Part shown: piece after piece, positions 1 to 52,021 of the stretch
Layout of the letters: every line of letters begins with the position of its first letter
Numbering within the stretch: position 1 is the first letter of the stretch
NCBI GenBank assembly: GCA_963798485.1
Contig: CAWCTR010000006.1
Span: 1 to 52,021 of the forward strand
DNA length: 52,021 nt
From: an uncultured delta proteobacterium
Lineage (GTDB): Bacteria; Desulfobacterota; Desulfomonilia; UBA1062
Reading direction: 5' to 3'
Notes under the pieces: model-generated
The model's input: only the letters and a program-made list of their open reading frames with translations
What the model was told of the DNA's origin: nothing
Database searches by the model: none
Program-made: the position numbers and the translations under genes

Positions 1-1
1 T

Positions 2-227
2 CTATAAAAGAACTGGGATCCCCAACGATGGGTGATCATTGGGAATCCCTGAATGAAGAGAGTACCCCTTTCCTCCCATTTCTTTCTGCTTGCAGGAGGG
101 TCGGGTCCCATGTTCCAGGGACCCCTTAGAAGGGAGCCAGCATATCAAGATCTTTAAGATATTCATCTTATGAGATCACCTAACGCGACTTAGAGGGTTC
201 CGGCTCCCTTTCTTATCAGCTTTATAG
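2..227. other. Highly structured non-coding segment with four stem-loops and short imperfect terminal inverted repeats; candidate ncRNA or non-autonomous IS-derived element
   Basis: Hairpins at ~15-49 (GGGAT.CCCAA.GAT / ATC.TTGGG.ATCCC), ~72-99, ~103-124 (GGGTCCC/GGGACCC) and a long stem ~128-212 (GAAGGGAGCC/GGCTCCCTTT). CTATAAA at 2-8 and TTTATAG at 221-227. Confidence 0.35.
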
Positions 228-250
228 TGTAACATCCCAATATCATGAGA

Positions 251-1291
251 TCACTTTGTCGCCTTGACACGTCTCTTTGAGGTATCAATCCCCAAAAGAC
301 GGCCCAGGTTACCGCCGAAAATTTTCCTCTTGTCTTCATCAGTGATGGGCAGATACCCGTACTGCATCTGTAAGTCCTCGGGGATCTGAAAATCTCTGAG
401 CCCCATCACTGCACCACGTATCTGTACACTGAATCCGGCATAGTCAGTGCCCCAGATGATCTTATCAGGACCGACCCACCTGAGGGCCTCACCAAGTATC
501 TTTGCGAACTTTCTCGGTGCCGTCATTGCCCATGGGATGAGAAGACTCAGACAGACATAGACATTCGGGTGCTGCATGGCGATCATGTTGAGATCGTCGC
601 AATACGGATAGCCCATATGGAACGCATTGATCTTGAGCTCCGGGAAATCACGGGCCACATCATCGAGCTGAATTGGGAGTGCATACTTGCTCTTTCCGGG
701 CGGTACCCAACTGAAACCAGTATGGATGTCGAGAACAATACCAAATTCCTGGGCCTTCTCATAAAATGGCCATAAATCAGGATCATTCATATAAGTATCT
801 TCCGGAGGGTAGAACTTGAAAATCTTGGCCCTCTTCTCCTTTACCCAATAGGTCATCTCCTTGATGGTGTTCTGAACGCCCTTGTGCTTGATGGGCGATA
901 CATTCGGCTGATACATGAACCGGTCCGGATTGGTCTCCACGATCTTAGCCATCTGGCCGTTGGTCACCCAGCGGGTCGTATATCCGGTGGTGTCCATCAT
1001 GGATTCGGGCAGGAGGCAGGCGATGTCGACCCCATACTTGTCCATGGCCCAGAGGATGCTCTCGGGGTTTGCATGCTTCACCATCTCCCGCTCCTCCATG
1101 CCATCCAGGTAAGGGGCGAGCAAGGGCAGAGGGGCGCCAAGCAGGAGCGGCCTCTTGATGTTGTCGATGGCCCTCCACCACATCTGCACACCCGGGAAAT
1201 AGTTCAGGTGTTCCATGTCGCCTACAAGGTGACACTCCGGATCTATCTTGAAATAATCGTCCGTTCCTTTGGCAGTATTTGTCATACTCAT
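251..1291 (-). CDS. Amidohydrolase_2 family metal-dependent hydrolase/decarboxylase
   Basis: 346 aa. D-x-E-C-H N-terminal metal motif variant, IHTG, FHMGYP, IIWGTDY and IFGGNL motifs. Confidence 0.85.
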   Translation of the reverse strand: MSMTNTAKGTDDYFKIDPECHLVGDMEHLNYFPGVQMWWRAIDNIKRPLLLGAPLPLLAPYLDGMEEREMVKHANPESILWAMDKYGVDIACLLPESMMDTTGYTTRWVTNGQMAKIVETNPDRFMYQPNVSPIKHKGVQNTIKEMTYWVKEKRAKIFKFYPPEDTYMNDPDLWPFYEKAQEFGIVLDIHTGFSWVPPGKSKYALPIQLDDVARDFPELKINAFHMGYPYCDDLNMIAMQHPNVYVCLSLLIPWAMTAPRKFAKILGEALRWVGPDKIIWGTDYAGFSVQIRGAVMGLRDFQIPEDLQMQYGYLPITDEDKRKIFGGNLGRLLGIDTSKRRVKATK

Positions 1292-1303
1292 TCCTCCGCT
1301 ACC

Positions 1304-1474
1304 CTAGGTTTTCTCTACGATTGCTTCGACCGGGCACATCTGAGCGCAGGAGCCGCATCCGTCACACTTTTCCTGGTCAATCTCGCAGCGGCCGTCGCCC
1401 TCCCCGATAGCCCCATTGGGACATTCGTCCACGCAGGTGGAGCACGCTACGCAGGAGTCGGTTATTTCATACAT
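1304..1474 (-). CDS. 2[4Fe-4S] ferredoxin, 56 aa (absent from ORF track)
   Basis: Manual translation MYEITDSCVACSTCVDECPNGAIGEGDGRCEIDQEKCDGCGSCAQMCPVEAIVEKT; two CxxCxxCxxxCP motifs; GGAAGG RBS upstream. Confidence 0.95.
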   Translation of the reverse strand: MYEITDSCVACSTCVDECPNGAIGEGDGRCEIDQEKCDGCGSCAQMCPVEAIVEKT

Positions 1475-1545
1475 GTCTGCACCTTCCTTCTCTTTGCCAT
1501 GCAGCCGCCTGAATTTTCAGGCGACTGCATGGTTCATGACAATCC

Positions 1546-2904
1546 TTATCTTTGCGTGCGACCCTGCAGCGGCCGCCAGTTCTTTTCGATTAAACCGATC
1601 TCCTTTTTCCACCAGGGTCTTTCAAGTGCCGGCATGGGCGCCCTGAGCATGGCTTCAGGCAGCAGAGACTCATGCTTCTGCCAGGGTCCTATTTTATATT
1701 CGTCCATGGCATATTCGCGGCCGAGGTTCGGATTGTTAGGACATGCAGGGGCCATACCGGCAAGGCACCGCATAAGGCAGGTATTGCACCGTGTGCAGCG
1801 CACAATCTCCTTGGCCTTGCCTGCAGCGAGCTTGTTGGGATATTCGGGATCGCAGAAAAGCTGTCTGCCCATGGCCTGGATGTCGTACCTGCCTTCAGCG
1901 ATGTTCGTGTCGATCTTGACCGGGTCATGCTGGGAAGTGACGACTACGGGGATCTTCAATGCCTTCTTGAAGGCTTCTCCATGCTCCGGGTAATGCCTTG
2001 AACGGTCGATGTCGGCGATGAGGTGCCCGCCTTCCTCGTACCCGGCGCCATCGGACAGACTGATGTAATCCAAGCCGGTGGCTTCGAGGTCCTTGGCCAG
2101 GTCGATCATCTCCTCCTCGGTGAGGCCACCCTTCATGTGTTCTTCCGCACTGATCCTGCACCCTACAGCCACTCCGGGGCATGCATAGCGGATCTGCTCG
2201 GCGACCTCCAGGAGGAAACGCTTGCGGTTGCGCCACTCGCCCCCGTACAGGTCAGTACGCTTGTTGGAGAGCGGGGAGAGGAACTGATGTTCCAGATACC
2301 CATGTGGGCCATGGATCTCGATGACATCGAACCCGGCAATGACCGCAAGCTGGCAGCTGTTCGCGAACTCCTTCTGCTCGTGGTGGATCTCTTCGATAGT
2401 CATCTCTCTTGTCATCTGTCCCGTAATCAAAGAACGGGGATGCTCGGCCACGGCCCATGCATCACCAATGCCTTTGGGAAGGCTTGGCATGGTGATTTCA
2501 TAGGGCAACCCTGCAGTCGGTGCCGGTGCCAGTTTATGGTGATCGTACGAATGCCCCTGCCGGCCGAAACCGATGGTCATCTGGACGGCAGCCTTGGCGC
2601 CGAAGTAGTGGATCCGGTCTGTGAGCAGACCAAGACCCTGCACGTGGCCGTGGTGGAAGAGGTAAAGATTCCTTCCCCAGACGAACTCGGATGCCGTCCG
2701 TGTTCCCATGACGGCCCCGGTGCAGACGAGTGCGGTTCCACCCTTTGCCCGGGCGGCAAAATATGAAATCATCTGCTCTGTTGCTTCCCCGTTCGCCCCT
2801 GAGAGGGTCTCATTCATGGGAGCGAGCATGATCCGGTTCTTCAATTCCACCGGTCCGATCTTGATAGGTGATAAAATGTGCGAAAAATTCTCTTTGTTCG
2901 ACAT
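1546..2904 (-). CDS. NADH:flavin oxidoreductase / Old Yellow Enzyme family with 4Fe-4S motif, lacking the C-terminal FAD/NAD domain
   Basis: LKNRIMLAPM, EIHGPHGYL, QFLSPLSNKRTDLYGG and CTRCNTC...CPNNP motifs; only 452 aa. Confidence 0.88.
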   Translation of the reverse strand: MSNKENFSHILSPIKIGPVELKNRIMLAPMNETLSGANGEATEQMISYFAARAKGGTALVCTGAVMGTRTASEFVWGRNLYLFHHGHVQGLGLLTDRIHYFGAKAAVQMTIGFGRQGHSYDHHKLAPAPTAGLPYEITMPSLPKGIGDAWAVAEHPRSLITGQMTREMTIEEIHHEQKEFANSCQLAVIAGFDVIEIHGPHGYLEHQFLSPLSNKRTDLYGGEWRNRKRFLLEVAEQIRYACPGVAVGCRISAEEHMKGGLTEEEMIDLAKDLEATGLDYISLSDGAGYEEGGHLIADIDRSRHYPEHGEAFKKALKIPVVVTSQHDPVKIDTNIAEGRYDIQAMGRQLFCDPEYPNKLAAGKAKEIVRCTRCNTCLMRCLAGMAPACPNNPNLGREYAMDEYKIGPWQKHESLLPEAMLRAPMPALERPWWKKEIGLIEKNWRPLQGRTQR

Positions 2905-2947
2905 ACTATAGCCTCCCTTTTATGGTAATTATGCTCGCTGAAGTTAT

Positions 2948-4513
2948 TCAGCTGATCATCCTTTCTTTGCCATCCCAGAACTTCTTCTTGATCTCTTTCT
3001 TCAGAATTTTGCCCACGATGGACTTGGGCAGGTCTTCCCAGAAGGAAACCGCCTTGGGACACTTGTAGCCCGCAAGGGTCATCTTGCAGTGGTCGATGAT
3101 TTCCTGTTCCGTGGCCTTCTCGCCTGGCTTGAGCACCACCACGGCGCGCACGATCTCACCCCACCCCTCACTGGGAGATGAAACAACGGAGCATTCCTTC
3201 ACCGCAGTATGTGTGTAGATGACATCCTCGACCTCCCTGGGGTAGACGTTCTCACCGCCGGAGATGATCATGTCCGCCTTGCGGTCGGTCATGAAGATAT
3301 AGCCGTTCTCATCAAAGTAGCCCATGTCACCGGTGTGGTACCAGCCACCCTTGAGCACCTCTGAGCTCAGCTTCGGGTTCTTCCAGTAGCCCATCATGAT
3401 GTGCTTACCCTTGACACAGATCTCGCCGATCTCGCCCGGCCCGAGAGTATTGTCATCCTCGTCCACGATCTTCAGCTGCGAGCAGATGGCGGGCTTGCCC
3501 GCACTGGTCATATACTTCGACTTGTCTCCCTCCAGATAATGGTCCTCAACAGCGAGCATGGTGATGGGCGCACCTGAACTCTCGGTTGCACCGTACCCCT
3601 GGGTGAACCTGTTCCCGAACTTCACGATGCACTTTTTCAGGATATCAAGGGGCATCGGGCTGCCCGCATAGCTGAGCAGCCTGAGGCTCGAGAGGTCGTA
3701 CTTCTCAATATTGGGATAGTCCACCATCCAGCCGTAGATGGTGGGCACCATGTTTATATGGGTGCACCTCTCTTCCTGGATGAGCGAGAAAATCATGTCC
3801 AGGTTGGGCTTCCGGTTGATGCACACCTTGCCGCCCACCAGGAGCATGCACAGGATCGGCCACCAGGAGACATGGAAGATGGGGAGTACGAAACAGGTGG
3901 AGTCCTCCTTGGTAAACCCAGCCTGGAGCACCGTTGCGATGCCTGACATGAGCGCATTGCGGTGGCTCATCATGACCCCCTTGGGAACACCTGTGGTGCC
4001 CCCGGTGTACATGAGGACGGCCAGGTCGTTTTCCTCTACCTTGAAGCTGACCTCTGCATCAGGTTCTTTGTCATATGACTTCGCGAGCAGGTCTTCATAT
4101 GGCTGGAATCCGTCAACAGGATTGTCAAAGGTTATGCAGTTCCTGACACAGATGAATTTTTTCATGATTTTCTGTGACTGCTCTTCATACCCATCGCCGA
4201 CCATGAATACGGACGACTCGCTGTCATTTACGATGAAGACAATCTCATCATCACCCAGCCTGACATTGATAGGTGTGACACTCATGCCGATCTTTGCGGC
4301 AGCAAAGTATGCCTCGAGGTATTTCGAGCAGTTCTCCGCCATTACCGCCACCCTGTCGCCCCTTGAGCACCCGAGGCCGATCAGGGCATTGGCGCACCGG
4401 TTTATCCGCCTGTTGAACTCGAGATAAGTATACCGGTTCCCCTCGAACACAACCGCTGTCCTGTCAGGGAAATTTATTGCTCCATTCCGTGGGATATCGC
4501 CGAGCGTATACAT
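2948..4513 (-). CDS. Long-chain fatty-acid/acyl-CoA ligase (AMP-binding)
   Basis: YTGGTTGVPKG, QGYGATE, HTGDMG, DRKADMIISGGENVYP and GKILKK motifs. Confidence 0.93.
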   Translation of the reverse strand: MYTLGDIPRNGAINFPDRTAVVFEGNRYTYLEFNRRINRCANALIGLGCSRGDRVAVMAENCSKYLEAYFAAAKIGMSVTPINVRLGDDEIVFIVNDSESSVFMVGDGYEEQSQKIMKKFICVRNCITFDNPVDGFQPYEDLLAKSYDKEPDAEVSFKVEENDLAVLMYTGGTTGVPKGVMMSHRNALMSGIATVLQAGFTKEDSTCFVLPIFHVSWWPILCMLLVGGKVCINRKPNLDMIFSLIQEERCTHINMVPTIYGWMVDYPNIEKYDLSSLRLLSYAGSPMPLDILKKCIVKFGNRFTQGYGATESSGAPITMLAVEDHYLEGDKSKYMTSAGKPAICSQLKIVDEDDNTLGPGEIGEICVKGKHIMMGYWKNPKLSSEVLKGGWYHTGDMGYFDENGYIFMTDRKADMIISGGENVYPREVEDVIYTHTAVKECSVVSSPSEGWGEIVRAVVVLKPGEKATEQEIIDHCKMTLAGYKCPKAVSFWEDLPKSIVGKILKKEIKKKFWDGKERMIS

Positions 4514-4535
4514 ATCAGGCCCTCACATTTCAATG

Positions 4536-5699
4536 TCATGCCCAGGATTTTGGCAGGCCCTGGAACTGCATGAGCATGTTGCGGCTCATCTCGTTGGATA
4601 TGGGAGAGAACTGTATCTGGTATGCGTCCCTGAGGAACATGGAAACCGGATATTCGTTGCAGATGCCGTATCCGCCGAAGATCTCGGAACCGTAGATCCC
4701 TGCGTGGCGTGCACCCTCAGCCGCCACCAGCTTGGCCATGGTCGCTTCCAAGTGGTAGGGCTTGCCGTTGTCGCAGAGCCATGCGGCCTTGTAGGTGAGG
4801 TTCCGTGAGTTCTCCAGGTTGATGTACATGTCCGCCAGATAGTTCTGCAGGATCTGGAAACGCCCGATGGGACCGCCGAAGGCATTACGCTCCTGAACAT
4901 ACTTGAAGCAGTGCTCATAGATGGCCGCGATGATGCCTACACCCATCATGGCCACGGAGATGCGTTCTGGGTTGAGGACGGTCATGATTTCCATGTAGCC
5001 GTTGCCGCGGGTCCCAAGCATATTTTCCTTGGGCACCTCCACGTTGTCGTAGAAGATCTCTACGCTCTCGCAGTGGTGGCAGCTGATCTTGCCGATCTTG
5101 CGGATGGTCACGCCCGGGGTCTCGCGGGGTACCATGATGGTGGTCCAGGACTTGCTTTTCTTAACATCCCGCTCGGTCTTGCAGACCGTGATGAGAGAGT
5201 CGGCCACGTGCGCGCCGGTGATGAACACCTTCTGCCCGTTGATGACCCATCTGTCCCCCTTGTCTTCCGCAAAGGTGGACAGCGCGCCGAGGATGTCGGT
5301 CCCTCCGGCGGGTTCGGTCAGGGCCATGCACGTCTTGAACTTGCCTTCGCAGATGAGCGGCAAGTATTTCTCCTTCTGCTCCCTGGTCCCGAGCTCGCCG
5401 ATGAACCGTCCGCCGAAGCCGTAGGTGACGCCTACGGCAAGGGCCACGGACATGGACTTCCTGCAGATCTGCTCGAAGGCGAGCATGTTGTCGAAATACC
5501 CCATGCCCTGCCCGCCGTATTCCTCCGGAATGATCGAGGAGAACAGGCCCAGATCCACGAACTTGTTCCAGAGCTCGTCCGGGATGAAATCCAGGTTCTC
5601 GTCCATCCACCGGACGTATTCGTAATTTAGCTCCTTATCGCAGAACTTCCTGAACGTCTCCTGGATCATGAGTTGGTCTTCAGTGAGAGAGAAATCCAT
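4536..5699 (-). CDS. Acyl-CoA dehydrogenase
   Basis: Start reassigned to MDFSLTEDQ (AAGGAG RBS). ALTEPAGGTD, INGQKVFITG, RNAFGGPIGRFQ and FGGYG motifs. Confidence 0.92.
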   Translation of the reverse strand: MDFSLTEDQLMIQETFRKFCDKELNYEYVRWMDENLDFIPDELWNKFVDLGLFSSIIPEEYGGQGMGYFDNMLAFEQICRKSMSVALAVGVTYGFGGRFIGELGTREQKEKYLPLICEGKFKTCMALTEPAGGTDILGALSTFAEDKGDRWVINGQKVFITGAHVADSLITVCKTERDVKKSKSWTTIMVPRETPGVTIRKIGKISCHHCESVEIFYDNVEVPKENMLGTRGNGYMEIMTVLNPERISVAMMGVGIIAAIYEHCFKYVQERNAFGGPIGRFQILQNYLADMYINLENSRNLTYKAAWLCDNGKPYHLEATMAKLVAAEGARHAGIYGSEIFGGYGICNEYPVSMFLRDAYQIQFSPISNEMSRNMLMQFQGLPKSWA

Positions 5700-5709
5700 G
5701 ATTGACTCC

Positions 5710-6538
5710 TTATTTTTTCTCGTCCGAGGCGATGTTCGCCTGCTTCTGCTGGTTGACAAGCCCCTCGGGGTTCTTCCTGAATGTGTCCATGACCGCCTGG
5801 ATGTCAGGAGCATAGGTCAGCCACTGGATGGCGTTTCGCTCCAGGGCAAGAGCGGCGTCGATGCTGCCGCACTCCAGGGACCGCCCCATGACCTCTTTGG
5901 CCATGCGCAGAGCGATGATCTTCTTCGAGGAGATGTTCTTCACCACCTCATCGAACTTGGCCTCGAACTCGTCGTCCTTGAACACACGGGTCAGGAAGCC
6001 CATCTCGTACATGTCCTTCGCCAGGAAATCCTTGCGTCCGCTGTAGATGATCTCCCTCGCCCGGTAGATGGGCATGGCGCGTGCGATGCGCACCGTTCCG
6101 CCCCAGCCTGGCAGGATACCCATGTTGATCTCAGTGGTGCCGAACTTGGCCGTTTCCTTTGCATAGATAAGGTCGCACATGAGCGCCAGCTCGAGCCCGC
6201 CTGCCAGACAGTGGCCCGTCACCTTGGCGATGACCACCTTCTCGCAGAGCTCGATGGCCTTGCCGACACCATACCCGTCATGGGCAAGCCAGTTTAATGA
6301 TTCCGTGTGCACGGCCAATGATGGGAACACGCTCAGATCACCGCCTGTGCAGAAAGCCTTGCCGCTGCCCGACCAGCACCACCACCGCCACTGATGCCTC
6401 GTCCCTGACTCTCCTGAACGCATCCTGAAGCTCTGAGGCCATCTCGCGGTTGATGGCATTGTATTTATCCGGCCGGTTCAGGGTAATGTGGCAGACAGGC
6501 CCTTTGATCTCATAGAGGATGGTTGTATACTCGCTCAT
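5710..6538 (-). CDS. Enoyl-CoA hydratase/isomerase (crotonase), split by a +1 frameshift near 6368-6374
   Basis: N-part (ITLNRPDKYNAIN...VVVL) in ORF 6338-6538 and C-part (GSGKAFCTGGD, AGGLELALMCD, PGWGG) in ORF 5710-6459; removing one base joins them. Confidence 0.88.
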
Positions 6539-6551
6539 GGCACACCTCGTC

Positions 6552-6965
6552 CTATTTCTTCACAGGTCTGAAATATGGCAGGAAGAAGCCGTCCCTCTCA
6601 TGGAACACCACTTCCACCTCCATGTCGAAGGTGATGTCTTCGGGCTTGCACTCCACGATCCGGGTCATCATGCGGACACCCTCATAGAGGTCCACGTATG
6701 CGATGGTGTACGGGAGTTCATCCATGAACTTGGGCTCCACCATGCTGTAGGCCGTGGAGAAGGTGTAGATCTTCGCCTTGCCGCTGGCCTCTTTCCAGTC
6801 CAGGTTGCCTGACCAACACTCGGGACAGAATTTTCTGGGATAGAATATGTTCGAACCGCACTCCTTGCAGAACTGGACGAGGAGCTTGCCCTCCTTTGTC
6901 CCTGCCCAGAACTTCTCGGACCAGGGCTGTGTCTCAGGGACCGGTTTGGTCATATCAAAATCCAT
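6552..6965 (-). CDS. Zn-ribbon/OB-fold protein (DUF35, ChsH2-like thiolase partner)
   Basis: Start at MDFDMTKP. FW...CKECG..FYPRKFCPECWS and PYTIAYVDLYEGVRM motifs. Confidence 0.9.
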   Translation of the reverse strand: MDFDMTKPVPETQPWSEKFWAGTKEGKLLVQFCKECGSNIFYPRKFCPECWSGNLDWKEASGKAKIYTFSTAYSMVEPKFMDELPYTIAYVDLYEGVRMMTRIVECKPEDITFDMEVEVVFHERDGFFLPYFRPVKK

Positions 6966-6966
6966 G

Positions 6967-8148
6967 TCAGATCTCCTTTCCCCAGATGGTGGAGATTTGG
7001 TTGAATCCCGAACCTCCAGCAGTGTTCTGGAAAACATACTTGCAATTTTTAACCTGCCGTTCGCCGGCCTTGCCCATGAGCTGCCGCGCCGTCTCGACAT
7101 AGGTGGCTGCGCTCACCCCTGAGCCTGTATGCCCGCGTCCTGGAGCATCGCCAATGGTTGACCAGGGGATATCCCCTCCGAACGACATGCGGCCTTCCAG
7201 GAAGTACTTGCCGCCCTGACCCTTGGGAGCTAATTCGAGGCATTCGGCCATTATGGGATGGACCATGGGATAGGCGAGGTAGCAGTTCCAGAGACTGACG
7301 TCGTCCTTGGTGATTCTTGCCTGGGCCATGGCTTCCTTGGCCGTGACGGTGAAGCCTTCAAAGACCTGATTAAAATTCCGCAACACGCAGGTGCCGCTGA
7401 AATAACGCACTGACTCACCCAGCTTGTAGGCGGCCGGACGCTTCATTTTCTTTGCGTCCTTGGCCGAGACCACGACCATGGCGCACCCGCCATCGCCCAG
7501 GATGTTGCTCTCTCTTTTGTGCAGCGGCGTGTTGAGGAGGTCGGATGCCAGGACCTTCTCAGGCGAGGGAACTTCTTTGCCGTACAGGATCGAGTTCGGA
7601 TCCCGGGAAGCCCAGCTGCGCAGGGCAGTAACGACAGATGCCATTTCTTCAGGGGTATAGCCTCTCTCATGGATAAACCGGTTTGCCATGAGACCCATGA
7701 TGAGGTTGTAGGTGGTGCCGAAGGGATACTCCCACTGGAGGTCAATCCCTGCCTTGGCAAAGAAATTGATCTGGTCCACCAGCGGGATGGTGGAATGGAC
7801 CGTTACATGGTGAACGAGCACTGCCTTGGCGAGGCCGTTCTCGATCCACTGCTCCGCCATCCTGATGCAGTTCGAGGTGGAGGCTCCTCCCGCATTGCAG
7901 CTCACCGTGTCCTTGCAGCCCTTGAGCCCGAGCTCTTCCGGAAGCTTGCCGAATGAAAGTTCGGCCGCTATCTTCGGCTGGGCCTGGGGGGTGACGGAGA
8001 CCACGCCCTCGATGTCGTTCTTGTCCAGCCCTGAGTCCCTGACCGCTTCCATGCACGTGTCATAAATAATGTCCCATTGCGTACGCTCTGGCATGCTGCG
8101 GGTGGGGACCTCACCTATCCCGATAATGGCTATCTTACCCTTACCCAT
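6967..8148 (-). CDS. Thiolase-fold protein (SCP2/Ltp2-like, apparently lacking the acyl-enzyme Cys)
   Basis: IAIIGIGE start, NAGGAS where CAS is expected, GRGH, ARQLMGKAGERQV tail; adjacent to DUF35. Confidence 0.85.
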   Translation of the reverse strand: MGKGKIAIIGIGEVPTRSMPERTQWDIIYDTCMEAVRDSGLDKNDIEGVVSVTPQAQPKIAAELSFGKLPEELGLKGCKDTVSCNAGGASTSNCIRMAEQWIENGLAKAVLVHHVTVHSTIPLVDQINFFAKAGIDLQWEYPFGTTYNLIMGLMANRFIHERGYTPEEMASVVTALRSWASRDPNSILYGKEVPSPEKVLASDLLNTPLHKRESNILGDGGCAMVVVSAKDAKKMKRPAAYKLGESVRYFSGTCVLRNFNQVFEGFTVTAKEAMAQARITKDDVSLWNCYLAYPMVHPIMAECLELAPKGQGGKYFLEGRMSFGGDIPWSTIGDAPGRGHTGSGVSAATYVETARQLMGKAGERQVKNCKYVFQNTAGGSGFNQISTIWGKEI

Positions 8149-8200
8149 AAGGAATCGACCTCCTTTGCCTGTTGTCGATCTTCTATCGGCGTTTGTTTTT

Positions 8201-8257
8201 GATACCGTACTGTATCGTTCTAAAGATAATAGTAATCAAGCTTTCATACCTTGTCAA
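8201..8257 (-). promoter_or_regulatory. Sigma70 promoter of the catabolic operon plus palindromic operator
   Basis: Minus strand TTGACA (8252-8257)-17 bp-TACTAT (8229-8234); palindrome GATAC-N6-GTATC at 8201-8216 just downstream. Confidence 0.7.
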
Positions 8258-8291
8258 GAGCATATTTTTAATTTTATTAACTTGTCTTTTA

Positions 8292-8322
8292 TATTATTGT
8301 TATTATTGGTATTATTGGTATT
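8292..8322. repeat. 9-bp tandem repeat TATTATTG(G/T) x ~3.4
   Basis: tattattgt tattattgg tattattgg tatt in the AT-rich divergent intergenic region. Confidence 0.6.
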
Positions 8323-8446
8323 TAATTATCATTAACATTGAAGGACCTTCAGCTTTTTGGCCTTATACATTTTTTTACTTTACTTATCGTACCGATATGA
8401 TCAATAGTAGATAGTAACATCAGACAATAGTGAACAAGGTTAGGCT

Positions 8447-9280
8447 ATGAAACAGTATCCGAAACATATGAAGATGTCAGAGTTGAGCGCCCGTGCAAAA
8501 AAACCGGCCGCCACAATCCGCTATTATGCGCGGCAGGGCCTGCTACCCGAACCGGTCAAGACTAGTAAGACAATGTCATACTACACGGTGGAACACCTTG
8601 AGAGGCTCCACCAGATCAATGCACTGCAGGAAAAGGGGTATTCCCTTGATGAGATCGGCCATGTTGTAACCCGGCACACCGGAGAAAATCATTCCAGTGT
8701 GAAACCTGATACAATCTATTCGACCAAGCGTGATGTCATCGTCAAGGCCGCAGTAGATCTCTTTCGCGACAAGGGTTACGACACAACAAATATCGATGAC
8801 ATCGTTTCCCGTGCAGGAATCGGAAAGGGAACATTCTACCAGTATTTCAAAGGCAAGGAAGATCTGTTCCATGAATGTGCCGGTTATGTGTTCTATGACA
8901 TAGCAAGGGATGAGCCTGCCATTAGCGAGGAATGCGACGGCATGAAACGCCTCTGGAACCGGGCATATTTGTTCGTTCATACCCATTTACACATGGTCGA
9001 CATGCTCAACCTCGCACGGGGCGCATCCATCAAGAATAATAACAGGTCCCGCAAAATGCTCAATGATGTCATGCACAATCTCATCGCTCCCATCGAGGCG
9101 GATCTCCTCATGGCCGCTGAACAGGGAAAGATACATTTCAAAGATATTCATCTCCTTGCGCACTTGCTTATGGGTGTAACGGAGTATGCACACTATTACC
9201 GCCAGATTCATCCCGAGGCCGACATCGATAGCGTCCTCATGAAATGCTGGAACACTATTTTCGGCGGGGAGGCAGCATGA
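8447..9280 (+). CDS. MerR-HTH/TetR fusion transcriptional regulator
   Basis: MerR N-terminus (MKMSELS...TIRYYARQGLL) followed by TetR HTH (LFRDKGYDTT...GIGKGTFYQYFKGKEDL). Confidence 0.9.
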   Translation: MKQYPKHMKMSELSARAKKPAATIRYYARQGLLPEPVKTSKTMSYYTVEHLERLHQINALQEKGYSLDEIGHVVTRHTGENHSSVKPDTIYSTKRDVIVKAAVDLFRDKGYDTTNIDDIVSRAGIGKGTFYQYFKGKEDLFHECAGYVFYDIARDEPAISEECDGMKRLWNRAYLFVHTHLHMVDMLNLARGASIKNNNRSRKMLNDVMHNLIAPIEADLLMAAEQGKIHFKDIHLLAHLLMGVTEYAHYYRQIHPEADIDSVLMKCWNTIFGGEAA

Positions 9281-10122
9281 AGAAAACGGAGCTCATGAAA
9301 ATCTCAGAGCTGTCAAAACGATCGGGGATACAGGTCTCCACTATACGATATTACCTCCTCGAAGGGCTCATCCCTGCGCCATTGAAGACCGGGAAGACCC
9401 GTGCATACTACTCCGACATCCATCTGAAGGCGCTCTCTCTCATCAGACACAAGCAGATCGATGAACAGAAACCGTTGAGTGTGATTAGGGAAGAGATCAG
9501 GAAAGAGGTGACCTTCAGCAGGCATAGCAGGATGAGTTCAGACCTGTCGTCCGGAAAGCGTGAGGCTATACTCTCTTCCTCCACGGCACTGTTCCTGGAG
9601 AAGGGATACGCCGAGACAAGCATCACCGATATCGCACAGCATGCCAAAATGAGCAAGGAGACAATTTACCAGCGTTTCAGGAATAAGGAAGAGATCTTTA
9701 TGGCATGTGCGGACAGGATATTCCACCACATGTACGATGAGGTCTGGGGCGAGATCAAGGGAGAGAAAGATATGGCTTTGAGACTTTACAAGAGGGGGAA
9801 AGCCTTCTTCGCCACATATCCTCGATGGATATCCATGATGAACCTCGTGAAAAGTCTATCCGTAGGAGAGAATCTTTCCTTCAAAGAAAAATTCAGACAA
9901 CTACTTCAGCAAATGGTGAACCCCATGATCCGGGAAATCAATCAGCTGAAACAAGAAGGTCGCATCGGGAAAGATATTGACAGCGATTTGGCAGGGTATA
10001 TCATCATGGGAATGGCTGAGTACAGCGCATGGCTGGTGGAGCACGAGCACTATTCTGAAGAAAGCATAAAGAAGAGTCTTAATATAATCCTTTCTGAACG
10101 AGGACTCATGTATGCTGAATGA
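9277..10122 (+). CDS. MerR-HTH/TetR fusion transcriptional regulator (tandem paralog)
   Basis: ATGA overlap with the previous gene. MKISELS...TIRYYLLEGLI plus LFLEKGYAET...MSKETIYQRFRNKEEI. Confidence 0.9.
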   Translation: MKKTELMKISELSKRSGIQVSTIRYYLLEGLIPAPLKTGKTRAYYSDIHLKALSLIRHKQIDEQKPLSVIREEIRKEVTFSRHSRMSSDLSSGKREAILSSSTALFLEKGYAETSITDIAQHAKMSKETIYQRFRNKEEIFMACADRIFHHMYDEVWGEIKGEKDMALRLYKRGKAFFATYPRWISMMNLVKSLSVGENLSFKEKFRQLLQQMVNPMIREINQLKQEGRIGKDIDSDLAGYIIMGMAEYSAWLVEHEHYSEESIKKSLNIILSERGLMYAE

Positions 10123-10196
10123 AACACCCAACTTCATTACCCGCGGCTGTAATTTCCTGCTTGAATTCACACCATAACTTTTGTACAGCTTAATAC

Positions 10197-10573
10197 AGGT
10201 TGAAGGAGTGCAGGTAATCGCTGGCGGCTTTATGCGCGAGAGGAAAGTCCGGGCTCCACAGGGCAAGGGTGGTCGCTAACGACGACCGGGGGCGACCCCA
10301 GGGAAAGTGCAACAGAAAACAAACCGCTGCCCTTAAAAGGCAGTAAGGGTGAAACGGCGAGGTAAGAGCTCACCAGTTCCCCGGGTGACCGGGGAAGCTT
10401 GGCAAACCCCACCCGGAGCAAGGCCAATAGAGGGGCTAAAAGGGCTGCCCGTCCCGCCCCTGGGTAGGTCGCTCGAGATAGCAGGCAACTGCTACCCTAG
10501 ATGAATGATTACCACCCGGCCCACGGCAACGTGAACCGGGCTACAAAACCCGGCTTACGCACTGCTTCAGCCT
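10197..10573 (+). ncRNA. rnpB: RNase P RNA (class A)
   Basis: GAGGAAAGTCCGGGCTC, GGAAAGTGCAACAGAAA, GGCAAACCCCACCCGGAGCAAG and ACAAAACCCGGCTTA motifs; the ends pair (AGGTTGAAGGAGTGC / GCACTGCTTCAGCCT). Confidence 0.97.
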
Positions 10574-10602
10574 TTTTGATCATGGGTGTATTGGATCTTT
10601 CC

Positions 10603-11667
10603 ATGGATAAGAAAAAACGCTTTGAGCTGGGCCACATCGAAAAAATTCGGAGGTCTATCTATGTCTATCTCAGGGACCAGCTTGAAAGAAGGCTCATCTC
10701 CATTGCCCTGGAGACGCCGTATCGCCTCTGCCGCGTCAAGGACATGCCCTATCCTTATGTGGAAGCCGGCGACCTGAAGCCCAAGAAGAAAGAGTTCATG
10801 AAGGACTCCTTTGTTGCCGAGCCCTTTATCATAATCTTCTGCGAGGACAGCATTGATGAGGTGCATCAGAAGTACATCCGTTTCTCGGAATCCAACAGGG
10901 TAAGGAAAGACAACCTCTCGCTGATTCCGGACATGAAGCTGCAGCGCTCCTTCTATTCCACTGCGCGTTTCTTCGAGCGGGACTCATTCTTCGACCTTTT
11001 AGAGCAACTCCTGGATATGGACTTCTGCCTCCTCATCCAGCGTGACAACCGCTATAAGAAACAGAACCGCTACTGTCTTACCCACTTCCACGTAAAGATT
11101 GACTGGCCCATTGCAGATGCTGCGGAAAGCCTCGCAAAGGAACTCCGCTACATCTCCAAAAACCTCTACGAAAAGGGCGACCGGTACGCAGAGATCCTGC
11201 AGCAGAAGCTCTTCGAATATTACGGCTGCCACCACCAGGCAACGGGCGGAAGGCGCTCGGCAGCGTTGATTGCGGCCCAATATCTCAAGAACGTGCCCTA
11301 CCTCTCAACGGTCTATGTGTCGAGCGCCGAGACCAAGACACTCACCAGCTACTCGGAAAGAGGCACCTGCCGATACGCCATCATTCAGTTGGATAAACAG
11401 TTCGCCAAGACGGTCATTGAGGGCCACGGCTTGACCGAATCGAGCTTCCGCCAGGGTTATGTTATGGGCGAGGCGGAGAATACCTTTGATGTCATGCTCT
11501 TTGTGAACTATGAACACACGGAATGGGGTAATCCGCCCTTAGACGGAAAGCTGAGGATACTAAGGCCCGATTATGCGTGGCTTGGGGTGGAGACCGAAAT
11601 GGTGCTGCCCAAATCGGATGCCGTAACCTATAGGCCGCTCCAGGTCAAATGGGTGTACAAAGGCTGA
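10603..11667 (+). CDS. Hypothetical protein (~354 aa)
   Basis: Long ORF with host-like codon usage between rnpB and folD; start moved out of rnpB (10603, alternatively 10582). Confidence 0.75.
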   Translation: MDKKKRFELGHIEKIRRSIYVYLRDQLERRLISIALETPYRLCRVKDMPYPYVEAGDLKPKKKEFMKDSFVAEPFIIIFCEDSIDEVHQKYIRFSESNRVRKDNLSLIPDMKLQRSFYSTARFFERDSFFDLLEQLLDMDFCLLIQRDNRYKKQNRYCLTHFHVKIDWPIADAAESLAKELRYISKNLYEKGDRYAEILQQKLFEYYGCHHQATGGRRSAALIAAQYLKNVPYLSTVYVSSAETKTLTSYSERGTCRYAIIQLDKQFAKTVIEGHGLTESSFRQGYVMGEAENTFDVMLFVNYEHTEWGNPPLDGKLRILRPDYAWLGVETEMVLPKSDAVTYRPLQVKWVYKG

Positions 11668-11689
11668 CATGATTTCAGGAGGACATCTG

Positions 11690-12544
11690 ATGGCGACCAT
11701 TATCGATGGCAACGAGCTCTCCAAGAAGAAACGCCAGACCATTGCCCAAGAGGCAAATGCCTTTACTACTCGATACGGTAGGCCCCCGGGGCTTGCCGTG
11801 GTGCTGGTTGGGGAAGACCCTGCATCGGCCATTTACGTGAGGAACAAGAAGAAGGCCTGTGAGACCGCAGGGCTGCGCTCCTTTGATTATCACCTCGATG
11901 CAGCGACAAGCAGGGAAGATCTGCTGGCCCTGGTCCATAAGCTCAATAGTGACCCCGAGGTGGACGGCATCCTCGTGCAATTCCCTGTACCGCCCCCTCT
12001 GGACCCGCAAGAGATCCAGGTTGCCATCGACCCTAGAAAAGATGTGGACGGTTTGCACCCCTACAACCTGGGCAGGCTACTCTCAGGCGATCCCATGCTC
12101 GTGCCCTGCACACCATCCGGGATCATGTGCATGCTCCGCGAATACGGCGCTACGCTCAAGGGTAAGGACGCAGTGGTTATAGGCCGCAGCAATCTTGTGG
12201 GCAAACCCATTGCCGTGCTGCTCATGATGGAGCACGCCACCGTCACCATCTGCCATTCGCGCACCCTGGATCTGGATAAGAAGGTCAGGGCTGCGGATAT
12301 TGTCGTAGCCGCCATCGGCAAGGCGGAAATGATCAGGGGCGAATGGATCAAGGACGGCTCTGTGGTGATTGACGTGGGCATGAACAGGACCGAGGCCGGT
12401 CTGAAGGGCGACGTGCAGTTTGATGAGGCATCCAGGCATGCTTCCTTGATAACACCCGTGCCCGGCGGTGTGGGGCCCATGACCATCACCATGCTGCTGG
12501 ACAATACGCTGCGCGCTGCAAAAAATCATGTATCAGCTGAGTAA
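11690..12544 (+). CDS. folD: Bifunctional methylenetetrahydrofolate dehydrogenase/cyclohydrolase
   Basis: PASAIYVRNK, KDVDGLHP, PCTPSG, GRSNLVGKP and TPVPGGVGPMT motifs; AGGAGG RBS. Confidence 0.97.
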   Translation: MATIIDGNELSKKKRQTIAQEANAFTTRYGRPPGLAVVLVGEDPASAIYVRNKKKACETAGLRSFDYHLDAATSREDLLALVHKLNSDPEVDGILVQFPVPPPLDPQEIQVAIDPRKDVDGLHPYNLGRLLSGDPMLVPCTPSGIMCMLREYGATLKGKDAVVIGRSNLVGKPIAVLLMMEHATVTICHSRTLDLDKKVRAADIVVAAIGKAEMIRGEWIKDGSVVIDVGMNRTEAGLKGDVQFDEASRHASLITPVPGGVGPMTITMLLDNTLRAAKNHVSAE

Positions 12545-12576
12545 ATAGAGAAATATGAATCGGTGATTGAAATTCT

Positions 12577-13887
12577 TCAGCTCCCGAATGTCCTCCAGAG
12601 CGGGCCTTTGCGATACAGGAAATTGAGAACCTTGAACCCGATGGCAGAGCCCCAATCCCTTTTCCCAGGGAAAAACCAGTTTCTCCTTCCTGCAGTTGCC
12701 TCATATGCGCACTTCACCAAGGCTGATGGCCCCATATCCGGGAAATAGAACTGCGGCTCAAGGAGTGATTCCCAGGCAGCATGCCTGCCCTGTTCAATGG
12801 CGATACGCTCGAGCTCCGTGCCGGGGTAGATACGCACACCTGTCATGGCAATGACTGCCCTGGGGCTGACCTCATCCATGAGGCTGAGGGTTTCCCGTAT
12901 CGTCTCCGGGGTTTCCCCGGGCCCGCCAAGGATGAGGGAGTGGCAGAAATCAATGCCTGCATCTCTGCACGCCCGTGATGCCGTTATGATGTCATCGGTG
13001 GTAAAAGGCTTTCTCAACGAGGTGAGCATGGCAGGAGAGCCCGAGTCGGTCCCGAAATCCACAGCCACGCACCCGGCCTTATTCATGAGAGAGAAGATGC
13101 CGGGGTCCGAGACCTTGGGCTGGATATAGCAGGAGATACGAAGCCTCAGGTTCAGCGCGGCGATTGCTTCCAGGACCCGGACCATGTGGCCTTCATCAGC
13201 ATTGAACAGGGAATCGACAATGAAGAAATCCCTGATTTTGAAATCCTTATGCAGCATGGCGATCTCTCCGGACACCCGCTCAGGAGCGCGTGTCCTTAAC
13301 ACCCTTCCCTCCAGGCCCGGATACGTACAATAGATGCACTGGTTGGGGCACCCCCGCGCAGTCTGGATACCCATGGTATGGTATCTGCGGAAGCCTGAGA
13401 ACAGCACGTTGATGTCTTGGGGAAACGCAACGCCCTCAAGATCAGGCAGACTTGAGGTCATGATCCCTTCATGCCCATGGTCTAAAAATACCTTTATTGC
13501 CCCTTCACCCTCACCCCTTACCCCTCCGTCAGCACCCAGATATGCAGCAATCTCCCCCGGGAACAAGGAGAATGCCGGGCCCCCCAGAATGACCGGGGAA
13601 TTGCAGCAATCCCGCAGGGACTTTATCAGTGCTGCATAAGAAGGCAGGTAGAAACGGGTGCAAGGATATGCAGCGTTATCCACATTCCGTAACGATATAC
13701 CGATACGATCGGGCTGGAAGGCTTTGAGCTCTTCCCCCAGGGATATGCCGGAGTTCGTGAGGCGCATGTCCATAATCCTCACCTGCGCCCCTGCCTCATG
13801 CAGGGCATTTGCGACATAGACCGCCCCGATGGGAAACACCGCCGCAGGAAAGGGTTCCGTATTGGCCGAGATCAGGAGGATGCGCAT
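12577..13887 (-). CDS. B12-binding domain radical SAM protein
   Basis: N-terminal cobalamin-binding Rossmann region (ISLRNVDN, VILGG, GEGE) and RGCPNQCIYC (CxxxCxxC). Confidence 0.9.
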   Translation of the reverse strand: MRILLISANTEPFPAAVFPIGAVYVANALHEAGAQVRIMDMRLTNSGISLGEELKAFQPDRIGISLRNVDNAAYPCTRFYLPSYAALIKSLRDCCNSPVILGGPAFSLFPGEIAAYLGADGGVRGEGEGAIKVFLDHGHEGIMTSSLPDLEGVAFPQDINVLFSGFRRYHTMGIQTARGCPNQCIYCTYPGLEGRVLRTRAPERVSGEIAMLHKDFKIRDFFIVDSLFNADEGHMVRVLEAIAALNLRLRISCYIQPKVSDPGIFSLMNKAGCVAVDFGTDSGSPAMLTSLRKPFTTDDIITASRACRDAGIDFCHSLILGGPGETPETIRETLSLMDEVSPRAVIAMTGVRIYPGTELERIAIEQGRHAAWESLLEPQFYFPDMGPSALVKCAYEATAGRRNWFFPGKRDWGSAIGFKVLNFLYRKGPLWRTFGS

Positions 13888-13894
13888 ACAATCA

Positions 13895-14920
13895 TCAATC
13901 GACAGGTCTTGCGATACGTAGGATCTCGGGCGGCAATTGGATATTCAGGGACTGCATGAGCTTGGCGTCCACCATGATGGTGAGATCCTGCTGCCCTAAA
14001 ATGGGCAGGACTTCAGGCTTCACACCGTCTTTAAGGATCTTTACAGACTGCCTGCCTGAAAGCACACCTATATTATCGAAGTCCACCCCTATGTACAGTA
14101 TGGCCCCGGGAATCTTGTCGATAACAAAGCTGAATGCCGGGGTCTTATTGGCCTTTGAGAACTCGATGAGCTCTAATGCCTTTTCATGGCCCCGCAGCTC
14201 ATAGTAGGGGTCAGGGGGTACTGCAAAGGCCTGGGCGCCTTGTTTCTGGAGCTCCTTCAGGGCAGTTACGATTGCGTCTTTTATGCCCACCTGTTTCGAT
14301 ATGACCGTGATTCCGAGCGGCAGGCCTTCCTTTTTTGCCTCCTCTACATGTGCAATGCTGTTTGCATCATCGCTGTGCACAATGCCTAAAGTCTTAATGG
14401 CCGGGAAGGCATGTTTCACGATTCCGAGCGCGTCTTTCATGTTCATGTGCGTTGTAACGCCGGTAAAGCCGGGACCTGCCTCTGTCAAAGATTTGCAGCC
14501 GATCACCGATGGAAAGGCCAGGGCCGTGAACACCAGTGGTATTCCCGCAGCAATGATCTTATCCTTGGCATATTTGGTGACAGGCGTCCCCATGGCCAGG
14601 ACAAGGTCGGGCTTCTCCTTTGCAATACGTGAAGCCTCACTCCTGATCCTGAAGTAGACCTTGATTCTTTTCGCAAGAGAAGGGTTTTCAATGTCGAAGT
14701 CAATGATGGTGCGATTGACCGTAAGGTTTCTGTCCTGGATGATACCGCTCTTCTCCATCTCTTTGAGAAAGCCGTCATAGACCATCTGAAGCTCTTCAAT
14801 ATTTGTTATCTGGAGCACTTCCACCCGGTAATTCTTTTCCTGGGCAGGGCTGGGGATAGAGAGACAGGTGATAAGGAAGACTGCACAGATAAAAAAGATA
14901 AGTCTCTGAATTATTCTCAT
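13895..14920 (-). CDS. ABC transporter substrate-binding protein (ABC_sub_bind type), no adjacent permease/ATPase
   Basis: Signal peptide; KPDLVLAMGT, IPLVF, GFTGV, EANS-like DANS and KILKDGVKP..LP motifs. Confidence 0.8.
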   Translation of the reverse strand: MRIIQRLIFFICAVFLITCLSIPSPAQEKNYRVEVLQITNIEELQMVYDGFLKEMEKSGIIQDRNLTVNRTIIDFDIENPSLAKRIKVYFRIRSEASRIAKEKPDLVLAMGTPVTKYAKDKIIAAGIPLVFTALAFPSVIGCKSLTEAGPGFTGVTTHMNMKDALGIVKHAFPAIKTLGIVHSDDANSIAHVEEAKKEGLPLGITVISKQVGIKDAIVTALKELQKQGAQAFAVPPDPYYELRGHEKALELIEFSKANKTPAFSFVIDKIPGAILYIGVDFDNIGVLSGRQSVKILKDGVKPEVLPILGQQDLTIMVDAKLMQSLNIQLPPEILRIARPVD

Positions 14921-14964
14921 TTTTATATTTTATATGCGAGGTAATTGCAAAACTCAAAAAAGGT

Positions 14965-15033
14965 GTCGCCCCCGCGAAGGCGGGGGTCCAGAAGTTCTTG
15001 AAGAGACTGGATTCCCGCTTCCGAGGGAATGAC
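14965..15033. repeat. REP-like inverted doublet (GTCATTCCCGCGAAGGCGGGAATCCA family)
   Basis: GTCGCCCCCGCGAAGGCGGGGGTCCA ... TGGATTCCCGCTTCCGAGGGAATGAC; produces the spurious MSFPRKRES ORF. Confidence 0.8.
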
Positions 15034-15263
15034 AATCTTGGTCTCCTGCAATTGGCTCATACATTAATTTTTGCCGTAATCCGCTGTAACTTTTTTTAGG
15101 CCTTCTCTCAAATGAGTGATCCAATCAGACTATTTCATACCAGGTACCCTTATGGCACTCAACATCAAATCACTTTAATGGAAGGAACCTGACATAAATC
15201 AAATTTATTCAAGTCCCTCTCCTTATTAAGATGGGGGCTTATCGATTCTACCTAATACCTGTT

Positions 15264-16529
15264 TCAGATTCCCTTCCCGCTCACGGCTATATCGATGAAG
15301 GCTTCAATCTCATTCTTCAGATCGTCGTATGCAGTGAGCCCCTTCATGAGGTGCTCGGGTATGTCATCGCTGGCCGCTCCGAGGATGAGGCCCAGGATCA
15401 TGCCGCGGTGCACGTTGTCGCCTCCGGCATTAACATTGGCCAGGAGCGCTTCGGCGATGTCAAGGTTGCGGCTCCAGGCGAGGTATAATAGAAGAGGCAG
15501 GCCATGTTCAGGGTAGCATGCCGTGGCAATCAGCCGGGCAATAACGTCCTGGTCAGTATGTTTCCGGACAAATCGGTCAATATCAAAGGGTGTGTCGGTG
15601 AGCTCCGTATGGAGCTTCCACATCTCGTCTTTGGGGATGTTCCCCGGGCCGTTGTGATTACGGTAGGCGTCAAAGAGTTCTCTACCGGTCACACGCGGTA
15701 TGCGTATGGGTTTTGCATACGCAGATATTGTTTTGCGCGGATCGCTGCCGGTCAATAAGGCATTGAGCAGAGGCACGAGAATGCCCAGCGTACTGGCCAC
15801 ATTCTCTGAACGATGGGTGATATTCTGATGCTCTATGGCCAAGCCGAGACCTTGGTAGGAACTGTCCGCAATCGTTGAAAGTACCATGGGGCGAATGATG
15901 CCGCCATGGGCGCCTATGGACCAGGCATTACGCTGCAGCTCGGCACAGGCATGGGGATCAACACCGCGGGAATAATGCTCGAACCATCGTCTGATGTAGA
16001 TCTCGGTATACGGGTCACGATTCATACCCGGGGTGCTCAGGTGCATGATGAAATCGTCAATGAATGCATTATTGTCATAGCATCCTTTCCGGATCACCGA
16101 GCGCATGAGCACTCGGACAAGGTGCGCACCCAGCGTGTTCTCGCCTGCTTTGAGTCCGTGGTGGTAGTGGTAGCGCTCATCCAGACCAGCAACGGCATTG
16201 CCTGCTACCGACGCCCTGTCGGTGAGGCTTGCCTCCATCGTGCTGTAACTGGTCTTATAGTATCGTGTGTGCTCATGCAGTATGTCATATGCCCTTCCAA
16301 GACGTTTCGCGCTTTCAACATCCGGGGTATAGTCCATTCCTACCATGAAGCTTTCAAGATGAGGGTGGGGCGGGTCAACATAGCCATGTACACCACCGTT
16401 AAAGACCTTATGGATATTTTCCAGGCTGTAATACCAATGGGCAGGCATGGCCAGCGCATCCCCGATGAACATGGCGCAGAGTGCATTGTGCAGGCGACGC
16501 CTTTTCATTTCAGTCAGTTTTTTGGTCAT
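15264..16529 (-). CDS. ADP-ribosylglycohydrolase family protein
   Basis: FIGDALAMPAHWYY, GENT and NVNAGGDNVHRGMILG motifs. Confidence 0.88.
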   Translation of the reverse strand: MTKKLTEMKRRRLHNALCAMFIGDALAMPAHWYYSLENIHKVFNGGVHGYVDPPHPHLESFMVGMDYTPDVESAKRLGRAYDILHEHTRYYKTSYSTMEASLTDRASVAGNAVAGLDERYHYHHGLKAGENTLGAHLVRVLMRSVIRKGCYDNNAFIDDFIMHLSTPGMNRDPYTEIYIRRWFEHYSRGVDPHACAELQRNAWSIGAHGGIIRPMVLSTIADSSYQGLGLAIEHQNITHRSENVASTLGILVPLLNALLTGSDPRKTISAYAKPIRIPRVTGRELFDAYRNHNGPGNIPKDEMWKLHTELTDTPFDIDRFVRKHTDQDVIARLIATACYPEHGLPLLLYLAWSRNLDIAEALLANVNAGGDNVHRGMILGLILGAASDDIPEHLMKGLTAYDDLKNEIEAFIDIAVSGKGI

Positions 16530-16722
16530 AATCAGCTACTCCCGCGCTAAGGAATGATCTCTGTTTTGTTTTAAAGGTCAGACATAAAATATACTATATA
16601 AGAAGAGACAGGTAGCATTTCAAGAAAGGGCGACCCCCTTTTCACAAAAATATACAGATCTTGGTAATCCTGTCATTACCAGGCCTCCCGACCGGGATAA
16701 TTCTTCTAAGGGTGTCCCTGAT

Positions 16723-17796
16723 TCAGAATATGAAGTTGAACAGGTAGCCGACTATGACGATCCCGGTTGCCACCACACCGACGAAAACGGCGATGAGCTG
16801 CTTCTTCAACACGTTCCGCAGGATGATCATCTCGGGCAGCGAAAGCCCGATGACCGCCATCATAAAGGCAAGCACGGTGCCGAGCGCCGCACCTTTTTCC
16901 AGCAGGGCATGCACGATGGGGATGATGCCTGCAGCATTCGAGTACATGGGCACGCCCAGGAGTACGGCCGCCGGCACCGCCCACCATGCGCCCTTGCCCA
17001 TGAACGAGGCCATGAAACCCTCTGGCACATAGCCGTGGATACCGGCGCCTACGGCGATACCCGCCAGGACATAGGGCCATACCCTTAAAACGATCTCCGC
17101 AACTGCGGCCCTGCCCGCCATGATGCGCTCGGTGAAGATCATGCGTGATACCTCTGTATCAACCTGGGCCACCTCTATCTCATACACCCAGTCTTCAACA
17201 AACCGCTCAAGCTTGAGCCTGCCGATGACCAGCCCCGATGCAATGGCTATCATGAGGCCGGTGGTGATATACACCAGTGCCACCTTCCATCCGAACATGC
17301 CGAACAGGAGCACAACCGCAATTTCGTTGATCATAGGTGCTGCAATGAGGAACGACAAGGTAACGCCTAAGGGCACGCCCGCCTGTACGAAGCCCATGAA
17401 GAGCGGCACTGCCGAGCACGAACAGAACGGCGTCACGATACCCAGCATGGCTGCCAGGACGTTGCCCACGGACTCGCGCCTCCCGGCCAGGATCTGTCTG
17501 GTCCGTTCGGGGGTGAAGTACGAACGTATGATGCCCACAACAAAAACAATGAGGGTCAGTAGCATGAGCACCTTGGGTGCCTCAAAGAGGAAGAAGGCGA
17601 TGGCGCTGCCTAAACGACCACTCCGGGACAACCCGAACACTGAATACGTAATCCAATCCGAAAGAGGCTGCAGGGACCTGTACACCAGCCACCACACGGC
17701 TCCGAAGAGGGCATATTTCGCGATCAATCCCATGACCGGGGATCTTTGAGGTTCAATGTTGTTCATGATCACCTTGCTGTCTTCAGTCGTATTCAT
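16723..17796 (-). CDS. DUF318/ArsP-type permease
   Basis: TPFCSCSAVP, APMINE, GVPMYSN and LSLPEMIIL motifs; multiple TM helices. Confidence 0.9.
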   Translation of the reverse strand: MNTTEDSKVIMNNIEPQRSPVMGLIAKYALFGAVWWLVYRSLQPLSDWITYSVFGLSRSGRLGSAIAFFLFEAPKVLMLLTLIVFVVGIIRSYFTPERTRQILAGRRESVGNVLAAMLGIVTPFCSCSAVPLFMGFVQAGVPLGVTLSFLIAAPMINEIAVVLLFGMFGWKVALVYITTGLMIAIASGLVIGRLKLERFVEDWVYEIEVAQVDTEVSRMIFTERIMAGRAAVAEIVLRVWPYVLAGIAVGAGIHGYVPEGFMASFMGKGAWWAVPAAVLLGVPMYSNAAGIIPIVHALLEKGAALGTVLAFMMAVIGLSLPEMIILRNVLKKQLIAVFVGVVATGIVIVGYLFNFIF

Positions 17797-17837
17797 TTTA
17801 CAAACTCCTTTATTGCGTACGTATTCGAGTCGTCAGC

Positions 17838-18734
17838 TTAATGGTTGAATGCCTTGATCATGGGCCCGCCCACGCAACTCATGCATTCGATCTGCAAGGT
17901 AGTATGGGATATATTATACTTTTCCAGTAAAACGCGTTCGACATTATGAATGATCATAGATGTCTTGTCACTGTGGTCCGGCTCAATATCCAGATGTACC
18001 GAGAGCGCAAGGATATGCGAGCAGATGGCCCATACGTTCAGGTGATGCAAGTCCCTCACCCCTTCGACGCCGTGGATGGTCCGAGCAACCTCGGAGATGT
18101 CCATTTCCCTGGGCACCCCCTCCATGAGGATGTGAATGGATTCGCGCAATACCCTGAAGGTGCCGACGAAGATGATGATGCTGATGCCGATGGATATGAG
18201 CGCATCCAGCAGATACCACCGGGTGAAATACATGATGACACCACCAATAATAACACCGACAGAGGCTGCCGCATCACCTGTCACATGGAGGAAGGCGCTG
18301 CGCACATTCAGATCATCATGGGAATGGCTGTGAAGCGCCATAGCCGACAGCAGGTTGGCGATAAGCCCTACTGTAGCGATTATCAGCATGGGGAGACTCT
18401 TCACTTCCTGTGGCGAGGCCAGCCGCTGCCATGCCTCATAGAATATCCCCAGTGCTATCAGGAAAACCGTCACCCCGTTGATGAACGAGGCAAACACCTC
18501 GGCACGGTGCCAGCCGAATGAATGCCGCTCCGTAGCGGGCAGTGATGCCAGCTTGACCGCTGCCAGCGACAAGAGCAGTGCGAAAAGGTCAAGGAAGACA
18601 TGGGCGGCGTCTGAAAGGAGCGCCAGGGAGTTGGTCCATATACCGCCTGCGACTTCGGCAAGAAGCGTCAGTCCGGTAAGAGCTATGGCCAGTTTTAACC
18701 GTTCAGCTATATGGCTATCTGTAGTGCTGTTCAT
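17838..18734 (-). CDS. Cation diffusion facilitator (CzcD/ZitB-like Zn/Co/Cd efflux)
   Basis: SLALLSDAAH, SFGWHRAE, NVRSAFLHVTGD, DLHHLNVW and HTTLQIE motifs. Confidence 0.93.
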   Translation of the reverse strand: MNSTTDSHIAERLKLAIALTGLTLLAEVAGGIWTNSLALLSDAAHVFLDLFALLLSLAAVKLASLPATERHSFGWHRAEVFASFINGVTVFLIALGIFYEAWQRLASPQEVKSLPMLIIATVGLIANLLSAMALHSHSHDDLNVRSAFLHVTGDAAASVGVIIGGVIMYFTRWYLLDALISIGISIIIFVGTFRVLRESIHILMEGVPREMDISEVARTIHGVEGVRDLHHLNVWAICSHILALSVHLDIEPDHSDKTSMIIHNVERVLLEKYNISHTTLQIECMSCVGGPMIKAFNH

Positions 18735-18853
18735 GATGATTTCTCCATTGCCTATTTCGTTTGATATTTAGTCAGATGATCGACCCTGCAGAGGGACACT
18801 CCGGAATATCCTGTCATTCCTGCATATCACTCACCTATTCACCCATGTCGTTT

Positions 18854-19609
18854 TCACAGCAATCCCCACAGCATCTTTATTGCAATGGCATAGAGCACGA
18901 TGCCGATGATCTTCTTCACCTGTGCAGCCTCAAGTTTCCAGTGCATCAGCCAGGACCCGGCAATGGCGCCTGCCACCGAACCGACGGCGGACAACACAAG
19001 AAGGCGCCAGTTGATGTGCCCTATCGCGGCGTGGCCGAAGAACCCGCTCAATGATGAGAATATAACGATAAAGGCAGTGGTGGCCGATGCCTTCTTCGCG
19101 TCGAACCCCAGCCATACGAGCACCGGGACAATGAAGTTCCCGCCTCCAACACCGAGGAGACCGCCCAGGTAACCGGCCCCGATGCCAAGGCCGATACCCG
19201 TCTTCAGCTCCTTGCCGGGAGAGGATCGGGCGTCTTTCTTTTTAGCCGGGGCGTAGAAGAGCATCATGGAGCCTGCGAAGATGAGGAACGCAGAGAAAAT
19301 ACCGATGAGAAACTCCTTTGAGAAGAACCGTGTCGAGTATGCACCAAGCGGTGAAAACACAATGGCAAGGAGAATGATGGGAACAGCCGTCTTGAATACC
19401 ACCAGCTTGTACCGTATGTAGTTGAACGATGCAAAGCTCATGCTGATGGCATTCAGGAGTAACGCCACAGCCATCGCCTCCGTTAAGGGGAAGCCGAGCC
19501 AGTAGAAGGTGGGGATGATGATGAATGCTGCCCCGACACCCGCAATTGTGAGCACTGTGGTGAAGAGAAAAACAAGTACCGATGCGATAATAATCGTGGA
19601 AGTCAGCAT
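18854..19609 (-). CDS. Sulfite exporter TauE/SafE family membrane protein
   Basis: AGVGAAFIIIP and GLLGVGGGNFIVP repeats, KKASATT; ~8 TM helices. Confidence 0.9.
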   Translation of the reverse strand: MLTSTIIIASVLVFLFTTVLTIAGVGAAFIIIPTFYWLGFPLTEAMAVALLLNAISMSFASFNYIRYKLVVFKTAVPIILLAIVFSPLGAYSTRFFSKEFLIGIFSAFLIFAGSMMLFYAPAKKKDARSSPGKELKTGIGLGIGAGYLGGLLGVGGGNFIVPVLVWLGFDAKKASATTAFIVIFSSLSGFFGHAAIGHINWRLLVLSAVGSVAGAIAGSWLMHWKLEAAQVKKIIGIVLYAIAIKMLWGLL

Positions 19610-19638
19610 TCCTCATCCCCTTTTATTTTGTTCTATAA

Positions 19639-20247
19639 TTACCTATTCGATTCGCTGCACGGGATGCAGAGCAGCTTGCCTCCGGGACCTTCCTTCAGCT
19701 TGTCCGTAAAAACGGCCTCACCGCACTTGGAACACCTCTTTGTCTCGAAGTTCGCCTTGCCCTTGGGCAGCTTCCTGGTGAACACCTCACTCAGGTTGAG
19801 AAAATCAGCCTCGGGCAGAGAGAGTACCCGATCCACCTGGGGCTGGGTAATCTCTGCAGGGATATCCTGAGGCAGGACCCCCTCCTTCCTCTTCTGCACA
19901 AATGGTGAGGAAAGGGCCTTTTCAAAGAACTCGGGCTTGAGCGAGACTCTGATGGCCCGGTCTGTAGCTGTATCGATGAGGGTGAAGGCCATCTTGCTGT
20001 ATCCCAGCTTCTTTATGTTCGACTTGCCGTAGGTGGCTCCAGTGGCGACCATGACACCGTCCACGAAGCACCCGGCGGCATGGCCTTCTGCAGTCTCGGC
20101 CTCCACCACCAGTTCCTTGTCCTGTGAGCGTTTCACGCCGAGGACATTCATTGCGGCAAGACCGGCCCTGATCCCCATGGGCATGGCGGGGCATTTGTGT
20201 CCGTGAAATTTCAGTCCGACTTCAAAAAGTTCCTTCAGTTCGTTCAT
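19639..20247 (-). CDS. FmdE-family protein with C-terminal Zn finger
   Basis: [34 protein letters not shown]...CIPC; start MNELKE with AGGAG RBS. Confidence 0.9.
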
Positions 20248-20317
20248 AGTTATCTCCTTTTTTTCTCGGGTACGAATACCCTGGTAACCAAATATGTTTA
20301 TGACTGAACAATATGGT

Positions 20318-20635
20318 TCAATCATCTTTCTTGCTGCAGCATCCCCCTATTTTCATAGTTGGCCCCTGCCCGAGGGGCGTTTGAACCGGTCAGGTCCCTC
20401 CCAAGAGGCCAAGGCCCTGTGGTATGGATGTATGCCCTGAAAAACCGATCTTGACCTTTTCTCCCTCAACAATAACCGGGACCTGCATCTTACCCCCAGA
20501 GAGAAGAAGCATTTCCTTCAGTTTCTCCGGGTCTTCATCCACGTTCACAAAGACTGCCTTCTCACCATAGACCGACCTGGCCTGGAGCGCATAGGGTCAG
20601 GTATCAGTGCCGTATATGATGATCTTATCCGCCAT
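20318..20635 (-). CDS. Glutaredoxin-like selenoprotein (Uxx-star-like) with two in-frame UGA codons (U13, U82); absent from ORF track
   Basis: [29 protein letters not shown]...[25 protein letters not shown]...GGT-U-PV...; Grx VP cis-Pro motif lies after the first UGA; a hairpin starts 11 nt after each UGA. Confidence 0.8.
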
Positions 20636-20722
20636 GATATTTCTCCTTCTATCCGGTGATATAACTGTGTCGTCATCCCTGAATATGTGTAGCTCCGTTC
20701 ACTATACCAAGCAGGCCCAGGT

Positions 20723-21538
20723 TCATTGATCCTCAAAGAAACCATCGCTGCTGGTGAAGCCAAGACCGACACATATTTCAAGAAAAGCATCTTTCAAATG
20801 GGTGTACTCGCCTGCAAATATCGGCTTGCACATAACTGGCTTTGCATTCCCGTTCCAGAGGGTAAGGGCAAAGGCCATGCAGGTTTTCTGGTCGCACTGT
20901 CTGCAGTTCGTTCCGGGGAGCCGTTTGTATATCTCAATGGCAGGAGGCTTTTTCCGCATGACATATAACGGTTCTATGGAAGTCCGGCGTGTATAGATAT
21001 CATTGGACAGGCACCGGATCTTTTCAAGGGTGCGCCATGCGTCAACAATCTCATACGCCTTTGCGATAGTTATCCTGTGCGGATAGATCGTTATCATACG
21101 ATGGTCATCCATGAAGGTAAGCATGGGGCCGTTTTCATTATAACAGGCCCCTCGTAGCTCGGCATTCAGATAGGGAAAGACCCCGGTCATATCACCAGAG
21201 ATGTGGGCAATCAGACGTATCTTTGTCTCATCTGCAACACACGGGGCGAGCACCATGATCGAGGCGGTTCCGAACACATCTTCTTTAAAACACGGTGGAT
21301 TGGTAACCGGTACATCAAGAGTCGCTTGTCTGTACTCGACCCATCCCGAACAAATGAAGTCATCAGGGGTACATGATGACAGCTGTGAACGTACCTCCTG
21401 GTCCATGGCGATTGCAGGCATTCCGACAAGGCTGTATCCCGGGTCAGAATTGATAATCTTGTGCGGGAGGGCTAGTGCATCAAGTCTTGTGCACATCTTA
21501 TCAAATTCACTCTTTTTGGGAAACGCTACAAGATACAT
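20723..21538 (-). CDS. Putative Fe-S cluster-binding protein (COG4871-like, C-terminal FeS domain)
   Basis: IYKRLPGTNCRQCDQKTCMAFA...C motif; central PC...PYLNA segment. Confidence 0.8.
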   Translation of the reverse strand: MYLVAFPKKSEFDKMCTRLDALALPHKIINSDPGYSLVGMPAIAMDQEVRSQLSSCTPDDFICSGWVEYRQATLDVPVTNPPCFKEDVFGTASIMVLAPCVADETKIRLIAHISGDMTGVFPYLNAELRGACYNENGPMLTFMDDHRMITIYPHRITIAKAYEIVDAWRTLEKIRCLSNDIYTRRTSIEPLYVMRKKPPAIEIYKRLPGTNCRQCDQKTCMAFALTLWNGNAKPVMCKPIFAGEYTHLKDAFLEICVGLGFTSSDGFFEDQ

Positions 21539-21580
21539 ACTGTCAGACCCTTTCCTTTCTGATCTCGAACCATTCCCCTG

Positions 21581-21679
21581 TCATGGCTTCCGCACCAAGT
21601 TGAAGACCGCGCCCAAAACGATTGCCGTGGCGACCATTCCACATGCAGAGGGCACACCACTTTTCAGTCGTTGCGTCAT
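21581..21679 (-). CDS. 32-aa hydrophobic peptide or permease remnant
   Basis: MTQRLKSGVPSACGMVATAIVLGAVFNLVRKP; ATGA-coupled to the upstream gene; tail resembles the last helix of the DUF318 permease. Confidence 0.35.
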   Translation of the reverse strand: MTQRLKSGVPSACGMVATAIVLGAVFNLVRKP

Positions 21680-21933
21680 CGTGTAATTTCCTTGAGGATC
21701 AAGGCATGAATCTTTTCCTTATTCGGCAGCCATTTCCCTCGATGCACGACCTTGTCATCAATCTTTAGCACCGGGGTAAAGGGAAAATGCTTCATGACTA
21801 TCCTCAATTGGGTGACGTGCTCTACATCCGCATCGAAACCTCGTTCCGTCACCACCTCTTTGACCCGCTTATAGAGGGTCTTGCAGAAGGGACACCCGGG
21901 GCCAATAACTTCAATGAACATCTTTTCCGCCAT
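21676..21933 (-). CDS. Small redox-active disulfide protein (MTH895/Thioredoxin_3 family)
   Basis: IEVIGPGCPFC...TPVLKIDDKV motif. Confidence 0.88.
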   Translation of the reverse strand: MAEKMFIEVIGPGCPFCKTLYKRVKEVVTERGFDADVEHVTQLRIVMKHFPFTPVLKIDDKVVHRGKWLPNKEKIHALILKEITR

Positions 21934-21989
21934 GGTTCGCTCCCTTTCGTTTCATGCTCGTCTTTCTCCACCGCTGCACAAAGGGGCTC

Positions 21990-22700
21990 CTACAAAGCCC
22001 TCACGAACGGCGAAGTTATGAAATACAACCCGAGCAGGATGATGAGCACCCCCGCTCCCTTGCGAAACACGATGGAAGCACCCTGCCATCTGCTGTTTTC
22101 AAGCAGGGTCTTCACTGCTGCAGTGGAGCTTCCTGCTATTACAATAGGTATACAGTGACCAAGGGCGAAGAGCAGGATGAGCCCGATACCTGCAAGAATC
22201 TTTTCCTGTACGGTGATGATGGCTAAAATCGGTGCGATAAACCCAAAGGTGCAGGTCCCAGACAGGACGCCATAAGCCAGCCCAAGGCCCAGTGCACCAA
22301 AAAGGCCTCGGAAATTTAACCTAGTCAGTATACTGCCCGACATGGAGCATGACTCTACCCCAAGCATGCCGAGTGCAACCCAGATGAGCACTCCGCCCAC
22401 GAGCACCTCCCAGAACACGCCCACATCACCCAACATGCGTCCCAGAAGGGTACAAGCGATGCCCACGAGGGCAATAGACACGAAAAGCCCCAGGGAAAAG
22501 GCCACTGAATAAAACCCTGCCTTCCTCGGGTTGATATGGGTCTGTTGACCACCCACATAGGCCACTATCAATGGAATAGATGCCAGGTGGCAGGGGCTCA
22601 GCATCACGCTCACCATGCCCCAGAGGAAGCTGCCGAAGAGCGCGTACATGGTCGCCCCCACGATCCAGCCGTTGATGGTCAGGTAGAAGGATTCAAGCAT
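21990..22700 (-). CDS. ccdA: CcdA/DsbD-beta type membrane thiol-disulfide transporter
   Basis: SPCHLASIPL and second Cys in SGTCT; ~6 TM helices. Confidence 0.85.
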   Translation of the reverse strand: MLESFYLTINGWIVGATMYALFGSFLWGMVSVMLSPCHLASIPLIVAYVGGQQTHINPRKAGFYSVAFSLGLFVSIALVGIACTLLGRMLGDVGVFWEVLVGGVLIWVALGMLGVESCSMSGSILTRLNFRGLFGALGLGLAYGVLSGTCTFGFIAPILAIITVQEKILAGIGLILLFALGHCIPIVIAGSSTAAVKTLLENSRWQGASIVFRKGAGVLIILLGLYFITSPFVRAL

Positions 22701-22760
22701 GGAGCGGATTCCTCCTGTTCATGACAAATCCCATTGTCTTTAATTTCTCTGTGCGAAAAG

Positions 22761-23147
22761 TCATTTCACCCCCATCTTGGTGAACTGCTCTACAATGGCG
22801 TTCTCGTCCAGGAAACCCAGGTGCCGGAAAACCTCTTTCCCTTCCTTGTCGAAGAAGATCTGGGTCGGGATGGCCCGAAGCTGGAATCGCTGCGCTTGGT
22901 CCCGGTCGTACCGTATGTCAATGACAATGACCTCGGCCTTGCCTGTGAAGCGCTTCTTTACCTTTTCCAGGACAGGCGCCATCATCTTACAGGGGATGCA
23001 TGTGGCAGCACCCAGGTCGATCAGGGTGATCTTTCCTTTTTCAGGGATTTTCGAGAAATCTTCACAATAGGCCGTATTGCCTGTAAGGAAGACAATGAGG
23101 ATTATTGCAGCAATCCCTGGAAAGATTGTCCTATTCACTGTTCTCAT
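22761..23147 (-). CDS. Exported thioredoxin-family protein
   Basis: Signal peptide; DLGAATCIPCKMM and IPTQIFFDKEGKE motifs. Confidence 0.9.
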   Translation of the reverse strand: MRTVNRTIFPGIAAIILIVFLTGNTAYCEDFSKIPEKGKITLIDLGAATCIPCKMMAPVLEKVKKRFTGKAEVIVIDIRYDRDQAQRFQLRAIPTQIFFDKEGKEVFRHLGFLDENAIVEQFTKMGVK

Positions 23148-23285
23148 TCATGATCCTTTCATGTTCATACGATTTTCAATATGATCCATAAAATTTGTTT
23201 GTCTGGAAGAATGCCTGGAGCGTTCGTCAAGCAGCTATCTCCACCGCTGCAGCACACTTCATCAGCAGGTACTACCGAGGCGGGC

Positions 23286-23522
23286 TCATTCCTTGATCAT
23301 GTTCTCGATCTCTGAGGGTGTAAGGACCTTGCCCACCACCTTTACCTTGCCTTCAATGACCAGTGCCGGGGTCATCATGACGCCGTACTTCATGATTTCC
23401 TTGATATCAGTGACCTTTTCGATTTCGTATTCAATGCCAAGCTTCTTGGCGGCCTGATCAGTGTTCTGTGCGAGTTTTATGCACTTGGCACAGCCTGTCC
23501 CGAGTATTTGAATCTTTTTCAT
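23286..23522 (-). CDS. Small redox-active disulfide protein (MTH895/Thioredoxin_3 family)
   Basis: IQILGTGCAKC...YGVMMTPALVIEG motif. Confidence 0.92.
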   Translation of the reverse strand: MKKIQILGTGCAKCIKLAQNTDQAAKKLGIEYEIEKVTDIKEIMKYGVMMTPALVIEGKVKVVGKVLTPSEIENMIKE

Positions 23523-23607
23523 TCAGTACTACTTTGTGTGATGTTTATGAGAAGGGCGCCCTGGAGAACGGGGACCACGGTTATGGAGAAAGTTTTCTTA
23601 GTGTCAC

Positions 23608-24666
23608 TCATGATTGAAAGAATCTCCTCTTGAAGTAGAGCGAGAGATTGACGAGGCTGATAAGCACGGGCACCTCCACGAGAGGGCCGATCACCGCGGC
23701 AAACGCCGCCCCGTGATTGATGCCGAAGGTGGCGATGGCGACTGCGATGGCCAGTTCGAAATTGTTGGAGGCCGCCGTAAAGCTAAGCGTCGTCGTCTGC
23801 CCATAGGTGGCGCCCGCTCGCTTGCTCATGAAAAAGGTAACCAGAAACATGATGATGAAATAGATTAAGAGTGGAATGGCAATACGCAGCACATCGAACG
23901 GTAGCGCGACAATGTACTCGCCCTTCAATGAAAACATGACGACGATTGTGAACAGTAGTGCGATCAGTGTGATCGGGCTGATCTTGGGAATGAATCTTTC
24001 ATGATACCACAACTTACCCTTGACCCTGATAAGCGTGAAGCGGGTAATCACCCCGGCGATGAACGGGATGCCTAGGTAGATGAAGACACTGCGTGCAATC
24101 TCGGCGATTGTGATATTGACCGCCACACCTTTGAGGCCAAACCAAGTCGGGAGCACGGTGATGAAGACATAGGCATAAACCGAGAAGAAGAGCACCTGGA
24201 AGATCGAGTTGAAAGCCACCAATCCGGCACAGTATTCGCAGTCGCCCTGTGCCAGATCGTTCCAGACGATGACCATGGCAATGCAGCGTGCCAGACCGAT
24301 CATGATCAGGCCCACCATGTACTCGGGTTTGTCGTGTAGGAAAATGACCGCCAGGGAAAACATCAGGATCGGTCCCACGATCCAGTTCTGGACCAGAGAG
24401 AGGCTCAGCACCCTGACATTCTTGAAGACCGGTCCCATCTCCTCGTAGCGCACCTTGGCGAGCGGTGGGTACATCATAAGGATGAGGCCTATAGCGATGG
24501 GGATGTTGGTGGTGCCCACGCTGAACCGGTCCCAGAACCGGGCCGTGCCGGGCACGAAGTACCCCAGCAGGACGCCCGAGGCCATGGCCAGAAAGATCCA
24601 CAGGGTAAGGTACCGGTCAAGGAACGTCAGGCGCTTCATGATACCCGGGTTCGATGAACTGCTCAT
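23608..24666 (-). CDS. acr3: ACR3 family arsenite efflux transporter
   Basis: [39 protein letters not shown] and GPLVEVP motifs. Confidence 0.96.
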
Positions 24667-24695
24667 GCAAAACCTCCTGAGAAAATGTTAGGGCT

Positions 24696-25475
24696 TCATC
24701 CTTTCAGCTTGTTGAACAGGGCCGTGAGTCTGTTCATGTACATGGTCCTTATTGCACCCTCGTCTTCGGTCAGGGGTTTCACCGGCACAAGATCCATGAC
24801 CTCTTCCGGTGAAAGTCCCGAGTTGAACATGGTCTGCACTGCACCCGCGGCCATCTTTGCGACAGCATCCTTGACAGCCTTGTCCGCCAAGCCGAAGGTC
24901 TTGCCCAGTTCACAGAGTGCCTGCCATTGAAACCAGAGGTAGGTAGGTCCCATGGCCGTGATTATCGCATAGGCCTCCAGGTCCTTTTCCGGGACCTCGG
25001 GGCACTCACCAAAGGTATTGAACAACTCGGCAAGGGCCGCTTTTTCATTCCTTGGTATGGCCCGGGAGAAGGCAACCGGGTTATATCCCCTGTTCATGAT
25101 GGATGGTGCATTCGGGATCATCCTCACGATCCTGGCGTGCCTGTCCAGGATGGCCGAGAGATTGGAAAGGGTAAGCTTGGGGGCCAGCGATACGACCACT
25201 GCCCCGGGTTTGATGTCCGACTTGATCCGTTGAAGGGCATCCATGAGAACCGGCGGGTGGAGCGAGACCATGACCAAGTCGCACGCGGCAGGGCACGAAT
25301 TATCGGCCCCTGCAGAGATGATGCCGGAAAACTCCTTTGTCAGCCGGGCAAGGACATCCGCATCTGTATCACTCACCAAGACCTTCTGTGGAAACTTACC
25401 TGCGCGCTGAAGGCCGCCCAGGATGATGCGGGTGATCCTCCCGCCGCCCATAAACCCGATGGAGTCGTACTTCAT
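24696..25475 (-). CDS. Pyrroline-5-carboxylate reductase-like NAD(P)-binding oxidoreductase
   Basis: IGFMGGGRI Rossmann motif, VRMIPNAP and AMGPTY; start MKYDSIG with GGAGG RBS. Confidence 0.82.
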   Translation of the reverse strand: MKYDSIGFMGGGRITRIILGGLQRAGKFPQKVLVSDTDADVLARLTKEFSGIISAGADNSCPAACDLVMVSLHPPVLMDALQRIKSDIKPGAVVVSLAPKLTLSNLSAILDRHARIVRMIPNAPSIMNRGYNPVAFSRAIPRNEKAALAELFNTFGECPEVPEKDLEAYAIITAMGPTYLWFQWQALCELGKTFGLADKAVKDAVAKMAAGAVQTMFNSGLSPEEVMDLVPVKPLTEDEGAIRTMYMNRLTALFNKLKG

Positions 25476-25640
25476 ACTCCCTCCTGAATAATATTTTCGT
25501 AAAAGAATGCTCTCATACTCTGTTCGCCGCCGGTGTAGGAGCGGCTTGAGCCGCGATCTCTCCATACCTTCGCGCTCTATATTTATCGTGCCTGAAGGCA
25601 CTCCGACAAGGGTGACAAAGGGGCCATATTTCCATTACCG

Positions 25641-25982
25641 TCACTTCCTGATACAGGCTGCGATCTTCATGTGCTCGTCCGCTAGGCTGCACACCGCCTG
25701 TTCCACACAGGAGAGCATGGGGATGAGGCAGGGCATGCGGTTGGAGTAGTATACATTAAGCCCCTCCTTCCTCGTGGCCACGAGCCCGGCCCCCCGGAGT
25801 ACGGCCAAGTGGCGCGATGTGTTGGCCTCCTTCTCGCCGGTCAGGGTTACCAGCTCACCCACGGCCTGCTCGCCTCCCGCCAAGGCCTCGAATATCCGGA
25901 TCCTTACCGGGTGAGCCAAGGCCTTGAGGATGTTGGCCTTGTGCTCTGCCGGGTCCAGGTGTCTGTGATCTGATGCTGTCAT
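25641..25982 (-). CDS. arsR: ArsR/SmtB family transcriptional repressor
   Basis: LKALAHPVRIRI, SRHLAVLRGAGLV and EGLNVYY motifs; C-terminal Cys residues; heads the acr3 cluster. Confidence 0.88.
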   Translation of the reverse strand: MTASDHRHLDPAEHKANILKALAHPVRIRIFEALAGGEQAVGELVTLTGEKEANTSRHLAVLRGAGLVATRKEGLNVYYSNRMPCLIPMLSCVEQAVCSLADEHMKIAACIRK

Positions 25983-25999
25983 GGGTTTCCCTTTTGAGT

Positions 26000-26052
26000 T
26001 ATTATATTTACTAATTTACTATTATGTAATATATTAACATATTAATTGTCAA
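26000..26052 (-). promoter_or_regulatory. AT-rich arsR promoter/operator
   Basis: Minus-strand TTGACA at 26047-26052, AT-rich -10 candidates, imperfect inverted repeat and TAGTAAAT direct repeat. Confidence 0.5.
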
Positions 26053-26132
26053 CTAAAATCTTTTTCATGTCTGCCCTTGATCCCAGTTATGATCCATGGG
26101 ATAAACCAGGAATTGGAATGGAGAGGATATCC

Positions 26133-26696
26133 ATGAACAATACAGCCCTCATCATCGTTGATCTCCAGAACGACTACTTCCCGGGCGGCGCCATGGAACT
26201 GGCAGGCATTGAACAGGCCTCTCACAATGCTGCGAGGATACTTCAGCACTTTCGCAGCTCAGGACGGCCCGTGCATCACATCCGCCATATATCCGTCCGG
26301 GAGGGGGCAACTTTTTTTCTTACCGGCACCCAGGGCTCAGAGATCCATGTATCAGTAAGCCCCCGTGAGGGTGAATCCGTTATCATAAAACACTTTCCCA
26401 ACAGCTTCCTGGGTACTGAACTTGAGAAAACCCTGAAGGGACAATCCGTCAAACACCTTATCATCTGCGGGGCTATGAGCCACATGTGCATCGATGCCAC
26501 CACTAGGGCCGCCTCTGACCTGGGCTTCGGCTGCATGGTGGTCCACGACGCCTGTTCTACAAAAGACCTCGAATTCATGGGAACGTCCATCCCTGCAGCC
26601 CAGGTCCATTCGGCATTCATGGCGGCACTGAATGGTATCTATGCCTGGCTGATCTCCACTGAAAAGATCTTAAATGGGGAATATATCCTGGCGTGA
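26133..26696 (+). CDS. Isochorismatase-family cysteine hydrolase
   Basis: ALIIVDLQNDYF, KHFPNSF and GAMSHMCIDAT (Asp-Lys-Cys triad). Confidence 0.92.
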   Translation: MNNTALIIVDLQNDYFPGGAMELAGIEQASHNAARILQHFRSSGRPVHHIRHISVREGATFFLTGTQGSEIHVSVSPREGESVIIKHFPNSFLGTELEKTLKGQSVKHLIICGAMSHMCIDATTRAASDLGFGCMVVHDACSTKDLEFMGTSIPAAQVHSAFMAALNGIYAWLISTEKILNGEYILA

Positions 26697-26899
26697 TGGA
26701 CACACCTGTTGGACCTCCCGTGACCCGCTCTCAAAACGCGAACGACAAGTGCCTTCAGTGCCGGGCCTGCATGGACTGTGACGAGGTGCAGTGCCTGTTC
26801 CATGCACGGGGAGATCCGGACGATTGCTGTATGGAGAAGTGCAAATACTGCATGGACTTCCTCAAGAGACAGAGGATCTACATGAACAATGTCGGGTAG
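26693..26899 (+). CDS. Small Cys-rich protein (9 Cys)
   Basis: GTGA overlap with the upstream gene; CxxCxxCxxCx4C...CCxxxCxxC. Confidence 0.55.
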   Translation: MMDTPVGPPVTRSQNANDKCLQCRACMDCDEVQCLFHARGDPDDCCMEKCKYCMDFLKRQRIYMNNVG

Positions 26900-26934
26900 A
26901 TTAAGCCGTGAGCCGCCCTATCATTGACACTATG

Positions 26935-26972
26935 CCCCCTCACCCCGACCCTCTCCCGCCAGGGGAGAGGGA
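26935..26972. repeat. REP-like palindrome (CCCTCACCC..CCCTCTCCC..GGGAGAGGG family)
   Basis: cccctcaccccgaccctctcccgccaggggagaggga between convergent genes. Confidence 0.7.
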
Positions 26973-27026
26973 GTTTATGGGCGCCGTATGGATCCGGTGT
27001 ACTCTTTACTGTGATGAACCGTATTT

Positions 27027-28589
27027 TCACTCACCCACGATGGCCTTAACTTGCGTCTCTCCGGTGTTCTTCATGAAGAGCACCAGGGGTATGAGGATAA
27101 TCATCATCCAGGCGAGCAGATAGAATACATCTGCAAAAGAGAGCATGGAAGCCTGCCTGATCATATTCTCGTACATAATGCCGAGCCCGCCATGATTGGC
27201 CGAGGAGGGATCAATCCCGTTTTGTTGCAGGAGATCGGCGCCCTGCTTGGCACGCAGTGCGTACATGGAATCATATGGGGTCAGCTGTTCAATCAGGCGC
27301 GACTGGTGAAATTGGGACCTGCGGCTTACCATGGTCGTGACAATAGCAATTCCGATGCTGCCCCCGATATTTCTGATGAGATTGTATATGGCCGTGGCAT
27401 TGCCCATGTCTTCTTTTTTAATACCGGCAATCGTCAGGGTGGTCAGCGGGATAAAGAGCATGCCCATGCCGACGCCCATGAAGATCCTGGGCCACAGGAC
27501 GGTTGCGAAGTCCACGCCCAAGGTGAACCCCGCCATAAGAAGTGTGGAATATGCAGTGAGGAATATTCCGATTATGACAAAAACCTTCGGGTTGTAGCGG
27601 TGGAGAAACCTGCCGACAATAGGCATGGTTAAAAGGTTCGCCACGCCTCCGGGCGCCAGTACGAGGCCTGCCAGGGTCGCGGTGTAGCCCATGAGCGTTT
27701 GGAGATAGATGGGCAGCAAAACAAGTGTTCCGAAAAGGTTTGCCATGAAGACAAACATGGCGATGTTGCCAAGGGTATAGGAGTAGTTCCTGAACACATT
27801 CAGATCCACAATGGGCCGCTCGGCATAGCGTTCTACTGCGACAAACAGGGCTAGAGAGAATGCCGCGATAAGTGCCAGGGCAATCATGGTGTTTGAATTG
27901 AACCAATCGAACCTCTCCCCCCGGTCAAGGAGGAGCTGGAGGCAACCTACCCCAAGGCTGAGCAGGATAAGGCCTCGGTAGTCGATCTTCATTCGCATGC
28001 CCTTCATGTACGGGGGGTCTACAATGACGAAGATCGCCATAATGACCGAGACGATGCCGATGGGGATATTGATGAAGAACACCCAATGCCAGGTGAGAAC
28101 GTCGGTAATCCAACCGCCCAACACAGGGCCTATTATGGGCCCGAAGCTGACGCCGATCCCGAAGATGGCCATGGCGATGCCATACTGCCGGGGCGGGAAA
28201 GACTCGAGCAGGATCGCCTGGGAGAGCGGCGGCATTGCCCCGCCGGTGAGACCTTGTATGACCCTGAAGACAATGAGGCTCTCTATGTTCCAGGAGACCC
28301 CGCACAGAAAAGAGCTCACCGTGAACATCACGATGGAAAAGAGGAGGTAACGTTTGCGGCCGATGAGCCTGCTGATCCATCCGGCCATGGGTATGATGAC
28401 CGCGTTTGCCGCCAGATATGCAGTGATGGACCAGGTGGCCTCGTCGATGCCTGCAGAAAGGCTCCCCCTTATATGATCAAGGGATACATTCACCACCGAG
28501 GTGTCGAGGACGACCATGAGCATGGGGAGCATCACGGTCCCTGCAACAAGCCATTTATTCGCCTGCGGCTGCGACGGCGGGTTCATCAC
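27027..28589 (-). CDS. emrB: DHA2 family MFS efflux permease (EmrB-like)
   Basis: LDTSVVNVSL, WSITAYL, RVIQG, GPIIGPVLGGW and WVFFINIPIG motifs. Confidence 0.92.
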   Translation of the reverse strand: MMNPPSQPQANKWLVAGTVMLPMLMVVLDTSVVNVSLDHIRGSLSAGIDEATWSITAYLAANAVIIPMAGWISRLIGRKRYLLFSIVMFTVSSFLCGVSWNIESLIVFRVIQGLTGGAMPPLSQAILLESFPPRQYGIAMAIFGIGVSFGPIIGPVLGGWITDVLTWHWVFFINIPIGIVSVIMAIFVIVDPPYMKGMRMKIDYRGLILLSLGVGCLQLLLDRGERFDWFNSNTMIALALIAAFSLALFVAVERYAERPIVDLNVFRNYSYTLGNIAMFVFMANLFGTLVLLPIYLQTLMGYTATLAGLVLAPGGVANLLTMPIVGRFLHRYNPKVFVIIGIFLTAYSTLLMAGFTLGVDFATVLWPRIFMGVGMGMLFIPLTTLTIAGIKKEDMGNATAIYNLIRNIGGSIGIAIVTTMVSRRSQFHQSRLIEQLTPYDSMYALRAKQGADLLQQNGIDPSSANHGGLGIMYENMIRQASMLSFADVFYLLAWMMIILIPLVLFMKNTGETQVKAIVGE

Positions 28590-28605
28590 ACATCGGCTCC
28601 GGTAA

Positions 28606-29703
28606 TTACATTTTTACCGCTATCGTGGGCTGAACCGACATGCCTACGCGCAGGGTGTGCCCCGGGTCGGTGTCCTTTTCCAGTATGATCTTCACGGGGA
28701 TACGTTGCACCACCTTCACATAGTTCCCCGTGGCGTTCTCGGGTGGAAACAGGGAGAAAACGCTCCCTGTCCCGGCCATGATGCTGTCGATCGTTCCTGA
28801 GAAGGTCTTGCCGGGATACATATCCACTTTTATCTGAACCTTCTGGCCCGGCCTCACGTTGGTAAGTTGCGTCTCCTTATAATTGGCTACAATCCATACA
28901 TCATTCAAGGGGACAAGGGCCATGAGCGGCTGTCCCCCCTGCACCTGGTTGCCGACCTCAACATTCTTCTTGGTGATGTAACCATCCGAAGGTGCATATA
29001 TCTTCGTATAACCCTGCATCAGACTCGAAGAGGCAAGCACTTGTCTCTTCTGTTCCACGATGTACCCTTGAGACAGATACGCTGTCTTGGACTGCCGGAT
29101 AACGAGCTTCTGGGTCTCCAGGGAGGCTAAGGCCTGCTTAATCTGCTCGCGGGCCGCATCGACCTGGGCCCTTGCAACATCGTAAGCCGTTGTCGCCTTC
29201 TCGAGTGTCGCCTCGGCAAAGATCCCTTTGTCATAAAGCTTCCTCCCCCTTACCAGATCCTGATTCGCCTGCTTCAGCGTGGCTTCCTGCAAGGCCAGAG
29301 TTGCCCTGGCTGTATCGATCCTTGATTGTATCTCGTCAAGCTGCTTACCCGCCACATCTACCCGCACGGAGAGCTCGGAGAGCTTTGATTGCTCTGAATC
29401 CACTGTTGCCTTGGCATCGCTGACCTTTACATCATAATCCTTGCTGTCGATCTCCAGGAGGAGTGCCCCTTTTTTCACCAACTGGTTGTCATGAACATAC
29501 ACATCCTTTACCGTACCTGCTACTTTCGGGGCTATGGAATGGATACTGCCCGTCACATAGGCATCATCAGTGGAAATATAATATTTTGTGTGCCTGATAT
29601 AGAAATAGACCGCGACAATGGTGATGAGTGCAATGATTCCGAACACGAAGAAGACGTTAGACTTGTTCGATTTAGCAAGACTGCCCTGCCCATTTTCTTC
29701 CAT
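28606..29703 (-). CDS. emrA: HlyD/EmrA family membrane fusion protein
   Basis: STDDAYV, ANYKETQL and FSLFPPENATGNYVKVVQRIPVKI motifs; start MEENG with GAAGGAG RBS. Confidence 0.92.
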   Translation of the reverse strand: MEENGQGSLAKSNKSNVFFVFGIIALITIVAVYFYIRHTKYYISTDDAYVTGSIHSIAPKVAGTVKDVYVHDNQLVKKGALLLEIDSKDYDVKVSDAKATVDSEQSKLSELSVRVDVAGKQLDEIQSRIDTARATLALQEATLKQANQDLVRGRKLYDKGIFAEATLEKATTAYDVARAQVDAAREQIKQALASLETQKLVIRQSKTAYLSQGYIVEQKRQVLASSSLMQGYTKIYAPSDGYITKKNVEVGNQVQGGQPLMALVPLNDVWIVANYKETQLTNVRPGQKVQIKVDMYPGKTFSGTIDSIMAGTGSVFSLFPPENATGNYVKVVQRIPVKIILEKDTDPGHTLRVGMSVQPTIAVKM

Positions 29704-29996
29704 GCACTCCTCCTTCAATGATGCCTTTGATGCGAGAGCCTTTTTGAATCTGATAGATTGTTTCGGATGTGTAAAATGTGCGAATAACCGACATGTCCTT
29801 ATATTGTCAAGGGGTATCATCGTCAGATGATAAAATACCTATGAGCCCTTAAAATAAAGGTTTGCACGACCAGCCCCTGATGGTAAAAGAAACTTTCACC
29901 TGCCCTATTCCATCGAGGGAGTTATCTTGTTATAATACTGCCAGTGTACATTATATGTACTGTAGTGCTATTGAGTCCATTAACCCATGAGGTTGT

Positions 29997-31289
29997 ATGG
30001 AATCTACTGCAAACACTGATCATTCCAAGTACCCGGTGCTCGACCATATAGACGTGCCCGAAAACATGCGCACTGCATGGCAGGATATCGTTGACCTGAT
30101 CTCCGAGATCTTCCAGGTCCCTGCGGCGCTGATCATGCGGGTACATGAGCTCGATATCGAGGTGTATGTCCAAAACCGGGGCGCAGGCCATCCCTACAAG
30201 ACCGGCCATAAGCAACAACTGGGCCTGGGCAGCTACTGCGAAACCGTAATGGATAACCGCGCCACGCTGCTCGTTCCTGATGCCATGAAAGACACTCAGT
30301 GGGATCATAACCCCGACATCATTCATGGCATGATCTCACACCTGGGGATGCCTATCACCTGGCCGCAGGGCGAGGTATTCGGGACCATCTGCGTGCTGGA
30401 CACAAAGGAGAACCGCTATACAGGGCACCTTACAAGGCTCCTGGAAAAATTCTCCCGTCTCATCATGTCCGACCTCCACGTTATCTGGTCTTCATTGGAG
30501 CTTGAAAATGCCAATCACGAACTTCAAGCGCTGAACGAAGAAATGAACCAGTTCATGGGGATAGCGGCCCACGACCTGAGAAGTGCGCTGAATGTGCTGC
30601 TGGGATGCAGCAATTACCTCCTCCCCAAGGAAACCGACGATCTGTCAAACAAAGAGCGCACATACCTGAATCTCATCAGGAAATCCTCCTCCACCATGCT
30701 CAAGCTCATGGACGAGCTCATGGACATCGCCCGGATCGACACCATGCGCCTTCCCCTGACCCTTGAAGAGACTGACTTCTCCGTGCTTGTCGGCGAGAAT
30801 ATTCAGTTCAACCAGGCGCTTGCCGAGGCAAAGGGCATCCAGATCAACCTCTTGATGCCTCCGGAACCTGCAAGGGTAAAGGTAGACCCGGGCAAGATCG
30901 ACCAGGTGCTCAACAATCTCCTATCCAACGCGATCAAGTACTCACCTTCGGATACCACTATCCTTGTTTCCGTTGACCACAACCCTGATGAAATAATCGT
31001 TTCGGTCCGCGACCAGGGACCCGGCATACCCGGTGAAGAGCAGCAGGGCCTGTTCAATCCCTTCCGTATCACGAGCATCAGGCCCGCATCAGGCGAACCC
31101 AGCACCGGCCTGGGGTTGTACATAGCCCGAAGGATCGTGGAAGAACACGGCGGCCGGATCTGGGTTGAAAGCGATACGGGCAAAGGCTCCACCTTCTCTT
31201 TCACGCTGAAACATCTACGCACAAAGGCCTTGAAAAGAAAGGCTGCAAGACCCTATAACCGGATGGATACCATCGAAACAACCAAGTAG
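29997..31289 (+). CDS. GAF-domain sensor histidine kinase
   Basis: GAF (GTICVLD), H-box AAHDLR, N-box NLLSNAIKYS, DQGPGI and GLGL. Confidence 0.92.
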   Translation: MESTANTDHSKYPVLDHIDVPENMRTAWQDIVDLISEIFQVPAALIMRVHELDIEVYVQNRGAGHPYKTGHKQQLGLGSYCETVMDNRATLLVPDAMKDTQWDHNPDIIHGMISHLGMPITWPQGEVFGTICVLDTKENRYTGHLTRLLEKFSRLIMSDLHVIWSSLELENANHELQALNEEMNQFMGIAAHDLRSALNVLLGCSNYLLPKETDDLSNKERTYLNLIRKSSSTMLKLMDELMDIARIDTMRLPLTLEETDFSVLVGENIQFNQALAEAKGIQINLLMPPEPARVKVDPGKIDQVLNNLLSNAIKYSPSDTTILVSVDHNPDEIIVSVRDQGPGIPGEEQQGLFNPFRITSIRPASGEPSTGLGLYIARRIVEEHGGRIWVESDTGKGSTFSFTLKHLRTKALKRKAARPYNRMDTIETTK

Positions 31290-31328
31290 CCTTTTCCCTG
31301 GCTGAGCATTCAAAATGACCAATAAATC

Positions 31329-33239
31329 TTAATGCTCTTCCAGGGAAATGAGTGACACGACTGTCTCGGTGAGGTACTTGGGATTACCCTCTTTGGGCAG
31401 CCAGATACTGACCTGTGTGGAAGGCCTCTTCATCTTGACCATCCAGGGCCCGATCTGCTGGGGGGTGAGTGAGATACAGAAGAGCTCGTTCCATGAGTTC
31501 ATATAGAGCACATCCAACTCGTATATGGAATGCAGGATGTCAGGGCGCTCCATGTTCGCTATGATAACAACGTGTTTGGCGTATTTGTCTTCCATGAGAG
31601 ACGCCCTGTCAAGGCCGATGGAACTGGCATCCGGGATCAGCGAGTTAAGCTTCCATAGCAATGATTGAATGTCATAGAGCACAACCTTTGATACATTGGG
31701 GATCATATGGAAGGCGGTGGATGCGTCAAATCGCTTGTTGTATACCAGCCATGCCAGGATATTGGCCACTCTTTCGGATTCCATGATGGGCGAACCTTTG
31801 CCAGTCTCGGGGGAACTCTCAAATATACTCCACACCTTGTTCTTATAGGTAAAGAATAGGTCCCGATAGGCCGGTTCCTTTCTTTTTACCCGCTTTTCAG
31901 ACTCGATCTTGCCCTCTTTCGATACATAGAAGGCCTCCACCCTCCGCCTAAGGACCTCCACCTCGATGTCTTCGTTAACAACCGTATTGCTGATATATGA
32001 CTTGGCCCTGCGAATGAGCTGGACAGTGGCCAGTTTCAGGTAACTATGTATATCGTCGCCGAATTTCCGGTACTTGTCCACCCCCCATTCGGAGAATTCA
32101 TTCAACTCCTTGACGGTATGGAGAGACCAGCCCCATGACTTAACGATGTCCACCATGATGGATGCCTTGTCATCGCGCTCCAGCTTGTAAAGATCAGCAC
32201 TGCGGATATTGGGGTTCACCTTCAGGTAAAAACACTTTCTGAGCAGATCCAGCGTTCTATCATCACCCCTGGCCTGGTAATAGTCCTCCACACGACACAG
32301 TATCTGAAAGTATGGATCGATGATATCATGGCCTTTGGCATAAAACACATTCTGCTTGAGGATATCGCATAAGAGCGTGCCTTTTGAAGAGGCTTCCAGG
32401 TAGCTGGCAACTAGCGCCATCTTGAGGACCGATTTCAGAGGATCATCGAGTGCCTTGTGCATCTGCCACAAAGCCGCACCCAACAGCTCCTGTTCAGGTA
32501 TGGATTCAATATCGCCAAGATCAATGTACTCCTCTTTATTCGTGCCCGTTCGCGTTTCCATAAGCGAACCCGACTGCCCGGATGAGTCTTCTCTTTGATC
32601 CGGCTGCACGATCCACCAGAGCGGCACCCTTCCCTCGATCAAGGTCAGGGTGCGGTAAAATTCTTCTTTAAGTATTGACTTTAAGGCAGATCCGGAACCC
32701 TCCTGTGACACGGAGCCGAAGTTGTTTGACCTGATATCCTTAAGGTCCATGAGGAAGAAGTGGATGTCCAGAACGTACTTACCTGTTATCCAACGCTGAA
32801 GGATCTTCAACTTTTTACTAAGGGTCTTTAATCTGTCCGGCTCGATGCGCTGGGCATCGACTACTATCCAGATATCATAATCCGATTCTCTCGTCTGGGC
32901 AAGACTTCCCACACTTCCGATGGTGAAGAGCCCTTCAATCTCAAGCCGCCGCGGCATATAATTCTGCATTCTCCCGAGGTTAACCCTTGAGGTGATATAC
33001 GACCCTATGTCCTTGATGGTTTGTGAAGGCCACTCCATAAATTTTATGCCGCATGGACAGTCCTCTTGCTCCACGTATCCGGGAAGACTCGGATGATTAA
33101 TATGAACAAGCAGGGGGAGAAGCTCAAGGATAACCTGCGCACCCACGGGGTCACACTTGCGCATGATGTCCTTCTTGTAGCGGTTGTAGCTTGTAAAGGC
33201 CCTCAGGCCGATTGAAACACTTGTATCAAGATGCCTCAT
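31329..33239 (-). CDS. cyaA: Class I adenylate cyclase (CyaA-like)
   Basis: GSVGSLAQTRESDYDIW, GSALKSILKEEFYRT and GAALWQMHKALDDPLKSVLKM motifs. Confidence 0.85.
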   Translation of the reverse strand: MRHLDTSVSIGLRAFTSYNRYKKDIMRKCDPVGAQVILELLPLLVHINHPSLPGYVEQEDCPCGIKFMEWPSQTIKDIGSYITSRVNLGRMQNYMPRRLEIEGLFTIGSVGSLAQTRESDYDIWIVVDAQRIEPDRLKTLSKKLKILQRWITGKYVLDIHFFLMDLKDIRSNNFGSVSQEGSGSALKSILKEEFYRTLTLIEGRVPLWWIVQPDQREDSSGQSGSLMETRTGTNKEEYIDLGDIESIPEQELLGAALWQMHKALDDPLKSVLKMALVASYLEASSKGTLLCDILKQNVFYAKGHDIIDPYFQILCRVEDYYQARGDDRTLDLLRKCFYLKVNPNIRSADLYKLERDDKASIMVDIVKSWGWSLHTVKELNEFSEWGVDKYRKFGDDIHSYLKLATVQLIRRAKSYISNTVVNEDIEVEVLRRRVEAFYVSKEGKIESEKRVKRKEPAYRDLFFTYKNKVWSIFESSPETGKGSPIMESERVANILAWLVYNKRFDASTAFHMIPNVSKVVLYDIQSLLWKLNSLIPDASSIGLDRASLMEDKYAKHVVIIANMERPDILHSIYELDVLYMNSWNELFCISLTPQQIGPWMVKMKRPSTQVSIWLPKEGNPKYLTETVVSLISLEEH

Positions 33240-33255
33240 CTCTTTGTTTATCGCA

Positions 33256-34035
33256 CTATACTTCCCGAGACTTTAAACGCCAACCTATAAGTGTAAGGCC
33301 TGCAGCAACCATGATCATGCACAGAACCTGCCCCATGCTGAAAGGGCCGATTATCAATCCGAGCTGTGGATCAGGCTCCCTGAAGAACTCCAGGACAAAT
33401 CGTATTATCCCATAACAGGCAAGAAAAACACCGAAGACTATCCCATGGATGTTTACCTTTCTACTTACAAGATAGAGGATCATGAAAAGCAGCGCTCCCT
33501 CGGAAAATGCTTCATAAATCTGAGAGGGGTGTCTCGGCAACGGCCCGCCATTGGGGAATACCATACCCCAGGGTACATTGGTAACCCTTCCATAGAGCTC
33601 AGCGTTGATAAAGTTACCCATACGACCGAAAAAAAGACCCGGGGTCGCACCCAGCGCACCGAAATCGGCCAGCATGAGAAACGCCTTCTTCCGGGATACG
33701 GAGAAGATCGCCCCGGTGATGATCAGACCGATAAGACCGCCATGGAATGACATGCCTCCTTCCCAAACAGCGAAGATCTTTAAAGGATTGGAAAGGTAAT
33801 ATGATGGGTTATAGATAAGGCAGTACCCGATCCTTGCACCTAAAACAAGTCCGAGTATGCAGTAGGTGATGAGATCTTCAAGTTCCATCTTTGTCATAGG
33901 GAGCTTCCTGCGGCGGCAGACATCCATAATGACCAGGTATGCGATGATGAAGCCGAATATATACATGAGGCCATACCATCTGAGCTGCAAAGGGCCGAGG
34001 TGGATCAGGACAGGATCAATCTGGGGATATCTCAT
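33256..34035 (-). CDS. lgt: Prolipoprotein diacylglyceryl transferase
   Basis: RWYGLMY, GGMSFHGG, GRMGNFINAELYGR, RHPSQIYE and EFFREPD motifs. Confidence 0.97.
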   Translation of the reverse strand: MRYPQIDPVLIHLGPLQLRWYGLMYIFGFIIAYLVIMDVCRRRKLPMTKMELEDLITYCILGLVLGARIGYCLIYNPSYYLSNPLKIFAVWEGGMSFHGGLIGLIITGAIFSVSRKKAFLMLADFGALGATPGLFFGRMGNFINAELYGRVTNVPWGMVFPNGGPLPRHPSQIYEAFSEGALLFMILYLVSRKVNIHGIVFGVFLACYGIIRFVLEFFREPDPQLGLIIGPFSMGQVLCMIMVAAGLTLIGWRLKSREV

Positions 34036-34269
34036 AGTCTTAAGTGTTCTCATATCTTTCATACGCAAGTCAAGGATCTCGGTCTCTTCAGGCTCCTGAA
34101 GATCATGGCAAGGTGGATTCATGAATGATACGCCTGAGTACGGAACGAAGAGACTTCGCGGGATCTATCTTCCATAATTATTTATCTTTTTTAGATAATT
34201 CCTCAGGCAGCCTTGACTAAATCATGCTGAATTGCTATTGTTGCCAATACAACGAAAGGGATATTACTC

Positions 34270-34773
34270 ATGTTCAAGGTCGGAGATATAGTCGTATATC
34301 CAGCACACGGGGTTGCAGAAGTTGATTCTGTGGAAGACAGGAATATCTCGGGCAGCAGCATATCTTTCATCATACTGAAGGTCCTCGATACCCAGATGAC
34401 TGTCATGGTCCCTGTTTCAAATGTTAAAAATGTCGGCATCAGAGAACTCATAAAAACCAAAGGGATCGACCAGGTCATTGATATCTTGAAGCAACGATCC
34501 GTACAGGTGGATAACCAGACATGGAACCGCCGGTATCGTGAATATATGGAGAAGATCAAGAGTGGTTCGGCCTTTGAAATCGCCGAGGTGCTACGGGACC
34601 TCAATATCCTCAAGCGGGGCAAAGAGCTCTCATTCGGTGAAAGGAAGATGTACGATACCGCTAAGAATCTTCTAGTCAACGAGATTTCGATATCCAAAAA
34701 GATTGACAAAAAGGATGCCGAGATAATGATCCTTTCCGCCATGGGGAAGATCGATACGGCATCATCTTCCTAA
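34270..34773 (+). CDS. carD: CarD family RNA polymerase-binding regulator
   Basis: FKVGDIVVYPAHGV, WNRRYRE and LSFGERKM motifs. Confidence 0.95.
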   Translation: MFKVGDIVVYPAHGVAEVDSVEDRNISGSSISFIILKVLDTQMTVMVPVSNVKNVGIRELIKTKGIDQVIDILKQRSVQVDNQTWNRRYREYMEKIKSGSAFEIAEVLRDLNILKRGKELSFGERKMYDTAKNLLVNEISISKKIDKKDAEIMILSAMGKIDTASSS

Positions 34774-34792
34774 ACTTAGATAGGATATTCAT

Positions 34793-35779
34793 ATGAAATG
34801 GTTGTTACGCATTCTTATCGCCGTGGTTGTTTTTTACGGTTCCTTCCAATATGCAAAAGAACAGATGGGAGGAGGCATCTGGAGCATCATTCTGCCGCTC
34901 ATTGCAGAGACCTGCCTCTTTGTCATTTTCATCAGCGAATCAAAAGGGTTCAGGCTCCACCCCATGGCCTATGCAGGCGGCCTTTTAGGGACAATCCTCG
35001 GCCTCGTCATCGGCAGCCTTTTTGGATATGTGCTTATCGGGATCAATACCAGCGGAATCTATCTCTTCATCCTCATCAACACCATGTTCGCCTATCTGGG
35101 CTACACCGTAGGTCTTGCATGGGGCTCTGAGATCGGGTCTCTGCCCATATTCCATCAAAAGCCCAAAGGTGAGGGCACCAAGTTGAAAATCCTCGATACA
35201 AGCGTTATCATCGACGGCAGGATCTCGGACATCTCTGATGCCGGTTTCATAGAAGGCACCTTGATCGCACCTCAGTTCATCCTGAATGAACTCCAGCATA
35301 TCGCCGATTCATCCGACCCTCTCAAAAGGGCCCGTGGCAGACGCGGGCTGGACATCCTCAACAAGCTCCAGAAAAGCCAGAACGCCAAGGTAGAGGTCAT
35401 GGAGATCGACTTCCCCAAGATCAAGGAGGTTGACACCAAGCTCATTGCCTTGGCAAAGGAACTGGGCGCCGATATCCTGACCAATGACTTCAACCTGAAC
35501 AAGATCGCCCAGATCCAGGGCGTGAGTGTCCTGAACATCAATCAGCTTGCCAACGCGGTAAAACCCATAGTACTGCCCGGCGAGAGCATGGCAGTATTGA
35601 TAACAAGGCAGGGCAAGGAGCGCGGCCAGGGTGTGGCATACCTCGACGATGGGACCATGGTGGTTGTGGAGCAAGGGGAGGCCCTCATGAATCAGAGCAT
35701 CGATGTGGTTGTTACCTCCATCCTCCAAACCCCTGCAGGCAGGATGATCTTCGCAGCCCCGAAAACAAATGGCTTTTAG
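34793..35779 (+). CDS. Membrane PIN/TRAM domain protein (YacL-like)
   Basis: N-terminal TMs; LDTSVIIDGRI, RGRRGLDIL, TNDFNL and YLDDGTMVVVE motifs. Confidence 0.93.
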   Translation: MKWLLRILIAVVVFYGSFQYAKEQMGGGIWSIILPLIAETCLFVIFISESKGFRLHPMAYAGGLLGTILGLVIGSLFGYVLIGINTSGIYLFILINTMFAYLGYTVGLAWGSEIGSLPIFHQKPKGEGTKLKILDTSVIIDGRISDISDAGFIEGTLIAPQFILNELQHIADSSDPLKRARGRRGLDILNKLQKSQNAKVEVMEIDFPKIKEVDTKLIALAKELGADILTNDFNLNKIAQIQGVSVLNINQLANAVKPIVLPGESMAVLITRQGKERGQGVAYLDDGTMVVVEQGEALMNQSIDVVVTSILQTPAGRMIFAAPKTNGF

Positions 35780-36443
35780 TGCAGTTATCGTTGCAGGTGG
35801 CAGCGGAGCCCGGTTCGGCCTGAAAAAACAATTTCTTGATCTGGCTGGAATTCCTATCCTGAAGAGGACGGTCTCCTGCTTTGCTGCCCATGCAGCTGTT
35901 GATAAGCTTTTCGTTGTCGTTCCCGAAGAAGATATGCCGCAAACCAGGCAGATACTCGCAGATACGCTTAAGGAGCTTGTCATAACAAAGGGCGGCAGGA
36001 CAAGACAGGAATCGGTCATGAACGGATTACGATGCGCCCATGAAAGCCGGACCGTACTCATCCATGACGGGGTTAGGCCTTTTATATCATCCGGCCTCAT
36101 TGACCGGGTGATTGCCGGCCTGGAAGGGGTCGACGGGTGTATCCCCGCCCTTGAGGTAACCGATACCCTCAAAGAGGTACATGACGGTATGGTAATGAAA
36201 ACCATACCCCGCAGCAACCTCTACCAGATACAGACACCTCAGGCCTTTGTAACGAAAACACTAGTATCGGCCCATGAAAGGTCCCCCGGCGGCGGCCTGT
36301 TCACCGACGACAGCGCCTTACTTGAGGCATCAGGAAAGACCGTGAGGGTTGTTGAGGGTGACCCTTACAATGTAAAGATAACCTTCAAGGATGATATCGT
36401 TCTGGCGGAGGCTATTTTAAAATGCCATACAGGGTTGGAATAG
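35769..36443 (+). CDS. ispD: 2-C-methyl-D-erythritol 4-phosphate cytidylyltransferase
   Basis: AGGSGARFG..KQF, RQESV, IHDGVRP, QTPQAF, TDD and NVKIT motifs. Confidence 0.95.
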   Translation: MAFSAVIVAGGSGARFGLKKQFLDLAGIPILKRTVSCFAAHAAVDKLFVVVPEEDMPQTRQILADTLKELVITKGGRTRQESVMNGLRCAHESRTVLIHDGVRPFISSGLIDRVIAGLEGVDGCIPALEVTDTLKEVHDGMVMKTIPRSNLYQIQTPQAFVTKTLVSAHERSPGGGLFTDDSALLEASGKTVRVVEGDPYNVKITFKDDIVLAEAILKCHTGLE

Positions 36444-36901
36444 GGTTTGACATTCATAGACTGGTCCAAGACAGGCCCCTGATCCTCGGTGGGGTGACAA
36501 TCCCGCACCATAAAGGTCTGCTGGGCCATTCCGATGGAGACGTGATTATCCACGCCGTATGCGATGCCATCCTAGGCGCCGCCACCCACACGGACATCGG
36601 CGAATTATACCCGGACACCTCAATAAAAACCGAGGGGATGAACTCCCTGAGGATGCTGCACGAAATCCTGGATACGATAATCGGCAAGTATGAACTCGGC
36701 AACATCGACATCAATTGCATCTGCGAAAAGCCAAAGCTGGCCGGTTATCGATCAGAGATGATAAACGCAATCGCATCTGCAGCCGGACTCGATTCATCGG
36801 CGGTTTCGGTAAAATTCCGCACCCACGAGGGCCTCGGCGAGATCGGTGCAGGCAATGCCATTGCAGCACAGGCTGTGGTGCTGCTTAAGAAACGGCATTA
36901 A
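36422..36901 (+). CDS. ispF: 2-C-methyl-D-erythritol 2,4-cyclodiphosphate synthase
   Basis: GIGFDIH, GHSDGDV and DIG motifs. Confidence 0.95.
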
Positions 36902-36918
36902 CACAGGTAGGAGATCCC

Positions 36919-38353
36919 ATGGAATTAAACATATTCAACACACCCTTCAAGAAGAAGAGGCCCTTTGAGCCGTTGAATGACAACAAGGTCGGCATGTATG
37001 TATGCGGGGTCACGGTCTATGACATGTGCCACATCGGTCATGCCCGCTCTTTAATCATCTTCGACGTCATCTCCCGTTATCTCAGGAGAAAGGGCTATGA
37101 ACTGACCTATGTGAGGAACTTCACGGACATTGACGACAAGATCATTGCCAGGGCCAATATGCTTGGGACACCTTACCGCGAAATAGCGGACCGGTACATC
37201 GACGAGTTCAAGACCGACATGGATACGCTCAAGGTGAGGCCCGCTGATATCGAGCCCAAGGCCACGGACCACATCAAGGATATCATCGATCTGGTGCGCA
37301 TCCTTGAGGACAAGAGGGCTTGCTTACAAGGCCGATGACGGCAGCGTGTATTTCAGCGTCTCGAATTTCAAAGGCTACGGAAGTCTCAGCGGGAGAAGGA
37401 CCGAGGAGATGATTGCCGGGGCCAGGGTGGATATTGAGGAATTAAAAAAGGACCCGCTCGATTTTGCGCTGTGGAAACGAAGCAAGGAAGGCGAGCCCTG
37501 GTGGGAAAGTCCATGGTCCAAAGGCAGACCCGGCTGGCACATAGAGTGCTCGGCCATGAGCACCCGCTTTTTAGGCCCTACCCTTGACATCCACGGCGGC
37601 GGCAGAGACCTTATCTTCCCGCATCATGAGAATGAGATCGCCCAATCCGAGGGCGCCTATGGGGTCCCCTTTGTGCGGCACTGGATACATAACGGGTTCG
37701 TCACCGTGGATGGGGAAAAGATGAGCAAGTCGCTGGGCAACTTCATAACCATCCGCGAGCTCACCAAGGACGTACATCCCGAGGTCTTAAGGCTGCTCCT
37801 CTTATCCCACCATTACCGGAGCCCCATTGATTTTTCCCGTGATGCGGTGAATACCTCCAGACACGCCCTGGTACGTTTCTATGAGATGCTGGACAGGGTT
37901 GCCCATGCCACGGCAACAGGTAAGGATTCACGCCTTGAGGGGCTTCTTTTGACCTTTGCAACAGGGCTCGATGAGGCTATGGCCGATGACTTCAATTCGG
38001 CAAAGGCAATTGCCGTGCTTCACGACCTTACCACGGAGATCAACCGTGCCCTGGACAAGGACCCCACCGTGTCCCGGACTGACAGAGACGTGCTTGAAAA
38101 GACCGTACATGAGATCAGGGATATTTTCGGTATCCTCACAGAAGAGCCGGCAACCTTTCTGGAGTCCATGAAGCGCGGCAGTGTGCAGATAACAGGTCTG
38201 ACTGAACAGGAGATTATCGGATTTATTGACGAAAGGAACCTGGCCAGGAAGGCACGGGACTTTAAGAAGTCTGATGAGATCAGGGATTTGCTCAAGGGCA
38301 AGGGTATTCAGCTCAAGGACACCCCGGAAGGCACTGTGTGGGAAAAGATCTAA
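36919..38353 (+). CDS. cysS: Cysteinyl-tRNA synthetase, split by a +1 frameshift at ~37314
   Basis: CGVTVY..HIGH in ORF 36919-37338; [12 protein letters not shown] and KMSKS in ORF 37304-38353; deleting one base restores DKGLAY. Confidence 0.95.
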
Positions 38354-38359
38354 ACTTAA

Positions 38360-40354
38360 ATGTCATATAAGCTCGTCTCGCCCTTCAGCCCGCAGGGTGA
38401 CCAGCCTCAGGCCATTGATGCCCTCTGCGAAGGCATTGAGCATGGCATACGCGACCAGGTGCTCCTGGGGGTGACCGGCTCGGGCAAGACCTTTACCATG
38501 GCCTGCGTCATCAACGAGACAGCCAGGCCGGCCCTTGTGATAGCGCCGAATAAAATCCTGGCGGCACAGCTTTATGGAGAATTCCGGGAGCTCTTCCCGG
38601 AAAATTCCGTGGAATACTTTATCAGCTATTATGACTATTACCAGCCCGAGGCCTACGTGCCTTCAAGGGACCTGTACATAGAGAAGGACTCTTCCATCAA
38701 CGAAGACATAGACAAGCTCAGGCACAGGGCCACCAGGGCGCTATTCGAACAGCAGGAGTCCATCATCGTGGCCTCGGTTTCCTGCATCTATGGCCTGGGG
38801 TCCCCCGAGGCGTATCAGGGCATGCTCCTTTACCTGGAAGAAGGCCGTAACATGGGCAGGGACGAGATCTTGAAAAAGCTCGTGGAGATTCAGTATGTGC
38901 GCAATGACCTTGATTTTCACCGCGGCACCTTCCGGGTCAGGGGCGATGTCATCGAGGTCTTCCCGGTTCATGAAGACGAGACTGCACTGCGCATAGAACT
39001 GTTTGGCGACGATATCGACGCGCTGTGGCAGATCGATACGATCCGGAACAAGAAGATCAAGCGGATAGGCCACATCCCCATCTACCCCGCCTCCCATTAC
39101 GTGACCCCGCGATCAATTCTCATCAATGCCATTGACGCCATAAAGGAAGAACTGAAAGAACGAATAGCGTTCTATCAGGCGCACAACCGGCTCATAGAGG
39201 CTCAGCGGATCGAGGAGAGAACAAGGTACGACCTCGAAATGCTCATGGAGACAGGCAGCTGCAAGGGGATTGAGAACTATTCAAGGCACCTCACGGGCCG
39301 CAGCCAGGGTGATCCCCCCCCTACCCTCATGGACTACGTGCCGAAAAATACCATCGTGTTCTTGGATGAGTCACATGTGGGGGTGCCGCAGCTCATCGGC
39401 ATGTACCGTGGTGATCACTCGAGGAAGTCGACACTCGTGGAATACGGGTTCAGGTTGCCTTCCGCACTTGATAACAGGCCTTTACGGTTTGATGAGTTCA
39501 ACCGGATCGTTAGCAGCATCGTCTATGTCTCAGCCACCCCGGGTGACTATGAGATTAAACAGGCCAAGGGAAAGGTGGTGGAGCAGGTCGTGAGGCCTAC
39601 AGGCCTACTGGACCCTATCATTGACATACGGCCCGCCACCGGCCAGGTGGATGATCTCTACCGCGAGATTGTCAAGACCGTGGGCAAAGGTGGCCGTGTG
39701 CTCGTCACAACCTTGACCAAGAGGATGTCGGAAGAGCTCACTGAATATTTCCAGGGCCTTGATATCAAGGTGAAATACATGCACTCGGATATCGACACCA
39801 TTGAGAGGATCGAGATTATCAAGGGCCTGAGGGAAGGCGTCTTTGATGTCCTGATAGGCATCAACCTCCTGAGGGAAGGGCTCGACATACCGGAGGTGAC
39901 ACTTGTCGCCATCCTGGATGCCGACAAGGAAGGCTTTCTTAGGTCCACCCGTTCCCTTATCCAGACCTCGGGCAGGGCTGCAAGGAACATCAACGGCCAC
40001 GTCATCATGTATGCCGATACAAGAACCGCATCCATAGAAAAGGCATATTCCGAGACCACTAGGCGGAGGAAAAAACAGGAGCAGTATAATAAGGCGCATA
40101 ACATCACACCGAGGAGCATCCAGAAGAACATCCGGGATATCCTTGCTTCCATCTATGAGCGTGATTACCCTGACATCTCAGCGCAGATCAAGACATCCAT
40201 GGGCACCATCGAGATCAGGAAGGTAAAGGACACGATTCATGACCTGGAAAAAAAGATGATGAAGGCCGCCCAGGACCTGCGGTTTGAAGAAGCAGCCGAG
40301 ATAAGGGACGAGGTGAAACGACTGAAAAGGATTCACCTGGCGGTGGAGGGTTGA
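38360..40354 (+). CDS. uvrB: Excinuclease ABC subunit B
   Basis: [39 protein letters not shown] and C-terminal UVR domain. Confidence 0.98.
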
Positions 40355-41079
40355 GAGTGTTATCCGATCTTGAAGCCATGGGCTATATTCTTCGTGAGGA
40401 AGGCGACCTTACCCTCATCTACAAACCTGCCTTGCCTAACCTATGGGATCTGGCCAAGACCAAAGGGCCTATGGGTGAAACCACGACACTGGTAGGGAGA
40501 TCCCCTCTGAGGTTCATCGAACCCGATATGGTGGTACGCACCCTCATGCACGGGGGGGTATTCAGACATATCACTGGGAAGAGATTCTTACAGCCGAACC
40601 GGACCCTACGGGAACTCAAGGTGAGTGCATATCTTGCCGCACACGGCATAAGCACCCCGGAGATCCTCGCTGTGAGGCTTATCAAAGAAGGGCTGTTTTA
40701 TTCCATTGATGTGGTCTCTAGGTTCATCCCTGACTCCGAGGATCTGCTGGTTCATTTTGAGAAAGACCATACAGACAACCTAGAGCTTATGAAAAAATCC
40801 GGATCGCTTATCAGAGCGATCCACGACCTTGGTGTTTATCACACTGACCTCCATATCAAAAATCTCCTCATGGATAGCTCAGGGAACCTATGGGTGCTCG
40901 ATCTCGACAAGGCCTATCAATTCGACCTGCTGCCCGAGTTCATGAAACAGATGAATCTGAAACGTTTTATAAGATCTATAAAAAAACGGCAGACAAAAGG
41001 CCGTATTCACCTACCTGATAAATGGGCATCGAGCTTCCTGGATGGGTATCATAGAATCTCGTCGTCAACATTCGGATAA
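40351..41079 (+). CDS. Kdo kinase-like / LPS kinase (Kdo/WaaP) family protein
   Basis: [32 protein letters not shown] and NLKRF motifs. Confidence 0.8.
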
Positions 41080-41138
41080 TATGCCACAGGGCAAGACTAC
41101 TCATTTGGCCGGGATAAAGTCTCATTTATAAGATAACT

Positions 41139-41867
41139 TCAGCTCTGCCCCGACAAGTCCTGCATTGCCCTTCGTATATCATTCATAAGGCGGTCCCGTT
41201 CATCCATACTGTATCCAGAGGCATCGATGGTTTCACCGATATTCACCAGAACCTTCTGATTGAGATTGAACTCAAAACTATCCGGCTTGAGGATTTTCTG
41301 TGAACCCTGAATCCCCACCGGAATAATAACCGCGCCCATCTGCAGGGCGAGCATAATCCCACCCTTTTTGAACTCACCGAGTTTGCCGGTACGCGACCGT
41401 GTACCTTCCGGCGCAACCCAGAGCACAATACCACTCTCCATCATCTTCCTGGCTTCATCAAGATCCCTGAGTGCCTGCTCATGATTATGGCGGTCAATGG
41501 AGATGAATTCTACGGCCTTCATGGCTCTGCCCCATATGGGGATCTTGAAAAGCTCTTTCTTGGTCAGCATACGGATACTGCCGGGCAGAGAGACAAAGAT
41601 AAGGGGGATATCGTAATGACTCCGATGGTTTGACATGATTATATGGGCCCTGCCGGGTGTTATGGTGACATGATGAGGGTTCTTCACCTCCCATGAGGCA
41701 TCCACTGCCTTCAGGAGAATCGTTGACCACCATCTGAGGACATTGGTTGCATGTTCCCTGTCATATGTATTGGTAAACCTCATATAGAGCCCATAGATCG
41801 ATATTACCAAGGTTGGGGCAATCGTTGTTAAGATGATTAAAATCCTTTTTAGGAATGATGCCTTCAT
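41139..41867 (-). CDS. plsC: 1-acyl-sn-glycerol-3-phosphate acyltransferase (PlsC family)
   Basis: NHRSHYD, KKEL, IDR, PEGTRS and FKKG motifs. Confidence 0.9.
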   Translation of the reverse strand: MKASFLKRILIILTTIAPTLVISIYGLYMRFTNTYDREHATNVLRWWSTILLKAVDASWEVKNPHHVTITPGRAHIIMSNHRSHYDIPLIFVSLPGSIRMLTKKELFKIPIWGRAMKAVEFISIDRHNHEQALRDLDEARKMMESGIVLWVAPEGTRSRTGKLGEFKKGGIMLALQMGAVIIPVGIQGSQKILKPDSFEFNLNQKVLVNIGETIDASGYSMDERDRLMNDIRRAMQDLSGQS

Positions 41868-41969
41868 TACCGGATCGCTCCTCTTTTCCTAAAATGATGA
41901 CTTATTTATTAATATCAAACTTGGAATAATCCTTGAGCCTGTTACCGGGGTTTAAGGTATTGAGTTGAA

Positions 41970-42362
41970 TCAGTGCTTCCCCCTTTTTTTCTCTTTCATC
42001 TTCTTTTGAACAAATTCGTGTTCTTTTCTCAGATGATCCACCAAGTCACTGAACTTCCAGGAAATATTCTCCCGGGTGACCATTGCAAAGATAGGCTGAA
42101 AGAGACCTTCCTTCTTTACCTCATTCATAATCTTATGGATGACTTGGGCCGGGACATTAAAGAAAAGCAGAATCTTTTCATCCGGATCAAGGGGCTCATC
42201 TCCCTTCTTGTCAGAAAAGAGTATCTCATGGACCAGGAGATGGCCCTGGTCAGGCTCAATAACCATTGTTTGCGGGGCGGAGAGCCACTGAAGAAACTGT
42301 TCAAACTTGTCCTTTTCGTCGTAACTGAATCCCCAGTATAATATTTTCGGGCTCGGGTCCAT
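41970..42362 (-). CDS. DUF3783-like protein
   Basis: C-terminal IFAMVTRENISWKFSDLVDHLRKEHE resembles the DUF3783 signature. Confidence 0.7.
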   Translation of the reverse strand: MDPSPKILYWGFSYDEKDKFEQFLQWLSAPQTMVIEPDQGHLLVHEILFSDKKGDEPLDPDEKILLFFNVPAQVIHKIMNEVKKEGLFQPIFAMVTRENISWKFSDLVDHLRKEHEFVQKKMKEKKRGKH

Positions 42363-42563
42363 ATTATATCCTCAATAAATTAATCGTACTATATGATCTT
42401 GTGCTTTCGGATTGATTTATTCTTGTATAATAGCATGAGGGAATGCCATTGGTACATCCTCTCTTTTCATTATTACATGATTGAAATCACAATGAACACG
42501 GAAATGGCTTTACTAATGTAAATTTTTCGTTATACCGATAGACGAATATATCACTTCAGGAGG

Positions 42564-42860
42564 ATGCCGCAGATGAGGTGCCCGAAATGTGGTTATATTA
42601 GTTACGATTATTTAGACCGTTGTAAGAGCTGCGGGGAAGACCTTATTCCCACCAAGATAAAACTCAATATCTACACGAAGCAACCAGAAATAGAAATCAG
42701 CGATGAAGGCTTTGCCGTAGACAAAGTAGAAGAAGATCGCAAGGATCTCCTCGGCCAGGAATCACCCCGAAAAAGCAAGGACGTGTCAATGGATGATGTG
42801 CTCAAAGAAGAGGGTGAAACCCTGGAAAGTTTTGACTTCAGCGAAGACGAAAAGCCTTGA
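42564..42860 (+). CDS. Zinc-ribbon protein with acidic tail
   Basis: MRCPKCGYISYDYLDRCKSCG; AGGAGG RBS (true start may be 42573). Confidence 0.75.
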   Translation: MPQMRCPKCGYISYDYLDRCKSCGEDLIPTKIKLNIYTKQPEIEISDEGFAVDKVEEDRKDLLGQESPRKSKDVSMDDVLKEEGETLESFDFSEDEKP

Positions 42861-42886
42861 CAAGCCCCCCCAAATTCAATACACAT
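42857..42886 (+). promoter_or_regulatory. Probable tRNA promoter
   Basis: TTGACA (42857-42862)-17 bp-TACACA upstream of the tRNA. Confidence 0.55.
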
Positions 42887-42896
42887 CCCTACGGTT

Positions 42897-42969
42897 GCCG
42901 AGGTAGCTCAGTAGGTAGAGCAGAGGACTGAAAATCCTCGTGTCGGCGGTTCAACTCCGTCCCTCGGCA
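42897..42969 (+). tRNA. tRNA-Phe (GAA), CCA not encoded
   Basis: Cloverleaf GCCGAGG/CCTCGGC, D arm GCTC/GAGC, anticodon arm GAGGA-CTGAAAA-TCCTC, T arm GGCGG-TTCAACT-CCGTC. Confidence 0.98.
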
Positions 42970-42973
42970 TCAG
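42925..42973 (+). repeat. att site (tRNA-proximal), 49 bp
   Basis: GGACTGAAAATCCTCGTGTCGGCGGTTCAACTCCGTCCCTCGGCATCAG, identical to 48868-48916. Confidence 0.96.
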
Positions 42974-43029
42974 TCGCTGCCTTATTCTTCAGGGTTTTCA
43001 AGCTTCTTACAATATCCTTGAAGACAATA

Positions 43030-43051
43030 TTTTCTCCCACTACTCTCCCAC
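43030..43051 (+). repeat. Putative integrase arm-type sites (left)
   Basis: TTTTCTCCCAC-TACTCTCCCAC, matching TTCTATCCCAC x2 at 48681-48702. Confidence 0.65.
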
Positions 43052-43074
43052 TTATTTTTATTTTGCCTATATAA

Positions 43075-43119
43075 ACGAAAAGGGCAGGAAAACCTCGTGA
43101 GTCTTCCTGCCCTTTTCGT
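43075..43119. terminator. Bidirectional intrinsic terminator
   Basis: 16-bp perfect stem ACGAAAAGGGCAGGAA / TTCCTGCCCTTTTCGT between the tRNA and the convergent element genes. Confidence 0.8.
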
Positions 43120-43155
43120 CCTGGTAGGCTGCCGGGATAACAAACCTAAGCTTGA

Positions 43156-43344
43156 TCATTTGAAAATATATGCTTCCTTGCCCATGACTACGTTGGAACG
43201 CCGCACCAGCAACACATCAGAGCTTCCCGGTTCAAGGATGCAGAGATCACCGGTTGTCTTGTCCCGAAAAATATCCTGTGCCACATGCTGAAAGCCCCTT
43301 TCTCCAAGAACCTCATTACTGATTACTGACATCGTGAACGCCAT
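43156..43344 (-). CDS. Small hypothetical cargo protein (62 aa)
   Basis: Strong AAAGGAGG RBS, own promoter-like region upstream and a terminator downstream. Confidence 0.7.
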   Translation of the reverse strand: MAFTMSVISNEVLGERGFQHVAQDIFRDKTTGDLCILEPGSSDVLLVRRSNVVMGKEAYIFK

Positions 43345-43399
43345 GTGAACCTCCTTTAAATTTTTTCATTATGTATCATCATAAAAATGGTGGCGTCAA

Positions 43400-43444
43400 T
43401 AAGTAAGTGCTTGTTTTTGTTTATATTATCTAAGCACTTACTTA
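43400..43444. promoter_or_regulatory. 13-bp inverted repeat upstream of the 62-aa gene
   Basis: TAAGTAAGTGCTT-N19-AAGCACTTACTTA, abutting minus-strand TTGACG (43394-43399). Confidence 0.55.
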
Positions 43445-43461
43445 CTTATCCGTTGTCAACT

Positions 43462-44019
43462 CTAGGGCTCTTCGTCTCCGTCTCCCTCAACTTCATTGCG
43501 CACCAGCTCAATAAGTGCCTTCTGCCCCTCTTCATCTTCGATCAAATCAATCGGCAGGCCTACAAAATGGTTCCAGTCTGACACGGGTGCAAATTCTGAC
43601 GAAAGTCTGGCAATGTACTCGTCCGTTGATTCCCCTTCTAGGATCGGGTGTGTCTTCAGGTAAGCACAATACCAGTAACGATGGTAGAACTCGAAAAGAA
43701 GCCTCTGGCTCTCATCAGGGAAGCCATAGAAAAAGACCAATGGTTGCCCGTGGTGGACGCCGCTGGTGCTTCCCACGGCCTCATCAATGGCCTTATCAAG
43801 GGCGCTGTGCATCAAGCTCAACCCCGTCATCAGTCCTTTGTATCGGTCTGTGCTGATCCGCCCTTGTGCTGACAGGCGGGTTAGTTTGCTCATTACACCG
43901 AATATATCACCGTGTGTCTTGATTCGCAGACGTTTGAAGAAAGCCTCTTCTGAGAATGCTTTCCCCTTCGGTTTCGTCTTTCTCCCTGTTTTCGTCTTTA
44001 CTGCCGGAGCGCTTTCCAT
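43462..44019 (-). CDS. Hypothetical element protein (185 aa)
   Basis: GAGG RBS; basic N-terminus then a helical segment; co-oriented with the element genes. Confidence 0.7.
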   Translation of the reverse strand: MESAPAVKTKTGRKTKPKGKAFSEEAFFKRLRIKTHGDIFGVMSKLTRLSAQGRISTDRYKGLMTGLSLMHSALDKAIDEAVGSTSGVHHGQPLVFFYGFPDESQRLLFEFYHRYWYCAYLKTHPILEGESTDEYIARLSSEFAPVSDWNHFVGLPIDLIEDEEGQKALIELVRNEVEGDGDEEP

Positions 44020-44099
44020 GCTACTCTACCTCAATTCATCATACAAAAAGTGTCTCATAAATACCCTTATGGGTGCGAAAATTGGCAAAAAGTGAGCGG

Positions 44100-44459
44100 T
44101 TAGCCGCTCACCCCAAGCCTATTATAAATCTCGTCAACGATCCGAATGAGGGTTTTTGCCGCACTTTGGGACGGTGGTAGAAATATTTTTGTGACGGTCT
44201 TACTAATAACCGTCTCGGTTCCATCAGGAGCTATCACCTCAACAGTTTTGGTCACTGTGCGCTTCCTGTTGGGATTGCAAGCATCAAATATACAACCTAT
44301 GGCCCTGCCCTTGAGACGCTTCAAATCGGGCATTATAAGCGCCAATGCGGCCTGTTTCACCTGGGCCTGAATCTCTGCCGGTGTAAGTTTCTTCATCTTT
44401 ACCATCATTTTTTTCCTTTCAATTATGTGGGGGTGTGTAAGTATGGACATTTCACTCAC
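44100..44459 (-). CDS. Hypothetical protein, possibly terminase small subunit-like
   Basis: Beta-hairpin TVTKTVEV...KTVTKIFLPPSQSAA recalls the TerS-type VTKxxPPDxxA motif; start uncertain (possibly ~44407 or 44397). Confidence 0.5.
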   Translation of the reverse strand: MSEMSILTHPHIIERKKMMVKMKKLTPAEIQAQVKQAALALIMPDLKRLKGRAIGCIFDACNPNRKRTVTKTVEVIAPDGTETVISKTVTKIFLPPSQSAAKTLIRIVDEIYNRLGVSG

Positions 44460-44488
44460 ACACCCCCGGGCCGGGAGGCAGACTTTTA

Positions 44489-45308
44489 TTATGCGACTGC
44501 TAACCCTCTTTGGGCTGCCTTCTCAACGGCGCTCTGAGCTAGAGCTGGGTCGAGTTTGTCACTAGTTAAGGCCCGGAAAGACAGGGGCCGGATGTCACAC
44601 GTATTGTTTTTGTTATTTACGTACTCAAGCCTCGCCATTTCGCAGGTGATTCCACCAGGCATACCGGCATCGATCAAACATGATTTTGCATGATATAAGA
44701 CGTAACTGTAAGCATCCCTCAAAAGAGTGGTCAGGCGCACCGTCTGGACCTCTTCGGGGTGCCCCATCTCCGCCCGGAGCCGCTTCCCCTTTGTGATCGT
44801 CTCAGCATTTACAACCGGGTAAGCTTGAGGCGCCAGCTTCCACGGCTGCAACGAAAAGCGGATCACTGGCATCACCGCACTTTTCCAAATAAAGCCTGCG
44901 GATATCCCTTGCGGTCTTACTGTCCGTTATATTCGCCCTTAATAAATCACGGATTTCTTTTTGTGCCATGAAATCAACCATGGCGTTGCCGGTACTGAAT
45001 GGCCGCACAACAATCTTTGCCTGTACTTGGGCGATTGTGGATGTCGCCATATCGATTAAACCGCCCCCTAACTTCTCAATATCATTCCAGTATTTTACAA
45101 AATACTGGGCGAGGGATAACTGCTTGCCGGTTGGGCTCAACGTAGCATCCCACTGGGTTTGGGAAATAAATGCATCCAGTAAGCCCAAATCAGCCTTGAT
45201 GCCGGAGACAAGCTTTTTTACTTGGCCAGTATATGTGGCGTCTCCGCCTGCCTTGGTAAGCCGGTTAATCCCTAATTCTTGCGCCATGTCTAAACCACTG
45301 TAAATCAT
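44489..45308 (-). CDS. Hypothetical element protein (~272 aa), probably one gene split by a +1 frameshift at ~44833
   Basis: ORFs 44802-45308 and 44489-44875 overlap; deleting one G gives DPLFVAAVEAAPQAYPVV; AGGAG RBS at the 45308 start. Confidence 0.65.
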
Positions 45309-45326
45309 TGATATATCTCCTTTTAT

Positions 45327-45557
45327 TTAGTTTTTATTTGGTGTTGGAAATAATTGTTCAATGGGTACATCAAGAAAGCTGGCAACGAGCCGCTTCTGAG
45401 CTTCCCTGGGTATCAGAAACCCTCTCGCAATCAGAGATGCCTCGGAAATCGGCCTGCCAAGGGCCTCCGCAAACTGGACCATCGTTTTGCCTCGTTTTTT
45501 TAGCCAAAGTCGAACCAATGGGTAAGGCTTTGTCTTCTTCTTTGTTAGGTCTAACAC
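45327..45557 (-). CDS. XRE/Cro-like HTH protein
   Basis: LKKRGKTMVQFAEALG...IARG..P....RLVASFLDVPIEQLF pattern. Confidence 0.8.
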   Translation of the reverse strand: MLDLTKKKTKPYPLVRLWLKKRGKTMVQFAEALGRPISEASLIARGFLIPREAQKRLVASFLDVPIEQLFPTPNKN

Positions 45558-45865
45558 TGCTCACCCCCTTGGCCGGTTGTGGTGCTTTTCAAGGGAAAAA
45601 TAGCGTTCGGTACGGTGCTGGTGTGGCCTCCACACTTCTCGCCCTTGATCATGGAAGCCGGAAAGATTAAGTCTTCCGGTTGATTTAGATACCGGGCAAT
45701 CATCTTCCTGCAATTAGCGTCCTGTGGCACTGTATAGCCGTTCGCAATGCTGCTTACCCTGGAAAGCGACATACCCCAGTCAAAGGCCGCCTGGGTGAGA
45801 GTGATACCACCGAGTTTGAGAAGGTCTTTGATAATGCCAACAGCTTTGTTATGGATAACCGTCAT
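45551..45865 (-). CDS. XRE/Cro-like HTH protein
   Basis: GITLTQAAFDWGMSLSRVSSIANG..P.....KMIARYLNQPEDLIF pattern; GGAGG RBS. Confidence 0.8.
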   Translation of the reverse strand: MTVIHNKAVGIIKDLLKLGGITLTQAAFDWGMSLSRVSSIANGYTVPQDANCRKMIARYLNQPEDLIFPASMIKGEKCGGHTSTVPNAIFPLKSTTTGQGGEQC

Positions 45866-45867
45866 TG

Positions 45868-46341
45868 TTATACCTCCAAAAGTAGTTTTTTGCTTGTCTG
45901 TCCGAAAACGGGATGGAACATATCTTCACTGTAATTATTGACTGTCATGTACCTTACAAGCCCCTTAAGGTCGTCTATTTCCACAGCCTTAATGTTACCG
46001 GGCCATAACTGCGGGTTGCGCTCTTCAAAGCGCATATCGAAACGTCTATTATCCAGTAATGAGACTCCCTGCCTATCTTTTCCCCAAAGGAGAAGATGCA
46101 CGTGTATTCGTTTGCTCACTCCTGCGTCTGTGATTATTCCCCGATAGGCCAATTGCGCTTTGAGAGCCTTGGCCTGCCTCAATGCCCACTTATCAAGCTG
46201 GATAGCGGCCTTCTCAATGCTGCTGACCTTCAGCGTTGTGGAGAGAATGACATGATGAGTTGCAGGGCACTCAAGCAACCATTCAGCAATCCTATCCCTC
46301 GGTGCGCTTGCTGCCTCATCATTTGCCAGGTTGTTAATCAC
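45868..46341 (-). CDS. Putative minimal HUH endonuclease (rolling-circle Rep-like)
   Basis: Motif I-like HVILST, motif II HVHLLL, W-x-G, motif III-like LVRYMT; AAGGAG RBS. Confidence 0.55.
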   Translation of the reverse strand: MINNLANDEAASAPRDRIAEWLLECPATHHVILSTTLKVSSIEKAAIQLDKWALRQAKALKAQLAYRGIITDAGVSKRIHVHLLLWGKDRQGVSLLDNRRFDMRFEERNPQLWPGNIKAVEIDDLKGLVRYMTVNNYSEDMFHPVFGQTSKKLLLEV

Positions 46342-46465
46342 TTAATTACCATCTCCTTTCTGCCGCCCCTTTTACTCTTAGACCTTGGACTAAGGCCCCG
46401 TCTGTAGAACCGCTTAAAACCTCAATAATCTGTGAAACAAGCTGTTTAATAAATTGCCATCACAA

Positions 46466-46573
46466 AAGACCGGCATATAAGATACAGGTCTTACCGCCCG
46501 TGAACGGTACAGCCTGACATGGTAGGTAGCTCATGCTATCCATGGGAAATAGCGCCTGCCATGCTGTCAGCTG
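46466..46573. other. Hairpin cluster upstream of the HUH gene; candidate nick site/origin or RNA structure
   Basis: AAGACC-N15-GGTCTT (46466-46492) and a long hairpin CTGACA-TGGTAGG...GCTAT..ATAGC..CCTGCCA..TGTCAG (46510-46573). Confidence 0.45.
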
Positions 46574-46982
46574 ACTTGTGATCGTGATCAATACTTTCAT
46601 GTTTCAGCCTTTATTCTTCATCTTCGTGCTGCCCCTCTATATAAAGTGTTTTTTACGACACTTTATACTTGAATATACCACGTTGATTGACTTTACGTGC
46701 AGGTTTCCAAGGGATTTTGATATGCTATTATTAGACCTAATTACTATAATTACTTAGGGGTGTTTTACATGGCAAAATTTGATGATACTGGGAGAATAGT
46801 GGGATAATTCAGGCTGCCGGAATGGTTAGGGGCTTTTATTGTATCTATATGTAGCTAATTAATTTAGTGTTTTTTTGATTTAGAGGTCCCCCAACACGGG
46901 GATATTAAATCCCCTTATCATTTTCTCCGTTGCCAGCCCTATAGGCTCATTTGATCGAAGGTAGTGTTTTCGCCGTTAGCCA

Positions 46983-47252
46983 CTATGATGATATTTTCGC
47001 ACACAGGAAGACTTGTCCCTCTTCGGGCTGGCCAGTTACAGGCGTGGTTTTACTGTCCAACCAAAAAATTAAATCATCAATCGGATAGGCCACGTCTCTT
47101 CCAACCCTGATAGCTCCTCGTGGGCCTTGATGCAAAACATCCATATTCGCCATGTGTCCGATCGTAAAGAGGCCGCCTGTGAAATCGGAAATCTTTTTAC
47201 GGGCAACCCACACGGACGGCCATTTCGTAGCCTGCTTTGACCATGGCGACAT
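46983..47252 (-). CDS. Excisionase/AlpA-like winged-helix DNA-binding protein
   Basis: Start MSPWSK with GGAG RBS just after int; MANMD...GP...RVGRDVAYPIDDLIFWL pattern. Confidence 0.75.
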   Translation of the reverse strand: MSPWSKQATKWPSVWVARKKISDFTGGLFTIGHMANMDVLHQGPRGAIRVGRDVAYPIDDLIFWLDSKTTPVTGQPEEGQVFLCAKISS

Positions 47253-47262
47253 TTTATTGCTC

Positions 47263-48666
47263 CTAGCCACTGAATACCTCCCCCGTTGCCCTGTGGTCAT
47301 CAAGGGAGATAATGTTGCTGGCTGGTTGGGCCTCCACATGGCTGTCCATCTCTTCAAATATCCTAGTCTTCTGCCTTCGGGTTTCATCGGAAGTATGGGC
47401 ATATCGTGCCGCCATTGATAGAGTCTTTTGTCCTAAAGCCTCAGCAATAAGGTTTATGGGGATTCCTTCATTAGATAGCCAGCTTGCATGTGTATGCCTC
47501 AAGGAATGAAAGACAACCTTATCTCTCCGGTCAGTGTGTCCATTGTTAAGGCCCAAAGCGTCAACGACCCTCGGAAAGAGATTACTGATTTTCCCAATAT
47601 GCTTGGGTTCCCTGGTTCCTGTGGCATCTCGGTGCGCTTCACGGCTTTCAAACACTGGATCTTTAGGGTCACCCGCCTTCTTGCTTGCCAGCATTTCCTT
47701 AAGCCGCCGGGTTGTTATATCTGCATAGCGGCTCACGTTGTTCTTTGGATTTCTGATAAAGATACGGTCATTATCAAGGTCAAGATCACTCTTCATCAGG
47801 GCAAATATTTCGCCGGCCCTCATACCCGTGTATAGACTCAATAGACTTATTTCATAAGTTATCATGCTGTGCTCTTTAAGAGCATTGAGAAGCTTCTCAG
47901 CCTCATCTTTAGAGAGAAACCGCATACGCCTGTTATTAATTATTGGAGGCTTGACCCCCCTGACAGGAGATTCACCAGTAAAGACCTTATGTGCACGGGC
48001 ACTATTGAAGACTTGCCGGACAACATTCAAAGCGTATTGAATTGACCGTGGGGCGGCTGGCTTATGGGCCGGATTGTGCTTGCTGCCCATGGTGCTCTTT
48101 ATTCTCTGCAAGTCTATGATAGATATATCCTTGAAGGTCTTGGAGCCGATTATGGGCCTTATATAACGCTGGTACAGGGCCTTTTCACGCCTGACAGTAA
48201 CCGCACTCCTTCGGTCACGTGCGACCGTTGGGAAATACACTAATTTCCAGAAGTCATCAAAGGTCTGCGATTCAAGAGCTTCCCGCTCCTTGCGCTCATC
48301 CGCTGCCCTTTTCTTCTCATCCGCCGCTTCACGTTGTTCTTTAAGTGTCTTGAATCCCTGACCGGTACTATTATTGACCTTGAGTTCACCAAGCGTTTTT
48401 ATAACCTTGTCTATAGTCCAGCCACCAGACTTCCAGCCGCATGCCTCTTCAATTATACGGCCACCACTTTGATACCGTATTAAATAATATCGGTCATAGT
48501 GCCCCTTGTATTTTCTGGAAGGATGTTCCCGATAGGATATGCCCCTGTACTCAGTTGTGATCCTCTTAGGATTTAAGCGCTTCTGTGGGCGCTCATCTGG
48601 TGTTCCCGATAGCTTCACTAAAACGTTGTCAACATTTTTTCTTTTCTTATTAATTACTTGCGCCAT
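47263..48666 (-). CDS. int: Tyrosine recombinase / site-specific integrase
   Basis: TGMRAGEI, PKN, FHSLRHT, LGQ (variant of LGH) and RYAH motifs; N-terminal arm-binding region; alternative start 48681. Confidence 0.96.
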   Translation of the reverse strand: MAQVINKKRKNVDNVLVKLSGTPDERPQKRLNPKRITTEYRGISYREHPSRKYKGHYDRYYLIRYQSGGRIIEEACGWKSGGWTIDKVIKTLGELKVNNSTGQGFKTLKEQREAADEKKRAADERKEREALESQTFDDFWKLVYFPTVARDRRSAVTVRREKALYQRYIRPIIGSKTFKDISIIDLQRIKSTMGSKHNPAHKPAAPRSIQYALNVVRQVFNSARAHKVFTGESPVRGVKPPIINNRRMRFLSKDEAEKLLNALKEHSMITYEISLLSLYTGMRAGEIFALMKSDLDLDNDRIFIRNPKNNVSRYADITTRRLKEMLASKKAGDPKDPVFESREAHRDATGTREPKHIGKISNLFPRVVDALGLNNGHTDRRDKVVFHSLRHTHASWLSNEGIPINLIAEALGQKTLSMAARYAHTSDETRRQKTRIFEEMDSHVEAQPASNIISLDDHRATGEVFSG

Positions 48667-48680
48667 ATTCACCCCCGTCA

Positions 48681-48702
48681 TTCTATCCCACTTCTATCCC
48701 AC
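48681..48702 (+). repeat. Putative integrase arm-type sites (right)
   Basis: TTCTATCCCAC tandem x2. Confidence 0.65.
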
Positions 48703-48752
48703 CTATTTGATAGGATGTCAAGTAGATTCGATGAGGGTTAATGAACCTTCTC

Positions 48753-48793
48753 TCTTAATCGTTGTCAACATATTTTCTTAATCGTTGTCAACA
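48753..48793 (+). repeat. 18-bp direct repeat TCTTAATCGTTGTCAACA x2
   Basis: Copies at 48753-48770 and 48776-48793; core CGTTGTCAAC also at 48624 and 43451. Confidence 0.75.
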
Positions 48794-48867
48794 CTTATAT
48801 GACCTTGAGGGTGTTCATAAAGCGTGCGCCTTGGAATGCTCAGAAAAGTCGTTTATTGGTATAAAAC

Positions 48868-48916
48868 GGACTGAAAATCCTCGTGTCGGCGGTTCAACTC
48901 CGTCCCTCGGCATCAG
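48868..48916 (+). repeat. att site (tRNA-distal), duplicated 3' part of tRNA-Phe
   Basis: Identical to 42925-42973; lacks the 5' part of the tRNA. Confidence 0.96.
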
Positions 48917-49068
48917 GTTTTAAGCCTTTCGGTAATAATCCTCTAAGATGAACCTTTCTAACGGATATTTTCTTTTTCTTCTTGACAGGCAAGTGCTTCA
49001 GAATATATCTTAATCATAGCTTAGTATTTTTGATTCATTCTTATTACAATATATTTTTATGGGGTTTC

Positions 49069-49755
49069 ATGACTGCGATGGCTACCTCCATTGAAGAACG
49101 CAAGGCCGAGACCCGGGAGATGATCGTACAGGCGGCCAGCAGGGTCTTCTCGGAAAAGGGTTATCATAAGGCCCAGATCGCGGATATCGTCAGGGTTGCC
49201 GGTATATCCACAGGCAGCATATACGCCCATTTCAAGGACAAGCGCGACCTGTTCGAACAAATAATTCGAGAGACCAATGAGGTCCTGAGGGCCAGGCTCA
49301 AGGAACTCAGCCAGACCAAACGGCCCGATGATATCCGTGAACGCGTGCAGCAGTGGATGCCGGCCTATGTCGCCTTCTTCGATTTCGTGGAGGCAAACCC
49401 GGAACAGATCCTCCTCATCGTGAGAGGCGGGTTCGGGGTGGATGAAGAGAATGATATGTTTACCTGGGAGTTATTCAAAGCCTTTGCCTCGGACATAGCC
49501 GAAGACTTCCGCAAGTGGGAGGAGCTGGGTTTCATAAAGGGTGTCAATGCTGCTCTCATGGGACATATCATCATCGGCATGTGTCTCCATGTAGCCATGA
49601 GTTATTTATTGGACAGGCAGTTCACCCGGGAAGAGGCAATTAATCATCTCATAGCACTGACCCACGGCATGGTCTCCATGTATCTGACCGACAAGGGGAG
49701 AACCGAGCTCGGGGACCTGAACGTGCCCAGGCTTCCGGACGATGAGGTATCATAG
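49069..49755 (+). CDS. TetR/AcrR family regulator
   Basis: VFSEKGYHKAQIADIV..AGISTGSIYAHFKDKRDLF; TTGACA at 48982 upstream. Confidence 0.92.
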   Translation: MTAMATSIEERKAETREMIVQAASRVFSEKGYHKAQIADIVRVAGISTGSIYAHFKDKRDLFEQIIRETNEVLRARLKELSQTKRPDDIRERVQQWMPAYVAFFDFVEANPEQILLIVRGGFGVDEENDMFTWELFKAFASDIAEDFRKWEELGFIKGVNAALMGHIIIGMCLHVAMSYLLDRQFTREEAINHLIALTHGMVSMYLTDKGRTELGDLNVPRLPDDEVS

Positions 49756-49857
49756 GCGCAGTAAACGGCGCTTTTTTTGAATAAAGATGTGCGGATTGTC
49801 ATGACAAGGCGTTAGGCCGGCTTGTTGGAGTACATGTTCAGTTGAAAGGAGGGTTCC

Positions 49858-51363
49858 ATGCTGTCCAGTGCAGAAGTATCGGCCCGGCTGTCCTTGTTCC
49901 CCAAGTTCGAGGACATCCATCTGAGCCTGCCCTACGCCCCCAGGATGCCCAGGCACATGGTCAGGCAGACAAGGGAGGTCATCGCCATTGCCCGGAAGTT
50001 CAACCAGGAGGTGGCAAGGCCCATGGCCCTCGAGCTCGACCGGAAGACCCACGAAGACCCGGATTACATGCCATGGGACCTGGTGGAGTTGTGCAACAGG
50101 TGGGGGTTCTACACCATGTGGATACCCAAAATGTTCGGTGGTCAAGGCTACAACATGCCGTCCATGTCCTATTTTGTCGAAGAGGTCGGCTCGGTCTGCC
50201 TCGGCATCGCGAACGTCATCGGCGTGCACTATCTGGGCGTCGCCGGTGTCATGTCCTCTGCCAATGCCCGCCTCACCAAGCGGATCCTGGGCGAGGTGAT
50301 CGAAGGTGAAAAGACCGGCAAACCGTGCCTCATAGCACTGGCCATCACCGAACCCACTGCCGGCACCGACGTGGAGGAGGTGGACCTTGCGGACAAGGGC
50401 AAGATCACATGCCATGCCCAGCGGGTCAAGGGCGGCTACATAGTGAACGGCACCAAGATTTTCATCTCCATGGGGCACGTATCCACCTGGACCGTGCTCT
50501 ATGCATACACCGACCTCAAGAAGCCCTCGGAAACCACCATGGCCTTCATGGTGAAGACCGGCATGAAGGGATTCTCCTTCGGCACCCACGAGAACAAGAT
50601 GGGACAGAGGGCCTGCCCGGCCAGCGTGCTCATCTTCGAGGAGTGCTTCATCCCGGATGATCTCGTGCTCTTCGATAATGAGATGGCAAAACAGGTCACT
50701 AACAAGCCCATGCGGGATATCTCCCAGCACTACATCGACTATGTGGTCTCGGCCACGAGACCGGGCGTATGCGCCTTCGGTGTGGGCGCTGCCCGGGGCG
50801 CATTCGAGGTGGCGCTCAAGTATGCATCCGCCACCGAGGTGGGAGGGAAACTTCTCATCAATAACGAGTGGGTGCAGTGCATGCTCGCCGAGATGTACAA
50901 GAACGTGGCCCTGGGCAGGCTTGCCTATGTGGAGGCCAACTACGCCAACAGCCATCGGGGCATGTACCAGCTCCTGCAGCTCAAGCCCTTCTATTATTAC
51001 TACCTCCTCATGCCCAAGGCCTATTTCGACACCGTCATCGCGCCCGCCATGGAAAAGGACTACTTCAGGAAGTTCATGGGAAAGATCTATTTCGACTGGG
51101 CCAAGCCGGCCGATCAGCGGTGCTGCTCGGGATGGGCATCGCTGGCGAAATTTGCGGGCACGGATATCGGCATAAAGAATTGCCAGATGGCCCTCGAACT
51201 CATGGGCGCCACCGGGCTCAGGCAGGATGCAGGTGCGGAAAAGATCCTGCGAGACGCCAAGCTCCTGCAGATCTACGAGGGCACCAACCAGCTGAACCGG
51301 CTCAATGCCTTCAAGTGCCTCATCGCCCCTGCGGTTCCGCAGGCCAAGGTCTTTGAAGAATAA
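49858..51363 (+). CDS. Acyl-CoA dehydrogenase (long, with inserts)
   Basis: AITEPTAGTD, NGTKIFIS, KMGQRA and LRDAKLLQIYEGTNQ motifs. Confidence 0.93.
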   Translation: MLSSAEVSARLSLFPKFEDIHLSLPYAPRMPRHMVRQTREVIAIARKFNQEVARPMALELDRKTHEDPDYMPWDLVELCNRWGFYTMWIPKMFGGQGYNMPSMSYFVEEVGSVCLGIANVIGVHYLGVAGVMSSANARLTKRILGEVIEGEKTGKPCLIALAITEPTAGTDVEEVDLADKGKITCHAQRVKGGYIVNGTKIFISMGHVSTWTVLYAYTDLKKPSETTMAFMVKTGMKGFSFGTHENKMGQRACPASVLIFEECFIPDDLVLFDNEMAKQVTNKPMRDISQHYIDYVVSATRPGVCAFGVGAARGAFEVALKYASATEVGGKLLINNEWVQCMLAEMYKNVALGRLAYVEANYANSHRGMYQLLQLKPFYYYYLLMPKAYFDTVIAPAMEKDYFRKFMGKIYFDWAKPADQRCCSGWASLAKFAGTDIGIKNCQMALELMGATGLRQDAGAEKILRDAKLLQIYEGTNQLNRLNAFKCLIAPAVPQAKVFEE

Positions 51364-51378
51364 AGAAAGGAGACCCCT

Positions 51379-52021
51379 ATGCTGACCTCACTCAAGCCCG
51401 ATCTATTACCCTTTGAGGAACTCGCCCGGTCCTTTGCCGCCAAAGAGCTCGCCAAGAAAGTGGAGGAACATGACCGTTACCCCTTCGAAGAATTCTATAC
51501 CCGTGTGCTCGACAAGGCATACGAGGTGGGTTTTCTTGGCGTCATACTCCCCGAGAAGCTCGGCGGCATCGGGGGCGGCATCGGCACGCTCTGCGTGATC
51601 CTCAAGAATATCTGCCAGACCGACGCCTCACTGGGAGGCATCATCTTCACCAATGCCCTGGCCCAGGAGATCATGCTCTGTGCCGGGTCCGAGAAGCTCG
51701 CGGGCTCCATCTTCCCCAAGGCATCCTCGGCAGGTGAGTTCCTGGTGGCCTTTCCTGACTTTGTGAACCCGGCCCAGGTGAGCACGCTCCCCAAGGCCGC
51801 AAAGTCGGGTAAGGATTATACCCTCACCGGCACGCTCGAGTTCCTGGTCCTGGGCGGACTTGCCTCCCGGGCCATCATACCGGCGCGTATCCATGCGGGC
51901 TCTGCCTACTCCCTGTTCCTCGTGGACCTGGCCGACAAGGGCATCGTCAAGAGCGACCCCATCTTCAGCCTGGGGCTGCACGCCTGCCCCGGCGTGGACA
52001 TATCCCTGAAAGGGGTGAAGG
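51379..52021 (+). CDS. Acyl-CoA dehydrogenase-like protein, truncated by the window end
   Basis: AAGGAG RBS; MLTSLKPD...ARSFAAKEL...GFLGVILPEKLGG...DAS...LGL; open to the end of the window. Confidence 0.85.
   Translation, partial: MLTSLKPDLLPFEELARSFAAKELAKKVEEHDRYPFEEFYTRVLDKAYEVGFLGVILPEKLGGIGGGIGTLCVILKNICQTDASLGGIIFTNALAQEIMLCAGSEKLAGSIFPKASSAGEFLVAFPDFVNPAQVSTLPKAAKSGKDYTLTGTLEFLVLGGLASRAIIPARIHAGSAYSLFLVDLADKGIVKSDPIFSLGLHACPGVDISLKGVK

Follow-up and report, generated by a model that had tools for sequence, protein, structure and literature searches.

Within the window, a stretch of DNA of 52,021 nucleotides, lies a discrete element of ~5.9–6 kb that is integrated at a tRNA gene. The integration target, a tRNA-Phe(GAA) gene on the plus strand (42896–42971; found by ARAGORN and scoring 71.6 bits against the Rfam tRNA family), is intact at the left junction, and the element is bounded by two copies of a 49-nt direct repeat, attL at 42925–42973 and attR at 48868–48916, that are 100% identical, as an earlier, sequence-only reading of this DNA had stated. 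Since the repeat consists of the 3′-terminal 47 nt of tRNA-Phe and 2 further nt, it represents a classical att duplication, and a chance repeat is ruled out; the attR copy, a fragment of the tRNA 3′ end, gives a partial tRNA match of 23.5 bits, which is below threshold. Congeners offer no clean empty site, owing to a rearranged right flank in the genome that carries the element.

Gene content

All of the genes lie on the minus strand, and apart from one ORF described below, the unidirectional order of the earlier reading is correct: the integrase gene (int) is followed by a small ORF, a 640-nt gap, the gene for a HUH endonuclease (rep), genes for two XRE regulators, and a series of orphans. 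The 472-aa tyrosine integrase (47263–48681) matches PF00589 (E 1.9e-28) and phrog_1 (E 6.2e-53). Directly after it, an 89-aa ORF (46983–47252, ATG at 47252) is by position a candidate excisionase or HTH protein; it has no family match that would bear out the label "xis-like" once given to it, no PDB match, and no homolog in related elements. Beyond the gap and the stand-alone 157-aa HUH (Rep-like) protein (45868–46341; His80-x-His82, Tyr131), the first XRE-type HTH regulator (104 aa, 45551–45865) reaches HTH_3 at E 5.9e-5 (23.5 bits versus a cut-off of 23) and has homologs at two related loci, G008 and L010. The second (76 aa, 45327–45557) scores below cut-off against both HTH_35 (E 1e-3) and HTH_3 (E 0.05) and matches PHROG repressor families at no better than E 3e-3; its homolog in L010 is 46% identical.

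At 44489–45308, where a single ORF of ~272 aa had been described, there are instead two overlapping ORFs, one of 168 aa (45308–44802) and one of 128 aa (44875–44489), which match the N- and C-terminal portions of a 279-aa protein that is uninterrupted in a related element. Between 44838 and 44833 the reading frame shifts, GCTGGCGCC holding one extra base, so that there is a 1-nt frameshift in a conserved ~279-aa core gene that is intact elsewhere (279 aa in G008, 278 aa in P0003). This copy of the element may be impaired as a result; equally, the 1-nt indel may be an assembly error, given a draft assembly of 32 contigs.

Of the remaining genes, a conserved orphan of 185 aa that belongs to the core module (43462–44019) has homologs in G008 (26% identity, E 1e-14) and L011 (40% over 77 aa), matched only itself in a search of 5.8 billion proteins, and drew no match from the Atlas. 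A 62-aa orphan ORF without a family match (43156–43344) has a strong AAAGGAGG ribosome-binding site, and after this last gene a stem-loop on the same strand, with 19-nt arms that are 95% complementary (43075–43119), may serve as a terminator. An accessory, unplaced ORF of 119 aa (44100–44459) is the one that had been called "TerS-like." It has no match in Pfam, PHROGs, NCBIfam, PADLOC or the PDB and is absent from all related elements; its nearest Pfam-carrying Atlas clusters are DUF5681 (0.85) and Terminase_2 (0.85, 18% of members), scores that do not reach the 0.9 level of the tool itself and that it marks as frequently due to chance. HMM searches lend the label no support, with no core gene having a terminase or capsid match, or a PHROG match, to bear it out. 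When all ORFs of the element were compared with Pfam, PHROGs and NCBIfam, none matched a family of primases, capsids, terminases or T4SS components, so the absence of primase, capsid and T4SS genes asserted earlier stands. With the TerS-like genes unsupported and no packaging-gene match in the element, the accompanying proposal that it redirects the packaging of a helper phage is unsupported as well.

The HUH endonuclease and its family

By sequence conservation and predicted fold, the 157-aa protein is an unusually small, Rep-like HUH endonuclease of a family without annotation, and on both counts the earlier HUH prediction holds. A 3-sequence profile searched against 1.84 billion proteins retrieved 122 cluster representatives at E ≤ 1e-3 (31 of these at E ≤ 1e-10), nearly all of which stand alone and 119 of which are 85–260 aa long. 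Across an alignment of 60 family members, His82 and Tyr131 never vary, and conservation is 90% or higher at His80, Trp52, Gly68, Trp113 and Asn136. The protein in the window alone stays below the Pfam cut-off (16 bits versus 27.8); among the 60 members, PF23343 (REP_ORF2-G2P) is matched by 29 (best 6.6e-6), Rep_1 by 4 and Relaxase by 2.

An AF2 model of the protein (pLDDT 88.4, pTM 0.83) places both histidines on a strand (79–89) and the tyrosine on a helix (125–135). At the top of 48,161 PDB chains stands SIRV1 ORF119, the minimal Rep of a rudivirus (PDB 2x3g; Z 8.6, rmsd 3.4, 103 of 116 residues), followed by AAV5 Rep (6.8), Helitron (6.2) and Vientovirus Rep (6.2); ferredoxin-like ribosomal S6 chains likewise reach Z ~6. 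Foldseek against the PDB returned nothing at E ≤ 1e-3, and when PDB sequences were searched with the profile, SIRV1 ORF119 reached no better than E 0.9. Against BFVD, the model had 29 matches at E ≤ 1e-3, and among the 50 matches listed all seven named rows are replication proteins; the structural neighbors there are mostly Rep proteins of ssDNA phages. SIRV1 ORF119 and the element's protein are both single-domain HUH nucleases of ~120–160 aa without a helicase domain, although ORF119 is an archaeal virus protein with 16% sequence identity, and its biology is the replication of a linear dsDNA virus. The genome that carries the element also encodes a paralog of the HUH protein, which lies among IS elements with neither a tRNA gene nor a tyrosine integrase nearby.

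Related elements and the non-coding gap

Syntenic homologs, which the sequence-only reading had expected to be sought at tRNA-Phe, were found, two of them at tRNA-Met and tRNA-Lys. A 6.9-kb element (G008) bounded by 56-nt repeats at tRNA-Met has the order rep-XRE-XRE-279-181, and a 12.5-kb element (G011) lies at tRNA-Lys between perfect 44-nt repeats; a fragment from another family (G339) has the order int, ~770-nt gap, rep, and two metagenome fragments (L010 and L011) carry the common module. The 55-nt terminal overlap of a further contig (L055) suggests a putative 1,169-bp circle, whose only two ORFs are a member of the HUH family (hhalign probability 98.5%) and one other. The HUH family is very rare: counting the genome that carries the element, it is present in 3 of 122 genomes from the class and in 5 of 401 from the phylum.

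The 640-nt gap (46342–46982), between the 89-aa ORF and rep, contains a conserved block upstream of rep (46387–46583, minus strand) that is a candidate origin or structured element. It is 78.6% identical to L010 over 210 nt, whereas for the rep coding sequence the alignment is limited to 148 nt, at 73%; it is partly kept in L011, belongs to no Rfam family, and has no identical or near-identical copy in 60 relatives. On the same strand lies a single copy of an iteron-like unit (46614–46660) holding TATATAGAGGG (46633–46643), which is repeated at least three times in L010 and whose core occurs twice in G008. Of the hairpins previously attributed to the gap, a single 6-bp stem-loop (46898–46914) is present, and no inverted repeat of 12 nt or longer was found. 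The predicted fold of 46370–46610 is no better than that of shuffled sequences (z −0.12 and −0.91), the covariation term of a 3-sequence consensus fold is unfavorable (+1.34), and the six rep-upstream regions compared have no motif common to four or more. Outside of the gap, a near-palindromic 10-mer, CGTTGTCAAC, has one copy at the left end (43451–43460) and three around the int start (48624, 48760 and 48783, spanning 48624–48792), the latter being possible operator or arm sites; these four matches are all that occur in the 52 kb, with 0.03 expected, and all are within the element.

Replication, transfer and alternative readings

The reading that we favor, and consider somewhat probable, is that of an integrative element that replicates and/or is mobilized via a minimal rolling-circle-type initiator, with a core module that is not phage-derived. 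Its own tyrosine recombinase would have inserted the element into the 3′ end of tRNA-Phe, and the core module comprises the single-domain HUH nuclease, the pair of XRE regulators and the conserved orphans of ~279 and ~185 aa. Int would recombine the 49-nt repeats to give an excised circle, with the 89-aa ORF perhaps providing a directionality factor; the HUH protein would then nick one of the strands at an origin located within the 640-nt gap (the iteron-like unit plus the conserved block), stay linked via Tyr131, and prime rolling-circle replication of the circle, while the XRE pair and the CGTTGTCAAC sites would set the switch. The HUH protein may also hand the strand to the conjugative pore of a helper, as in IMEs and ICEs with rolling-circle-initiator relaxases.

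Transfer would require such a helper, and the most concrete candidate is a complete VirB-type T4SS elsewhere in the genome (contig C4; a cluster of VirB4, VirD4/TrwB, VirB6, B8, B9, B10, B11 and TraF), the coupling protein of which is TrwB/VirD4-type. In the element itself, neither a coupling protein nor a mobilization protein beyond HUH was matched in Pfam, PHROGs or NCBIfam. In the available text of PMC5704250, the coupling proteins reported for known IMEs with rolling-circle-type relaxases are TcpA-type, not VirD4. That text and the available part of PMC5357655 describe IMEs whose relaxases are related to rolling-circle initiators, along with MobT, which is both relaxase and replication initiator; the earlier premise that IME relaxases are usually much larger than 157 aa overlooks these elements.

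The element resembles IMEs and AICEs. Like IMEs with rolling-circle-type relaxases, which are often found in tRNA or ribosomal-protein genes, it is small, compact and att-bounded, has a tyrosine integrase adjoining a small excisionase-type gene, has an HUH protein of rolling-circle-initiator type as its sole DNA-processing enzyme, and would depend on a helper for transfer. It differs from them in its order (int-xis-gap-rep rather than relaxase-xis-int), in lacking the TcpA coupling protein present in 83 of 118 such IMEs, in a candidate helper that is VirD4-type instead of TcpA-type, in an HUH protein that belongs to a separate ~160-aa family without annotation and reaches no Pfam cut-off, and in remaining core genes that are orphans. 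In AICEs such as pSAM2, as in the element, int and xis adjoin a gene for rolling-circle replication; the element's Rep is roughly one-third as large as RepSA. Further likenesses to pSAM2, going by the available portion of PMC2440964, are integration at a tRNA gene, a size on the order of 10 kb, and replication after excision, the last of which is proposed here for the element. Unlike pSAM2-type AICEs, the element, which comes from a different phylum, has no FtsK-like Tra or spread genes and is therefore not self-transmissible.

Could the element instead be a cryptic, decaying island that integrated once and lost its mobility, its genes being remnants or co-opted? The frameshifted core gene, the rarity of the family, the lack of a near-identical copy of the conserved block among the relatives, and the right flank rearranged with respect to congeners all fit such a history, which we nonetheless hold to be unlikely: the 49-nt repeats are still identical, int, rep, the two XRE genes and the 185-aa gene keep open reading frames of full length by comparison with their homologs, and the single indel may stem from the draft assembly. 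This alternative also concerns the state of this copy rather than the nature of the element.

That the HUH protein has some role other than replication initiation, as a dedicated relaxase or as an IS200/IS605-TnpA/RAYT-like single-strand transposase or recombinase, and lies in integrative elements only by chance, strikes us as improbable. Its single small HUH domain is like that of Y1 transposases, two family members touch Relaxase, IS608 TnpA chains are among the low-ranking Foldseek matches (probability 0.11–0.13), and the one paralog sits among IS elements; yet no transposase family is among the 20 Pfam families listed at E ≤ 0.1 for the 60 members, nearly half of the members match a Rep family, replication proteins are the top structural neighbors, the HUH protein is one of just two ORFs on the putative 1.17-kb circle, and the flanking sub-terminal hairpins typical of IS200/IS605 were not seen.

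Doubtful above all is a phage satellite, induced by a helper phage, replicated by rolling circle and packaged in the capsids of that phage, the 119-aa protein, the 185-aa protein or both serving as small-terminase-like packaging factors: size, tRNA integration, int and XRE regulators, many orphans and no structural genes fit satellites in general, as do the Terminase_2 neighbor of the 119-aa ORF and the phage-type Rep neighbors, but a satellite nature is not demonstrated, with no terminase, capsid, portal or satellite-hallmark match in the element or the scanned ORFs of G008, G011 and L011 (Pfam, PHROGs, NCBIfam), Atlas results that are sub-threshold for the 119-aa ORF and nil for the 185-aa ORF, no relative of the 279-aa protein or the Rep profile in 2.9 million viral contigs, no Rep match by tblastn in 50,697 phage records, and no Terminase_6N, TerL_ATPase, HK97 capsid or Zot match in the element's own genome (97.5% complete). 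Set against the generally known hallmarks of PICI, P4 and PLE, the architecture lies outside the named satellite families, as had been suspected. The same is true with respect to the PICMI definition in the available text of PMC10803314, where satellites of ~6 kb can do without a recognizable packaging-redirection gene, a point in favor of a satellite. Like these satellites, the element is ~6 kb in size, combines an int with a small DNA-binding gene and a gene for replication, has large non-coding stretches and carries no structural genes; it has no primase (DUF3987/DUF5906), AlpA-family match, fis target or helper-phage evidence, and its replication protein is an HUH nuclease where theirs is a primase.

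The tRNA-Phe element and its genes

The 5.9-kb block of genes beside tRNA-Phe (42925-48916) is a real, well-bounded integrative element, and its defining enzyme is a minimal HUH initiator from an unannotated family. The only tRNA that ARAGORN finds in the window is tRNA-Phe(GAA), at 42896-42971, and a perfect 49-nt direct repeat (copies at 42925-42973 and 48868-48916) consists of the 3' 47 nt of this tRNA plus 2 bases, the hallmark of an insertion made site-specifically in a tRNA gene. All credible ORFs between the repeats lie on the minus strand; both the perfect att repeats and the one-directional gene order proposed in the sequence-only reading are thus borne out.

The gene order begins with a 472-aa tyrosine integrase (PF00589, E 1.9e-28; phrog_1, E 6.2e-53), and 11 nt past the int stop starts an 89-aa ORF. 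This ORF had been called xis-like, a label for which position is the sole basis: no family matches it even at E ≤ 1, AlpA families included. After a 640-nt gap (46342-46982) comes the 157-aa ORF (45868-46341) with its H-V-H-L-L-L motif, then two HTH proteins (HTH_3, E 5.9e-5; HTH_35, E 1e-3, under the cut-off), and finally ORFs of 168, 128, 119, 185 and 62 aa, in that order. Where a single hypothetical protein of ~272 aa had been proposed, there are instead the overlapping ORFs of 168 and 128 aa. In a related element these correspond to the N- and C-terminal parts of a single unbroken 279-aa protein; one additional base shifts the frame between 44838 and 44833. The 119-aa ORF, previously described as TerS-like, matches nothing in Pfam, PHROGs, NCBIfam, PADLOC or the PDB sequences, and it has no counterpart in the related elements compared. 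The sole hint in favor of that description is an Atlas neighbor: the nearest family-bearing clusters are DUF5681 (0.85) and Terminase_2 (0.85, 18% of members), both short of the 0.9 level set by the tool. The 185-aa ORF has conserved counterparts in two of the related elements; a word-based search of 5.8 billion proteins returned only the ORF itself, and there was no usable Atlas match. PADLOC gave just two marginal matches on the element, to DpdF (E 0.0032) and JukA (E 0.0091).

A family of minimal HUH nucleases

A word-based homolog search with the 157-aa protein returned the query alone. A profile built from three sequences (the window protein, a paralog from its own genome and a homolog from a congener) and run with HMMER against 1.84 billion representatives recovered 122 proteins at E ≤ 1e-3, 31 of them at E ≤ 1e-10. 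Since 119 of the 122 are 85-260 aa long, the HUH protein is a stand-alone enzyme and not a piece of a larger Rep. All members of a 60-sequence alignment share His82 and Tyr131, and at least 90% of them have His80. The metal-binding motif H80-V-H82 falls on a predicted strand (79-89) and Tyr131 in a predicted helix (125-135), placements that fit the metal ligands and the putative catalytic tyrosine of the HUH Rep class. All ten family representatives sampled, on contigs of 1-17 kb, are carried in current annotation as unnamed or as "hypothetical protein".

The AlphaFold model (pLDDT 88.4, pTM 0.83) likewise places the two histidines on a strand and the tyrosine on a helix. Foldseek against the PDB returned nothing at E ≤ 1e-3, and its top rows were AAV2 Rep (E 0.03, probability 0.92), WDV Rep and RepB. 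In an all-against-representatives structure search, the best match was SIRV1 ORF119 (Z 8.6, rmsd 3.4, 103 aa), followed by AAV5 Rep (Z 6.8) and, at 6.2 each, Helitron and Vientovirus Rep; a Z close to 6 is also reached by ferredoxin-like S6 chains. Among predicted viral structures (BFVD), there were 29 matches at E ≤ 1e-3, and among the 50 matches listed the seven named ones are all replication proteins, a microvirus initiator and a VP4 among them. The model resembles solved Rep nuclease domains in fold, and the HUH prediction made from sequence holds up structurally.

Among the 60 relatives, at E ≤ 0.1, 29 match PF23343 (REP_ORF2-G2P; best 6.6e-6), four match Rep_1 and two match Relaxase. The window protein itself scores 16 bits (E 0.015) against PF23343, below the gathering cut-off of 27.8 bits, and is not a member; its homolog in the congener G008 scores 18.3 bits. 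The 20 Pfam families listed for these relatives at E ≤ 0.1 include no transposase family, IS608 TnpA appears in the Foldseek list only at probability 0.11-0.13, and no flanking hairpins of the IS200/IS605 type are seen. A tblastn search of plasmids and phages gave no match, and a scan of genome contigs and viral contigs with the Rep alignment found no locus.

Relatives, core genes and the non-coding region

The HUH family is rare: of the 122 genomes searched in the class 3 carry it, as do 5 of 401 across the phylum (own genome counted). Syntenic relatives, for which the sequence-only reading had proposed a search, are present in G008, in G011, in G339 and in two metagenome fragments. In G008, of the same genus, a 6.9-kb element lies between 56-nt repeats (93%) at tRNA-Met, with the order gap-rep-XRE-XRE-279-181-181-...-serine recombinase-121-int. 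In G339, from another family of the phylum, a contig fragment carries a tyrosine integrase, a gap of ~770 nt and rep on one strand, like the window. The metagenome fragment L010 reads gap-rep-XRE-XRE-279 and L011 reads rep-74-106-197. G011, also of the same genus, has a 12.5-kb element between perfect 44-nt repeats at tRNA-Lys (G011:C32, 12-12617); it carries a homolog of rep alongside other cargo, and its integrase is a different one. The cargo includes an 874-aa repeat protein, two proteins that look secreted or peptidase-like, and one of 240 aa that weakly matches an HNH-endonuclease PHROG. The integrases of the window and of G008 show no reciprocal match, and each matches only the G011 integrase (23% and 27% identity); the integration modules therefore differ and it is the rep module that recurs.

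Within that module, the intact 279-aa protein has two database relatives in a word-based search and none was found in viral contigs; its model (pLDDT 54.3, mostly helical) is unusable. A further conserved orphan accompanies the rep module elsewhere: the 197-aa product of L011 (3415-4008) and the 181-aa product of L005 (11966-12511) are 29% identical, and this protein is not in the window. The genome that holds the window also encodes a second HUH paralog of 166 aa (G000:C14:140620-141120), which is surrounded by IS-type transposase genes with a serine recombinase nearby, and there is no tRNA or tyrosine integrase in the 18 kb around it.

The smallest relative bears on what the HUH protein does. 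A 1,224-bp contig from another genome of the phylum (G350:C217, 1-1224) has a 55-nt terminal overlap, which suggests a circle of 1,169 bp. It encodes only a 158-aa HUH family member (hhalign probability 98.5%; motifs FATLTF, HLHLLMG and YYLTKY) and one Lys/Glu-rich ORF, and it may be a minimal rolling-circle replicon. Such a circle, if real, argues for the HUH protein as a replication initiator.

Upstream of rep, a block of ~200 nt (46387-46583) is common to the window and L010, with 78.6% identity over 210 nt; the two Rep proteins are 53% identical and their genes align at the DNA level over only 148 nt. The block is partly kept in L011. Upstream of it, the window has one copy of a unit with TATATAGAG(R)G; the core of this unit occurs twice in G008, 131 nt apart, and L010 repeats a stretch of ~46-70 nt at least three times. 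None of the other loci compared contains the exact motif. We read the block and the repeat unit as candidate origin features. The block matches no Rfam family, it folds no better than shuffles and so gives no thermodynamic signal, and covariation in it is weak across just three sequences. DNA-pattern matches to the block in a Chitinophagaceae MAG contig and in a viral contig lie inside coding genes and were set aside as chance. A 46-aa ORF (46460-46600, minus strand) overlies the block and has an in-frame counterpart in L010. As a conserved peptide it was set aside, since, by eye, ~7 of 9 differences between the window and L010 in the best-conserved stretch change the residue; conservation here looks to be at the nucleic-acid level, and a small peptide is the less likely reading. 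Elsewhere in the element, the near-palindromic CGTTGTCAAC is present in four copies (three close to where int starts, the fourth at the left end), which are the only copies in the 52-kb window, with 0.03 expected by chance; these are candidate operator or arm sites.

Mobility, helpers and the integration site

What kind of element is this? Our best reading, somewhat more likely than not, is an integrative rolling-circle replicon akin to IMEs and AICEs. Like an IME, the element has its own integrase and att sites. Two studies describe IMEs whose relaxases are related to rolling-circle initiators (MobT/Rep_trans, Rep_2, Viral_Rep, PHA00330), 118 of 144 streptococcal elements being of this kind; they have a compact relaxase-xis-int layout and usually encode the coupling protein TcpA, and MobT is described as serving both as relaxase and as initiator of replication (PMC5704250, PMC5357655). 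The window element would work in a like manner, with the HUH protein as a candidate relaxase, but it differs from these IMEs in gene order, in its orphan core, in the type of candidate helper and in having no TcpA; its HUH family also appears to differ. AICEs of the pSAM2 type combine int-xis-rep with an FtsK-like Tra; the element has int, the ORF in the xis position and rep, whereas none of its ORFs matches an FtsK/Tra family in Pfam or NCBIfam, and it thus falls outside the AICE definition. A candidate helper is present in the same genome, which is 97.5% complete: a VirB/Trb-type T4SS cluster (G000:C4:272000-283000) encodes VirB11, a TrwB/VirD4 coupling protein, TraF peptidase, TrbI, CagX, VirB8 and TrbL, with VirB4 nearby, and could mobilize the element. 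Zot, Terminase_6N, TerL_ATPase and HK97 capsid, the four families sought, have no match in this genome.

A bolder proposal, which we regard as less likely than not, is that the 157-aa protein represents an unrecognized lineage of minimal single-domain HUH initiators, ranging from two-gene circles of ~1.2 kb to tRNA-integrated elements of 6-12 kb. The rep-XRE-XRE-279-185 module would then be a new type of hitchhiking replicon, with a helper (conjugative or viral) and a transfer route unlike those of named IME or satellite families, and the ~200-nt block would be a new structured origin or RNA.

The phage satellite favored by the sequence-only reading is, in our judgment, improbable. Satellites of the PICI, P4 and PLE types have as hallmarks a gene for packaging or for capsid redirection (terS, ppi, cpm, sid, psu) or else pri-rep, and Pfam, PHROGs and NCBIfam detect none of these in the element. 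The absence of a primase, already remarked from sequence, holds for every ORF of the element in the same three databases. The PICMI definition is int plus AlpA (PF05930/PF12728) plus a primase (DUF3987/DUF5906), optionally next to fis, and the same paper describes a minimalist satellite without terS (PMC10803314). The element has int and matches neither AlpA nor primase families, which places it outside that definition; since a satellite lacking terS is known, the satellite reading is weakened and keeps a small probability.

Many genomic islands have no known transfer route. If the element is as it appears, then hitchhiking elements outside Firmicutes include a class that can be defined by no more than a bare HUH nuclease of ~160 aa and an adjacent integrase. 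With one small nuclease and a 640-nt non-coding region, it offers a compact study system that could show how integrative elements keep an excised form and pass it to a helper, and the HUH family profile can be used for finding further such elements in metagenomes.

That the repeats are perfect and that int and rep are intact speaks for recent activity; the frameshift in the 279-aa core gene means that this copy may be impaired. No clean empty site was found among the congener tRNA-Phe loci compared, because the sequence to the right of tRNA-Phe appears to be rearranged in the element's own genome. In two congeners (G007 and G003), tRNA-Phe is followed by a UDP-glucose 6-dehydrogenase gene, directly so in G007; the ortholog in the element's genome (94% identical) is on another contig (C17:264552-265874). 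After attR the window has TetR and acyl-CoA dehydrogenase genes (compared span 48917-49092), a flank found beside tRNA-Phe in none of nine congener loci, which points to a rearrangement or, alternatively, to sequences joined at the att site during assembly. In G003 (contig C9), a second tRNA-Phe att core lies 1.2 kb downstream of the tRNA (copies at 366-415 and 1590-1639) with only small ORFs between; this could be a remnant or a very small element occupying the site, which would make tRNA-Phe an integration hotspot in the genus.
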